Below, in pieces: positions 1 through 44,613 of a DNA stretch of 44,613 nucleotides (the stretch's first letter is position 1; every line of letters begins with the position of its first letter). A model generated the notes under the pieces. That model was not told the origin of the DNA. It saw only the letters and a list, made by a program, of their open reading frames with translations, and did no database searches. The translations under genes and the position numbers were made by a program. The stretch is taken from the sequence record SRR31156797_7337. One strand, given 5' to 3'.

Positions 1-1044
1 ACGAACAAAACGAGCAGCTTTACGAGAAGCCTCAATATCTAATACTCCGGCTAAATAGTTGGGTTGATTGGCGATAATTGCCACAGGTTGTCCGTGGAAT
101 TTAGCAAAACCAGTGATGATATTTTTAGCGTAGTTACGATGTATTTCAAGGAATTCACCATAATCAACCATGGCTTCAATTACCTCTTGCATATCGTATG
201 GGATATTTGGATTTTCCGGTACGATAGTATTAAGCATGTCTTCCATGCGGTCAATAGGATCTGTACATTCAGTTACAATTGGATCTTCAAGGTTATTTTG
301 AGGAAGATACTCAAGTAACTTACGGATAAGCATTAATCCTTCATTTTCACTTTCAACCATAAAATGAGAAACACCTGATTTTGAGGCATGTACTTTTGCA
401 CCTCCCAGGTCTTCTGTAGTAATTTCCTCTCCAGTTACAGTTTTCACTACTTTAGGACCTGTTACAAACATGTAAGCATTGTCTTCAGTCATCATAATGA
501 AGTCAGTAAGGGCAGGAGAGTATACTGCCCCACCGGCACATGGCCCAAAAATAGCTGAGATCTGTGGAATTACTCCTGAAGCAAGAATATTACGTTCGAA
601 AATTTCAGCATAACCAGCAAGTGAAGTAACACCTTCTTGTATACGTGCACCACCTGAATCATTGATACCAATTACAGGAGCGCCAACTTCCATGGCCATA
701 TCCATAATTTTACAAATCTTCTGTGCAAACGTTTCCGAAAGAGAGCCGCCAAAAACGGTAAAGTCTTGTGAAAATACAAATACTCTTCTTCCATCAATGG
801 TTCCATAACCTGTGATTACACCGTCACCAAGAATTTTCTTATTTTCCATACCAAAATTGGTACAACGGTGCGTTACAAACATATCGAACTCTTCGAAGCT
901 ACCTTCATCCAGTAGCTCATCGATACGTTCTCTAGCTGTAAGTTTTCCTTTGGCGTGTTGTGAATCAATTTTTTTCTGTCCACCACCAAGGTAGGCTTCT
1001 TCGCGAAGCTTGATGAGTTCTTTGATTTTATCTTGTGTTGACAT
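1..1044 (-). CDS. Acyl-CoA carboxylase carboxyltransferase subunit (methylmalonyl-CoA decarboxylase alpha / propionyl-CoA carboxylase beta); 3' part runs off the window
   Basis: Missing from the ORF track. Manual translation from ATG 1044 gives [50 protein letters not shown]...[13 protein letters not shown]...[11 protein letters not shown]...[16 protein letters not shown], and the same frame reads SRKAARFVR at base 1. Directly downstream of mce. Confidence 0.93.
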
Positions 1045-1072
1045 TATAATATATCAAATGTGTTTATAAATA

Positions 1073-1474
1073 TTATTCGCTACATAGTTCTGTCAATACT
1101 CCAAAGGTTGATTTTGGATGTAAGAAGCCAATATTAAGTCCTTCAGCTCCTTTTCGACCTTGCTGATCAATAAGTCTAACACCATTTTCTTCTGCATCTT
1201 TTAACGCTTGATTTACTTCAGGCACTGCGAATGCAATATGGTGAACTCCTTCTCCTTTTTTCTCAATGAATTTTCCAACAGGTCCTTCAGGATCCGTTGA
1301 TTCGAGTAGTTCAATTTTAGTTTGTCCAACTTTGAAGAATGCAGTCTTAACTTTTTGGTCTTTAACCTCTTCTACTGCATAGCACTCCAGTCCAAGTACT
1401 TTTTCATAATAAGGGATTGCCTCGTCTAAGCTTTTTACAGCTATTCCAATGTGTTCAATATGTGTAGGTTTCAT
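1073..1474 (-). CDS. mce: Methylmalonyl-CoA epimerase
   Basis: VOC-fold motifs IEHIGIAV, KIELLE, GEGVHHIAF, FLHPKSTFGVLTELC; adjacent to the carboxyltransferase gene. Confidence 0.95.
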   Translation of the reverse strand: MKPTHIEHIGIAVKSLDEAIPYYEKVLGLECYAVEEVKDQKVKTAFFKVGQTKIELLESTDPEGPVGKFIEKKGEGVHHIAFAVPEVNQALKDAEENGVRLIDQQGRKGAEGLNIGFLHPKSTFGVLTELCSE

Positions 1475-1523
1475 AAGTGGTGAGTTATAAATTAGTGTCT
1501 GATTTCAATTTTTTCTCATTTTG

Positions 1524-1531
1524 CAAAAGTA
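1524..1531 (-). promoter_or_regulatory. Bacteroidota housekeeping -7 promoter element (TACTTTTG) for the mce operon
   Basis: Matches TAnnTTTG about 50 bp upstream of the mce ATG. Confidence 0.55.
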
Positions 1532-1594
1532 ATTATACTTAAGGGATTAAAAATCTTAGAAAACTTGTTTTAGAACATTTTTTGAGATTTTCAA

Positions 1595-4549
1595 TCATTG
1601 TATTTGCCTTGGCTTTATAGCCTCATAAAAAACTTTATGAATTCTGGTCCTTACATCTCGTGTAATTAATTTCTTATTATTACTATCAGGATGTATTCTG
1701 TTGCTCAGGAAAACAAAAAGAATGCCGCTTTCAGGGTCAGCCCACAAGTATGTGCCGGTAAAACCACTATGTCCATAACTATCAAGAGGAATGCCCCAAA
1801 ATGTAGGCCCAATGTAGTTTCTGCGGTATTCTGGCTTGTCAAAAGTAATTCCTCTTCGATTATCTTGGTTTGTGAAACTCGCTGTTGTAAAGAACTTTAC
1901 AGCATTGGTGGAAATAAACCGTTCACCTCCATATTTTCCCATGTTTAAAAACATCTGTCCAATTTTGGCAAGGTCATTTGCATTTGAAAACAGTCCTGCA
2001 TGGCCGCACACGCCACCTAGTAAAGCTGATCCCGGATCATGGACATAGCCATTTAAAAGCTGTTTTCTGAATATCGTATCGTTTTCAGTAGGAACTACTT
2101 TACTGAGATTTTCATTTTGATTAGGATTAAATTGCGTAGACATACACTTCATAGGTTCATAAAATGTATTTTTCAGATAGACGTCAAATGGCTTTCCGGT
2201 TAAATTTTCAACAATTTTATACATATAGTAATAGCCTATGTCACTATATAAATATCCTTCCTTTTCTCGTAGAGGCAATGTGTCTAAAATATGATAGAGT
2301 GTATCTTCTGCATCTTTTGAAGCAAATAAGTTTTTGGCCACTTGTACCTGATAATCGATTCGTTTTTTTGTTGAAAAAAAGCGGGGTTTATATTCTCCCG
2401 CTGAATCAAGCATTTCTTTGTAAAAAGGATGCCATGCTTTTAACCGAGCCTGATGAGTCAAAACGTTGATAATTTTCCTGGATCCCGGGTTTGATGAATC
2501 GGGTAGAGGTAAATAATCTCCAATGGTCTTTTGTAAATTAAACTTTTGTTCACCATATAGTTTCATTAGTGCAGGAGCAGAAGCTGTTATTTTAGTAATT
2601 GAAGCTATATCATAAATATCATCCAATTCAACTTTTTGTTTTTGATCGTAGGTGTGATATCCAAATGCTTTATAATAGAAAACATTACCATTCCGTGCCG
2701 CTAAAACGACACAACCGGGTGTTGCTTTAGAATTAATTGAATTTAATGCTATTTCATCAGCTTTTGCTAGTGTTTGAGGGTCTGCACCAACCAAATCAGG
2801 ATGTACATACCCTAATCTGGTTTTTTTGAGATTTATTTGAGTTCCAGCTTTGAAATTTGTTAATGAAACGGGCAAGGTTCCTTTAGCATCAATACCACCC
2901 ATTATTACTTGTGCACCATAATCATGAGTGTATTTATTATCATGGTAGGTTACAACAATAGATTTGAAATTAGCTATATCTTCAAACTTATCCAATGCAT
3001 ATGGATTTCCGAAATAGATTAATGAGGCATTATTGAACTTGCTAAATGTATTTATTGTCTGTTTTACACTTTCAGTTATTCCATATTTTCGATAAGGAGA
3101 ATTACTCGTACCTTGTACGGCTAGCAAGATATTTTGATGATTTTTTACTTTTTTTGCAATAGACTTTATGGCTGATTCCGATGCATTCTTCTTTATGTAG
3201 AAGAAATCAGCTTTTGTATAGTCATTTATTCGCTGATGAAAAATGTTTTCAGTGGCTCCAATGGTTACAACTGCAAGTTTGTTTAAGTTCTCGTTATTAT
3301 AAGGAAGTAGTTTTTTATCATTTTTTATGCAAGTAATGGCTTCACTGGCTATCCAATTATTTAGTTCATCAGTTTTCGGAGGATTAAGGTCTTCAATTAA
3401 ATTTTCAGTTTCAATTGGCTTAAGCGTATCCAATCCTAACCAGTATTTAGCTGCTAAAACTCGTTTGCAGCGGGTATTAATGAGACTTTCAGATAATTCA
3501 CCCTTTTGTATAGCTTTTTTGATAGTTCTAATTGAAATTTCTGCATCGGCCGGATAAAGAAGTACATCGTTACCTGCTTTCAAAGCTTCAACTTCAAGTT
3601 GGCCGGGTTCATAATGGTCTGCAACTCCTCTCATATTTAGAGCGTCAGTGAATACAAGACCAGTAAAATTCATTTTTTCCCTAAGTAAACCTGTAATAGT
3701 GGGTTTAGATATGCTTGATGGTCTGTGCTCTCTATCATCTAATGCATTTACCTGAAGATGAGCCACCATGATTCCATTCAACCCCAACTTAATTAAGTGT
3801 TTGTACGGAAAGAGTTCTACACTATTAAGTCTCCGTAAAGAATGATTAATTGTAGGCAGTGCATGGTGTGAATCAGTATCTGTATCTCCATGACCGGGAA
3901 AATGCTTGGCGGTAACAATTAAACGGCTATCGATCATGCCTTGCATGTAGCTAAAGGCTTTTTTAAGCACCTTACGCTTATTTTCTCCAAATGAGCGGCT
4001 ATTAATAACAGGATTGTTGGGGTTATTATTGATATCAACTACGGGAGCAAAGTTTATGTGTACCCCTAATCGACGACACTGTTTGCCTATTGCCAATCCC
4101 ATATCGTAAATAAGTCCATTGTTTGACATGGCCCCAAGCATCATTTGGCGTGGAAAAGGTTCTACGCTATCAAGGCGCATAGCTAATCCCCATTCTCCAT
4201 CAATAGCTATCATAATAGGAGTTTGTGCTGTCTTTTGAAAATAGTTGGTCAGATTGGCCTGTCTTACAGGTCCTCCCTGGAAAAAAATAATACCGCCAAT
4301 GTTATATTTTTTAACAAGATCGTTGATCTTTTTTTTATGATCAATTCCTTTGTTTGAATAAGCATCAACCATTATAAGCTGAGCTATCCGTTGTTCTAAT
4401 GTTAAAGAATTAAATACACTGTCGACCCAATGATATGTAGTATCAATGCAGGTATAATCACAAGGAGGTTCCTTTTGTGCAATTGAAAGTTTTCCAATAA
4501 GAAAAAAAAATGTAATTATTAATATGAGACGCTTCATTGGGTTATTCAT
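1595..4549 (-). CDS. GH3 beta-N-acetylglucosaminidase fused to a C-terminal beta-lactamase-family serine hydrolase
   Basis: NagZ-type motif KHFPGHGDTDTDSH and nucleophile region FTDALNM; C-terminal SxxK (ASITK), YSD and HSGFTG. Has a signal peptide. Start probably ATG 4549 or 4537, because the TAAATTTG element at 4564-4571 overlaps the track's GTG. Confidence 0.9.
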   Translation of the reverse strand: MNNPMKRLILIITFFFLIGKLSIAQKEPPCDYTCIDTTYHWVDSVFNSLTLEQRIAQLIMVDAYSNKGIDHKKKINDLVKKYNIGGIIFFQGGPVRQANLTNYFQKTAQTPIMIAIDGEWGLAMRLDSVEPFPRQMMLGAMSNNGLIYDMGLAIGKQCRRLGVHINFAPVVDINNNPNNPVINSRSFGENKRKVLKKAFSYMQGMIDSRLIVTAKHFPGHGDTDTDSHHALPTINHSLRRLNSVELFPYKHLIKLGLNGIMVAHLQVNALDDREHRPSSISKPTITGLLREKMNFTGLVFTDALNMRGVADHYEPGQLEVEALKAGNDVLLYPADAEISIRTIKKAIQKGELSESLINTRCKRVLAAKYWLGLDTLKPIETENLIEDLNPPKTDELNNWIASEAITCIKNDKKLLPYNNENLNKLAVVTIGATENIFHQRINDYTKADFFYIKKNASESAIKSIAKKVKNHQNILLAVQGTSNSPYRKYGITESVKQTINTFSKFNNASLIYFGNPYALDKFEDIANFKSIVVTYHDNKYTHDYGAQVIMGGIDAKGTLPVSLTNFKAGTQINLKKTRLGYVHPDLVGADPQTLAKADEIALNSINSKATPGCVVLAARNGNVFYYKAFGYHTYDQKQKVELDDIYDIASITKITASAPALMKLYGEQKFNLQKTIGDYLPLPDSSNPGSRKIINVLTHQARLKAWHPFYKEMLDSAGEYKPRFFSTKKRIDYQVQVAKNLFASKDAEDTLYHILDTLPLREKEGYLYSDIGYYYMYKIVENLTGKPFDVYLKNTFYEPMKCMSTQFNPNQNENLSKVVPTENDTIFRKQLLNGYVHDPGSALLGGVCGHAGLFSNANDLAKIGQMFLNMGKYGGERFISTNAVKFFTTASFTNQDNRRGITFDKPEYRRNYIGPTFWGIPLDSYGHSGFTGTYLWADPESGILFVFLSNRIHPDSNNKKLITRDVRTRIHKVFYEAIKPRQIQ

Positions 4550-4652
4550 TGATTTTGAAAGCACAAATTTAGTCTTGATTATGGATATTTCAACAAAAGC
4601 AGGTAAACAGTTTTGTAAAAAAAGTGTTAAATTCGTTTAAACCTAAATTTTT

Positions 4653-7600
4653 ATGTATATGATACGTTTAAAATTAATTCCCTTAATATTATTTGTAGGA
4701 CTGATTTCCAGTTCTTTTGCGCAAGAAACCCGATTATTGCGATTCCCTGATTTTCATGATAATAAAGTTGTGTTTACTTATGCTGGTGATTTATATTTAG
4801 CTGACAGAGCTGGCGGAACTGCCAGAAAAATAACTTCTCATGCTGGTTTTGAGATGTTTGCTAAGTTTTCACCTGATGGTAGTAAAATAGCCTTTACAGC
4901 TCAATATGATGGAAATACTGAAGTTTATGTGATGCCTGCTGAAGGTGGAACACCCAAAAGGTTAACCTATACAGCTACTCTGGGTCGCGATGATGTAAGT
5001 GATCGTATGGGACCTAATAATATGGTTACTTCCTGGACCCCCGATGGAAAATATATAGTATACCGTTCACGTGGTATAACATTTAATTCATTTGTTGGTC
5101 ATTTATTTAAAGTATCGGTTGATGGTGGTTTATCTGAAAGATTACCATTGGCAACAGGCGGTTTCAATACATATAGTGAAGATGGTTCAAAATTGGCTTT
5201 TAGCCGAGTTATGCGAGAATTCCGCACATGGAAATATTATGAAGGTGGTATGGCTGATGAAGTATGGTTATTTGATTTTAAAACCAAAGAGACTAAAAAG
5301 CTAACGGACAATGTAGCTCAGGATATTTTCCCGATGTATCATAATGGAGATGTTTATTTCGCTTCTGATCGTGATAGAACCATGAATTTGTTTGTTTACA
5401 GAGGAGAAAGTGGTAAAGTTGAGAAAGTAACAAACTTTGATGAGTATGATGTGAAATTTCCATCAAGAGGAACGGATGGTATCATTTTCGAAAATGCAGG
5501 ATATCTGTATATTCAAAAATATGAAGGAGGAGAGCCTGAAAAACTATCTATAAAAGTTATTAATGATCAACCTGTTGGAAGAGACGCGTGGGTTGATGCT
5601 TCAAAATATATTAATAATGCAACAATATCACCAAAAGGTAAAAGAGTAGCGTTTGCAGCACGCGGAGATATCTGGAGTGTGCCTGCTGAAAATGGTATTA
5701 CCTACAATTTAACTCAAACGCCTGGAGCTCATGATCGTAATGCTGATTGGTCGCCGGATGGTAAGTATTTGGCGTTTATTTCAGATATGGATGGTGAGGA
5801 TCAATTATATTTACTTGAAAACAAAGAAGATGCTGAACCATTCAAAATAACGGATAATAAAACATATATTTTTGGATATGAGTGGTCGCCTGATAGTAAG
5901 ATGATTGTATGGAGTGATCAAAACTATAACTTGAACTATTTGGATGTAGAAAAGAAAAAAACGATTCAAATTGCTCATGGTGATCATGGAAAGTTTTATT
6001 CGTACAGCTGGAGTCCAGATTCAAAGTGGTTAGCATATTCAGATGCCCGTGAAAATGAAATGTCAGTAATCATGTTGTATAACCTTGAAAGCCAGAAGAA
6101 ATATGAAGTAACAGAAAGTTGGTACGATGCCAGTTCACCAGTATTTTCTCCAGACGGAAAATATCTGTATTTTACTTCTGAAAGGGATTTTAATCCAATT
6201 TATAATGAGGTTGAGTGGAATTATGCATTTAAATATATGTCAAGTGTGTATATGCTTCCTTTGGCAAAAGATACGAAATCGCCACTTGAACCGACTAATG
6301 ATATGGTTGAAGTAGATAATGAGACTAAAGAAGAAGGCAAAAAAGAGGAAAGTAAGGATAATAATATTGTAATTGATACTGAGAACTTATCATCGCGAGT
6401 GATTGGACTTCCTTTAGAATCAGGATATTACTGGAATTTGATACCAGTTGAAGGTAAAATTTATTATACCACCATGAAGCAAGGCGATAGTAAGCCTACC
6501 ACAAAAGTTTTTGATTTAGAAAAGAAAAAAGAATCTGAAATTGCATCAGGTATTGGTATGTCATTATCTACAAATGGAAAGAAAGTATTAGTAAGTCAAG
6601 GAGGAAGCTATTTTGTTGAGAACTTACCTTCAGGTAAAATGAAACCTTCAAATAAGGTGAATACTGGAGATATGAAGCTTATGGTTGATAAAAAAGCGGA
6701 ATGGAAACAAATATATACTGAAAGTTGGCGACAAATGCGTGAATTCTTTTATGCAAATAATATGCATGGGGTTGATTGGAAAGCTATGCATGAAAAATAT
6801 GCCAAATTGCTTCCATATGTAAATCACAGAAATGATTTAAATTACTTAATTGGAGAACTCATTGGCGAATTGAATATTGGTCATGCATATGTCAACGGCG
6901 GAGACAGACCTGATGTTGAACGTATTAAGACAGGATTATTGGGAGCACAGCTGTCAGCAGATAAATCTGGTTATTTCAAAGTAGATAAGATTCTAAAAGG
7001 AGAAAATTGGCGTAAAGATGCCAGATCTCCATTGACCGAGCCGGGTGCTGATATAAATATAGGAGATTATATTTTGGCTGTTGATGGTAATTCAACTAAA
7101 GATGTCAATGACGTTTACCAATTACTTGTGGGTAAGGCTAATAAGGTAGTTGAATTACTAGTAAATGATAAGCCTTCAGAAAAAGAAGCGAAAAAGATTT
7201 TGGTAAAAACAACCGATGATGAATCAGAGCTTTATTATTATAACTGGGTGCAGGAAAATATTGATAAAGTAGCTGAAGCAACCAATGGAAGAGTTGGATA
7301 TATTCATATTCCTGACATGGGGCCAAAAGGTTTGACTGAATTCGTAAAATACTTCTACCCACAGTTGACTAAGGAAGCTTTAATAATTGACGATCGTGGA
7401 AATGGTGGAGGAAATGTTTCGCCTATGATTATGGAGCGATTGCGCAGAGAGGTCGCATTTTATAGTATGCGAAGGAATAAAAATTCAGTAGAGCCCAGCC
7501 CAACAAAACAGCTAGCAGGGCCTAAAGTGCTGTTGGTAAATGGTTATTCAGCTTCAGATGGTGATTTGTTCCCATATCGTTTTAAAACGCATAAAGCCGG

Positions 7601-7898
7601 TAAAATAATAGGAATGCGCTCCTGGGGTGGTGTTGTTGGTATAACAGGCTCATTGCCATTTATTGATGGTGGGCAGTTGAGAAAACCGGAATTTGCGCCA
7701 TTTGCAAAAGATGGTAGTAAGTTTATAATAGAAGGTTATGGTGTTGATCCGGATATTGCAATAGACAACGATCCTTATAAGGAGTATATGGGAGAAGATA
7801 CACAATTAAACAAAGCTATTGAAGTAATACTTGAAGAGCTTAAAACTAAAGGTGTTAAAACGCCTGCTATTCCTCCATTTCCCGATAAATCGAAATAA
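4653..7898 (+). CDS. Tricorn protease homolog (S41 family, beta-propellers + PDZ)
   Basis: Signal peptide, PD40-like WSPDG repeats, GYIHIPDM, IIDDRGNGGG, catalytic SASDGD, GMRSWGGVVG. Confidence 0.93.
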   Translation: MYMIRLKLIPLILFVGLISSSFAQETRLLRFPDFHDNKVVFTYAGDLYLADRAGGTARKITSHAGFEMFAKFSPDGSKIAFTAQYDGNTEVYVMPAEGGTPKRLTYTATLGRDDVSDRMGPNNMVTSWTPDGKYIVYRSRGITFNSFVGHLFKVSVDGGLSERLPLATGGFNTYSEDGSKLAFSRVMREFRTWKYYEGGMADEVWLFDFKTKETKKLTDNVAQDIFPMYHNGDVYFASDRDRTMNLFVYRGESGKVEKVTNFDEYDVKFPSRGTDGIIFENAGYLYIQKYEGGEPEKLSIKVINDQPVGRDAWVDASKYINNATISPKGKRVAFAARGDIWSVPAENGITYNLTQTPGAHDRNADWSPDGKYLAFISDMDGEDQLYLLENKEDAEPFKITDNKTYIFGYEWSPDSKMIVWSDQNYNLNYLDVEKKKTIQIAHGDHGKFYSYSWSPDSKWLAYSDARENEMSVIMLYNLESQKKYEVTESWYDASSPVFSPDGKYLYFTSERDFNPIYNEVEWNYAFKYMSSVYMLPLAKDTKSPLEPTNDMVEVDNETKEEGKKEESKDNNIVIDTENLSSRVIGLPLESGYYWNLIPVEGKIYYTTMKQGDSKPTTKVFDLEKKKESEIASGIGMSLSTNGKKVLVSQGGSYFVENLPSGKMKPSNKVNTGDMKLMVDKKAEWKQIYTESWRQMREFFYANNMHGVDWKAMHEKYAKLLPYVNHRNDLNYLIGELIGELNIGHAYVNGGDRPDVERIKTGLLGAQLSADKSGYFKVDKILKGENWRKDARSPLTEPGADINIGDYILAVDGNSTKDVNDVYQLLVGKANKVVELLVNDKPSEKEAKKILVKTTDDESELYYYNWVQENIDKVAEATNGRVGYIHIPDMGPKGLTEFVKYFYPQLTKEALIIDDRGNGGGNVSPMIMERLRREVAFYSMRRNKNSVEPSPTKQLAGPKVLLVNGYSASDGDLFPYRFKTHKAGKIIGMRSWGGVVGITGSLPFIDGGQLRKPEFAPFAKDGSKFIIEGYGVDPDIAIDNDPYKEYMGEDTQLNKAIEVILEELKTKGVKTPAIPPFPDKSK

Positions 7899-7915
7899 TG
7901 ATTAGATTCAATACG

Positions 7916-7944
7916 AAGGCGTCAACAAGTTTGACGCCTTTTTT
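7916..7944 (+). terminator. Intrinsic terminator
   Basis: AAGGCGTCAA-caagt-TTGACGCCTT followed by a T run, just after the tricorn stop. Confidence 0.85.
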
Positions 7945-7989
7945 AATGAAAAAAAGGTTAAATTGTATGCTTAATTTAAAATTATTGCC

Positions 7990-8448
7990 ATGAAGAGAAT
8001 ACTATTTTTATTGTTGGTTCCGACAATATTATTTGCTTGCGAAGCATTGACAGGTAAAGAAATTGGACGTTTACAAATAAATCAGGTTTCAACAGAAGGA
8101 AATGAAATTGTAAAAGAAATAACCTTAGAGCTAAAACAGGGAGAAGAGATTGCAGTATGGTCTGAGATGGATTTTAAATATGAAGGTGATTTAGGTATTG
8201 TTTTTCGTATTCAGGTGCTAAGAGACGGCGAAGAAATTTCTGTATTGGATATAGACCCAAGAGAGAAGAACATTACAATGAATGAAATTAAAACAGATGT
8301 AATGGATAAAATTGATTGGAGTTATTCTGGTAAGAATACTACTATAAGTATTGATGAAACATCCTCTTATACTTTTAGGGCCGGCCTTTTGGCTTCAGAC
8401 AATCCTACATTAGAAGTTAAAAAAGCGGAGCTTGTATTTAAGAAGTAA
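7990..8448 (+). CDS. Hypothetical lipoprotein
   Basis: 152-aa ORF with lipoprotein signal MKRILFLLLVPTILFAC. Confidence 0.8.
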   Translation: MKRILFLLLVPTILFACEALTGKEIGRLQINQVSTEGNEIVKEITLELKQGEEIAVWSEMDFKYEGDLGIVFRIQVLRDGEEISVLDIDPREKNITMNEIKTDVMDKIDWSYSGKNTTISIDETSSYTFRAGLLASDNPTLEVKKAELVFKK

Positions 8449-8467
8449 AAGTTGTTTTTATAATATA

Positions 8468-8492
8468 GAAAAGCACCTTTTCGGTGCTTTTT
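8468..8492. terminator. Bidirectional intrinsic terminator
   Basis: AAAAGCACC-ttttc-GGTGCTTTTTT between convergent genes. Confidence 0.8.
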
Positions 8493-11400
8493 TCATATTC
8501 TTACTCCTAGAACTGTGATATCATCAATCTGATCATATTTACCTTGCCAGTTTGCTAATGTTTCACATAAAATATCCTTTTGTTGACTGAATGGTTTCGT
8601 GTGGATTTCCATTAACAGCTTTTTGAATTTCTCAGATGAAAATTTTGTTTGCGTATCACTACTAAACTGATCCTTGTAACCATCTGTAAATAAATATATT
8701 GAATCATTAGTTTTAAGTTCCATTTTTTGTAATTCAAAAGGTATATTTTTATAATGAATTCCAACAGGTATTGGCGTTCCTTCAAGGATGATAAGCTGTT
8801 TATTGCGAATAATATAAAGCGGAGACTCAGCACCAGCAAAGTAAAGCGTGTTATTTTCTAAATCGATGTCTACAAATGCCATTTCAATACCATCCTTTAC
8901 TTCACTTTGCAAATATTGTTGTATTTCATTTTCACCGGATTCAGAAATTGATGGGTTTGTGAGTGATTGCTTTACTTGTATATTCAGTTCATCAAGTACC
9001 ATATTGGGGCTTTCGATTTCTGTTCTTCTTACAATTTCGTTCAGAAATGAAATACCCATAATGCTCATGAAAGCTCCAGGTACACCATGTCCTGTACAAT
9101 CTGCTACTGTATATAATAAATGATTTTTTATCTTCTTTAACCAGTAAAAGTCACCACTAACAATATCTTTAGGTTTAAAAATGATAAACGAATCCTTAAA
9201 GTAAAGCTTGAATAGGTTTTTATCGGGTAGAAGTGCACCTTGTATATGTTTGGCATATTCAATGCTATCAACCATTTTTTGCTGCTGAAGGCTAATTTCA
9301 TCACGTTGAGCTGATATTTCTTCTTTTTGCATTTCAAGTTGACTATTCTTTCGTTGAATTTCATGAGTTCTTTTGTTGACCTCATTTTCCAACTTTATTT
9401 TTTCTTTCTCAACTTTCTTTATGCTTAGGTATCTTATAGCCATCAGGATTGCAGTAATTATTGCCAGGTAAATAAAATATGCCCAAATGGTTCTGTACCA
9501 GGGTGGTTTTATTGAGAACTGATATTGTTGTTCATCTATTAGTTTTTCAGATAAATAAGCTCTTACTTTGAAGGTATAATCGCCTTCTGGTAAATAGTTA
9601 TACTCTTTCTCCGTTTTATTTGTAAATGAGCTCCAATTATTATCGAAACCATCGATTTTAGATCTGTATTGAACACTACTGTTTTTGTTGAAATTTATTA
9701 AAGTATACTTGAATGTCAGTGCGTTATTGGAGTATTCAATAGCTTTTACAGATGCTGATTCCGGATTGTTTGCAATATTAAGGGAATCGCCCGTTTTGTT
9801 GAGAATTATTGAACGAATCAATAATTGATTTTTGCTTTTTCGTAAGCTCTTTTGGGAAGCATTATATACTACTAGTCTATCACTGGTGCCAATTAAAACC
9901 TGTGTAGAATCTATGGGGTAAAATGCCAAATTATCTTTAATGGCTAAATTGTCAAAACTGAAAGGATACATATTAGAAATAGTGCCATCATTATTCATTT
10001 TTGCAAGTATTGGCTGCTTATTGTTTTTACCAATAATCCACCAATTTTCTAAAGTGTCTTTTTCAACTTTAAAAATATGTAAACTGGCATGGTCTTTTTG
10101 ATTTATATAACGCTTAAAGATATCTTTCTCTCTATCAATTTCATAAGTGCCAGAATCTGTGCCAATTAATAGTTTACCATTAAATTCAAAAAGGGACTTT
10201 TTTAACTTTGGTGACAACGATTCGCATTCATTAATGCATTTTTCACTTATAATTGATCGAAAATCCTTTGAAAAATTATACTTAATTATAGTATTGTTAT
10301 GATTTAACCCCCATAATATATGGTCAATAAGTATAGCGTTACTTAAAATTGGTACTTCATCATGATAAATGGTTTTAACAAGTTTATTCTCATGGAATTT
10401 TAAGGTATATAATCCACCATGTTCACCTATTCCAACAAATGTTTCTGGATTTTCAGTTGGTATAAACTTATTAATATTGGGACTTTGCGGAATTTTTTCG
10501 GCATTATAACCTTTAATAACATGCATTCCAATATTACTGCTTGAAGTAAAAAGTCTTTTTTGAATAAGGGCAAAATCCCATAATTTACGCCCTGAATTTC
10601 CTTCAATAAGTTTAAAATCTGGTTGCTTTGTAAATGGTTTCCATGTAGATTTGTATAGTCCTCTGGCTGTTCCTGTAAAAAGTTCGCCATATAATAATTT
10701 CATTGCGTAAATAGCTGAATTATTTAGACCTGAAGATTTATTAAAGTATGAAAATGGTGAATTGAAATGTATTTGAGAAATTCCAAATTCAAGGCCACTC
10801 CATATGTTTCCATCGTGATCGATAAATATTGAGCAGTGATCCTGATTTATCATGCCACTTTTCTCATTCATGTGCAGAGTTTTGTCTCCATTTTGATTTA
10901 GCACAATCACACCACTTTCAACTGTACCTAATATTAGTTGATCATTTTTTGATGTGCTTGCATAAACTTGAGATTGCTTAATAAGTTTATTATAAGGGGT
11001 TTCCCATTCAGCAAAGCCAGAAGATGTCTTTTTATAAATACCGTTTGTTCTGGTGATGAATAACAAATCTTTTCCAATTTTATGAATGTTTCGAAGGCTC
11101 AATTCTGAGAATATTTCACCACCAGGAATGACAGATATTCTCTTACCAGTGTAAATGCCAAGGCCGTCTCTGGTCTGAATATAGATTGTATCATTTATTT
11201 TTTGAAATAAACCTATCCAGCTAGAAGCCTTTTGTATACTTATGGTTTGTCCGTTGTATTTTAAAATATGACCATTTTCATCACTAAACCAAACTTCATT
11301 TTCGTGAAAGACAATTCTTCTAATGTATCTTATAGTGTATGATGTATCTTTTATTAGGTTTTTTAGGGATTTAAATAATACTGTACCGTTTTCTTTTTGT

Positions 11401-11702
11401 TTTAGGAAACCCAGGTTTTCGCGACCTCCCATGAAAATTGTACCGTTTTTGTCTTTTTCAGCAGAAACTATATATGCAGGGTCTATATTACGCCAATTAT
11501 TACCATCAAACTCAATGATACCTTCATTATTTCCAAAATATAAAATTCCATCATCGCTTTGTGCAATAGCCCAGTTCTGATTTCCTGCATCATAGTCCGT
11601 AGGAGAGTAGTTTGTGATGAAAGCCGATCCAATGTGCTTTTCCTGGCCCAATAAACCAATACTGAGACTAAGGAAAATGATGGTTAAAATTTGGTTACGC
11701 AT
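8493..11702 (-). CDS. Membrane sensor: periplasmic beta-propeller + Y_Y_Y domain + TM + SpoIIE/PP2C phosphatase
   Basis: QNWAIAQ...LYFGNNEG propeller start; KEYNYLPEGDYTFKVRA; PPWYRTIWAY plus TM; coiled coil; PP2C motifs DCTGHGVPGAFMS, FTDGYKDQF, QIDDITVLG. Confidence 0.9.
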   Translation of the reverse strand: MRNQILTIIFLSLSIGLLGQEKHIGSAFITNYSPTDYDAGNQNWAIAQSDDGILYFGNNEGIIEFDGNNWRNIDPAYIVSAEKDKNGTIFMGGRENLGFLKQKENGTVLFKSLKNLIKDTSYTIRYIRRIVFHENEVWFSDENGHILKYNGQTISIQKASSWIGLFQKINDTIYIQTRDGLGIYTGKRISVIPGGEIFSELSLRNIHKIGKDLLFITRTNGIYKKTSSGFAEWETPYNKLIKQSQVYASTSKNDQLILGTVESGVIVLNQNGDKTLHMNEKSGMINQDHCSIFIDHDGNIWSGLEFGISQIHFNSPFSYFNKSSGLNNSAIYAMKLLYGELFTGTARGLYKSTWKPFTKQPDFKLIEGNSGRKLWDFALIQKRLFTSSSNIGMHVIKGYNAEKIPQSPNINKFIPTENPETFVGIGEHGGLYTLKFHENKLVKTIYHDEVPILSNAILIDHILWGLNHNNTIIKYNFSKDFRSIISEKCINECESLSPKLKKSLFEFNGKLLIGTDSGTYEIDREKDIFKRYINQKDHASLHIFKVEKDTLENWWIIGKNNKQPILAKMNNDGTISNMYPFSFDNLAIKDNLAFYPIDSTQVLIGTSDRLVVYNASQKSLRKSKNQLLIRSIILNKTGDSLNIANNPESASVKAIEYSNNALTFKYTLINFNKNSSVQYRSKIDGFDNNWSSFTNKTEKEYNYLPEGDYTFKVRAYLSEKLIDEQQYQFSIKPPWYRTIWAYFIYLAIITAILMAIRYLSIKKVEKEKIKLENEVNKRTHEIQRKNSQLEMQKEEISAQRDEISLQQQKMVDSIEYAKHIQGALLPDKNLFKLYFKDSFIIFKPKDIVSGDFYWLKKIKNHLLYTVADCTGHGVPGAFMSIMGISFLNEIVRRTEIESPNMVLDELNIQVKQSLTNPSISESGENEIQQYLQSEVKDGIEMAFVDIDLENNTLYFAGAESPLYIIRNKQLIILEGTPIPVGIHYKNIPFELQKMELKTNDSIYLFTDGYKDQFSSDTQTKFSSEKFKKLLMEIHTKPFSQQKDILCETLANWQGKYDQIDDITVLGVRI

Positions 11703-11954
11703 TCAAAATTATAGATTGATCCAGAAAAGTATACAATTTAATCCAAAGAGAGTTTATTCTAAGTGCTTATTTTCGACGTATTATTATCAATTTTTGAATG
11801 TTGCATAGAAAATAAGGCTTTTATTTACTATAGGTATGTTTTTTGGATATAAATGATGAAATAAAATCAGGTAGATTAACTCATGTAGATTCAGATTGAT
11901 TTATCTATTTTGCTTAAAAGAAAGTCTGTTTGGTAATTTGATTTTGTAAGGATT

Positions 11955-13127
11955 ATGCATTATAAAAACAATATAGAACTAGAATTACGCAAGTTTGTAG
12001 CTCCAGAGTATGTTTTTGGATTAAATGCCCGCAAAAAGGCTTCTAATTACTTATTAAAACTAGGTGCTGAAAGGGTTCTTTTATGTACTGATAAAGGTTT
12101 GGGCAAAACACCTTGGTTAGCAGAATTAGAAGATAGCTTAATTGAAGAAAGTATTGAGTATGTAGTATTTGATGATATTTCTCCAAATCCCCGAGATTAC
12201 GAAGTACATAATGGAGCAAAGCTTTATAAAGAATATGAATGCAATATAATTATTGCAATTGGAGGAGGAAGTGTAATGGATTGTGCAAAAGGCATTGGCA
12301 TAATTGTATCAAATGGGGGTGAAATTCACAATTTTGAAGGTGTTGACAAAATTAAAATACCTATGCCTCCTTTAGTTTGTATTCCAACAACTTCAGGAAC
12401 TTCAGCAGATGTTTCCCAATTTGCTATAATCAATAACTCAAGTGAAAAATATAAAATGGCTATTATAAGTAAGGCTGCTGTACCTGATGTAGCTTTAATT
12501 GACCCAGAAGTATTGCAAACAATGGACAATTATTTAACCGCTTGCACAGGTATGGACGCATTGGCTCATGCATTTGAGGCATATGCTTCCAATGCAAATT
12601 CAAGCTTTACTGATTTATATGCTTTAGAAGCTATCAAGCTTATTCATGAAAGTTTATTGCAAAATATTCATAAACCATTTGATATGCAAGCACGTGGAAA
12701 GACAATGCTGGCAAGCTTATATGCTGGATTGGCATTTTCTAATGCAAGTTTAGGCTGTGTCCATGCAATGGCACATAGTTTAGGTGGTTACTTAGATCTG
12801 GCACATGGTGAATGTAATGCTGTATTGTTACCTCATGTAGTTGATTTTAATTTTTCAGCAACTCCTGCTAGATATCAACAAATTGCTAAAGTACTCAATT
12901 TAGATGTTGATACTGATAATCAAGCTTTGGCAAAAAAATATCTGGTTGATTACCTGAAAGAATTTCAAACCAAATTAAATATAGACCCTTATTTAAAGAA
13001 TAAAGGTGTTAAATCAGATATGACAAAGGTTTTGTCAGAAAAAGCCATAAATGATCCCTGTAATGCTACTAATCCTAAGCCACCAACTCGTAAGGATTTA
13101 CAGATTATATATGATGAAGCAATGTAA
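11955..13127 (+). CDS. ercA: Iron-containing alcohol dehydrogenase-like regulatory protein, ErcA-like
   Basis: N-terminus ELRKFVAPEYVFG, GGGSVMDCAKGIG, PTTSGTSADVSQFAII, metal ligands DALAH, HAMAH and LAHGECN; immediately followed by an ErcS-like kinase. Confidence 0.85.
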   Translation: MHYKNNIELELRKFVAPEYVFGLNARKKASNYLLKLGAERVLLCTDKGLGKTPWLAELEDSLIEESIEYVVFDDISPNPRDYEVHNGAKLYKEYECNIIIAIGGGSVMDCAKGIGIIVSNGGEIHNFEGVDKIKIPMPPLVCIPTTSGTSADVSQFAIINNSSEKYKMAIISKAAVPDVALIDPEVLQTMDNYLTACTGMDALAHAFEAYASNANSSFTDLYALEAIKLIHESLLQNIHKPFDMQARGKTMLASLYAGLAFSNASLGCVHAMAHSLGGYLDLAHGECNAVLLPHVVDFNFSATPARYQQIAKVLNLDVDTDNQALAKKYLVDYLKEFQTKLNIDPYLKNKGVKSDMTKVLSEKAINDPCNATNPKPPTRKDLQIIYDEAM

Positions 13128-13129
13128 TT

Positions 13130-14335
13130 ATGAGTAAAGATTGGGGAAAAGAAAGAGATAAAATTATAGGATTGGGAGAAGACTCTTTCCGAAAGAGTTA
13201 TTACCCTGAATTGCAATCTAAACTTAAAGAATTACAGGTCTCTTATGAAAACCTCGATAACATTATCAATACAACCAGCGACGCTATTATGATTCATGAT
13301 TATAATGGTAAAATCATATTCTTAAATAAATCAGCAAAGAAACTAATACATATTGATGATGAGAATAAAGACAATTTTACTTTAAAAGACCTTACATCAC
13401 CAAAAAGAAATTTTGAAAATTTAATCCCATTATGGCAGAAAGTAATAAAAGGAGAAACAGTAACTTTTGAATGGACTGGTATTGAGGCAGATACTGGCAA
13501 GGATAAAGAGGTGCAAATATCACTTAATCCGGGAAAATGGTTTGGTCAAAATGTAATAGTTGCGGTAATTCGGGATTTTACTGAAAGATATGAATATGAG
13601 CAGCAATTAAAAGCTGCCAAAGAAAAAGCAGAAGAGAGTGACAGATTAAAATCAGCTTTTTTGAGCAATTTAAGTCATGAAATTCGTACACCCATGAATG
13701 CTATTTTAGGATTTTCGAAATTATTGGAAAGACCAAATTTTAATAAAAAACATAAAGAAAAATACTTGAATATAATTCAAGAAAGTGGTCACAGACTTTT
13801 AGACACTATGACATCAATCATAGAAATATCCAAAATTGATTCAAATCAGGTGGAAGTTATTCATAATGAGTTTGATATTCGTCTTAAATTGAGTACTTAC
13901 TTTCATAAGTATAAGTCATTTGCTTCTGATAAAGAATTGGATTTTGTATTTTGCGATGATGAATCATTGGGAGATATAACCTTAAATACGGATGAATTTC
14001 TTGTTGATGCTATCATGGATAAACTCATTAAAAACGCTTTCAAATATACATTAAATGGTTTCGTTAAATATGGAGCTAAAACTAGAAAAGATCTTAACCC
14101 AGCTGTGCTTGAAATATTTGTAGAAGATTCTGGAATAGGAATACCTCAAGATAGACAAGCTGCTATATTTGAGCGATTTGTCCAGGCTGACATAGAAGAC
14201 AAAAAAGCATTTGAAGGGTCAGGATTAGGCCTATCGATATGCAAAAAATATGTTGAACTGCTTGGTGGTAAAATAGGAGTTAAATCTAAACTAAGTGAGG
14301 GAACAACTTTCTACTTTTACCTTCCGATCGAATAA
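13130..14335 (+). CDS. Cytoplasmic PAS-domain sensor histidine kinase, ErcS-like N-terminus, no receiver domain
   Basis: GLGEDSFRKSYYPEL N-terminal motif; PAS; H-box FLSNLSHEIRTPMNAI; KNAFKYT, VEDSGIGI, GSGLGLSI. Starts 2 bp after the ercA stop. Confidence 0.9.
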   Translation: MSKDWGKERDKIIGLGEDSFRKSYYPELQSKLKELQVSYENLDNIINTTSDAIMIHDYNGKIIFLNKSAKKLIHIDDENKDNFTLKDLTSPKRNFENLIPLWQKVIKGETVTFEWTGIEADTGKDKEVQISLNPGKWFGQNVIVAVIRDFTERYEYEQQLKAAKEKAEESDRLKSAFLSNLSHEIRTPMNAILGFSKLLERPNFNKKHKEKYLNIIQESGHRLLDTMTSIIEISKIDSNQVEVIHNEFDIRLKLSTYFHKYKSFASDKELDFVFCDDESLGDITLNTDEFLVDAIMDKLIKNAFKYTLNGFVKYGAKTRKDLNPAVLEIFVEDSGIGIPQDRQAAIFERFVQADIEDKKAFEGSGLGLSICKKYVELLGGKIGVKSKLSEGTTFYFYLPIE

Positions 14336-14414
14336 AACTAAAAACAGATATACAATAAAACGAGATTTTTCAATTGATTTTATATCAGTTTATTATTTTT
14401 GTCAAAAATAAACT

Positions 14415-14933
14415 ATGAAAATTTTACTTTCTTTTTTACTTATTGCATTGAGTGTAAATACTTTTGCTCAGTTTGGAATTGCAATTAGCCCGAATGCAGG
14501 GTTGTACAATAAAAAAGGTATTGCAACAGGAGGAAATTTAGAGGTTTATAAAGGAAAAATGGTTTATTCTTTTGACTATAATAAATTGGAAGAGATTGAA
14601 ATGTTGACGGATGATAATCCATTGGTTAATAGTCAGATGAGTAGCGTGATGATAGGAAAACTTCTAAAAGAGGACGACATGCAGTTTGCATTTAAATTTT
14701 TTGGAGGAGTTTCAGCATTTTGGGGTAATGAAAGAACCGACGAATATATATCTACCGTTGAAGGTGATGTTTATGAGGTTGATGAGTTCTTTACTGTTGG
14801 TATTGGATTGCGCGGCGGTATTTATTATTATCCAGTTAAGTTTCTTAGTTTTGGAATAGTAGCTCAAGCAAACTTCAATAAAATTGATCCTGTTTATTTG
14901 GGTTTGTTGACAATTGGATTGGAATTACACTAA
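14415..14933 (+). CDS. Hypothetical exported protein, probable small outer-membrane beta-barrel
   Basis: Signal peptide ending TFA-Q, amphipathic beta-strand pattern, TATTTTTG promoter element upstream. Confidence 0.7.
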   Translation: MKILLSFLLIALSVNTFAQFGIAISPNAGLYNKKGIATGGNLEVYKGKMVYSFDYNKLEEIEMLTDDNPLVNSQMSSVMIGKLLKEDDMQFAFKFFGGVSAFWGNERTDEYISTVEGDVYEVDEFFTVGIGLRGGIYYYPVKFLSFGIVAQANFNKIDPVYLGLLTIGLELH

Positions 14934-14938
14934 AGTTT

Positions 14939-16045
14939 TCATTTCTTTTTCTTTTTAGTAGGTGCTTTCTTATTAACCTGATAAATATCCACACCTCGGT
15001 TTTTGCCTTTTAGTTTGAGGTTATCCATGTGTTTAAATCGAAAAGCCTTAGTTTCAGGTAAGGAGCTGTGTAAATCTCCAGAAATAAGGAATTTGGATTT
15101 ATATTCATTGCAAACAGACTCTATTCGTGCAGTAGTATTTATGGTATCTCCGTTATATGAAATGTCCCGTTTTATTTGACCTATAAGTAACACCATTACT
15201 TTGCCTATATGCGCTCCTGCTTTAAATTGAGGTACTAAACCGTATTTTCTGTTGTAATAACGGTGTCGTTTTTCTATAAGTCTAGTAAAGGCAAAATAGG
15301 CTCTTAATACATTTAATTTTCGCAATCCGGCTCGCGGAGTCCAGCTTATAATAGCACCATCACCAAGGTAATTGTATATCTGTCCTTTGTAATTATCCAC
15401 AATTGACATGTCATTGAATACATCCTGAATAAGGTGACTGAATTTCTTATGACCAAGCTTTTCTGCAATGGTGGTTGATTTAGTCATGTCAATGAACATG
15501 AAAATTCGTTCCTGTTCCATTGGTTTATTAAGCAGTCCAAGCAACCAAATTCTTGCATTTTTACGACCGACACGTTTGAGGACCTCTCTAAAGAAAATAA
15601 TTAAAAAACCTGCGATGTAGAAAAAAACAAGGAATCGAATGAAATTTTCATCCATTTCAGGCAATACTTGTAATACTTCTGTGAAGTTTTCCTGTGTAAA
15701 CTTGGTAATTGGTAATCTTGCAGCTGCAAGTATCAATATAAAAGCTGATGCAAAATTGATAAGTGATTTTAATAATGTAATTAACTGACGTGGAAAAAGT
15801 CTCCAAAGTCTCAAAGAAAATATCCAGTCTACAAGGGAATACAACAATGCAATTATAATGCTTAATATCAGTATGATGTAGTAGGGGCTTTCTATTTTTA
15901 GGAAATTCAGGTATACCTTAAATATTTGATTATCTGCAGTTAAATAAGCGTAAAAAAGAAAGCTTAAGTACCAGAAAAATAAATGAAAGATAAATCCTCT
16001 GAATAAGCGGGTTAAGAATATATTGAATTTTTCTTTTGAAAACAT
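14939..16045 (-). CDS. Membrane-anchored class III adenylate/guanylate cyclase domain protein
   Basis: About four N-terminal TM segments; FMFIDMTKST, YLGDG, FKAGAHIG, YNGDTINTTARIE, LKLKGK. Confidence 0.88.
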   Translation of the reverse strand: MFSKEKFNIFLTRLFRGFIFHLFFWYLSFLFYAYLTADNQIFKVYLNFLKIESPYYIILILSIIIALLYSLVDWIFSLRLWRLFPRQLITLLKSLINFASAFILILAAARLPITKFTQENFTEVLQVLPEMDENFIRFLVFFYIAGFLIIFFREVLKRVGRKNARIWLLGLLNKPMEQERIFMFIDMTKSTTIAEKLGHKKFSHLIQDVFNDMSIVDNYKGQIYNYLGDGAIISWTPRAGLRKLNVLRAYFAFTRLIEKRHRYYNRKYGLVPQFKAGAHIGKVMVLLIGQIKRDISYNGDTINTTARIESVCNEYKSKFLISGDLHSSLPETKAFRFKHMDNLKLKGKNRGVDIYQVNKKAPTKKKKK

Positions 16046-16224
16046 GATGCATTAGTTTGAATTCAAAGATACTCAAAACAGGTTTTGAGCATATTAATTA
16101 TACATCAATTTCTATGAAATTTTCATGAGAAGAAATAACAATTCTTATGGTTAAATCGTTTGGTTTTTTCAGCAACGTAGTGAATTTAGATTGAAAACAC
16201 TATTTTTGCTCATTATTCTATACA

Positions 16225-16725
16225 ATGAAGCAATTGGTAACAAACTTTTTCGGATTTATCGAGCGTGTGGTTATGTTTTTTTATCCACCATTTAAGCGAT
16301 TTATGCCTGAGCAAACTTTCAAGTATGCAGCTACAGGAGGCGCCAACACTGCTTTCGATATTTTCTTATACTACATTGCTTATCATTACGTATTGGAGGG
16401 GCAAATATTAGAGTTGGGTTTTTATGCCATTTCTCCGCACATTGCAGCCTTTATGATGTCATTTGCCATTACCTTTCCAACAGGTTTTTTATTGGCATTC
16501 TTTATTAGTTTTCCGGGGTCATACTTGAGAAAGCGGATACAATTAATGCGATATGGAATGACTGTAATAGGAAGTATTTTATTGAATTACTTCTTCCTTA
16601 AACTATTTGTAGAAGTATTTCATTGGTATCCAACGTTTTCTAAAATTGTTACAACCCTCATTGTCATTGTATTTAGCTATACCGCCCAAAAATATTTTAC
16701 TTTCAAATCTGCACTTACTAAATAG
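16225..16725 (+). CDS. GtrA family membrane protein
   Basis: FKYAATGGANTAFDI and four TM segments ending FSYTAQKYFTF. Confidence 0.85.
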   Translation: MKQLVTNFFGFIERVVMFFYPPFKRFMPEQTFKYAATGGANTAFDIFLYYIAYHYVLEGQILELGFYAISPHIAAFMMSFAITFPTGFLLAFFISFPGSYLRKRIQLMRYGMTVIGSILLNYFFLKLFVEVFHWYPTFSKIVTTLIVIVFSYTAQKYFTFKSALTK

Positions 16726-16730
16726 CACAT

Positions 16731-18098
16731 TTAATAGGTTTTGAGTAGATTTTCAAACCAATCTGCAGTATTTGAATCTTTTATTCTGGCTAATTCCTTT
16801 AATAAAATATTGGTTGAAAGCTTTTCGTAATTTAAGGTAGCTTGGGAAAGTCTGATAAAGTCTTCATTTCCAATTTTTTGCTCCAACTGATACAGTAAGA
16901 GGGGGCCCTTGCTGTAAAGTACTTTTTGTGCATTTTCAGATTCATCAGGATCTTTTGAAGTTCTATTAAAACCCCATATTGGTGTAGTATTGGCTATATC
17001 TTTTTCTTTTTTGCTAATAAATTCCTGAAAAGCCTCCTCGCCATAATTTTTGCGCACAATCATTAATCCGGAAAATTCAGCAAACCCCTCATTTAACCAG
17101 TCTTCCCAACTTTGTACTGGAGCGGTATGCCACCACATGTGTGCCAATTCATGTCCGAAATATCTTTGATAGGCTTTATTATTTTCAATGTACTTATCCG
17201 AATTGAATCCTCCCATAAATATGCCACCAATGCGACCGTAGCCTCCACCGCCTTTGCGATTAGACAGTACAATGCTTAAGTGGCTGCCTTTAGGACCAAA
17301 CCACTCAGTTAAGCTTTTAATAATGTTACCAACATCATTTTTTAATGTCATTTTAACGTCGTCATATAGATCAAGGTGGTAAAGCGTGATATCCATTTTA
17401 CCTGACTTCCATTTCTCAGCTTCATGATCTTTAGAAGCGCAAACCACAATATCGTTTGTAGGTGTTGTGCTAGTTAGTGTGAACGAATCTCCATTTTGAA
17501 TTGATTTACCTAAACCGAAAACATTATAATCTTCAGGTGCTTTGATTTTAATCGAATATGTATATGTCTTAAAATCATTAAAATATGGAAACCAAGGATG
17601 GTAAAGTCCAATTTCAGCCCATTTCACATTGCTGATATTTGCAAAATAGGGTGGTAGATCTGATAGTGTACCCTCATAATTGAATGACAATGTCTGGGCA
17701 CTTTCTATGTTGCTTTTAGGATAATATTTGGTTGCAACCGGCAAAAATCGATTACCTGATGATTCGCCACTTCGAATAAAATTTATCCCATCGTTTGATT
17801 GTATGTTTTTTGCATTCATTCCTCTGTCCAATAAAAAATAATTGTCCTTAGACATTGTAAAACTATTTGGAAAGGTCATTTCACCTTTAACTTTAATATG
17901 GGCCTTTTGTGGAATTAACTCCAATGAGATATCATAATGAGGATATTGTAATTGAGATTCCTGATCTTTGAGTTTTGTAGTTTGATCTTGCTTTTCATCT
18001 TTAGATTGTTTTGAATCAAGGGCTATCGGGGTTTGTGTTTGATCGCAAGAAATTGCTATAGCGCATAATATGCAAACTGAAATGAATAGATTTTTCAT
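16731..18098 (-). CDS. M1-family zinc metallopeptidase lipoprotein
   Basis: Lipobox IAISC; HELAHMWW...WLNEGFAE (HExxH-x18-E); LYSKG. Confidence 0.88.
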   Translation of the reverse strand: MKNLFISVCILCAIAISCDQTQTPIALDSKQSKDEKQDQTTKLKDQESQLQYPHYDISLELIPQKAHIKVKGEMTFPNSFTMSKDNYFLLDRGMNAKNIQSNDGINFIRSGESSGNRFLPVATKYYPKSNIESAQTLSFNYEGTLSDLPPYFANISNVKWAEIGLYHPWFPYFNDFKTYTYSIKIKAPEDYNVFGLGKSIQNGDSFTLTSTTPTNDIVVCASKDHEAEKWKSGKMDITLYHLDLYDDVKMTLKNDVGNIIKSLTEWFGPKGSHLSIVLSNRKGGGGYGRIGGIFMGGFNSDKYIENNKAYQRYFGHELAHMWWHTAPVQSWEDWLNEGFAEFSGLMIVRKNYGEEAFQEFISKKEKDIANTTPIWGFNRTSKDPDESENAQKVLYSKGPLLLYQLEQKIGNEDFIRLSQATLNYEKLSTNILLKELARIKDSNTADWFENLLKTY

Positions 18099-18249
18099 GG
18101 ATATTGACTTAAAGTGATTGATTTTTAATCAAATTTAATGCTTTTATTTGCTGAAACAGAAATAAAAAGTTCTTTAGCATAAATAGTTAATTTTCCGCTT
18201 GGGTTTTTATCTTTGCATGGCCTTCATTTTTAATGAAAATTTTTTAATT

Positions 18250-19014
18250 ATGGACGTACTTCCTTTGTATTTTAATCAACATATAGTAAAACATTACGAA
18301 ATTGATGCATCAGGCAGATTTTCACTTGCAGCTCTTGCAAATCATGTGCAGGAGGATGCAGCAGAACATGCCCGACGTTTAAAAGTTGGATATCGTGATC
18401 TGTTGAAAGATGATTTGGCATGGATGCTGGCAAGGGCACGTTTTCGCTTTTTAGGTTCACCTGAGTTGGGTAAACATATTGAGACAGAGACCTGGGTTAA
18501 GGATCATGATCGTATGTTTTCATATCGTGATTTCCATTTTAAATTTAACGAAGAGGTTTTTGCGGTTGTGAATACAGCGTGGTTAATAGCGAATGTCGAA
18601 ACTAGAAGAATGACATCGCCACAAGATTTTGTGAAGCATTCATTTAAATTGAAAGACAGATGTCTTGTAAATGAAGAAATTCCTAAATTAAAGGGAGTTG
18701 AAGGACAAGCAGAGCATGTTTTTATGCACAAAGTGAAGTTTTCAAATATCGATTTAAATCATCATGTGAATAATGTAAGTTATTTACAATGGTACCTGGA
18801 TTACATACCTGATGATGTGGCGCTTTATCCGCTTAATGAGCTCGTTGTTAATTATTTACATGAGATGAGATTAAATGAGAAAGTAAACATTTATTATGAT
18901 ATAAAATCAGGTGATAATTTAGTGCATGTAACCTGTGAAATGGTTAAAGCAGCAACAGATCAATCTGCCTGTAGAATTGAGGCAATTCATCAAAAACATA
19001 AATCTACAATATAA
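18250..19014 (+). CDS. Acyl-ACP thioesterase
   Basis: YEIDASG...QEDAAEHA, IDLNHHVNNVSYLQW (double hot-dog fold). Start placed at ATG 18250, downstream of TATCTTTG (18208-18215). Confidence 0.88.
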   Translation: MDVLPLYFNQHIVKHYEIDASGRFSLAALANHVQEDAAEHARRLKVGYRDLLKDDLAWMLARARFRFLGSPELGKHIETETWVKDHDRMFSYRDFHFKFNEEVFAVVNTAWLIANVETRRMTSPQDFVKHSFKLKDRCLVNEEIPKLKGVEGQAEHVFMHKVKFSNIDLNHHVNNVSYLQWYLDYIPDDVALYPLNELVVNYLHEMRLNEKVNIYYDIKSGDNLVHVTCEMVKAATDQSACRIEAIHQKHKSTI

Positions 19015-19082
19015 TAAAGTTCGTTTTTATGGGTTATTAGCCTGTACATAAAAAAAAACGATCTAATTCTTTCAAAACCAAT

Positions 19083-21557
19083 ATGAGATTAATTGCATTA
19101 ACGATATTTCTATTTTCTCTTGTAATTCAGGGTTTTAGTCAAGGAGAGGCATTTGTAAGCGGTAGGGTTACAGATATTGACAATTATCCAATTGAATTGG
19201 CTAATATTGTCGTTGAAAATACACAAGCAGGCACAAGTACAGCTTATACGGGAAAATATAAAATTACTGTTCCAGCGAATGTAGAAGTTACTATTTACTA
19301 CAGTATGGTTGGTTTTAAGAGAGAAAAACGTGTAATTAATCTTCAACCCGGTGAAAAGAAAAGGTTAGATGTGCAGCTGGAAATGACTTCAGAGAAACTA
19401 GCAGAAATTGAGGTTGCAGAAGAGAGGAAAAGATATTCTACAGTTTTCCATATCAATCCAAGAACACTTGATCAATTACCGGATGTAACAGGCTCTGTAG
19501 AAGGCCTTGTGAAAACCATGCCTGGAGTATCTTCTAATAATGAGCTAAGTAACCAGTATTCCGTTCGTGGAGGAAATTATGATGAAAACCTCATTTATGT
19601 GAATGGAGTTGAAATTTACAGACCTTTCCTTGTTAGATCCGGTCAACAGGAGGGATTTAGTTTCCTGAACTCTGATATGGTAGCTAATCTTTCATTTTCA
19701 GCAGGTGGATTTGAGGCAGAATATGGCGATAAAATGTCATCTGTATTGGATATCCAATATAGGGAGCCTATAGGTTTGGGTGGTTCTGTTAAAGCTGGTT
19801 TAATGGGTGGAACTGCAACTATTTATGGGGGGTCTAAAAACCATAGATTAACTCAAATTACAAGTTTTAGATATAAGAAGTCCGGATATATATTAAACAC
19901 CCTTGAAACAACAGGTGACTATAATCCTACTTTTACAGATATACAAACCTATATTACTTATGATTTGACTGAAAAGTTAGAAATAGGATTTGTGGGCAAT
20001 TATTCCAACAATCAATATGAGTTTATTCCTAGCGATAGAGAAACAGATTTTGGTTTGGTAAATAATGCATTGCGTTTAAAAGTGTATTTTGAAGGTCAGG
20101 AGGTTGATCAGTTTATTACAAGTCAGGGAGCTTTTACAGTTAATTTTGATCCGACTGATAATTTGCATTTGCATTGGAGTGCTTCAGCTTTTCTTAGCCA
20201 GGAGTCAGAAACTTTTGACATATTGGGTGAATACTGGTTGAATGAGGTAGATAGTAACTTAGGCAGCAGCACATTTGGTGATAGCGTAGGTAGTTTAGCT
20301 GTTGGTTCCTATATTGACCACGCCAGAAATTACCTTGATGCCCTTGTTTATAATGTAAGCCATAAAGGAGAATACACAGCTGGTAATCATGATTTTAAAT
20401 GGGGTGTAAAGTGGCAGGTAGAAGATATCAGTGATGAAATAAGCGAATGGTTAATGCTTGATTCAGCCGGATATAGTTTACCTCCCGATAGTATTAACAT
20501 GACTGTGTTCACAGATTCGATGGCCACGTTATTTGAATCTCGCCGTTTCAGTAATTCGCTATATTCAAATAGATTTTCAGCGTTTGTGCAAGATACCTGG
20601 AATACCAGTATTGATAGTACAGACCTTTTTATTACTGGTGGATTAAGAGCGCAGTATTGGGACTTTAATGAGCAGCTTTTGATTTCCCCTAGAGCTACTA
20701 TAGCTTTGAAACCAAATTGGGATAAAGATTGGCTTTTCAGATTAGCCGGTGGTGTTTATTATCAACCTCCTTTCTATAAGGAACTGTTTGATAGAGAAGG
20801 TAATATCAATAAAAATATTAAAGCACAGGAATCCTATCATATTGTTGCGGCTGCCGACTATAATTTTAAAGCATGGCGAAGACCTTTCAAATTTGTATCT
20901 GAGATTTATTACAAGAAATTGAAAAATTTGATTCCATATTCAGTTGATAACTTGCGGATTGTTTATGAGGGGGATAACCTTGCATCAGGATATGCAGCCG
21001 GTTTGGACATGAAATTAACGGGTGAATTTGTGAAAGGAGTAGATTCCTGGCTGTCTGTTAGCTTGATGCAAACTGAAGAAGATCTAAAAAATGATAGCTA
21101 TGTAAAAACAAATGATGCTGGCGAAGAGACTATTATTTACCCTGGAAATATTTACCGCCCTACTGATCAGAGGGTTACTATAAATCTGTTTTTTCAGGAT
21201 TATTTCCCTGGTAACCCAACCTGGAAAGTCCATCTAAATATGGTATATGGTACAGGATTGCCATTTGGACCACCAAATTCGCCACGTTACACTGCAACTG
21301 GAAGAATGCCTGCTTATCGCAGAGTTGATATTGGAATGTCCAAATCATTGATATCAGCTGATCGTACCTATGAAAACAAAAAAGGACCAACCAAATGGTT
21401 TAAGGACTTTTGGATAGGAGTAGAAGTGTTTAATTTATTTGATATCAACAATACCATCTCTTACACATGGGTTCGCGATGTATATAATCGTGAGTATGCT
21501 GTTCCAAACTACCTCACAAGCAGGCTGTTTAATGTGAAATTGCAAGCGAGATTTTAA
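19083..21557 (+). CDS. TonB-dependent receptor with carboxypeptidase-like regulatory N-domain
   Basis: Signal peptide, SGRVTD...IELANI, plug motif YSVRGGNYDENLIYVNGVEIYRP, C-terminal F. Confidence 0.9.
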   Translation: MRLIALTIFLFSLVIQGFSQGEAFVSGRVTDIDNYPIELANIVVENTQAGTSTAYTGKYKITVPANVEVTIYYSMVGFKREKRVINLQPGEKKRLDVQLEMTSEKLAEIEVAEERKRYSTVFHINPRTLDQLPDVTGSVEGLVKTMPGVSSNNELSNQYSVRGGNYDENLIYVNGVEIYRPFLVRSGQQEGFSFLNSDMVANLSFSAGGFEAEYGDKMSSVLDIQYREPIGLGGSVKAGLMGGTATIYGGSKNHRLTQITSFRYKKSGYILNTLETTGDYNPTFTDIQTYITYDLTEKLEIGFVGNYSNNQYEFIPSDRETDFGLVNNALRLKVYFEGQEVDQFITSQGAFTVNFDPTDNLHLHWSASAFLSQESETFDILGEYWLNEVDSNLGSSTFGDSVGSLAVGSYIDHARNYLDALVYNVSHKGEYTAGNHDFKWGVKWQVEDISDEISEWLMLDSAGYSLPPDSINMTVFTDSMATLFESRRFSNSLYSNRFSAFVQDTWNTSIDSTDLFITGGLRAQYWDFNEQLLISPRATIALKPNWDKDWLFRLAGGVYYQPPFYKELFDREGNINKNIKAQESYHIVAAADYNFKAWRRPFKFVSEIYYKKLKNLIPYSVDNLRIVYEGDNLASGYAAGLDMKLTGEFVKGVDSWLSVSLMQTEEDLKNDSYVKTNDAGEETIIYPGNIYRPTDQRVTINLFFQDYFPGNPTWKVHLNMVYGTGLPFGPPNSPRYTATGRMPAYRRVDIGMSKSLISADRTYENKKGPTKWFKDFWIGVEVFNLFDINNTISYTWVRDVYNREYAVPNYLTSRLFNVKLQARF

Positions 21558-21560
21558 GAA

Positions 21561-21629
21561 GATATTGGATGTTAGATCTAAGATATTAGATTTTAGATAT
21601 CTGATCTTTGATCTCAAATCCAACATCCA
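21561..21629. repeat. Degenerate 7-bp tandem repeats arranged as two inverted arms
   Basis: GATATTG GATGTTA GATCTAA GATATTA GATTTTA GAT followed by ATCTGAT CTTTGAT CTCAAAT CCAACAT CCA; TGGATGTTAGAT can pair with ATCCAACATCCA (one mismatch). Confidence 0.8.
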
Positions 21630-21644
21630 TTAATGACTAAATCT
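21618..21644 (+). repeat. Direct repeat copy A (27 bp)
   Basis: ATCCAACATCCATTAATGACTAAATCT, 26/27 identical to 23259-23285. Confidence 0.85.
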
Positions 21645-21670
21645 CCAATGCTTGAATGAAATTAGTTTTG

Positions 21671-22966
21671 CTAATTAACTTTGACTTTCTTGCAGGCAGA
21701 TTTGTTGCCAATCAATACATTCACTAAATATAATCCTGATTCAAAATCAGACATGTCAATTTCAATGGATTGTTTTTTTGTTTCTGTTTTCAGTATTAAT
21801 TGACCTTCTACATTGTAAATACATATAAGCTTATCATTCATAGTATCTTCAGAATGAAATTCGATGCTGAATTTATCAACTGCCGGATTAGGATATGCGC
21901 TTAGTTTAACTTGATTGATATTGCTTTTGTCAATTATTCCAACACCGGCATTATTCAATGTATAATACATATTGCCCCATGTGTTAATAACATAGGTCTG
22001 TTGCTCTGAAAAAGACTTTAAAACCCACTGAGTACACATATTCCCATCAAAGTAATTGCCATCATGATAATCCCATTGATCGGTATATAAATTATAATGA
22101 TCAACCCAGGCAGAATAAGAATTTGCCGGATAAATGGAAAGAATAAAAAATGATCTAATTGAATTCATTTCTATTGGTCCATGCTCAGATCCATAGTTAT
22201 AATCTGATTGATAAATCCATGTTTCACTTCCATCTGTTGTTGAATAAATTCTAGAATCTGCAAAATAAACTCCTGTATCAAGATTATAAAAATCAAAACT
22301 TTCTTCAACATCATTAGCTACAACTACATTTGAGGCTCCCAGATCGGTAGTTTTATACAAAAAATCCTGGGACAAATACCAGCCTGTAGTCTCGTTAAAG
22401 AAATCGATTTTTTTAATGCAATTTGTGCCGACCGCATTTTGATTTTCAATTACTAGCTGGTCGTTATCAAAGTTAAATAGCCCAATAATATATGTGTCAT
22501 CTATACTTAAAGCCTGAAAAACAGCATGATCTTCATTCACAATATTAACTTGTTGAAATTCTTTTAAATCAGCAAATTGAAATTCAATTCCACTAGCAAC
22601 ATTCTGACTAAAATAGGATACCGTTGCAATATCCGCCTTTTTTCCATACACCAATCCCCAGTCATAACCATATTCGATTCCTTTACCATGAAAATAAACG
22701 GTATCAGACAATTCTATAGTAATTCCTTTGTCTGAAGTGTAAAAGAAATATGTGGTATCGCTTCCAGGGGAGAATAATACATATCCAATGTCTGAATTGA
22801 TAAATGTGATATCTGTTTTCATGTCTTCTGGGTAAATCAGATTTTCTATAATAAAATCTGAAATCGTATTATTTACTTGCCATTGAGCATTAGTAGTTCC
22901 CAAATTTAGAACCCCAATAAATACCAATAGTAAAACTCTTGTAAATAGTGTGCTTTTTAATCTCAT
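21671..22966 (-). CDS. T9SS type A sorting domain protein with BNR/Ycf48-like repeats
   Basis: Signal peptide; Asp-box-like YTSDKG, YKTTDLG, YSTTDGSETW; CTD AYPNPA...IYNVEGQLI...SGLYLVNV...KKVKVN; TAACTTTG promoter at 23017-23024. Confidence 0.88.
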   Translation of the reverse strand: MRLKSTLFTRVLLLVFIGVLNLGTTNAQWQVNNTISDFIIENLIYPEDMKTDITFINSDIGYVLFSPGSDTTYFFYTSDKGITIELSDTVYFHGKGIEYGYDWGLVYGKKADIATVSYFSQNVASGIEFQFADLKEFQQVNIVNEDHAVFQALSIDDTYIIGLFNFDNDQLVIENQNAVGTNCIKKIDFFNETTGWYLSQDFLYKTTDLGASNVVVANDVEESFDFYNLDTGVYFADSRIYSTTDGSETWIYQSDYNYGSEHGPIEMNSIRSFFILSIYPANSYSAWVDHYNLYTDQWDYHDGNYFDGNMCTQWVLKSFSEQQTYVINTWGNMYYTLNNAGVGIIDKSNINQVKLSAYPNPAVDKFSIEFHSEDTMNDKLICIYNVEGQLILKTETKKQSIEIDMSDFESGLYLVNVLIGNKSACKKVKVN

Positions 22967-23111
22967 AGCTGTGTGTTTTCATATACAGTTTCTCAGGCGT
23001 AAAGCCTTCGTCTATCCAAAGTTAAACATTATTAAGTAAAAACATTGGATATATTCAGGAAAAGTAACAATAATTAACTGATGTGTATAAAGATCTAGGT
23101 ATTAAAGCGAG

Positions 23112-23145
23112 TCAAACCATGAGGAACTGTTTGCACATGGTTTGA
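23112..23145. other. Inverted repeat / possible terminator hairpin downstream of the DUF5916-like gene
   Basis: TCAAACCATG-14 nt-CATGGTTTGA; weak U-tract. Confidence 0.45.
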
Positions 23146-23227
23146 GGAGACTATAGTAAAACAATTATTTTTTTCTATTAATTAAAAACGGTCAACTCTA
23201 ATCAGGGAAGGTCAAGTTCAAAGGTCA

Positions 23228-23270
23228 AACATCTAATATCCAACATCCAACATCCAATATCCAACATCCA
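23228..23270. repeat. 7-bp tandem repeat array, about 6 copies of AA(C/T)ATC(C/T)
   Basis: AACATCT AATATCC AACATCC AACATCC AATATCC AACATCC A, abutting the DUF5916-like stop codon. Confidence 0.88.
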
Positions 23271-23285
23271 TTAAAGACTAAATCT
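23259..23285 (+). repeat. Direct repeat copy B (27 bp), includes the last 4 codons + stop of the DUF5916-like gene
   Basis: ATCCAACATCCATTAAAGACTAAATCT. Confidence 0.85.
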
Positions 23286-25898
23286 ATAAGTTGCCTTAAT
23301 CAAGAACACATTGTACGGTGAAATATCGAAAATATCTTCCCCTGAATTACTGAAGTTGTATTTACCTTTATCACGATAATCAAATCTGTTTTGCGTCCAT
23401 ACAAGGTAAATTTCTGATCCGGGAATATATTCCCAGCGCACCACAAGGTTGGATATGAAATCCATTACAATAAAATCAGGATTTTCTATGGTATAGTCCG
23501 TTGTACCGTCACCGTTGTGGTCAATTTCGTATTCATCTGATGTATTCAATGCAATTTCATTATCTGAATATTCTTGGAATCTGTTATGATATTCATCGGC
23601 CATTGGGTCAGTTATGCGCTTAAAGTGCGAGTAGCGGCCTACACTAATGAATGGTTGTCCCCAATATTGTATAGACAGTTCAGGAGTTAGGTAAACATTA
23701 GCTCTTAGATTAAATCGCAATGTTTTTTGATTAATCCTGGCCATCATATAATTTGTTTCATCATTATATGAGTATTCATCTACATATTGAAGGTTGTTTT
23801 TGTTTGTAGAGAATCCTGAATAGAATTCTAGATTAATCATTTTATGCGGTTTGTATTCTAACTCTGTCCAGGTTTCATAGTAATAGCTGTGGGCATCCTG
23901 ACTTTTATTGTAACTTCCTCCAACGCTAACTTTTAATTTTTTTCGTGAGTCACTTGCTATCCACCACCAAAGATTCTTATTAGCAGGATTTTTTAAGTAA
24001 GGTCCCCCAAATAAGGCCGATTTGGAAAGGTTTGAAGCATTAAAATTCATTCCAAGTCCACAATAGTAGTAGTTTGTGAATTGTGCATTTAAATTGAAAT
24101 TTCCCCCAGTTGTGAGTCTGGTTCCATTAAAATCATGGACTTGCCATTGATTTATATTGAAATGCAATGATCTTAATATACTCCATGGCTTTAAGGTGCG
24201 ATACTGAACCCAAAATAGCTCTGAGATATGATCTGCTTCTTGTTGGTAACCAATGTCGTTCAATTCAAGTTCAGGTGATTTTACATTAAAGAATATGGCA
24301 CCTCTAAAATGTCCTTTTCCCATTTTTCCCACCATTAAGGTCTGTCCATATCCGGTTAGTGAGTTTCGTGTTGAATCGTAGCTAAGGTGCGGAGCATCTG
24401 GTCGGTCAAAATAGTGGGTTGAGTTATTTTGTACATTCTGAATGGCTTCTTTTGAGCCTTGAACGTGTGAAAATACACTTCTGGCTTCCACAATATAGGT
24501 TTTATCTTTCCATTGGTGACGGAAATTAAATCCGCCCGTATATGCGTTGGAAATCATATCTTCTAAATGCGGAGCATCTAGTTTTCTGTTAGTTGATGTG
24601 AAAATACCGCCAATAGTAGTATTTCCTTCATCGAAATCTCTTTCAACTCGTGCAAGAAAATAGTTTGTTAACGGTTCAATTTTAATAATACGATTATCTG
24701 TGCCGTCGTCAATTTCTGTATATTCTTCATCAGTTGTCGATTCCAAAATACCAATTGACCATCCATTCTTTGTTTTACCTGTTAGTTTTAATGCACTTAA
24801 GATTGTCGTGTTCTGTGGTCGTTTTTCGTATTCATCATCATCTAAATCAGGATAATATCGAGGATTTCGGCCAATACGGCGTGAATAGAATAAATTGTCA
24901 GACATGAAATCACCCATGGCCATCAATCTATAATTCATGATATTACTGCCTTCAATGAAGAATGGCCGTTTTTCACTAAAGAAAGTTTCATAAGCTGTTA
25001 AGTTCACTTCTGATGGGTCAGCTTCTACTTGACCAAAATCGGGATTAATAGCCATGTCCAGTGTGAGGTTATTGGTAATTCCAAACTTACCATTCACTCC
25101 ACCATTTACTTTAAATTTATATCCTTTGTCCATAAATGGATTGTCTGGTTCTTTCTCAAACTGATCAACAGAAGTTACTAAATAGGGTGTAATGGATGCT
25201 TCTTTTTTTGGTTTAATATCTCGAATACCATTTAAAGTGCCAAATTCGCTAACCCAACCTGCTGCTTCTTTCGATATTAATTTCCATTGGTTCATTTCCT
25301 CCAAACGATAAATATATCTTGAAACTTCAAGTCCCCATGATTGTTCTTTTTCAGCACTAAAACGGAGTTGTGTTAAAGGGATTTTCATTTCAGCAGTCCA
25401 GCCTTCTTCATCTATATTTGTTTTTACATACCAAATGGGATCCCAGTTATCATCGCTATTTGAGCCATCATCAGAAATAACAGCATCGGATTTTACACCT
25501 GAAGCGCTTACTCCAAATTCAAAAGCTGTACGTTTATCATGATAACTATCAAAGGCAACCAAAACAAAATCACCATCCATATCGTCTCTGCGTGAAAGCT
25601 GACGTTCAATTTTGTCGGGTTCAGTATCATAAGCTCTAATTCCCACATAAATAAAATTATGATCATACAGAATCTTAATGACAGTGCGTTGAGAGGGTTT
25701 GTTTCCTTCGACTGGTGACCATTGTATAAATTCATTGATCCATTCTGCATTATCCCATGCTTTGTCGGTAAAAATACCATCAATTACGGGAGGTTCTGAA
25801 ATGAATTGAGTAGTATAAACTTTATCTGCTTGGGCTTGGGTTTGAAAAGAAACTGCTAATAACAATGCGATAAAAATAGTTAGGCGAATGGGCTTCAT
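23271..25898 (-). CDS. Carbohydrate-binding family 9-like domain + DUF5916-like outer membrane protein
   Basis: Signal peptide; PPVIDG...W, WTAEMKIPLTQLRF, NPDFGQVEADP, ETFFSEKRPFFIEG, FYSRRIG. Confidence 0.85.
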   Translation of the reverse strand: MKPIRLTIFIALLLAVSFQTQAQADKVYTTQFISEPPVIDGIFTDKAWDNAEWINEFIQWSPVEGNKPSQRTVIKILYDHNFIYVGIRAYDTEPDKIERQLSRRDDMDGDFVLVAFDSYHDKRTAFEFGVSASGVKSDAVISDDGSNSDDNWDPIWYVKTNIDEEGWTAEMKIPLTQLRFSAEKEQSWGLEVSRYIYRLEEMNQWKLISKEAAGWVSEFGTLNGIRDIKPKKEASITPYLVTSVDQFEKEPDNPFMDKGYKFKVNGGVNGKFGITNNLTLDMAINPDFGQVEADPSEVNLTAYETFFSEKRPFFIEGSNIMNYRLMAMGDFMSDNLFYSRRIGRNPRYYPDLDDDEYEKRPQNTTILSALKLTGKTKNGWSIGILESTTDEEYTEIDDGTDNRIIKIEPLTNYFLARVERDFDEGNTTIGGIFTSTNRKLDAPHLEDMISNAYTGGFNFRHQWKDKTYIVEARSVFSHVQGSKEAIQNVQNNSTHYFDRPDAPHLSYDSTRNSLTGYGQTLMVGKMGKGHFRGAIFFNVKSPELELNDIGYQQEADHISELFWVQYRTLKPWSILRSLHFNINQWQVHDFNGTRLTTGGNFNLNAQFTNYYYCGLGMNFNASNLSKSALFGGPYLKNPANKNLWWWIASDSRKKLKVSVGGSYNKSQDAHSYYYETWTELEYKPHKMINLEFYSGFSTNKNNLQYVDEYSYNDETNYMMARINQKTLRFNLRANVYLTPELSIQYWGQPFISVGRYSHFKRITDPMADEYHNRFQEYSDNEIALNTSDEYEIDHNGDGTTDYTIENPDFIVMDFISNLVVRWEYIPGSEIYLVWTQNRFDYRDKGKYNFSNSGEDIFDISPYNVFLIKATYRFSL

Positions 25899-25922
25899 GG
25901 TTTCAGGCTTTATAGATGTTGT

Positions 25923-25938
25923 TCAAATCATATACCAA
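25923..25938 (-). promoter_or_regulatory. Putative sigma54 (-24/-12) promoter
   Basis: Minus strand TTGGTATATGATTTGA fits the TGGCAC-N5-TTGC spacing with mismatches; 24 bp upstream of the ATG. Confidence 0.6.
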
Positions 25939-25994
25939 CTACATGTTAAGTATTGGTAATGAGTATTTAAGTATGTTTTTATTATTTAGCATAA

Positions 25995-26031
25995 TGTTCA
26001 TTTTCGGACACCATGTGTCATAAAACATACA
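25995..26031. promoter_or_regulatory. Two tandem TGT-N10-ACA sites (candidate enhancer-binding-protein UAS)
   Basis: TGTTCATTTTCGGACA (25995-26010) and TGTCATAAAACATACA (26016-26031), 21-bp period. Confidence 0.55.
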
Positions 26032-26289
26032 TCTAATTGACGAATTCAAAAATAAAATGTGACAAATTTTAAAAGGTTGAATCATAATTGTTTGAATTGT
26101 ATTTGTGTAATAGACTGAGATTTATTTAGTTAAGTAATCTAATTATTTTTGGCTGAATTGGTCTGTTATTTGCTTACACCTATAATGAATTTAAAACGAA
26201 TAAATGGTTACATAAATGGTTCATTTATTTTGAAGCTTCATTAATTAATCGTTTATTTGCCATTTTTAAAACCTAAAGCATAACCAATT

Positions 26290-26829
26290 ATGATGATTGA
26301 AAAGAACAAGGTAGTTGAATTAACATATGAATTAAAAGATCAGTCTGCCGAAGGGGAAACTATTGAAAAAGTAACTGAAGAGCGTCCATTAACTTTTATT
26401 TTTGGTGCAGGACTTATGTTACCAAAATTTGAAGCTAATATTGAAGGATTAAATCCTGGAGATGAATTCAAGTTTGGATTAAAAAGCACAGAGGCTTACG
26501 GAACTAAATCTGAAGACATGGTAATGGATTTACCATTGAATGTATTTGAGGTTGACGGAAAAATTAATTATGACCTTGTAAAAGAAGGCGCTATGATTCC
26601 TATGATGGACAAAGCAGGTAACCGTTTAAATGGTACTGTACTTGAAGTAGGAGATGAAGCTGTTAAAATGGATTTCAACCACCCAATGGCTGGAAAAGAT
26701 CTTCATTTTACCGGTAATATTGTAAATGTAAGAGAAGCTACAGAAGAAGAATTAGCGGCAGTTATGCATAATCATAATCATGACCATGGTTGTGATAGTT
26801 GCGGTGGCGGAAGCTGCGAATCTTGCTAA
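26290..26829 (+). CDS. slyD: FKBP-type peptidyl-prolyl isomerase SlyD
   Basis: PLTFIFGAG, EAYG, MDFNHPMAGKDLHF, REATEEE, His/Cys-rich tail. Confidence 0.92.
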   Translation: MMIEKNKVVELTYELKDQSAEGETIEKVTEERPLTFIFGAGLMLPKFEANIEGLNPGDEFKFGLKSTEAYGTKSEDMVMDLPLNVFEVDGKINYDLVKEGAMIPMMDKAGNRLNGTVLEVGDEAVKMDFNHPMAGKDLHFTGNIVNVREATEEELAAVMHNHNHDHGCDSCGGGSCESC

Positions 26830-26850
26830 TTTTTCAACACAAGATATTTT

Positions 26851-26878
26851 AAAGCGTTCCTTTTGGGACGCTTTTTTT
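26851..26878 (+). terminator. Intrinsic terminator
   Basis: AAAGCGTTCC-tttt-GGGACGCTTT plus T run. Confidence 0.85.
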
Positions 26879-26936
26879 ATTGCCATTAAATTCATATCAT
26901 TGTTTTTCGAAACAACGATTCTAAAATATTATTGAT

Positions 26937-28256
26937 ATGATATTCAGAAAATTGGCACTTCACTGGAAGATTTTAATTGGTCTAGCATTAGGCATTGTGT
27001 TTGGTTTTGTAGCTTCGGCTGCAGGCTGGAAAGAGTTTACCATAGATTGGGTTAAACCCTGGGGAACTATATTTATCCGCATGCTGAAATTAATTGCAGT
27101 ACCATTAATCTTTTTCTCATTGGTGCAGGGGATAGGAAGTTTGCAGAATATTTCAAAGCTATCAAGAATGGGACTCAAAACCCTTTCATTATATGTGCTT
27201 TCAACAGTTATTGCTATTAGTGTTGGATTAGGAATGGTGAATTTAATTCGCCCTGGATCTGATTTTCCGGAGGATAAAAAAGAAGAGTTTCAGCAAATTT
27301 ATGGTAGCGATGCCGATTCAAAAATTGATTTGGCACATAGCAGTAAGGAAGGTCCATTGCAGTTTTTGGTTGATATTGTTCCCGATAATATTGTAGGTGC
27401 AGCTTCAAGTAATATAAATATGCTTCAGGTGATTTTCTTTGCTATACTTTTTGGAATATCACTGGTAATGCTGGAAAGATCCAAAGTTGAAGTTGTGCAT
27501 AAATTTGTTAGCGGTGTAAATGATGTGATTATCACCATGGTTAAGCTAATAATGCGAACCGCTCCTTATGGTGTATTTGCTTTAATGGGAAGTCTTATGG
27601 TAGAATTGGCAGGTGACGATCCAGCTTCATCAATTCAATTACTACAAAGTCTGGGAATGTATGCTCTTGTGGTGATTGGTGGATTGATTTTTCTAATTGT
27701 ATTTGTTTATCCTACTTTACTTTCAACTTTTACTAAACTTAAATACTTTCAGTTCCTAAAGGGAATATTTCCTGCGCAATTATTGGCATTTAGTACAAGT
27801 TCTAGCGCTGCCACATTGCCGGTAACTATGCGACAATGTGAGAATGAATTAGGTGTGAGTAAAGAAGTTAGTAGTTTTGTATTACCAGTAGGAGCCACCA
27901 TTAATATGGATGGAACAAGCCTTTACCAGGCTGTTGCTGCTGTATTTATTGCTATTGTTTTTGGGTACGATTTAACACTTGGACAGCAATTAACCATTAT
28001 ATTAACTGCTACGCTGGCTTCAATTGGTTCGGCTGCTGTTCCAAGCGCAGGAATTGTAATGTTGGTAATTGTTTTAGAATCAATTGGTGTCCCCAGTAGT
28101 GGAATAGCACTAATTTTTGCTGTAGATAGACCTTTAGATATGCTGAGAACCGTTGTTAATGTGACTGGTGATTCAGCTATTGCATCTATTGTTGCTGCAA
28201 GCGAAAATAAACTTGACCCGGATAATATTCCTCCAAAAACAAATGAAAATACATAG
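26937..28256 (+). CDS. gltP: Dicarboxylate/amino acid:cation symporter (GltP family)
   Basis: AFSTSSSAATLP, GATINMDGT, AVDRPLDMLRTVVNVTGD. Confidence 0.92.
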   Translation: MIFRKLALHWKILIGLALGIVFGFVASAAGWKEFTIDWVKPWGTIFIRMLKLIAVPLIFFSLVQGIGSLQNISKLSRMGLKTLSLYVLSTVIAISVGLGMVNLIRPGSDFPEDKKEEFQQIYGSDADSKIDLAHSSKEGPLQFLVDIVPDNIVGAASSNINMLQVIFFAILFGISLVMLERSKVEVVHKFVSGVNDVIITMVKLIMRTAPYGVFALMGSLMVELAGDDPASSIQLLQSLGMYALVVIGGLIFLIVFVYPTLLSTFTKLKYFQFLKGIFPAQLLAFSTSSSAATLPVTMRQCENELGVSKEVSSFVLPVGATINMDGTSLYQAVAAVFIAIVFGYDLTLGQQLTIILTATLASIGSAAVPSAGIVMLVIVLESIGVPSSGIALIFAVDRPLDMLRTVVNVTGDSAIASIVAASENKLDPDNIPPKTNENT

Positions 28257-28305
28257 AGATTTTTATTTATATTCGTATACATTATTAAACTAAAATATTA
28301 ATCAA

Positions 28306-28578
28306 ATGGCTACAAAAAGAGAAGCAAAAAAGAAGATAAAAACTGAGTATAGAAAGTTAAGAGAAGATATTGAAAACTACCTTGCTAAAGGAACTGAAGC
28401 GGGTAAAAAGAAAGCTCAGAAACTACTTGATAAAGTTAATAAAGCGGAGGAAGGACTCGTAAATGATATAAATAATTCAGCCGATACAACAAAAAAGTAT
28501 TTTAAAGACTTGTTCTCACGTGCTGTAGATCAGATTGATAAGGAATACAATGAACTAAAAGATTTAATCAGTAAGTAA
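28306..28578 (+). CDS. Hypothetical small helical protein
   Basis: 90-aa charged ORF with an AT-rich leader, ending 5 bp before the next gene. Confidence 0.75.
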   Translation: MATKREAKKKIKTEYRKLREDIENYLAKGTEAGKKKAQKLLDKVNKAEEGLVNDINNSADTTKKYFKDLFSRAVDQIDKEYNELKDLISK

Positions 28579-28583
28579 ATCAT

Positions 28584-29765
28584 ATGCGCGTACTTCTAGG
28601 TTTTATATTGGTTATTACAAGCCTTTTTACTTTTGGTCAGAAAAAAACCTTTAAAGTTGGAGGTTACGAATTAACTACAGTTGTGGATTTGCCTGCAACA
28701 CCAATAAAAGATCAGGATCGTTCCGGGACTTGTTGGAGTTTTAGTGGTTGCTCATTTCTTGAAAGTGAAGTCCTGCGCTTAACAAAACAGGAAGTTGATT
28801 TGGCTGAAATGTGGCTGGTGCGGCATGATTATTATGAACGCGCCATTGATTATGTGCGCTTTCATGGTCAAATTTCTTTCGGTCCAGGGGCAGAATCCAA
28901 CGACGTAATGGATATGCTTAAAATTTACGGAATTGTTCCTGAAAGTGTCTATCCCGGATTAAATTATGGTGAGAAAACACATTCTCATTATGAAATGGAT
29001 AATGTGTTAGAAGCTTTTGTTAATGCTATTATCGAAAATAAAAACAGGAAACTTTCCACAGCATGGAAAAAAGCATTTAGCAATATTCAGGATGCTTATT
29101 TAGGTGAGCTAATTGAAACTTTTCAATGGAATGGCAAAGAATATACGCCTAAAAGCTTTCAGGAAGAATTAAAGATTGTCCCTGAAAATTATGTAGAAAT
29201 CTCATCTTTCAGTCACCACCCGTTTTATACGGAATTTATTATGGAAGTGCCAGATAATTGGGCATTTGGGAAAGTTTTTAATGTAAAGCTTTCTGAGTTT
29301 TTCCAACAAGCTATTTATGCATTAGATAATGGATATACTTTGCTATGGGGATCAGATGTGAGTGAGGAAGGGTTCTCAAATAGAAATGCTATTGCAATTG
29401 TACCTGAAATTGCTACTGAGGTATTAGCCGATTCTGAGAAGGAGAAATGGGAAGCCATGACAGAGGAGGAGCGTTTAGAACGCATGTTTGACTTTTCTGA
29501 GCCTGTTCCTGAGAAAGAAATAACACAAGAACTACGTCAGAAGGCTTTTGATGACTATAGTACGCAAGATGATCATGGAATGCATATCGTAGGTTATGCC
29601 AAGGATAAAAACGGAAAGGTGTTTTTTAAAGTAAAGAATACCTGGGGTGAATCAAATGAAATGGGAGGCTATTTCTGGGCATCTGAAAACTACTTTATGT
29701 ATAAATCATTGAGCATAATGATTCACAAAGATGCTATGATGCCGGAGTTAAAAGAGAAAATGTAA
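28584..29765 (+). CDS. C1-family cysteine aminopeptidase (PepC/bleomycin hydrolase-like)
   Basis: KDQDRSGTCWSFS, DDHGMHIVG, VKNTWG; signal peptide. Confidence 0.92.
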   Translation: MRVLLGFILVITSLFTFGQKKTFKVGGYELTTVVDLPATPIKDQDRSGTCWSFSGCSFLESEVLRLTKQEVDLAEMWLVRHDYYERAIDYVRFHGQISFGPGAESNDVMDMLKIYGIVPESVYPGLNYGEKTHSHYEMDNVLEAFVNAIIENKNRKLSTAWKKAFSNIQDAYLGELIETFQWNGKEYTPKSFQEELKIVPENYVEISSFSHHPFYTEFIMEVPDNWAFGKVFNVKLSEFFQQAIYALDNGYTLLWGSDVSEEGFSNRNAIAIVPEIATEVLADSEKEKWEAMTEEERLERMFDFSEPVPEKEITQELRQKAFDDYSTQDDHGMHIVGYAKDKNGKVFFKVKNTWGESNEMGGYFWASENYFMYKSLSIMIHKDAMMPELKEKM

Positions 29766-29784
29766 TTGTATTTTGCATAAAAAC

Positions 29785-29818
29785 AAAAGTCGGATAACAT
29801 AGGTTTTCCGACTTTTTT
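29785..29818. terminator. Bidirectional intrinsic terminator
   Basis: AAAAGTCGGA...TCCGACTTTTTT between convergent genes. Confidence 0.8.
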
Positions 29819-29833
29819 ATGTTTCTTAATTCA

Positions 29834-30019
29834 TTATGCACCTAATGCCTTAAGTGCTTCGAAAATCAGAAAAGCCGGCCAAACCATAGCTTTTAGGAAT
29901 CCCAATACACCCATCCAGAATGATGTGGCAGCGCCAATATAATATACCGCGGCTCCAATAAATCCCAGACCATAAATAGCACTATTAGGTGCACAATTTC
30001 CATACTTTTTGTTTGTCAT
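29834..30019 (-). CDS. Small hypothetical membrane protein
   Basis: 61 aa, AIYGLGFIGAAVYYI...FWMGVLGFLKAMVWPAFLIF, two TM segments; an element resembling TAnnTTTG lies upstream. Confidence 0.8.
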   Translation of the reverse strand: MTNKKYGNCAPNSAIYGLGFIGAAVYYIGAATSFWMGVLGFLKAMVWPAFLIFEALKALGA

Positions 30020-30104
30020 AATACATGAGTTTTAAGGTTAATTATCCTTCAAAATTAGTGAAGATTAAATATTGTAAAAGGAAATCTTAAAGTTTTAGAA
30101 ATTA

Positions 30105-31130
30105 TTAACAATCATTGAGTTGACTGTATTTTTTTCTACCCTTCACAAAATATTGCCATATTATACTTTTCTTATAAACTTCTTGTGGAAAATCTTCAGG
30201 AATAAGTTTATCTGCTTCATTTCTATGGTCGATATATAATGGCTTCATTTTTTTGTATGCTTTTCGCGCTTTGAATACCTGAGCCATAAACGAGAACTTC
30301 AATTGGGCTGCATACATAGCCGCACTCATCATATCTAACCAAAATCTATTGCGAAGCGTTGAGTTTAACTTGCTTTTTGGAAGGTTTTTGTATAATAGAA
30401 GTAGATTGTTACGAAAATTAAGAAAAAGTTTTCTAGGCGAGTTATTGGGTAAAGTACCGCCACCCACATGGTAAACAGTAGATTGTGGGTAAACCATAAT
30501 TTTCATTCCTTGATTTTTCATTCTCCAACAAAGATCAATCTCTTCCATATGAGCAAAAAAATGATCATCTAAACCTCCAAGTTGGTTGTACAGTTTTCCA
30601 CGCACCATAAGACATGCTCCTGTTGCCCATTGAACACTCACAGGATCATCGTATTGACCTTGATCATCCTCTACTGTACTCAAAATTCGTCCACGACAAA
30701 AAGGATATCCATATTTATCTATAAAACCACCTGAAGCTCCAGCATATTCAAAAGAAGTTTTATTATGATAGGCCAGTATTTTAGGTTGACAAGCTGCTAC
30801 TCCCTGGTCAGTTTCCATTTGTTCATACAATATATCCAGCCATCTTGGCGTAACTTCAATATCTGAGTTAAGCAACACAAAATATTCATGTTTACATTTT
30901 GCCAAAGCTTTATTGTACCCGCCAGTAAATCCGTAGTTTTTATCAAACTTAATGAGTTGAATATTTGGAAAATCTTTCTCCAAAATTGCGATAGAATTAT
31001 CAGTAGAACCATTATCTGCAACAATGACTTCTGCCAGTTCAGTATTGGTGTTTTCAATTACTGAAGGCAAAAACTTTTGTAACATATCGGCACCATTCCA
31101 GTTTAATATTACTACAGCAACTTTTTTCAT
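30105..31130 (-). CDS. Glycosyltransferase family 2
   Basis: VAVVILNWNG, VADNGSTD, LLNSDIE, FFAHMEEIDLCWR, VYHVGGGTL; start at ATG 31130. Confidence 0.92.
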   Translation of the reverse strand: MKKVAVVILNWNGADMLQKFLPSVIENTNTELAEVIVADNGSTDNSIAILEKDFPNIQLIKFDKNYGFTGGYNKALAKCKHEYFVLLNSDIEVTPRWLDILYEQMETDQGVAACQPKILAYHNKTSFEYAGASGGFIDKYGYPFCRGRILSTVEDDQGQYDDPVSVQWATGACLMVRGKLYNQLGGLDDHFFAHMEEIDLCWRMKNQGMKIMVYPQSTVYHVGGGTLPNNSPRKLFLNFRNNLLLLYKNLPKSKLNSTLRNRFWLDMMSAAMYAAQLKFSFMAQVFKARKAYKKMKPLYIDHRNEADKLIPEDFPQEVYKKSIIWQYFVKGRKKYSQLNDC

Positions 31131-31286
31131 GAATAAAGATTTAGAATGCAAAAGCATGTTAACACGCAAAAATAATGGTTTTAGGCAGTATTTTTGAGGA
31201 TTATTTAAAAAAGATGTTTTATCTTAATTGTTTGAATCAAATTTAACTGTTGATTGTTACACATTTTATCGTAGTAGATTGGTTAT

Positions 31287-33497
31287 ATGGAATTTACCAA
31301 AGAAGAAGTAGAAAAGATAAATTTGGCATTTGAGGGGCTTAAAAAGAAAGCTGTCAAATCTCGTAGAAGCGAAGATATTGAGCGCATTGAGCAGGCATTT
31401 TCTTTTGCTTATAAAGCCCATTATCCTGTGCGTAGAAAATCGGGTGAACCTTATATATTTCATCCTATTGCAGTAGCTGAGATTGTGGCCAGTGAAATAC
31501 TTCTGGGTACTACTTCTATTATAACCGCCTTGCTCCACGATGTAGTTGAAGATACTGATTATACCGTTGAAGATATACGTCAGTTTTTTGGCGATAAGGT
31601 AGCTCAGATGGTTGATGGTTTAACCAAAATGTCCGGGGTTTTTGATCATCGTTCTTCACTGCAGGCAGAGAATTTCCGCAAAATGCTGCTTAGTATGTCA
31701 GATGATGTGCGTGTCATTTTGATAAAAATTGCCGATAGATTGCACAATATGCGCACTTTGGAAAGTATGCCGGAGAATAAGCAGCTAAAAATAGCCGGCG
31801 AAACACTTTTCCTTTATGCACCCTTAGCACATCGTTTGGGATTATATCAAATGAAAACTGAATTGGAGGATATTAGTTTCAAATATCGGCATCCGGATGA
31901 TTATGAGCGTATTAGTTCTAAGTTAGAAGCTTCAAATGAAAAGCGTACCAATTTTATCAATAAATTCTCGCTACCAATTGCGGCCAAATTAACTGACATG
32001 AATTATGAGTTTGATATTTCGGGTCGGCCTAAATCAGTTTACAGTATTTGGCAAAAAATGCAGAAAAAGGGAGTCACTTTTGAGCAGATCTATGATTTAT
32101 TTGCCATACGTATCATTTTTGATCCCAATGAAAATAATGGTGATGAGAAAGAGCAATGCTACAAAATATATTCAATGATAACGGACATTTATCGTCCGAG
32201 GCCCGATAGGCTTAGAGACTGGGTGAATTCTCCAAAAGCTAATGGCTATGAAGCGTTGCATAGTACCGTTATGGGACCATATGGGAAATGGGTTGAAGTG
32301 CAAATACGATCTCGTAGAATGAATGAAGTGGCTGAAAGAGGATTTGCTGCACATTGGAAATATAAAGGTCACCATGACCAGGAAAGTGAGCTGGATAGGT
32401 GGCTTGAGAAGATTAGGGAAACCCTTGAATCACCAGATGCTGATGCATTACAGTTTTTAGATGATGTAAAGCTTAATTTGTATACGGCAGAAATAATGGT
32501 ATTTACACCTAAGGGAGATCTGAAAAAACTACCAATGGATTCTACTGCCCTTGATTTTGCTTATGATGTACATACAGAGGTTGGAAACCAGGCATTGTAC
32601 GCTGAAATTAACCACAGAAGCATGCCCTTAACAACCAAATTAAACAGTGGTGATCAGGTAAGAATTATAACCTCAAATAAAGCACAACCTAAAGAAGAAT
32701 GGATGTATCAGGTAGCTACCGCAAAAGCTAAAAGTGCCATTCGGGCCTATTTTAATAAAATCAGGAATACTGTTGTAGAAGAAGGGAAAGGTATTTACCT
32801 TGATTTATTGAAAAAACAAAACATCAAGATCAATGAAAAGCTTTTTCAGCGATTGCGGGATAAATTAGGGGTTAAAAATAAGAATGACTTGTTTTATGGA
32901 TTGGGTAAAGGAAATATTTCTATTACAGATATTCGTAAACTGCTAAAAAGAGGAGGTGCTCCAAGCTGGATGCGTTTCTGGTCATTAAAGAGTGATGCTA
33001 AGGTGACCGGAGAAAGTCAAATAGAATTTGATAAGAAAAAAACATTAAACATATCAGACGAAGATATTCACAAACAGTTCCATATTGCTAACTGCTGTAA
33101 TCCTATACCCGGTGATGCAGTTATTGGCTATCAGGACGATGAAGGAATTGTGCATATTCATAAGTCAACTTGCCCGCAAGCTGTTAAACTTTCCTCTGGA
33201 TTCGGAGATAGAATTGTGAAGGTTAAATGGTCATCCAGAAAAGCCATGGCATTTTTATCTCATATCAGACTCGAAGGATTAGATCAACCAGGCATTGTTC
33301 ATAGCGTAACAGGCATTATTTCTAAAGAGCTTAATGCCAACATTAGAACGATCCATTTTGAGACAAAAGACGGTACTTTTAATGGTTGGATTGAATTATA
33401 TGTGTATGATACTAGTGATCTAAAGCGCTTAATATCAAACCTTAAGGGTATTAAGGGTATGAGTCGTGTATTTAGACAGCACGAAACCGTTAGCTGA
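31287..33497 (+). CDS. relA: Bifunctional (p)ppGpp synthetase/hydrolase (RelA/SpoT family)
   Basis: RKSGEPYIFHP, LLHDVVED, IKIADRLHNMRTL, GRPKS, PKANGYEALH, EVQIRS, TGS (FTPKGD), CCNPIPGD, ACT. Confidence 0.95.
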   Translation: MEFTKEEVEKINLAFEGLKKKAVKSRRSEDIERIEQAFSFAYKAHYPVRRKSGEPYIFHPIAVAEIVASEILLGTTSIITALLHDVVEDTDYTVEDIRQFFGDKVAQMVDGLTKMSGVFDHRSSLQAENFRKMLLSMSDDVRVILIKIADRLHNMRTLESMPENKQLKIAGETLFLYAPLAHRLGLYQMKTELEDISFKYRHPDDYERISSKLEASNEKRTNFINKFSLPIAAKLTDMNYEFDISGRPKSVYSIWQKMQKKGVTFEQIYDLFAIRIIFDPNENNGDEKEQCYKIYSMITDIYRPRPDRLRDWVNSPKANGYEALHSTVMGPYGKWVEVQIRSRRMNEVAERGFAAHWKYKGHHDQESELDRWLEKIRETLESPDADALQFLDDVKLNLYTAEIMVFTPKGDLKKLPMDSTALDFAYDVHTEVGNQALYAEINHRSMPLTTKLNSGDQVRIITSNKAQPKEEWMYQVATAKAKSAIRAYFNKIRNTVVEEGKGIYLDLLKKQNIKINEKLFQRLRDKLGVKNKNDLFYGLGKGNISITDIRKLLKRGGAPSWMRFWSLKSDAKVTGESQIEFDKKKTLNISDEDIHKQFHIANCCNPIPGDAVIGYQDDEGIVHIHKSTCPQAVKLSSGFGDRIVKVKWSSRKAMAFLSHIRLEGLDQPGIVHSVTGIISKELNANIRTIHFETKDGTFNGWIELYVYDTSDLKRLISNLKGIKGMSRVFRQHETVS

Positions 33498-33557
33498 GTA
33501 TTGATTTAATCTAAATAAAATTATATATTTGGACAATTCTTTTTAATTAGTCCAATT

Positions 33558-34007
33558 ATGAATACCAAAGATACTAAAGAAGCCGTTAGGGAGCGATTTA
33601 CACAATATTTAGAAAAAACAGGTCATCGCAAAACCCCTGAACGCTTTGCAATTCTTGATGAAATTTATTCTCACGAAGGCCATTTTGATGTTGAATCCCT
33701 CTATATTTTTATGAAAAATAACAACTACAGGGTTTCAAGAGCTACTTTGTACAATACCATTGAGTTATTATTAGAGTGCAATTTGGTGATCAAGCATCAA
33801 TTTGGTAAAAATATCGCACAATTTGAAAAAGCCTACAATTCAGTGGAACATGACCACTTAATTTGTACAAAATGTGGAAAGGTTGTAGAGTTTTCTGATC
33901 CACGCATAAATGAGATTCAGGACAAGGTAGCACTTGAAAATGATTTTGATGTGAGCTACCATGGATTTTATTTATATGGATTATGTGAAGAATGCAAAAA
34001 CAAATAG
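33558..34007 (+). CDS. fur: Fur family transcriptional repressor
   Basis: [29 protein letters not shown]-terminal CEEC. Confidence 0.9.
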
Positions 34008-34058
34008 TTTTTTCGCTTGTTGAACGGTATTGTTTAATTTATAAAATAGGAAATAAGT

Positions 34059-34688
34059 ATGTCAATTTTAGTTGGTAAAAAAGCTCCCCAATTCACAGCT
34101 AAAGCTGTTTTGGACGGAAATAACATTGTTGAAGATTTTTCAATGGAGCAATATTTAGGTAAAAAATATGTAGTGTTTTTCTTTTATCCTGCTGATTTTA
34201 CTTTTGTATGCCCTACAGAAATTATCGCTTTTCAAAAGAAAATGGATGAATTTGAAAAACGCAATGTAGCAGTTGTGGGTTGCAGTGTTGATTCTGAATT
34301 TTCACATTGGAAATGGTTACAAACAGAGCAACGTGATGGCGGTATTAAAGGAGTAAAATACCCACTTGTTGCTGATGCAAGTAATTCAATTTCAGAAAAC
34401 TACGGAGTTTTAGCAGGAGAGTATGATTACACTGAAAATGGTGAGATTACTTTTAACGGAGAACCTAAAGCTTACAGAGGTTTATTTTTAATTGATAAAG
34501 AAGGAGTGGTGCGCCACCAGGTTGTAAATGATATGCCTTTGGGACGTAGCGTAGATGAAACATTACGCATGGTTGACGCATTAATTTTCCATGAAGAAAA
34601 TGGCGAAGTTTGTCCTGCCGACTGGCACGAAGGCGAACAAGCGCTAAAACCAACGCAAGAAGGTATTTCAAGCTACTTAGCAAATTAA
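34059..34688 (+). CDS. ahpC: Typical 2-Cys peroxiredoxin (AhpC/TSA)
   Basis: FYPADFTFVCPTE and GEVCPADW. Confidence 0.93.
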   Translation: MSILVGKKAPQFTAKAVLDGNNIVEDFSMEQYLGKKYVVFFFYPADFTFVCPTEIIAFQKKMDEFEKRNVAVVGCSVDSEFSHWKWLQTEQRDGGIKGVKYPLVADASNSISENYGVLAGEYDYTENGEITFNGEPKAYRGLFLIDKEGVVRHQVVNDMPLGRSVDETLRMVDALIFHEENGEVCPADWHEGEQALKPTQEGISSYLAN

Positions 34689-34708
34689 AATACACTGATA
34701 ATAAATGG

Positions 34709-34738
34709 AAGAGGCCTTGTTTTTCAAGGCCTTTTTTT
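34709..34738 (+). terminator. Intrinsic terminator
   Basis: AGGCCTTG-ttttt-CAAGGCCT plus T run. Confidence 0.85.
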
Positions 34739-34805
34739 ATGTATAAAATTATTATGGAAGGCTTAATTATACTGAAAAGCTTTGTTTTATATTTTAGCTG
34801 GCTAT

Positions 34806-35294
34806 TTAACGTATTGACTTTATAATGAAAACTGATCCAATACATAAACTCAGAAACTCCATAATTCCAACTATAAAGTATCCAACCGAACCGGTATGAA
34901 ATGCTATACCTTGAATAGAGCCAATAATAACCAATGGAATTAACCATTTCAACTGCTTTCTCTTAACGATGTCTATGATGATTCCAATATATATGGCTAT
35001 TGATGCAAAATAGTTATGAATAATAAGATATTCGGCGAAATAGGTGCTAAATGTCGCAAGGGTAATAAAGCCTATACCTACAAACCATTTGTTATAAAGA
35101 AGCCAACAACCTGTTATCAGTAAAAAAAAAGTATAGAAATAAACTCTGTTTTTGTCCATTCCCATAACTACAGAATAGGTAGGTTTACTTTGCATGAGTA
35201 AATCAACAAGTCCTGTGATGGTAAATCCAAACAATAATATAGCTATCGCAATTTTATTTATTGAATAATTTTTGAAAAATTCGTTGTTTCTCAT
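34806..35294 (-). CDS. Hypothetical membrane protein
   Basis: About six hydrophobic segments; start probably ATG 35294. Confidence 0.7.
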   Translation of the reverse strand: MRNNEFFKNYSINKIAIAILLFGFTITGLVDLLMQSKPTYSVVMGMDKNRVYFYTFFLLITGCWLLYNKWFVGIGFITLATFSTYFAEYLIIHNYFASIAIYIGIIIDIVKRKQLKWLIPLVIIGSIQGIAFHTGSVGYFIVGIMEFLSLCIGSVFIIKSIR

Positions 35295-35666
35295 AGAAAA
35301 TGTCAATTAAAACTCATTTAATGTCATTAGTTGTAAGTGTAACTATTTTATAGACAATCACTTATTTTTATGCTTCTTCTTTTATCTCAACGTCTCATAC
35401 TATGAAAGTATAACGTGATTATTTATTAAAAAAATCTGTTTTATTTTTAAAATGAATTAAAAATTAGAAACCATCAAAACTAAGAAAAATATCACATGAT
35501 AAACGTTTTTAGACAAGAAACATAAATTGCTAATAATGTTTAAATTCGTTCCTACATATCAATTATCTCAAGATATTTTATAACTTTAATGATAGGAAAT
35601 GGAAAGGATTAGAATATTCTGCATTTCATACATTTTTCTTTTATGTCTCTTTCAAATCGAATAAAT

Positions 35667-38378
35667 ATGAAAATATATTTTGAAATTCAATACCATACAA
35701 AGCCTGGACAAAAGGTGGTGGTTTGCGGTTCTACATCAGTTTTGGGAAATTGGAGTTTATCTAATGCAATTAATATGCAATATGAACATGATGGCAAATG
35801 GTTGGCAGAAATAGATGCAGATTCTAAAATTGATAAATTAGAGTACAAGTATTGTTTGATTGATGAGAGTGGCAGAGAACATTGGGAGTGGGGAAAAAAC
35901 CGGGTTCTTTCTCTAAAGGAAATTAAAACAGAAAATGTTTACTTAATCGAAAGTTGGCGTTCACCTTCAAACGAAGAAAAGGTTTTTTATAGTTCTGCAT
36001 TTGAGAAAAATCTAATGAGTCCTTCGCAACAGCTAAAGGCAAAGAAAACCACTAGCAAGAAAAGACTCAGATTTCAAATTCAGGTACCCAGAATCGGCGT
36101 AGACCATCAGCTTTGTATAATCGGAAGTATACCTCAGTTAGGCACATGGGATACTAAAAATCCATTACTTCTAAATTGCGGTGATAACTTTCCGCTTTGG
36201 TCGGTAGAAATTAATGCTTCCACCATTAAAGCGCCTATTTATTACAAATATGGTATTTACGACATCAAGAAAAAAGAATTGGTTACCATAGAAGAAGGAG
36301 CGGACCGTTACTTTGAAATTCCAAAACTAAAAGAAGATGAGTTTCTTTTGACAAAATCAGATGAAAGCTTTCGTTATCCTGTTGGTAATTGGAAAGCAGC
36401 AGGTGTGGCGGTACCTGTATTCTCACTTAGGACCGATAAGGGGTTTGGAGTTGGGGAATTCCCTGATTTAATCGATTTTATTGATTGGTCTAAAAGTGTG
36501 GGCATGAAAATGTTGCAAATTCTTCCCATCAATGAAACGGTCGCATCGCACAACTGGCTTGATTCTTACCCGTATAAATCCATTTCTGTTCTGGCCTTGC
36601 ATCCGCTGTATTTAAATATCCAGAAAATGGGGCTTTTAAAGGATAAAAAACAAATGAAGTTTTTTGAGGAAAAGCAAAAAGAGTATAACGAAAAAAATCA
36701 TGTGCATTACCCTGAAGTTCATCAACTTAAGTCGAAATACTACAAGCTGCTTTTTGACCAGGATAAGGAAAAAGTTTTCAAACAAAAAGACTATATCGCG
36801 TTTTATGAAGCCAATGAATATTGGTTGAAACCATATGCTGCTTTTGCTTATTTGAGAGATAAATATAAAACAGCCGATTTTAGACAATGGGAAAAGTTCA
36901 GTAAGTATGATCCTAAAATGATTGATTCTCTGATAAAATCCCGTGCTAAAAATGACATTGTTATTCATTATTTCATACAGTATCATCTTGATAAACAATT
37001 AAAAGAAGTAAGTCAGTATGCACGTGAACAAGGTATTGTGCTAAAAGGAGATATTCCAATTGGAATTAGTCCCAATAGTGTGGAAGCCTGGACCGAACCG
37101 CATTTATTCAACTTAAATGCACAGGCAGGAGCCCCTCCTGATGATTTTGCAGTGAAAGGACAAAACTGGGGATTTCCAACCTATAATTGGGATAAAATGG
37201 CCGAAGAAGGCTATGCATGGTGGAAAGGTCGTTTAACCAAAATGGCCGAGTATTTCGATGCCTACCGCATTGATCATATTTTAGGTTTCTTTAGAATCTG
37301 GCAAATTCCACTTGATGCTGTGGAAGCCTTATTGGGTTATTTCAATCCGGCCATTTCACTTACAGCAGATGAAATTGAAGGTTATGGTATTCAATTCGAT
37401 TACGAAAGAATGGTTAAACCCCATATTCCATATCATTTGGTTGAAAATAAATTTGGAAAATGGACGCAGGAGGTTATTGATAATTATTTGGATGACAATG
37501 GCTGGGGCCATTTTAAAATGAAGGAAGATTTCGATACGCAGCTTAAAGTAAACCAGTACTTTTTGAATGGAATAGAAGAGGAGGAGCTTACCGATGAAAA
37601 TAGATGGATAAGAGATGGCTTATTCGATTTAATTGCCAATGTAATATTTGTTCAGGCAGGTGAAAACGAATGGCACCCAAGAATATCAATGCACCAAACC
37701 AATTCCTATAATGAATTTGATGAGCACACCAAAAATCAATTGAATGAAATATATGTCGATTATTTCTACAAACGTCAGGATGATTATTGGCGTCAGAAAG
37801 GAATGGAAAAACTGCCAGCAATTGTGGATGCCAGCGATATGTTAATATGTGGAGAAGATTTAGGAATGGTTCCCGATTGCGTACCGCCAGTAATGGACGC
37901 GCTAAATATCCTAAGTTTGGAAATTCAAAGAATGTCTAAAAATCCGAAAAAGAAATATGCACATCCGGCAGATGCACCATATCTTTCTGTCTGTACGACT
38001 TCTACCCACGATATGCCAACTATCAGAGGATGGTGGGAAGAGGACAGAGAAGCCATTCAAGAGTTTTACAATGTTGAATTAGGAAATCATGGTGCTGCAC
38101 CGTTCTTTGCAGAACCAGACGTCTGTAAGCAAATGATTGTTCAGCATTTACATTCACCTGCCATGTGGACTACTTTCCCCATACAGGATCTCATTTCAAT
38201 GGATGGTAATCTGCGATGGGAGAATACGCATGGAGAACAAATAAACCAACCTAGTAATGTACGTCATAAATGGCGTTTCAGAATGCATCAAAGCATCGAT
38301 GATTTGAAAAATGCTAAAGCCTTTAACGAGCTACTTCGAACTTTGATCAAAGAAGCTGGCAGGGATTCGGATTATTAA
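35667..38378 (+). CDS. malQ: 4-alpha-glucanotransferase (GH77) with two N-terminal CBM20 domains
   Basis: Two G-S-x3-LG-x-W CBM20 starts; LKGDIPIG, GAPPDDF, YRIDHILGFFRIW, CGEDLG, TSTHD. Start is 35667 or 35643. Confidence 0.93.
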   Translation: MKIYFEIQYHTKPGQKVVVCGSTSVLGNWSLSNAINMQYEHDGKWLAEIDADSKIDKLEYKYCLIDESGREHWEWGKNRVLSLKEIKTENVYLIESWRSPSNEEKVFYSSAFEKNLMSPSQQLKAKKTTSKKRLRFQIQVPRIGVDHQLCIIGSIPQLGTWDTKNPLLLNCGDNFPLWSVEINASTIKAPIYYKYGIYDIKKKELVTIEEGADRYFEIPKLKEDEFLLTKSDESFRYPVGNWKAAGVAVPVFSLRTDKGFGVGEFPDLIDFIDWSKSVGMKMLQILPINETVASHNWLDSYPYKSISVLALHPLYLNIQKMGLLKDKKQMKFFEEKQKEYNEKNHVHYPEVHQLKSKYYKLLFDQDKEKVFKQKDYIAFYEANEYWLKPYAAFAYLRDKYKTADFRQWEKFSKYDPKMIDSLIKSRAKNDIVIHYFIQYHLDKQLKEVSQYAREQGIVLKGDIPIGISPNSVEAWTEPHLFNLNAQAGAPPDDFAVKGQNWGFPTYNWDKMAEEGYAWWKGRLTKMAEYFDAYRIDHILGFFRIWQIPLDAVEALLGYFNPAISLTADEIEGYGIQFDYERMVKPHIPYHLVENKFGKWTQEVIDNYLDDNGWGHFKMKEDFDTQLKVNQYFLNGIEEEELTDENRWIRDGLFDLIANVIFVQAGENEWHPRISMHQTNSYNEFDEHTKNQLNEIYVDYFYKRQDDYWRQKGMEKLPAIVDASDMLICGEDLGMVPDCVPPVMDALNILSLEIQRMSKNPKKKYAHPADAPYLSVCTTSTHDMPTIRGWWEEDREAIQEFYNVELGNHGAAPFFAEPDVCKQMIVQHLHSPAMWTTFPIQDLISMDGNLRWENTHGEQINQPSNVRHKWRFRMHQSIDDLKNAKAFNELLRTLIKEAGRDSDY

Positions 38379-38642
38379 GGTGTGGTAAATCTAGTTTAGG
38401 AGTCTAATGGTATTTATCTGATATTAAGCTGGTTATGCCATGGGATGTTGATGAATTGGAAAAGTGTCTTATTACTAAAAAAGGTTTGCTTTTTAAGGCC
38501 TTTCAATCGAACCGATTTTAGTTGGAGAGATCATGAATCACTGTTAGGTGATGAGTAATCTTCACTGGGCCAAATTTACGATTTACATTTCAAAAACAAT
38601 TCGTTAACCTTTAGCTCTCAGGTATTTGTTTTAGTTTTCTTT

Positions 38643-39329
38643 TTAGATATGAAATCTAAAACCCAACAAAAAATCCCATCCACTACCATTAAGGTTGTCC
38701 ATAATATCAATCAACTCTTGATTTAAACTTCCTATATTGATATTATGACCATCTGAAGTCAATTCTTTTAATCTATAATTATGGTAGAAGAATGATGAAG
38801 AAATGGTGAACGAAAACCATTTCTTCAAATAAACTTCATACCCGAAAAATGCGGATGGACCAACCGAGCTTTTATAAATCAATATATTATGCGCTGCACC
38901 TTCTATCTGAGATGCATCAAGATCCACTTCATTTTTTAAAGAGAATCTTAACCCTCCTCCAAGATTAATATGACTCTTTTTATTGAAACTAAATTTATAG
39001 GTTACAATCGGATTTAAAACGGTTTTAGAAAATTCACCAGAAGCATTATTCAATTCTGGAACCAATCTTGATTTTACGCTAGATAAGCTAAAGAAAACTT
39101 CAATATTATTATCAAATCGGTATCCTAACCTACCTCCCCAAATTCTACCACCTCCAATAGATAAATCAACATCATCCCCGTCTTCAGTAACAATTCCTGT
39201 TTCAAAACTTTTTCCTAAACCTCCACCTCCATATATTTCTATTGAAAATGGATTTGAAATTACTTGAGATTTTAGTTCAATTCCTGAACAAAAAAGTATT
39301 ATTAATATAGCAAGTGTTATAGTTCTCAT
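38643..39329 (-). CDS. Outer-membrane beta-barrel-like exported protein (putative cassette 2 gene)
   Basis: Signal peptide, Gly/aromatic amphipathic strands, terminal strand GWDFLLGFRFHI; ATG lies 38 bp after the attC-like GTT crossover. Confidence 0.75.
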   Translation of the reverse strand: MRTITLAILIILFCSGIELKSQVISNPFSIEIYGGGGLGKSFETGIVTEDGDDVDLSIGGGRIWGGRLGYRFDNNIEVFFSLSSVKSRLVPELNNASGEFSKTVLNPIVTYKFSFNKKSHINLGGGLRFSLKNEVDLDASQIEGAAHNILIYKSSVGPSAFFGYEVYLKKWFSFTISSSFFYHNYRLKELTSDGHNINIGSLNQELIDIMDNLNGSGWDFLLGFRFHI

Positions 39330-39359
39330 TTTGATGTTTAATTTTTTCTATCAATTAAT

Positions 39360-39494
39360 ATATCTAACGTTGAGTGTATGCGTAGTGGTAGACTTCGGAG
39401 CTTCTCGCTATCAAACAGTGATGGTGTTGATGCGAGCAAAAAGCCTGATAGTTAATACTTTATTCGCCATTACGTATGATACATTGTTAGCGTT
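39360..39494 (-). mobile_element. attC-like recombination site (long imperfect inverted repeat)
   Basis: Coding strand AACGCTAAC-AATGTATCATACGTAATGG...CCACTACGCATACACTCAAC-GTTAGATAT. Nested stems: 39364-68/39486-90, 39374-88/39467-82 with one bulged G, and 39404-17/39425-36. Confidence 0.75.
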
Positions 39495-39518
39495 TCGTGT
39501 TTTTATTTATTAATCTTT

Positions 39519-40613
39519 CTAGCTTTCCTTTTCAAAAAAACCAACTAAGATATCAGACAATACCTGGGGACTTTCAATAGCAGGGCAATGTCCAACATTG
39601 GGAATAATGTGTAGTTCTTTTTTATCCTTGGGTAAATTGGTTAATGCGTTATAAATTAATTCAGCGTGTCCTGTACCAACGACGTAATCTTGTTCGCCCT
39701 GAATAACAATTGTAGGTATCCTTATCTGCTTCAATTCAGATTCAATATTGATGTTGTTGTATGAAGGAGTGTTTCGAAAAGCGGTATTTACGATTTCTGC
39801 CTTTTCTCCAACCTCCGCATATTCCTCTTCTGAATATTTCATCAATCTCATTAAGGCGGAATCCTGTACTACATCTTTAAATGAAATAATCTTAGATGTA
39901 TCTGCGAAATATGCGTTAAATCCAAGCATAGCTGGAACCTCATGTTTCATCCAGTTTACATCTGTATGAAATTGCTCAAAATTACTGTTTTTAATCCGTT
40001 CCAATTCTGCTATAATATGCTCCAACTCAACTTTTTTTTCTTCAGAAATGTCAGTTTGAAGTATTTCAATTGCTCTATTAGTTTCAAAATCGATGAGTGA
40101 ATGGTTTTGATAATTGCTGTTAACTTTTCCATCAATGCAAGCATAAGAAAGTACTTTAGTTTGGTCTGTTAATAGATATAAAAAACCATACATTCCACCC
40201 CATGAAGTTCCCATGATATGGACTTTTTCTTTATCGTATTTTTGTCGCAAGGAATCAATTACAATATCCAAATCTTCAACATATTGCTCTACTGTAAGCA
40301 AGTCTTTATTTCTGCATTCCATAGATTTTCCGCATCCACGTTGATCCAAATATACAACCAGAAATTTATTTTCCAATCCTGGTCCCATTAATTTAATATC
40401 AATACCGGAATATCCACCCGGGCCGCCATGCAAATTAACAATCAAGGGGTTTTCAGGGTTTCCGCGCACTCTCACATAAAGTTCAGATTCTGGTACTTTT
40501 ACCATGATTTCATGGTCAATTTTTTTAATTTTCTCGCTACATGAAAAGGTTGATATTATCAAACCAGTAACACATATTAAGTAAAGAATTTTGAAGACTT
40601 TCAATTTATCCAT
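39519..40613 (-). CDS. Alpha/beta hydrolase lipoprotein, proline iminopeptidase-like (putative cassette 1 gene)
   Basis: LHGGPGG, DQRGCGKS, GTSWGG nucleophile, QGEQD, GHCP; lipobox STFSC; start probably ATG 40613. Confidence 0.88.
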   Translation of the reverse strand: MDKLKVFKILYLICVTGLIISTFSCSEKIKKIDHEIMVKVPESELYVRVRGNPENPLIVNLHGGPGGYSGIDIKLMGPGLENKFLVVYLDQRGCGKSMECRNKDLLTVEQYVEDLDIVIDSLRQKYDKEKVHIMGTSWGGMYGFLYLLTDQTKVLSYACIDGKVNSNYQNHSLIDFETNRAIEILQTDISEEKKVELEHIIAELERIKNSNFEQFHTDVNWMKHEVPAMLGFNAYFADTSKIISFKDVVQDSALMRLMKYSEEEYAEVGEKAEIVNTAFRNTPSYNNINIESELKQIRIPTIVIQGEQDYVVGTGHAELIYNALTNLPKDKKELHIIPNVGHCPAIESPQVLSDILVGFFEKES

Positions 40614-40684
40614 ATTAAATTTTGTTACAACTTTTTGTAAGTTAATTACCTTGAGTATCAATTATGAGAGAAGTTTTCAACATG

Positions 40685-40693
40685 AACGCTAAC
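40685..40693 (-). mobile_element. Putative cassette insertion point (G|TTAGCGTT core; attI-like or secondary site)
   Basis: Exact 9-bp reverse complement of the R''-like box at 39486-39494. Confidence 0.6.
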
Positions 40694-40762
40694 TATTATC
40701 GAAACGAGCATCATGTTCTTCTTGTTGCTTTTAATTTTTGTGTTTTGTTTTCTATTGCACAC

Positions 40763-40787
40763 CAAATTTAAAAATTATTACATCAAA
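40763..40787 (-). promoter_or_regulatory. Promoter upstream of the putative cassette array
   Basis: TAAATTTG (40763-40770) with TTTG (40784-40787); the 13-nt spacer is shorter than typical. Confidence 0.5.
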
Positions 40788-40791
40788 AAAG

Positions 40792-40818
40792 AAAAGGCCT
40801 TGATTTTTACAAGGCCTT
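40792..40818 (-). terminator. Intrinsic terminator of the secA-dapA transcript
   Basis: AAGGCCTTG-attttta-CAAGGCCTT, followed on the minus strand by TTCTTTTTT. Confidence 0.8.
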
Positions 40819-40821
40819 AAT

Positions 40822-41943
40822 TTATAGTTTTTTATGTGTGTCGTTCGGTTTTGTTGAGTCTGTAATGAGTAGATTCTGATCTTCAAGTTTCAAATAATAA
40901 ACTTTACGGTTATTGGCTGCAACTACAATGGTTTTATCAGGTAATACTGCCGGAGAGGCGAATACCTTACCACCGGTATCAAAAGTTGATATGATGCGTC
41001 CTGAACTGGATACTACATATAAGTTATGATCATAACTTCCGATACAAAAAGTAGTATCTGATAAAGCTCTTGGTGAAGCCACTACCCAGCCACCTGTTTT
41101 TATTTTTTTCTTTACATTCCCTTTATGGTCGGCCAGGTAAATGTATTTATCCATGGAGCCAAATACAATGGTGCCATCAGCTAATTGAATGGGAGAGGCG
41201 TGTATTCTGCCTCCGGTTTTTATTTGAAATGCTTTATTGGTTATCTCATCAAATATATAGAGTGACTTATCGTAGCTTCCAATTGCAATTTTTCCGTCTT
41301 GTAATAAGGCAGGTTTACTATGAACAACCCAATGCTTGGTTGGTATGTGCTGTTTAAGCTTCCCTTTTTTGTCAACTACAAATATTTGCTTGTCGTGCCC
41401 TCCAAAAACAACTCGTTCATCATTTATTATGGTAAGCCCCCCATGCACCATCTTTTTAGTGGCAAAGGCATAAGAAGAGCCATCAGGACGTATAAACTGT
41501 AGTTTTTTACGGTTTGTGCCAAAAACAAGGGTTCCATCAGCAAACTGCTCAATTTTACTAAAAATGCGGCCTCCGGGCTTTATTTTATTAATCACATTGC
41601 CAATTTTATCGAAGAAATAGACGTATTTATCATAACATCCGATGGCAATGGTACCATCCATAAGTTCACTGGCTGTGGCATGCACCCAACCGCCTGTACG
41701 AAATGTATTGATTACATTTCCAATTTTATCAAGGAAATAGATATTCTTACGATGACAGCCAAACACTACAGTGGTATCTTTGGTTACAATAGGTTCTCCA
41801 TAGATTTTCCCTCTTGTTTCAAAGATATTCAAAACTTTAATGTCCTTGCTGTGCTGCGCTAACCCTTCATTCCCAAAAGAAATAAAGCATAAGAGTAGAA
41901 TAGTAAATATTTTAGCGTTTGTGGCTAATTTGCTTGATTTCAT
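40822..41943 (-). CDS. Exported PQQ-like beta-propeller repeat protein
   Basis: About eight ~40-aa repeats such as IKTGGRIHASPIQLADGTIVFGSMDKYIYLAD; signal peptide; start overlaps the dapA end. Confidence 0.85.
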   Translation of the reverse strand: MKSSKLATNAKIFTILLLCFISFGNEGLAQHSKDIKVLNIFETRGKIYGEPIVTKDTTVVFGCHRKNIYFLDKIGNVINTFRTGGWVHATASELMDGTIAIGCYDKYVYFFDKIGNVINKIKPGGRIFSKIEQFADGTLVFGTNRKKLQFIRPDGSSYAFATKKMVHGGLTIINDERVVFGGHDKQIFVVDKKGKLKQHIPTKHWVVHSKPALLQDGKIAIGSYDKSLYIFDEITNKAFQIKTGGRIHASPIQLADGTIVFGSMDKYIYLADHKGNVKKKIKTGGWVVASPRALSDTTFCIGSYDHNLYVVSSSGRIISTFDTGGKVFASPAVLPDKTIVVAANNRKVYYLKLEDQNLLITDSTKPNDTHKKL

Positions 41944-42805
41944 TATCTAATTTACCATAAAGTGAACGACTAATTGTTGTAATGGGCGATCTCACTGCAG
42001 ACTGTGCAATATCCATAATTTGCAATGCTGCTTTGATACCCGATGGATTACCATCTTCGAAAATAAGTTCAGAAAAATGCAGTAAATCATAGTGCAATTT
42101 TCTTGCCTTTTCGATATCATTATTGATTCCAGCCCTTACCATTTCACTGAATGTTTTTGGATAAGCGTTGGCAGTCACTGAAATTACCCCATTGGCACCA
42201 GCTGCAATTAATGGCATTGTCAATGCATCTTCTCCTGATAACAATAAGAAATCGTCGGGTTTTTTCTTAGCTATTTTCATACATTGAACCAAATCGCCAG
42301 AAGCTTCTTTTACACCAATAATGTTGCTATTATTATGTGATAAATAAATTACTGTATCGGCTTCCATATTTTTTCCTGTTCTGCTTGGGACATTGTACAG
42401 AATTATAGGTACGGGTGATACTGCTGCTATGCTTGTAAAATGTTGAATAATTCCTTTTTGACTAGGTTTGTTGTAGTAGGGCACCACTGATAAAATTGCA
42501 TCAATATTGGTAAAATCAGTGTTTTGAATCTGTTTCACAACCTCACTGGTGCTATTGCCTCCAATACCCAATACAATTGGCAAGCGTCGATCATTTTGAT
42601 CAACTATAAAATTGATGACAGCTTCTCTTTCATCCTCATTTAGTGTTGGATACTCACTTGTGGTACCCATTACAACAAGGTAATCCACGCCATCTTCAAC
42701 CACATGTTCAACTAGTTGTTCAAGCGATTTAAAATCGATACTACCATCTTTTCTGAATGGCGTAACCAATGCAACTCCGGTACCTTCAAATTTTTTCTTA
42801 TGCAT
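41912..42805 (-). CDS. dapA: 4-hydroxy-tetrahydrodipicolinate synthase
   Basis: ALVTPF, MGTTSE, PYYNKP, LYNVPSRTG, GVKEASGD, NPSGIKAAL. Confidence 0.95.
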   Translation of the reverse strand: MHKKKFEGTGVALVTPFRKDGSIDFKSLEQLVEHVVEDGVDYLVVMGTTSEYPTLNEDEREAVINFIVDQNDRRLPIVLGIGGNSTSEVVKQIQNTDFTNIDAILSVVPYYNKPSQKGIIQHFTSIAAVSPVPIILYNVPSRTGKNMEADTVIYLSHNNSNIIGVKEASGDLVQCMKIAKKKPDDFLLLSGEDALTMPLIAAGANGVISVTANAYPKTFSEMVRAGINNDIEKARKLHYDLLHFSELIFEDGNPSGIKAALQIMDIAQSAVRSPITTISRSLYGKLDNEIKQISHKR

Positions 42806-42818
42806 AGTCAGTTATAGT

Positions 42819-43349
42819 TTATGTCGACTTCTTATTAATTACTGACAAATAATGAACTAGTCCCTGGTGATATTCATTTTGGTCAGATAATTTTGATTCT
42901 AATATAAAGTCATAATAGCTACTTAATTCATCTTTGGGTCCCGCCACTAATGCTGCATTGGATTGTGCACAAATATATGCCAATGGAAATGACGAGCTAA
43001 AATCTCCTTTTATCAGTAAATCAAATCTTTGCCTCACAAAATTAACAACTTCTTCTGATTTAGGTTTACCAATCCAATTTAAATCTTTCTTATAAAAAAA
43101 CTTTAGGCCTGTTTTTGCAGCCAATTCATCAGTAGGTTTCTTCAAATTGACAAATGCCATTACATCAACCTCTATATTCTGATCATGAAGAAACTTTGCC
43201 AATTTGGCCATATTTGATGCTGTTGCATCGCTGTCTCGTTCAAATAAAATACCTACTTTTTTCAAATCATCCAGGTTTTTAAAGATTTTACTTCTTTTTT
43301 CACCTGAAGGTTTGAGCGCTTTTTTTCTAAATATTGATTTTAATCCCAT
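42819..43349 (-). CDS. Conserved hypothetical protein (DUF6913-like)
   Basis: KKDLNWIGKPKSEEVVNF...FDLLI motif; position directly upstream of dapA. Confidence 0.75.
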   Translation of the reverse strand: MGLKSIFRKKALKPSGEKRSKIFKNLDDLKKVGILFERDSDATASNMAKLAKFLHDQNIEVDVMAFVNLKKPTDELAAKTGLKFFYKKDLNWIGKPKSEEVVNFVRQRFDLLIKGDFSSSFPLAYICAQSNAALVAGPKDELSSYYDFILESKLSDQNEYHQGLVHYLSVINKKST

Positions 43350-43385
43350 TACATACTTAAAATAAAGATAGAACTAGCTCAATCG

Positions 43386-44613
43386 CTATTCACCACTTGC
43401 TTTACCGTGACATTGTTTGTATTTTTTACCACTACCACAAGGACATGGTTCATTTCTACCAACTTTTTTCTCAACCTTAACCGGTTGTGGTTTTGCTTTC
43501 TCTTTTGTATTGGCTACTAGATCGTTACGTCTTGAAGTTTCGTATTTACTATAATCAGTTCTTTGACGTTCTGCTTGTTTCACCTGATCGTTATCTTTTA
43601 ACGGAATGAAAGCTTTCAATAGTACTGAAGTAACTTCTTTATTTACCTTATCGAGCATGGTTTTAAATAGCTCGAATGATTCAAATTTATAAATCAAAAG
43701 TGGATCTTTTTGCTCATAAGAAGCATTTTGCACAGAAGTTTTCAGATCGTCCATTTCACGCAAGTGCTCTTTCCATGCATCATCAATTACAGCAAGTGTA
43801 ATGAATTTTTCCAATGATCGCATAACTTCATCACCCTTCGTGTTGTAAGCTTTTTCAAGATTAACAACTACCTGGAATACTTTTACACCATCTGAAATAG
43901 GAATAACTATATTTTCATATTGATCTTTCTGGTTCTCATACACTTGATTTATAACAGGGGCTACCTGTTGAGCTATTATCTCTTCTTTACGAATAAAAGC
44001 TTGTTTTACTTCTTCAAACAACTTCTCAATAAGTAAATCGGGATCGCTTTTAGCAAATTCTTCAGCATCAAATGGTGATTCAATTGATAGGTGACGTATA
44101 AGCTCTAATTTGAATGTATCAAAGTCACTAATGCCATAATTATCGTTAATAATAGCTTCACAAACATCATACATCATGTTTGCTATGTCCACACCTAAAC
44201 GCTCTCCGTAAAGGGCATGGCGACGTTTGCTATATACAACCTCGCGTTGTGAGTTCATAACATCATCGTATTCGAGCAAACGCTTACGAATTCCAAAGTT
44301 ATTTTCTTCAACCTTTTTTTGCGCGCGTTCAATAGATTTGGTAATCATAGAATGCTGAATTACTTCACCTTCTTTGATTCCCAGGCGGTCCATCATTTTT
44401 GCAATACGCTCAGAACCGAATAATCGCATTAAATCGTCTTCCAATGAAACAAAGAACTGTGATGAACCCGGATCACCCTGACGACCTGCACGCCCGCGTA
44501 GCTGACGATCCACACGACGAGACTCGTGTCTTTCAGTAGCTACAATGGCTAAACCACCTGCTTTTTTAACTTCTTCAGATAATTTAATGTCAGTACCACG
44601 ACCAGCCATGTTT
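43386..44613 (-). CDS. secA: Preprotein translocase SecA (C-terminal part; 5' end outside the window)
   Basis: [50 protein letters not shown] motif [19 protein letters not shown]. Confidence 0.97.

Follow-up and report, generated by a model that had tools for sequence, protein, structure and literature searches.

As the minus strand between malQ and dapA reads like a short array of integron cassettes with no integrase beside it, we asked whether its two genes are cassettes and, if so, to which recombinase system they belong. The window, meaning the whole stretch of 44,613 nt that was analysed, carries in minus-strand order a -7-type promoter box, a G/TT trinucleotide (the slash marks the crossover), a hydrolase gene, a site bounded by AAC and GTT and a gene for a 228-aa protein. 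The sequence and its list of open reading frames bear out the order, from promoter to beta-barrel gene, that an earlier note on this DNA had described (Table 1). The promoter box is what we take to be the Bacteroidota type of -7 element; a sigma-70 promoter scan gave 11 sites where 12.5 were expected, its model being uninformative for Bacteroidota promoters. No recombinase gene is present among the open reading frames of the window, and no Rfam family reached its gathering score there. Two landmarks of the earlier note have to be redrawn. The terminator that it gave to secA-dapA does exist, and it belongs to the beta-propeller gene downstream of dapA. The malQ gene, used there as a flank, is not a stable neighbour and sits within a 6-kb insert. 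A 166-aa open reading frame in the same insert (34806-35306) was tried as a further cassette and rejected: an attI-like motif lies upstream of it, but it has no complementary end.

Table 1. Features of the locus in window coordinates.
Feature	Position	Strand	Basis or remark
Look-alike terminator copy; left border of 6-kb insert	34711-34733	.	motif search
Six-kb insert: 166-aa ORF, malQ, both cassettes, promoter segment	34740-40790	.	between ahpC and beta-propeller gene
Decayed site remnant (inner part); hairpin-site family with longer sites, ~200 bp or more	38480-38623	-	BLAST to G414 and G415 sites
Outer-membrane beta-barrel gene, 228 aa; cargo of probable cassette 2	38643-39329	-	protein clusters
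Second crossover G/TT, cassette 2 start	39366-39368	-	sequence
attC-like hairpin site, 123 nt	39366-39488	-	folds on bottom (window +) strand
Cassette 1, 1325 bp: leader, hydrolase gene, tail, hairpin site	39368-40692	-	borders and homology
R''-like box, exact complement of 9 bases at first crossover	39486-39494	-	homology with other cassette copies stops here
Alpha/beta-hydrolase gene, 364 aa, ATG at 40613	39519-40613	-	Pfam; 26 related loci
First crossover G/TT (attI side, cassette 1 start), G at 40693	40691-40693	-	leader homology with L004, L001 and L003 starts at G
Probable orphan promoter-attI segment, 88 bp	40693-40780	-	likeness to G412 post-recombinase segment
Bacteroidota-type -7 promoter box, candidate Pc	40763-40770	-	sequence
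Terminator of beta-propeller gene; right border of 6-kb insert	40794-40818	.	motif twice in window, once at G412 empty site
Beta-propeller gene, follows dapA	40822-41943		terminator 40794-40818 ends this gene

The hairpin between the two genes, put at ~130 bp by the earlier note, is 123 nt long and folds on the bottom strand only, that is, opposite to transcription. For the bottom strand the folding energy is -17.0 kcal/mol (z -2.4), a value equalled or bettered by 2 of 200 shuffles; for the top strand it is -11.7 kcal/mol (z -1.1), equalled or bettered by 29 of 200. The stem of this site has one bulge, of 1 or 3 nt depending on the register. The 9 bases that run from the first G of the hydrolase unit are the exact complement of the 9 bases that end in AAC after the gene; as a measure of chance, a complement at a distance of 0.3-2 kb downstream exists for 22 of the 1510 GTT 9-mers of the window. 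A BLAST search showed a site with about 80-82% identity behind an unrelated gene on a Persicobacter plasmid, in an array of 20 sites inside 16 kb, and matches of a covariance model across genomes confirm that the hairpin belongs to a multi-copy family that is found behind unrelated open reading frames, as had been expected. The window site scores 85 bits with that model (R2), to whose training set it belonged. Could the hairpin nevertheless be a non-recombining repeat between accessory genes, such as a terminator, a REP-like or an RNA-like element? We find this barely credible, although among the joints listed for the contigs of four runs there is no excision joint across either cassette and hence no direct sign of excision. 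Such a repeat leaves unexplained why each gene unit opens with bases complementary to the box behind its own gene and why gene homology begins at G/TT, and the transcribed strand folds worse than the opposite one.

Copies of the hydrolase gene elsewhere allow the borders of its unit to be placed. The protein belongs to Pfam Abhydrolase_1 (E 1.7e-23), resembles proline iminopeptidases at scores under the family cut-offs and has relatives at 26 loci in Bacteroidia, Cytophagia, Flavobacteriia and Ignavibacteria. In Lunatimonas (L004), the hydrolase starts at the same G/TT behind a different hairpin and forms a complete cassette with the same AAC box and a full site. At two further loci (L001, L003) it also starts at G/TT, with attI-like sequence in front, and at most of the more distant related loci no site adjoins the gene. 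Homology with the window stops at the AAC box (39479-39487) in six of the seven best DNA matches and at 39501 in the seventh; contigs from other organisms, when aligned to the window, also diverge from the hairpin at 39488-39489. In a segment-wise comparison of three copies, identity is 86-90% for the gene, 78-86% for the non-coding tail that leads to AAC and 39-56% for the hairpin body, with a random baseline of 48%. As homology among the copies ends at AAC, the hairpin bodies appear to have been exchanged, and the segment identities together with the Persicobacter-like hairpin indicate that gene and hairpin body have different histories that meet at AAC. The copies of the same gene and the complementarity of its ends support the proposal of cassettes with attC-like sites and borders at G/TT, and the hydrolase unit is very probably, the barrel unit probably, a mobile cassette of the integron style.

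The barrel gene starts less than 40 bp past the second GTT. Its protein matches no Pfam or NCBIfam family and falls among outer-membrane beta-barrel clusters of the Atlas at 0.98. Three close proteins come without gene context, and a search of 401 genomes gave distant matches in four only, none of them with a site nearby, so that the cassette status of the barrel gene rests on its own borders. An 8-base complement that overlaps the stop codon may be due to chance, because barrel homologs end in the same residues. Behind the gene lies a decayed second site, absent from the earlier note; both sites of the window, the intact and the decayed one, were detected by our own covariance model and BLAST. 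The decayed segment (38623-38480) shares 89% identity across 62 nt with G414 and G415 sites and 75% across 102 nt with another G415 site. This longer site family is intact in G266, G414 and G415, where it runs from AAC to (G)TT between genes. In the window both outer arms are eroded and the fold is lost (z -0.5). A decayed site in this position suggests that the barrel gene is probably an older, fixed cassette.

To describe the site family across Bacteroidota we used covariance models, the first built from 12 sites and the second (R2) from 59 matches; a regular expression missed known sites, and stem scoring found them among false hits. In a plain MAFFT alignment of the 12 sites, 12 of 14 predicted pairs show compensatory changes. 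The model-fitted alignment of 59 sites, a fit that leans to structure, has 90.3% of its cells paired, compared with 62.5% for shuffled and 37-52% for slid sequences, and 18 of its 21 pairs covary, under the same leaning. Within this alignment one pair is G.T in 57 of 58 sequences and can form on the bottom strand only, and the stem lacks an extrahelical base in 38 of 59 sites. A bubble of 5-7 nt against 3 nt lies beside the crossover in 53 of 59 sites, and the bottom strand is more stable than the top in 45 of 55. In arrays, 47 of 62 pairs of neighbouring sites show complementarity between the bases that follow one G/TT and the box in front of the next site, counted at ≥6 of 7 positions (mean 5.6 of 7, compared with 2.4 in 2000 shuffles); this count excludes pairs separated by more than 3.5 kb, starts without GTT and sites that have an intron end or an IS91 end in front of them. 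Sites occur in 103 of 150 Bacteroidales genomes and in 12 of the 13 genomes of the closest family, and the longest array set numbers 139 sites (G147). A search of viral contigs with one site motif gave 0 matches, and R2 had no match on class 1 and class 2 integron loci, a weak control as these loci carry at most one attC.

For the tyrosine recombinase that the earlier note had postulated without a name, the relatives offer a candidate: their arrays are headed by a non-IntI tyrosine recombinase of 360-480 aa that keeps the catalytic residues and lacks the roughly 35-40-residue insertion (I2 region) of IntI. It scores 204-206 bits against the IntI model TIGR02249, whose cut-off is 265, and shares the N-terminal SAM-like family PF13495 with IntI; in a quick tree it forms a group with short IS91-linked recombinases that lies next to IntI and away from XerC/D. 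With presence called at E 1e-85, a threshold of our own choosing, the enzyme is found in 56 of 150 Bacteroidales genomes, and in the closest family it is present in G266, G412 and G414 at E <1e-100. Sites are present in 52 of the 56 genomes with it and in 51 of the 94 without (odds ratio 11, computed with kinship and assembly gaps ignored), which means that 51 genomes have sites without a detected recombinase. Among 20 regions chosen by sequence extent, ten have sites downstream, four end within ~300 bp and six have none downstream. All 51 downstream sites in those ten regions are co-oriented with the recombinase gene, and the first G/TT follows the recombinase stop codon by ~90-230 bp in most regions. 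Pfam HARP matches the N-terminus weakly in 6 of 30 members (best E 1.1e-5, the others up to 0.1), as does the SMARCAL1 HARP structure 4O66 (E 0.0029); a fold search with the N-terminus gave T4 UvsW as best match (Z 5.7, rmsd 2.4 over 59 residues) and 4O66 at Z 3.6. These weak similarities hint that the extra N-terminal domain of the recombinase may be HARP-like. Judged from sequence, both cassette genes belong to a common Bacteroidota gene-capture system with a non-IntI recombinase.

The same data bear on the question whether the locus is a classical CALIN, with ordinary attC cassettes relying on an IntI that is encoded elsewhere or has been lost. Its G/TT and AAC ends, its strand bias and the targeting of its sites by introns are as described for attC, and one Bacteroidota genome (G004, giving the one match in the first five genomes) has an IntI-like gene over the TIGR02249 cut-off. 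In that protein, however, serine replaces the first catalytic arginine, and the surrounding 20 kb contain no site. No match exceeded the cut-off in the 13 family genomes or in five long chromosomes with 17-139 sites, and the majority of sites lack the extrahelical base. A classical CALIN is thus highly improbable.

Other elements also use these sites. The AAC box is abutted by the end of a group II intron in 10 of 55 sites and by the end of an IS91-recombinase element in 5 of 55. Such elements could explain the hairpin exchange at AAC: recombination between intron or IS91 inserts could swap hairpin bodies, as could action of the recombinase at the AAC end. One may ask, then, whether the sites are moved by, or are mainly targets of, the short IS91-linked recombinase, which groups with the array-head enzymes, or of group II introns. 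We consider this very unlikely, given that long arrays begin at attI behind the long recombinase, that G147 has 139 sites and no IS91-type recombinase among the model-search matches listed, and that IS91 units themselves start at G/TT, like cargo.

If the array-head recombinase serves the sites, does the window also keep a docking site for it? Among named relatives, the one nearest to the neighbouring propeller protein comes from Salinivirgaceae, and the closest genome (G412) shares 76-82% DNA identity. From the recombinase stop codon to the first G/TT there are 88 bp in G412 and 87 bp in G266. The 88 bp upstream of the hydrolase cassette agree with the G412 segment at 47 of 87 ungapped positions, against a background of 24.9, and none of 672 window sites scores as high. 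The promoter part contributes 16 of the 47 identities; with this part excluded, 31 of 68 positions remain identical to G412 (2 of 672 as high) and 27 of 68 to G266 (14 of 672 as high). A GTT-purine exactly 69 nt past the promoter box is found for one of 349 boxes, namely at the window junction. A spaced pattern, made after seeing the window, G412 and G266 segments, occurs in 3 of 13 family genomes and always right behind the recombinase. On these comparisons, the 88-bp segment is likely homologous to attI.

A different reading of the junction keeps the cassette system and dispenses with attI, the cassettes having been inserted in trans at a secondary G/TT behind a resident promoter. The promoter motif is indeed partly generic, with two further copies in the window, and in G412 a similar promoter that is convergent with malQ has no attI. 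Against a profile of 20 attI sites, picked by hand from other families, the junction has a low score of -0.8, which lies in the top 2.2% of 677 window sites and exceeds 2 of 20 leave-one-out attI scores. Dispersed cassette heads in G111 and G147, moreover, share only a short core with their own attI. The likeness to the G412 attI that persists without the promoter part, at the same 88-bp spacing, and the single promoter box with GTT-purine at the right distance nevertheless speak against insertion at a secondary site. We therefore regard it as unlikely: rather than a secondary site hit at random, the upstream junction is probably a genuine copy of attI, promoter included.

Dispersed insertion, as the earlier note had envisaged it, has a counterpart in complete chromosomes, where recombinase-less dispersed arrays are real. 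In the complete chromosome G003, sites are found at six places besides the one array that has a recombinase at its head. Its attI occurs six times, and the five extra copies, all without a recombinase, each head a G/TT cassette start. These copies are ~190-bp modules that join a stretch resembling the recombinase promoter to one resembling the 3' end of the recombinase gene and attI. In G031, copies of attI precede two of three traceable dispersed starts; in G266, no satellite copy of its attI was found. Together with the short cores in G111 and G147, the copies in G003 and G031 indicate that both satellites and secondary sites occur.

At the level of the locus, the propeller gene converges directly on ahpC over one terminator in four of six family genomes, which lack the 6-kb insert, and has different neighbours in the other two. 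A metagenome contig, which resembles the G414 species, agrees with the empty locus; a metagenome scan with the propeller alignment yielded no confirmed case. In the window, 6 kb including malQ lie between two look-alike terminators. In G412, malQ is found elsewhere and is followed by other genes without sites, with no orthologous array. As the insert lies between look-alike terminators, the breakpoints of the locus are not at GTT. The expectation of breakpoints at G/TT thus holds for the cassette borders and fails for the locus, whose empty form breaks at the duplicated terminator in those four relatives. Several events are stacked at the locus, and their order is beyond the reach of relatives this distant.

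Overall, the locus is a real, small, recombinase-less platform of an integron-like system and not an IntI integron. We consider it reasonably likely that it is an orphan platform of the Bacteroidota system in the full sense, with a promoter, an attI-type docking site, an intact hydrolase cassette, a decayed barrel cassette and no recombinase in cis. A complete platform consists of the recombinase gene, then a promoter and attI ~90-230 bp past its stop codon, then the cassettes, all on one strand. Starting from the anatomy, covariation, borders and association observed here, we infer the chemistry and the activity at this locus as follows. The substrate would be the folded bottom strand of a cassette site, made up of an outer arm of 9 paired bp, the bubble of 5-7 nt against 3 nt and the inner stem that carries the fixed G.T wobble. 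One strand would be exchanged at G/TT with attI or with another site, and replication would resolve the product as in integrons. With no IntI insertion in the recombinase and no extrahelical bases in most sites, the choice of strand must be made otherwise; the G.T wobbles and the HARP-like N-terminal domain are candidates to take the place of extrahelical bases and I2. Incoming cassettes would join next to the promoter, so that the hydrolase would have arrived after the barrel gene. The platform may either have lost its recombinase or be a satellite copy served in trans, as the five G003 copies appear to be.

More tentatively, the system may be a second kind of integron in Bacteroidota: a HARP-fused recombinase without I2, hairpins marked by G.T, promoter-attI satellites served in trans by one enzyme, and an exchange of hairpin bodies at AAC that gives imported genes host-type sites, with the window as a live satellite. 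We hold this wider proposal to be possible rather than probable. If the enzyme works without the IntI insertion, it would be a second solution to recombining folded single strands and would put to the test how Xer-like enzymes gave rise to integron integrases. With satellite attI modules, CALIN-like fragments would become working expression slots rather than debris. An exchange of hairpin bodies at AAC would bear on the origin of cassette sites, as the pages of PMC4889954 on which we draw state that how cassettes acquire their sites is unknown, and the copies described here supply concrete pairs of gene and site. A published survey, in the portion used here, records almost no complete integrons in Bacteroidetes (PMC9024848), which contrasts with sites in about two-thirds of the Bacteroidales genomes (103 of 150). 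Our literature search, which covered the main text of accessible papers, found no description of this Bacteroidota system.

The nearest known systems are integrons, above all sedentary chromosomal ones. Both have one-gene units with G/TT borders, sites bounded by AAC and GTT that fold on the bottom strand, complementary cassette starts and ends, and a promoter before the docking site. Arrays of more than 100 sites are found here too (G147), and the recombinases share the family PF13495. In integrons, according to the sections of PMC4792948 cited here, the crossover is at AAC on the bottom strand, extrahelical bases and I2 set the choice of strand, and resolution is replicative. The Bacteroidota recombinase, in contrast, lacks the IntI insertion, stays below the TIGR02249 cut-off and has an additional N-terminal domain. 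Its gene points the same way as the array, with attI behind the stop codon; most of the sites have no extrahelical base and instead carry a fixed G.T wobble. CALINs, as outlined in the excerpted text of Cury 2016 (PMC4889954), likewise hold cassettes without an adjacent recombinase, either served in trans or as remnants, whereas the window keeps a promoter, probably attI and one intact site of a non-IntI system. Group IIC-attC introns, in the available part of PMC3001079, likewise enter the bottom strand at the AAC box, opposite to the cassettes, as group II introns do at 10 of 55 sites here; the window, in contrast, has no intron. Integration of the CTX phage by XerCD, in the extracts of PMC4792948, likewise uses a folded single strand without extrahelical bases and an enzyme without the I2 domain. 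The Bacteroidota enzyme differs in being dedicated, in standing apart from XerC/D and in having its own docking site and cassette arrays.

A pair of look-alike terminators (window 34711-34733 and 40794-40818) borders exactly the 6 kb absent from relatives, which carry a single terminator copy at this place. This arrangement suggests the terminator was duplicated when the 6 kb inserted. In G412, the closest genome, malQ lies in a different context, where a frameshift in that assembly splits it. Upstream of the 166-aa ORF, we detected an attI-core-like motif with GTT (window 35343-35352); a search for a complementary end of this ORF's unit found none.

Two open reading frames of the 6-kb insert
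Feature	Window coordinates	Remark
malQ	35643-38378	within the insert
166-aa membrane protein ORF	34806-35306	no family

Site lengths from ∼55 to >200 nt coexist. Long-type sites contain an internal −7 promoter-like box directed downstream (loci L293, L294, L295 and L298; window 38578-38571), which could drive the following cassette. At the other extreme, the next cassette in a Lunatimonas locus (L004, 7247-9300), with an AAA ATPase gene and a second gene that we take to be RloB-like, ends in a short site of ∼55 nt. Several genomes also carry tandem paralogs of the hydrolase without adjoining sites (L015, L018 and L022).

Most of the 139 sites in G147 lie in a super-array at ∼3.68-3.96 Mb of contig C1. 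The recombinase of this genome is located at the contig start; on a circular chromosome it would stand at the head of the array. A search of G147 found no IntI above the cut-off. In G003, on contig C1, cassettes are headed by each of five recombinase-less modules of ∼190 bp (at 738000, 1199114, 1808483, 3352345 and 4776561; L178, L179 and L181-L183), in which recombinase-promoter-like sequence is fused to a recombinase 3′ end and attI. The modules look like platform copies with an internal deletion. In the window's closest family, the recombinase has 481 aa (L296 and L298; G412 and G266), and its N-terminus exceeds that of most members by ∼110 aa; the added stretch may be a duplicate of the extra domain. 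An IntI-like gene in G004 (L027, contig C57) has the insertion, but serine replaces the first catalytic arginine and no sites lie close to the gene; this integrase may be inactive or repurposed.

Other elements also reside at the sites. Group II introns, some twinned with a second intron, occupy the AAC box in opposite orientation to the cassettes in G003 (L068, L069, L070, L111, L112 and L118) and G001 (L058, L087 and L107). A short tyrosine recombinase and an IS91-type transposase together form units (L033, L034 and L072; ∼12 copies in G111) that start at the G|TT after one site and run to the AAC of the following site, in the manner of self-moving cassettes.

Follow-up and report, generated by a model that had tools for sequence, protein, structure and literature searches.

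Integron attC sites, which carry the core consensus RYYYAAC / GTTRRRY, are the closest described counterparts of the element analysed here. The sites of Xer recombinases are short and double-stranded, with two arms flanking a 6-8-bp spacer, and insertion sequences of the IS1111-attC group target integron attC sites. According to passages of PMC2727003, an attC site comprises an unpaired spacer, a variable terminal structure, and two to three extrahelical bases on the R''-L'' arm; an extrahelical G in L'' and a T located 6-8 nt further are particularly conserved, and most sites have a G after AAC. The integron integrase IntI is defined by an additional domain around patch III, the I2 helix (excerpt of bioRxiv 10.1101/2022.02.06.479319), and this helix is credited with the shift to single-strand recombination in the abstract of PMC7790495. 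In Bacteroidetes, an extract of PMC9024848 mentions as previously known just In0 integrons, plus one complete integron in Salinibacter ruber, and an extract of bioRxiv 10.1101/2024.07.02.601686 places the Bacteroidota among the clades earlier found integron-free. IntegronFinder relies on a model derived from 96 known attC sites (PMC4889954, in extract). Searches of open-access papers and bioRxiv for an earlier description of a system such as the one reported below returned canonical integrons only, and an integron-like system of the Bacteroidota is apparently undescribed.

The window, i.e., the whole 44,613-nucleotide stretch of DNA analysed here, harbors an intergenic hairpin that a sequence-only reading had described as a lineage-specific variant of attC. 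With a probability of about 0.8, this hairpin is the recombination site that bounds a mobile alpha/beta-hydrolase cassette on its 3' side, and belongs to a Bacteroidota family that plays the role of attC.

The likeness to sedentary chromosomal integrons (the Vibrio cholerae array, with its VCR sites and VchIntIA) starts with an imperfect hairpin located directly after a promoter-less ORF. The AAC...GTT cores, the G after AAC, the unpaired spacer, the variable tip and, in some sites, the bulged R''-L'' G are shared with attC. Long co-oriented arrays, cassettes that start with the complement of their own inverse core, and a simple docking site beside a tyrosine recombinase gene are shared with chromosomal integrons, and the cassettes likewise include toxin-antitoxin and small accessory genes. 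In contrast, the recombinase lacks the IntI-specific insertion and possesses an extra N-terminal region of 105-230 residues, and its gene is co-oriented with the cassettes in the three genomes G119, G039, and G130. The extrahelical G is present in some sites only, a conserved T counterpart is not seen, the conserved strand-specific feature consists of two G:T wobbles, and the boxes depart from RYYYAAC/GTTRRRY beyond YAAC/GTTR. Among Xer systems (archaeal XerA, bacterial XerC/XerD, pdif modules), XerA is most similar to the recombinase found at the head of the arrays; unlike Xer sites, however, the sites here are hairpins of 115-199 nt with strand-specific features, assembled in cassette arrays. 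The window itself resembles a CALIN in that site and cassette are chromosomal with no recombinase gene nearby, although with one site only it would not score as such, and its site type falls outside the basis of the IntegronFinder model.

Anatomy and strand bias of the window hairpin

The hairpin is present as a single copy within the window, where it occupies most of the 189-bp gap separating two minus-strand genes. It is composed of the following parts:

39362..39368, + strand ("bottom", folding strand): 5' box ATCTAAC, of which AAC is the invariant core
39369..39373, + strand: G39369, directly 3' of AAC, then the unpaired 5' spacer TTGA
39374..39391, + strand: 5' arm of the long stem, GTGTATGCGTAGTGGTAG, carrying the TATG....GT motif and the G of both family-wide G:T wobbles
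39392..39466, + strand: variable terminal structure, with inner helices including CTCGC/GCGAG and ATCAA/TTGAT
39467..39482, + strand: 3' arm of the long stem, CCATTACGTAT-G-ATAC, with an extrahelical G at 39478
39483..39494, + strand: 3' spacer ATT and 3' box GTTAGCGTT, which reads AACGCTAAC on the sense strand of the gene, just past the hydrolase stop

On the + strand, CTAAC at 39364-39368 pairs with GTTAG at 39486-39490, and GTGT-ATGCGTAGTGG (39374-39388) lies opposite CCATTACGTAT-G-ATAC (39467-39482), forming three G:T pairs and leaving G39478 unpaired. Every base and position on which the sequence-only reading had relied was found in place. The unpaired spacers measure 4-5 nt on the 5' side (G+TTGA) versus 3 nt on the 3' side (ATT). 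ATCTAAC fits the RYYYAAC/GTTRRRY consensus, whereas GTTAGCG departs from it.

The strand-biased folding that had been proposed is borne out with both DNA and RNA energies. Folded as DNA, the + strand reaches -19.2 kcal/mol (z -2.76, 3 of 200 shuffles as good) against -12.8 kcal/mol for the - strand (z -0.88, 33 of 200 shuffles as good). Folded as RNA, the values are -44.8 kcal/mol for the + strand (z -3.12), which none of 200 shuffles equalled, and -27.7 kcal/mol for the - strand (z -1.70). That the window fold goes beyond chance follows from its homologues, which retain it with compensatory changes (see below). The minimum-energy DNA fold given by ViennaRNA displays a 3-nt ATG bulge instead of the single G. 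A comparison with the 4227 covariance models of Rfam yielded no match at gathering score in the whole window and none at the element at E up to 1 (2 kb searched); tRNA and tmRNA, searched alongside, were not found either.

A hairpin family in the Bacteroidota

BLAST of the element against the syntenic loci of relatives and against four related genomes returned chance matches only; sequence search alone was therefore too weak, and a covariance model was needed. A 71%-identical copy of the hairpin follows a different gene in metagenome locus L035 and exhibits compensatory changes, e.g., C:G to A:T. RNAalifold, applied to five copies aligned with MAFFT, identified compensatory changes in 14 of 29 pairs, together with two invariant G:T pairs. 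The covariance model, R1, was built from the window hairpin and four relatives, and comprises 18 pairs from the boxes and the outer stem. It has matches in metagenome loci and in four related MAGs, in at least 97 of 151 sampled genomes of the same order (E <= 1e-3), and in at least 54 of 151 sampled genomes across the phylum (E <= 1e-5). Hundreds of copies of the hairpin family were found in this way; 22 candidates per genome were scored in both large scans and 150 in other genome scans, and copy numbers are thus lower bounds.

Read along the folding strand, the consensus of 60 aligned copies consists of YAAC-G, a spacer of 4-7 nt, a stem with TATG....GT, a tip that varies, AT....TAT(G)A, a second spacer of 3-4 nt, and T-GTTR. 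Among the modelled cells, 96.8% pair, as compared with 30-46% in slid controls, a count inflated by the fitting of the alignment to R1. Both sides change in 13 of the 18 pairs, and none of 500 shuffles matched the observed pairing or covariation. The alignment check suggested by the sequence-only reading, covariation across homologous copies, thus gave compensatory changes, and the AAC/GTT ends that it expected among homologues are retained: the AAC and GTT cores are present in 59/60 copies, their flanks being free except for a Y before AAC and an R after GTT. The G after AAC is found in all 60 copies, opposite an invariant T. Elements are 115-199 nt long (median 134) with tips of variable sequence, and the spacers of the relatives are asymmetric as well, with 4-7 nt on the 5' side versus 3-4 nt on the 3' side.

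G:T pairs are retained at three positions, in 51/60, 59/60, and 60/60 copies, respectively; the family-wide wobbles of the long-stem TATG....GT motif are G:T in 51/60 and 59/60. An extra base may occur on the 3' arm between the fourth and fifth stem pairs, where a G is observed in 24/60 copies, no base in the other 36, and never a base other than G. The single extrahelical G39478 that had been read from the window is thereby favoured over the ATG bulge of the ViennaRNA fold, and its position and identity are fixed in the family; its presence, however, is not, as 24 copies only carry it. Within the modelled part of the stem (outer 13 bp, 60 copies), neither a conserved extrahelical T nor any further single-base insertion that recurs was observed. 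The conserved asymmetry of the family consists of the two G:T wobbles, the bulged G being optional. In 50/60 copies, the bottom strand exceeds its complement in stability, with a mean of -21.2 versus -18.3 kcal/mol (Wilcoxon p = 1.6e-8).

Cassette arrays, recombinases, and docking sites

An ORF of the opposite strand stops near the 3' box in 15 of 18 matches, the box lying at -13 to +30 nt relative to this stop. The ORFs upstream of the hairpins are diverse and include MazF- and HigB-type toxins, HTH proteins, and hydrolases. The complete genome G119 (4.08 Mb) harbors at least 49 matches, all on one strand, between 1,866,776 and 2,052,262 (about 190 kb), with spacings from 575 nt up, while its 120-kb flanks contain one weak match. 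In this array, the heptanucleotide that follows GTT in one copy is complementary, at 6 or more of its 7 positions, to the one that precedes AAC in the next copy; this holds for 21 of 23 adjacent pairs spaced by less than 1.8 kb, a count lowered by one mislocated AAC (1939616 row). The same comparison with the copy's own box succeeds in 1/23 cases, and in 3.2% of random non-adjacent pairs. By eye, the rule also holds for 3/3 pairs in G039 and 3/3 in G130. Judged from these sequences, the pattern is the classical signature of integron cassettes, with a crossover that would lie in the core and cassettes that start with the complement of their own inverse core.

The head of the G119 array encodes, on the minus strand (L070:2367-3512), a tyrosine recombinase of 381 aa. 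Among NCBIfam models, this protein matches XerA/integron integrase NF040815 best, with 230.9 bits for a cut-off of 220, and its closest relatives of solved structure are archaeal XerA 4a8e and 5hxy; IntI4 (2a3v) aligns in two stretches. Past the recombinase stop, at 75 nt, lies ...CAC|GTTACCACTC, followed by a 664-aa ORF and then by a hairpin whose 3' box is GTTACCACTC. G039 and G130 display the layout of G119, with a recombinase gene, a hairpin-less docking site with a matching box, and cassettes on the same strand. In the three genomes, the docking site is located 75-200 nt after the recombinase stop, and its box complements the 3' box of the first cassette. Recombinase gene, docking site, and cassette array are thus all present in G119, G039, and G130, whereas the window holds neither recombinase nor array. 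Recombinase homologues (40-52% identity) lie within 3 kb of the matches listed in G039, G130, and G018, in the other orientation in the latter; one is 11 kb off in G033 and one is 28 kb off, on the wrong side, in G030. The link between recombinase and hairpin is therefore uneven in these five further genomes. A 43%-identical homologue is encoded by G001, a close relative of the organism of the window.

The docking sites (L070:2290-2340, L078:6400-6440, L079:2390-2430) share, on the folding strand, AAC followed by (n)TGTnTATA, a sequence that resembles one arm of the hairpin stem. A homologue of the G119 recombinase is also encoded at positions 7426-8568 of NZ_CP111070.1, a 15-kb plasmid of Chondrinema litorale, with 41% identity over 97% coverage, N-terminal extension included.

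The recombinases of G119, G001, and G002 were aligned with IntI1 from plasmid CP090265.1. All six catalytic residues R-K-H-R-H-Y are invariant with those of IntI1 (R146, K171, H277, R280, H303, Y312). The IntI-specific insertion, 42 residues forming blocks of 31 + 11 in IntI1, is absent from the three proteins, and the Bacteroidales recombinases possess 105-230 extra N-terminal residues. No protein of G001-G004 or G119 reached the cut-off of the integron integrase model TIGR02249 (265 bits), the best ones obtaining 197-207 bits from two separate stretches, with about positions 182-236 left unmatched.

Several insertions were observed within the hairpins. In L026, the hydrolase cassette is flanked by two hairpins, each interrupted by an insertion sequence at the same point. 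The two copies (L026:1191-2880 and L026:4260-5935) are 79% identical, encode a DUF772/DDE_Tnp_1_6 transposase, and are bounded by inverted repeats GTCAG...GTCTAAAAA; in both hairpins, they are inserted between the spacer C and the GTTAGC of the distal box, which suggests that this insertion sequence targets these hairpin sites. GTCAGAC of L026, considered at one stage as a deviant distal box, was rejected since it is the inverted repeat of the insertion sequence inserted exactly at the box. In G119 (C1, 1.86-1.99 Mb; L061-L067, e.g., L062:260-2640), a unit of about 2.4 kb combines a tyrosine recombinase of 256-300 aa with an ORF of 376 aa. Its left end occurs ten times in the examined region, each time immediately after the GTT of a hairpin 3' box, and the interrupted box resumes beyond the right end of the unit. 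Both types of insertion sequence sit at one fixed position inside the boxes of these hairpins, which is reminiscent of the IS1111-attC group, although the transposase families differ from it (DUF772/DDE_Tnp_1_6 for one type, and for the other the unit that pairs a small tyrosine recombinase with an ORF of 376 aa). Rve-type transposase genes adjoin elements in L015 and L047. In G004, a gene for a 477-aa reverse transcriptase (RVT_1; L048:10070-11500) lies directly upstream of a hairpin (L048:9920-10053).

Four other explanations of the hairpin may be weighed against these data. The hairpin might encode, on the + strand, a small structured RNA or an antisense RNA, in which the G:T positions would be the G:U pairs of a functional RNA. 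The strong RNA fold of the + strand, the conserved G:U positions and covariation, and a T-rich run 3' of the hairpin on the + strand would all suit such an RNA. It is nevertheless very improbable: it does not account for a 3' box that complements the 5' box of the next copy and not its own, for matching boxes at both ends of the same gene, or for at least 49 co-oriented copies beside a recombinase. Moreover, no Rfam family was recognized even at the permissive threshold given above, the 3' box of L035 overlaps the stop codon of the upstream ORF, and inspection by eye for a Bacteroidetes-type -7/-33 pair revealed no consistent promoter for the + strand.

A REP, a MITE, or an IS-end repeat, spreading by transposition and having no part in the movement of the adjacent gene, would likewise be multi-copy and dispersed across many genomes, and copies are indeed often observed at contig ends and often adjoined by transposase genes. 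The chances of this explanation are very slim, however. The copies have no flanking target duplications and are tied to the 3' ends of genes in one orientation (15/18); their boxes vary from copy to copy yet match the neighbouring copy, while a transposing unit would carry its own ends; and the nearby transposases belong to separate insertion sequences with their own inverted repeats, inserted into the boxes. The outcomes that the sequence-only reading had named as contrary to it, a MITE with target duplications or a free-standing RNA, are not what is observed, the elements acting as cassette boundaries.

A canonical integron attC, on which an IntI-type integrase from another part of the genome would act, is nearer in anatomy. 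The distal box GTTAGAT of the window fits GTTRRRY. The cores, the G after AAC, the spacer, the bulged G in R''-L'', the variable tip, the position after an ORF, and the boundary rule match the description of attC in passages of PMC2727003. Nonetheless, this assignment is highly unlikely: the best TIGR02249 scores remain below cut-off in G001-G004 and G119, the array-head recombinases lack the 42-residue IntI insertion, no conserved extrahelical T is seen, and the G is present in just 40% of sites. IntegronFinder surveys are also near-empty for Bacteroidetes in the extract of PMC9024848. As two defining features fail, one being the conservation of extrahelical bases and the other an IntI that possesses the additional domain, the element is not established as a canonical attC. 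The array-head recombinase being Xer-like and devoid of the IntI-specific domain, a parallel system is favoured over a divergent canonical attC; the "lineage-specific variant" of the sequence-only reading is upheld to that extent, without membership in the canonical IntI/attC system. Finally, a transcription terminator or mRNA-stabilising 3' hairpin of the hydrolase gene, although the hairpin starts 24 nt past the hydrolase stop and its relatives follow other genes, is extremely improbable, as the mRNA-sense strand folds worse (the less negative RNA z-score above, and the less stable strand in 50/60 copies), converts both conserved G:T pairs into A:C mismatches, and has no T-run after the hairpin, whereas neighbouring genes possess short GC-rich hairpins followed by a T-run.

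For the preferred reading, a recombination site at the end of a mobile cassette, the anatomy suggests the following mechanism. In the window, the strand antisense to the cassette gene, i.e., the + strand, would fold on itself, and an Xer-like tyrosine recombinase would bind at the base of the long stem and at the paired YAAC/GTTR boxes. Strands would be exchanged inside AAC/GTT, so that the cassette would leave as a circle and re-enter at the docking site beside the recombinase gene, or at another hairpin. The choice of the strand may stem from features present on one strand only, i.e., the two conserved G:T wobbles, the asymmetric spacer, and the bulged G in 40% of sites.

The odds are about even for a wider proposal, in which the Bacteroidota own a phylum-wide integron analogue, folded hairpins being exchanged by an Xer-like recombinase that never gained the I2 helix, with the strand set by two G:T wobbles and an optional bulged G; the window site would be an intact member whose hydrolase cassette has moved between unrelated contexts. 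If so, more than a third of the sampled Bacteroidota species would carry cassette sites uncounted by standard integron surveys, and this phylum, which matters in gut, marine, and soil habitats, would harbor a large hidden pool of mobile accessory genes. Such a system would constitute a second set of structure-specific recombination sites and a natural test of whether single-strand hairpin recombination requires the I2 helix. It would also explain the odd intergenic hairpin of the window, and would mark the hydrolase gene as horizontally mobile.

The hydrolase cassette and its surroundings in the window

The features of the window that surround the hairpin are the following:

34689..40821, no strand assigned: accessory island of 6.1 kb holding the cassette; close relatives lack the island, and their ahpC and beta-propeller genes abut
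38643..39329, - strand: downstream neighbour, a 228-aa signal-peptide protein, starting 32 nt past the hairpin
39369..40692, - strand: putative mobile unit of about 1.32 kb, as delimited by the boundaries, comprising TTAGCG..., the gene, and the hairpin up to the base before the distal box
39519..40661, - strand: cassette gene, an alpha/beta hydrolase (Pfam Abhydrolase_1, 2e-23) with a signal- or lipoprotein-like N-terminus
40685..40693, - strand: GTTAGCGTT, the 5' boundary of the cassette, exactly complementary to the 3' box AACGCTAAC that the same cassette carries

Translation of the hydrolase probably starts at the ATG located at about 40613. Homologues of this protein, with 63-93% identity, were retrieved at 25 metagenome loci. 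In 10 of these, as in the window, the motif ACGAAACGCTAAC comes after the stop of the gene; beyond it, the sequence differs between loci while the fold is alike. At the other end of the gene, the boundary GTTAGCGTTCATG recurs in front of the L026, L030, and L031 hydrolase genes, L029 having a variant that differs by one base, and the DNA located 5' of this boundary is unrelated from locus to locus (window, L026, L029, L030, and L031). In contrast to the exact complementarity of the cassette's own 3' box, just five bases of the distal box ATCTAAC of the hairpin pair with the 5' boundary. These boundaries suggest that the hydrolase cassette behaves as one mobile unit. The crossover would be placed inside the AAC of the window 5' box and, following the cassette rule, the bases located 5' of AAC in ATCTAAC would belong to the neighbouring unit and not to the hydrolase cassette.

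The island contains a 166-aa ORF, a 4-alpha-glucanotransferase gene, the 228-aa gene, the hairpin, and the hydrolase. The related loci L001 and L002 share the order SecA - DUF6913 - DapA - beta-propeller gene, directly followed by ahpC-fur-relA, and the DapA of the window is 92% identical to that of a Salinivirgaceae MAG. The hydrolase and the 228-aa protein have no close homologue in four related genomes, and the latter has no Pfam match. A scan of the window with the covariance model identified no family hairpin after the 228-aa gene or at the island edges; the sole weak match, at 34776-34855, is non-significant (E 0.61), and the window offers no partner for GTTAGAT. The DNA upstream of the cassette 5' boundary forms no hairpin. 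The window copy is hence not the product of a simple insertion into an array. The window contains no integrase or recombinase gene, no array, and no second site; with neither array nor recombinase, the cassette is a lone, stranded one, and its site, as far as can be judged from the sequence, is intact in structure but stranded.

The two edges of the island (about 34700-34730 and 40790-40820) carry two copies of the same terminator-like hairpin, AAGGCCTTG..CAAGGCCT. In L001, one copy of this hairpin is found between the convergent ahpC and beta-propeller genes.

The closest hydrolase homologues (91% identity) are found in L016, L017, L018, and L039, where the 3' motif (L016:3390-3402, L017:4020-4032, L018:1627-1639, L039:192-204) ends at ...ACGAAACGCTAA. 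Unrelated GC-rich DNA without a hairpin follows, as if a break or an exchange had occurred within the proximal box. In L017 (2047-4005), the hydrolase homologue is embedded in a 653-aa open frame, with an N-terminus about 270 residues longer than that of the window protein.
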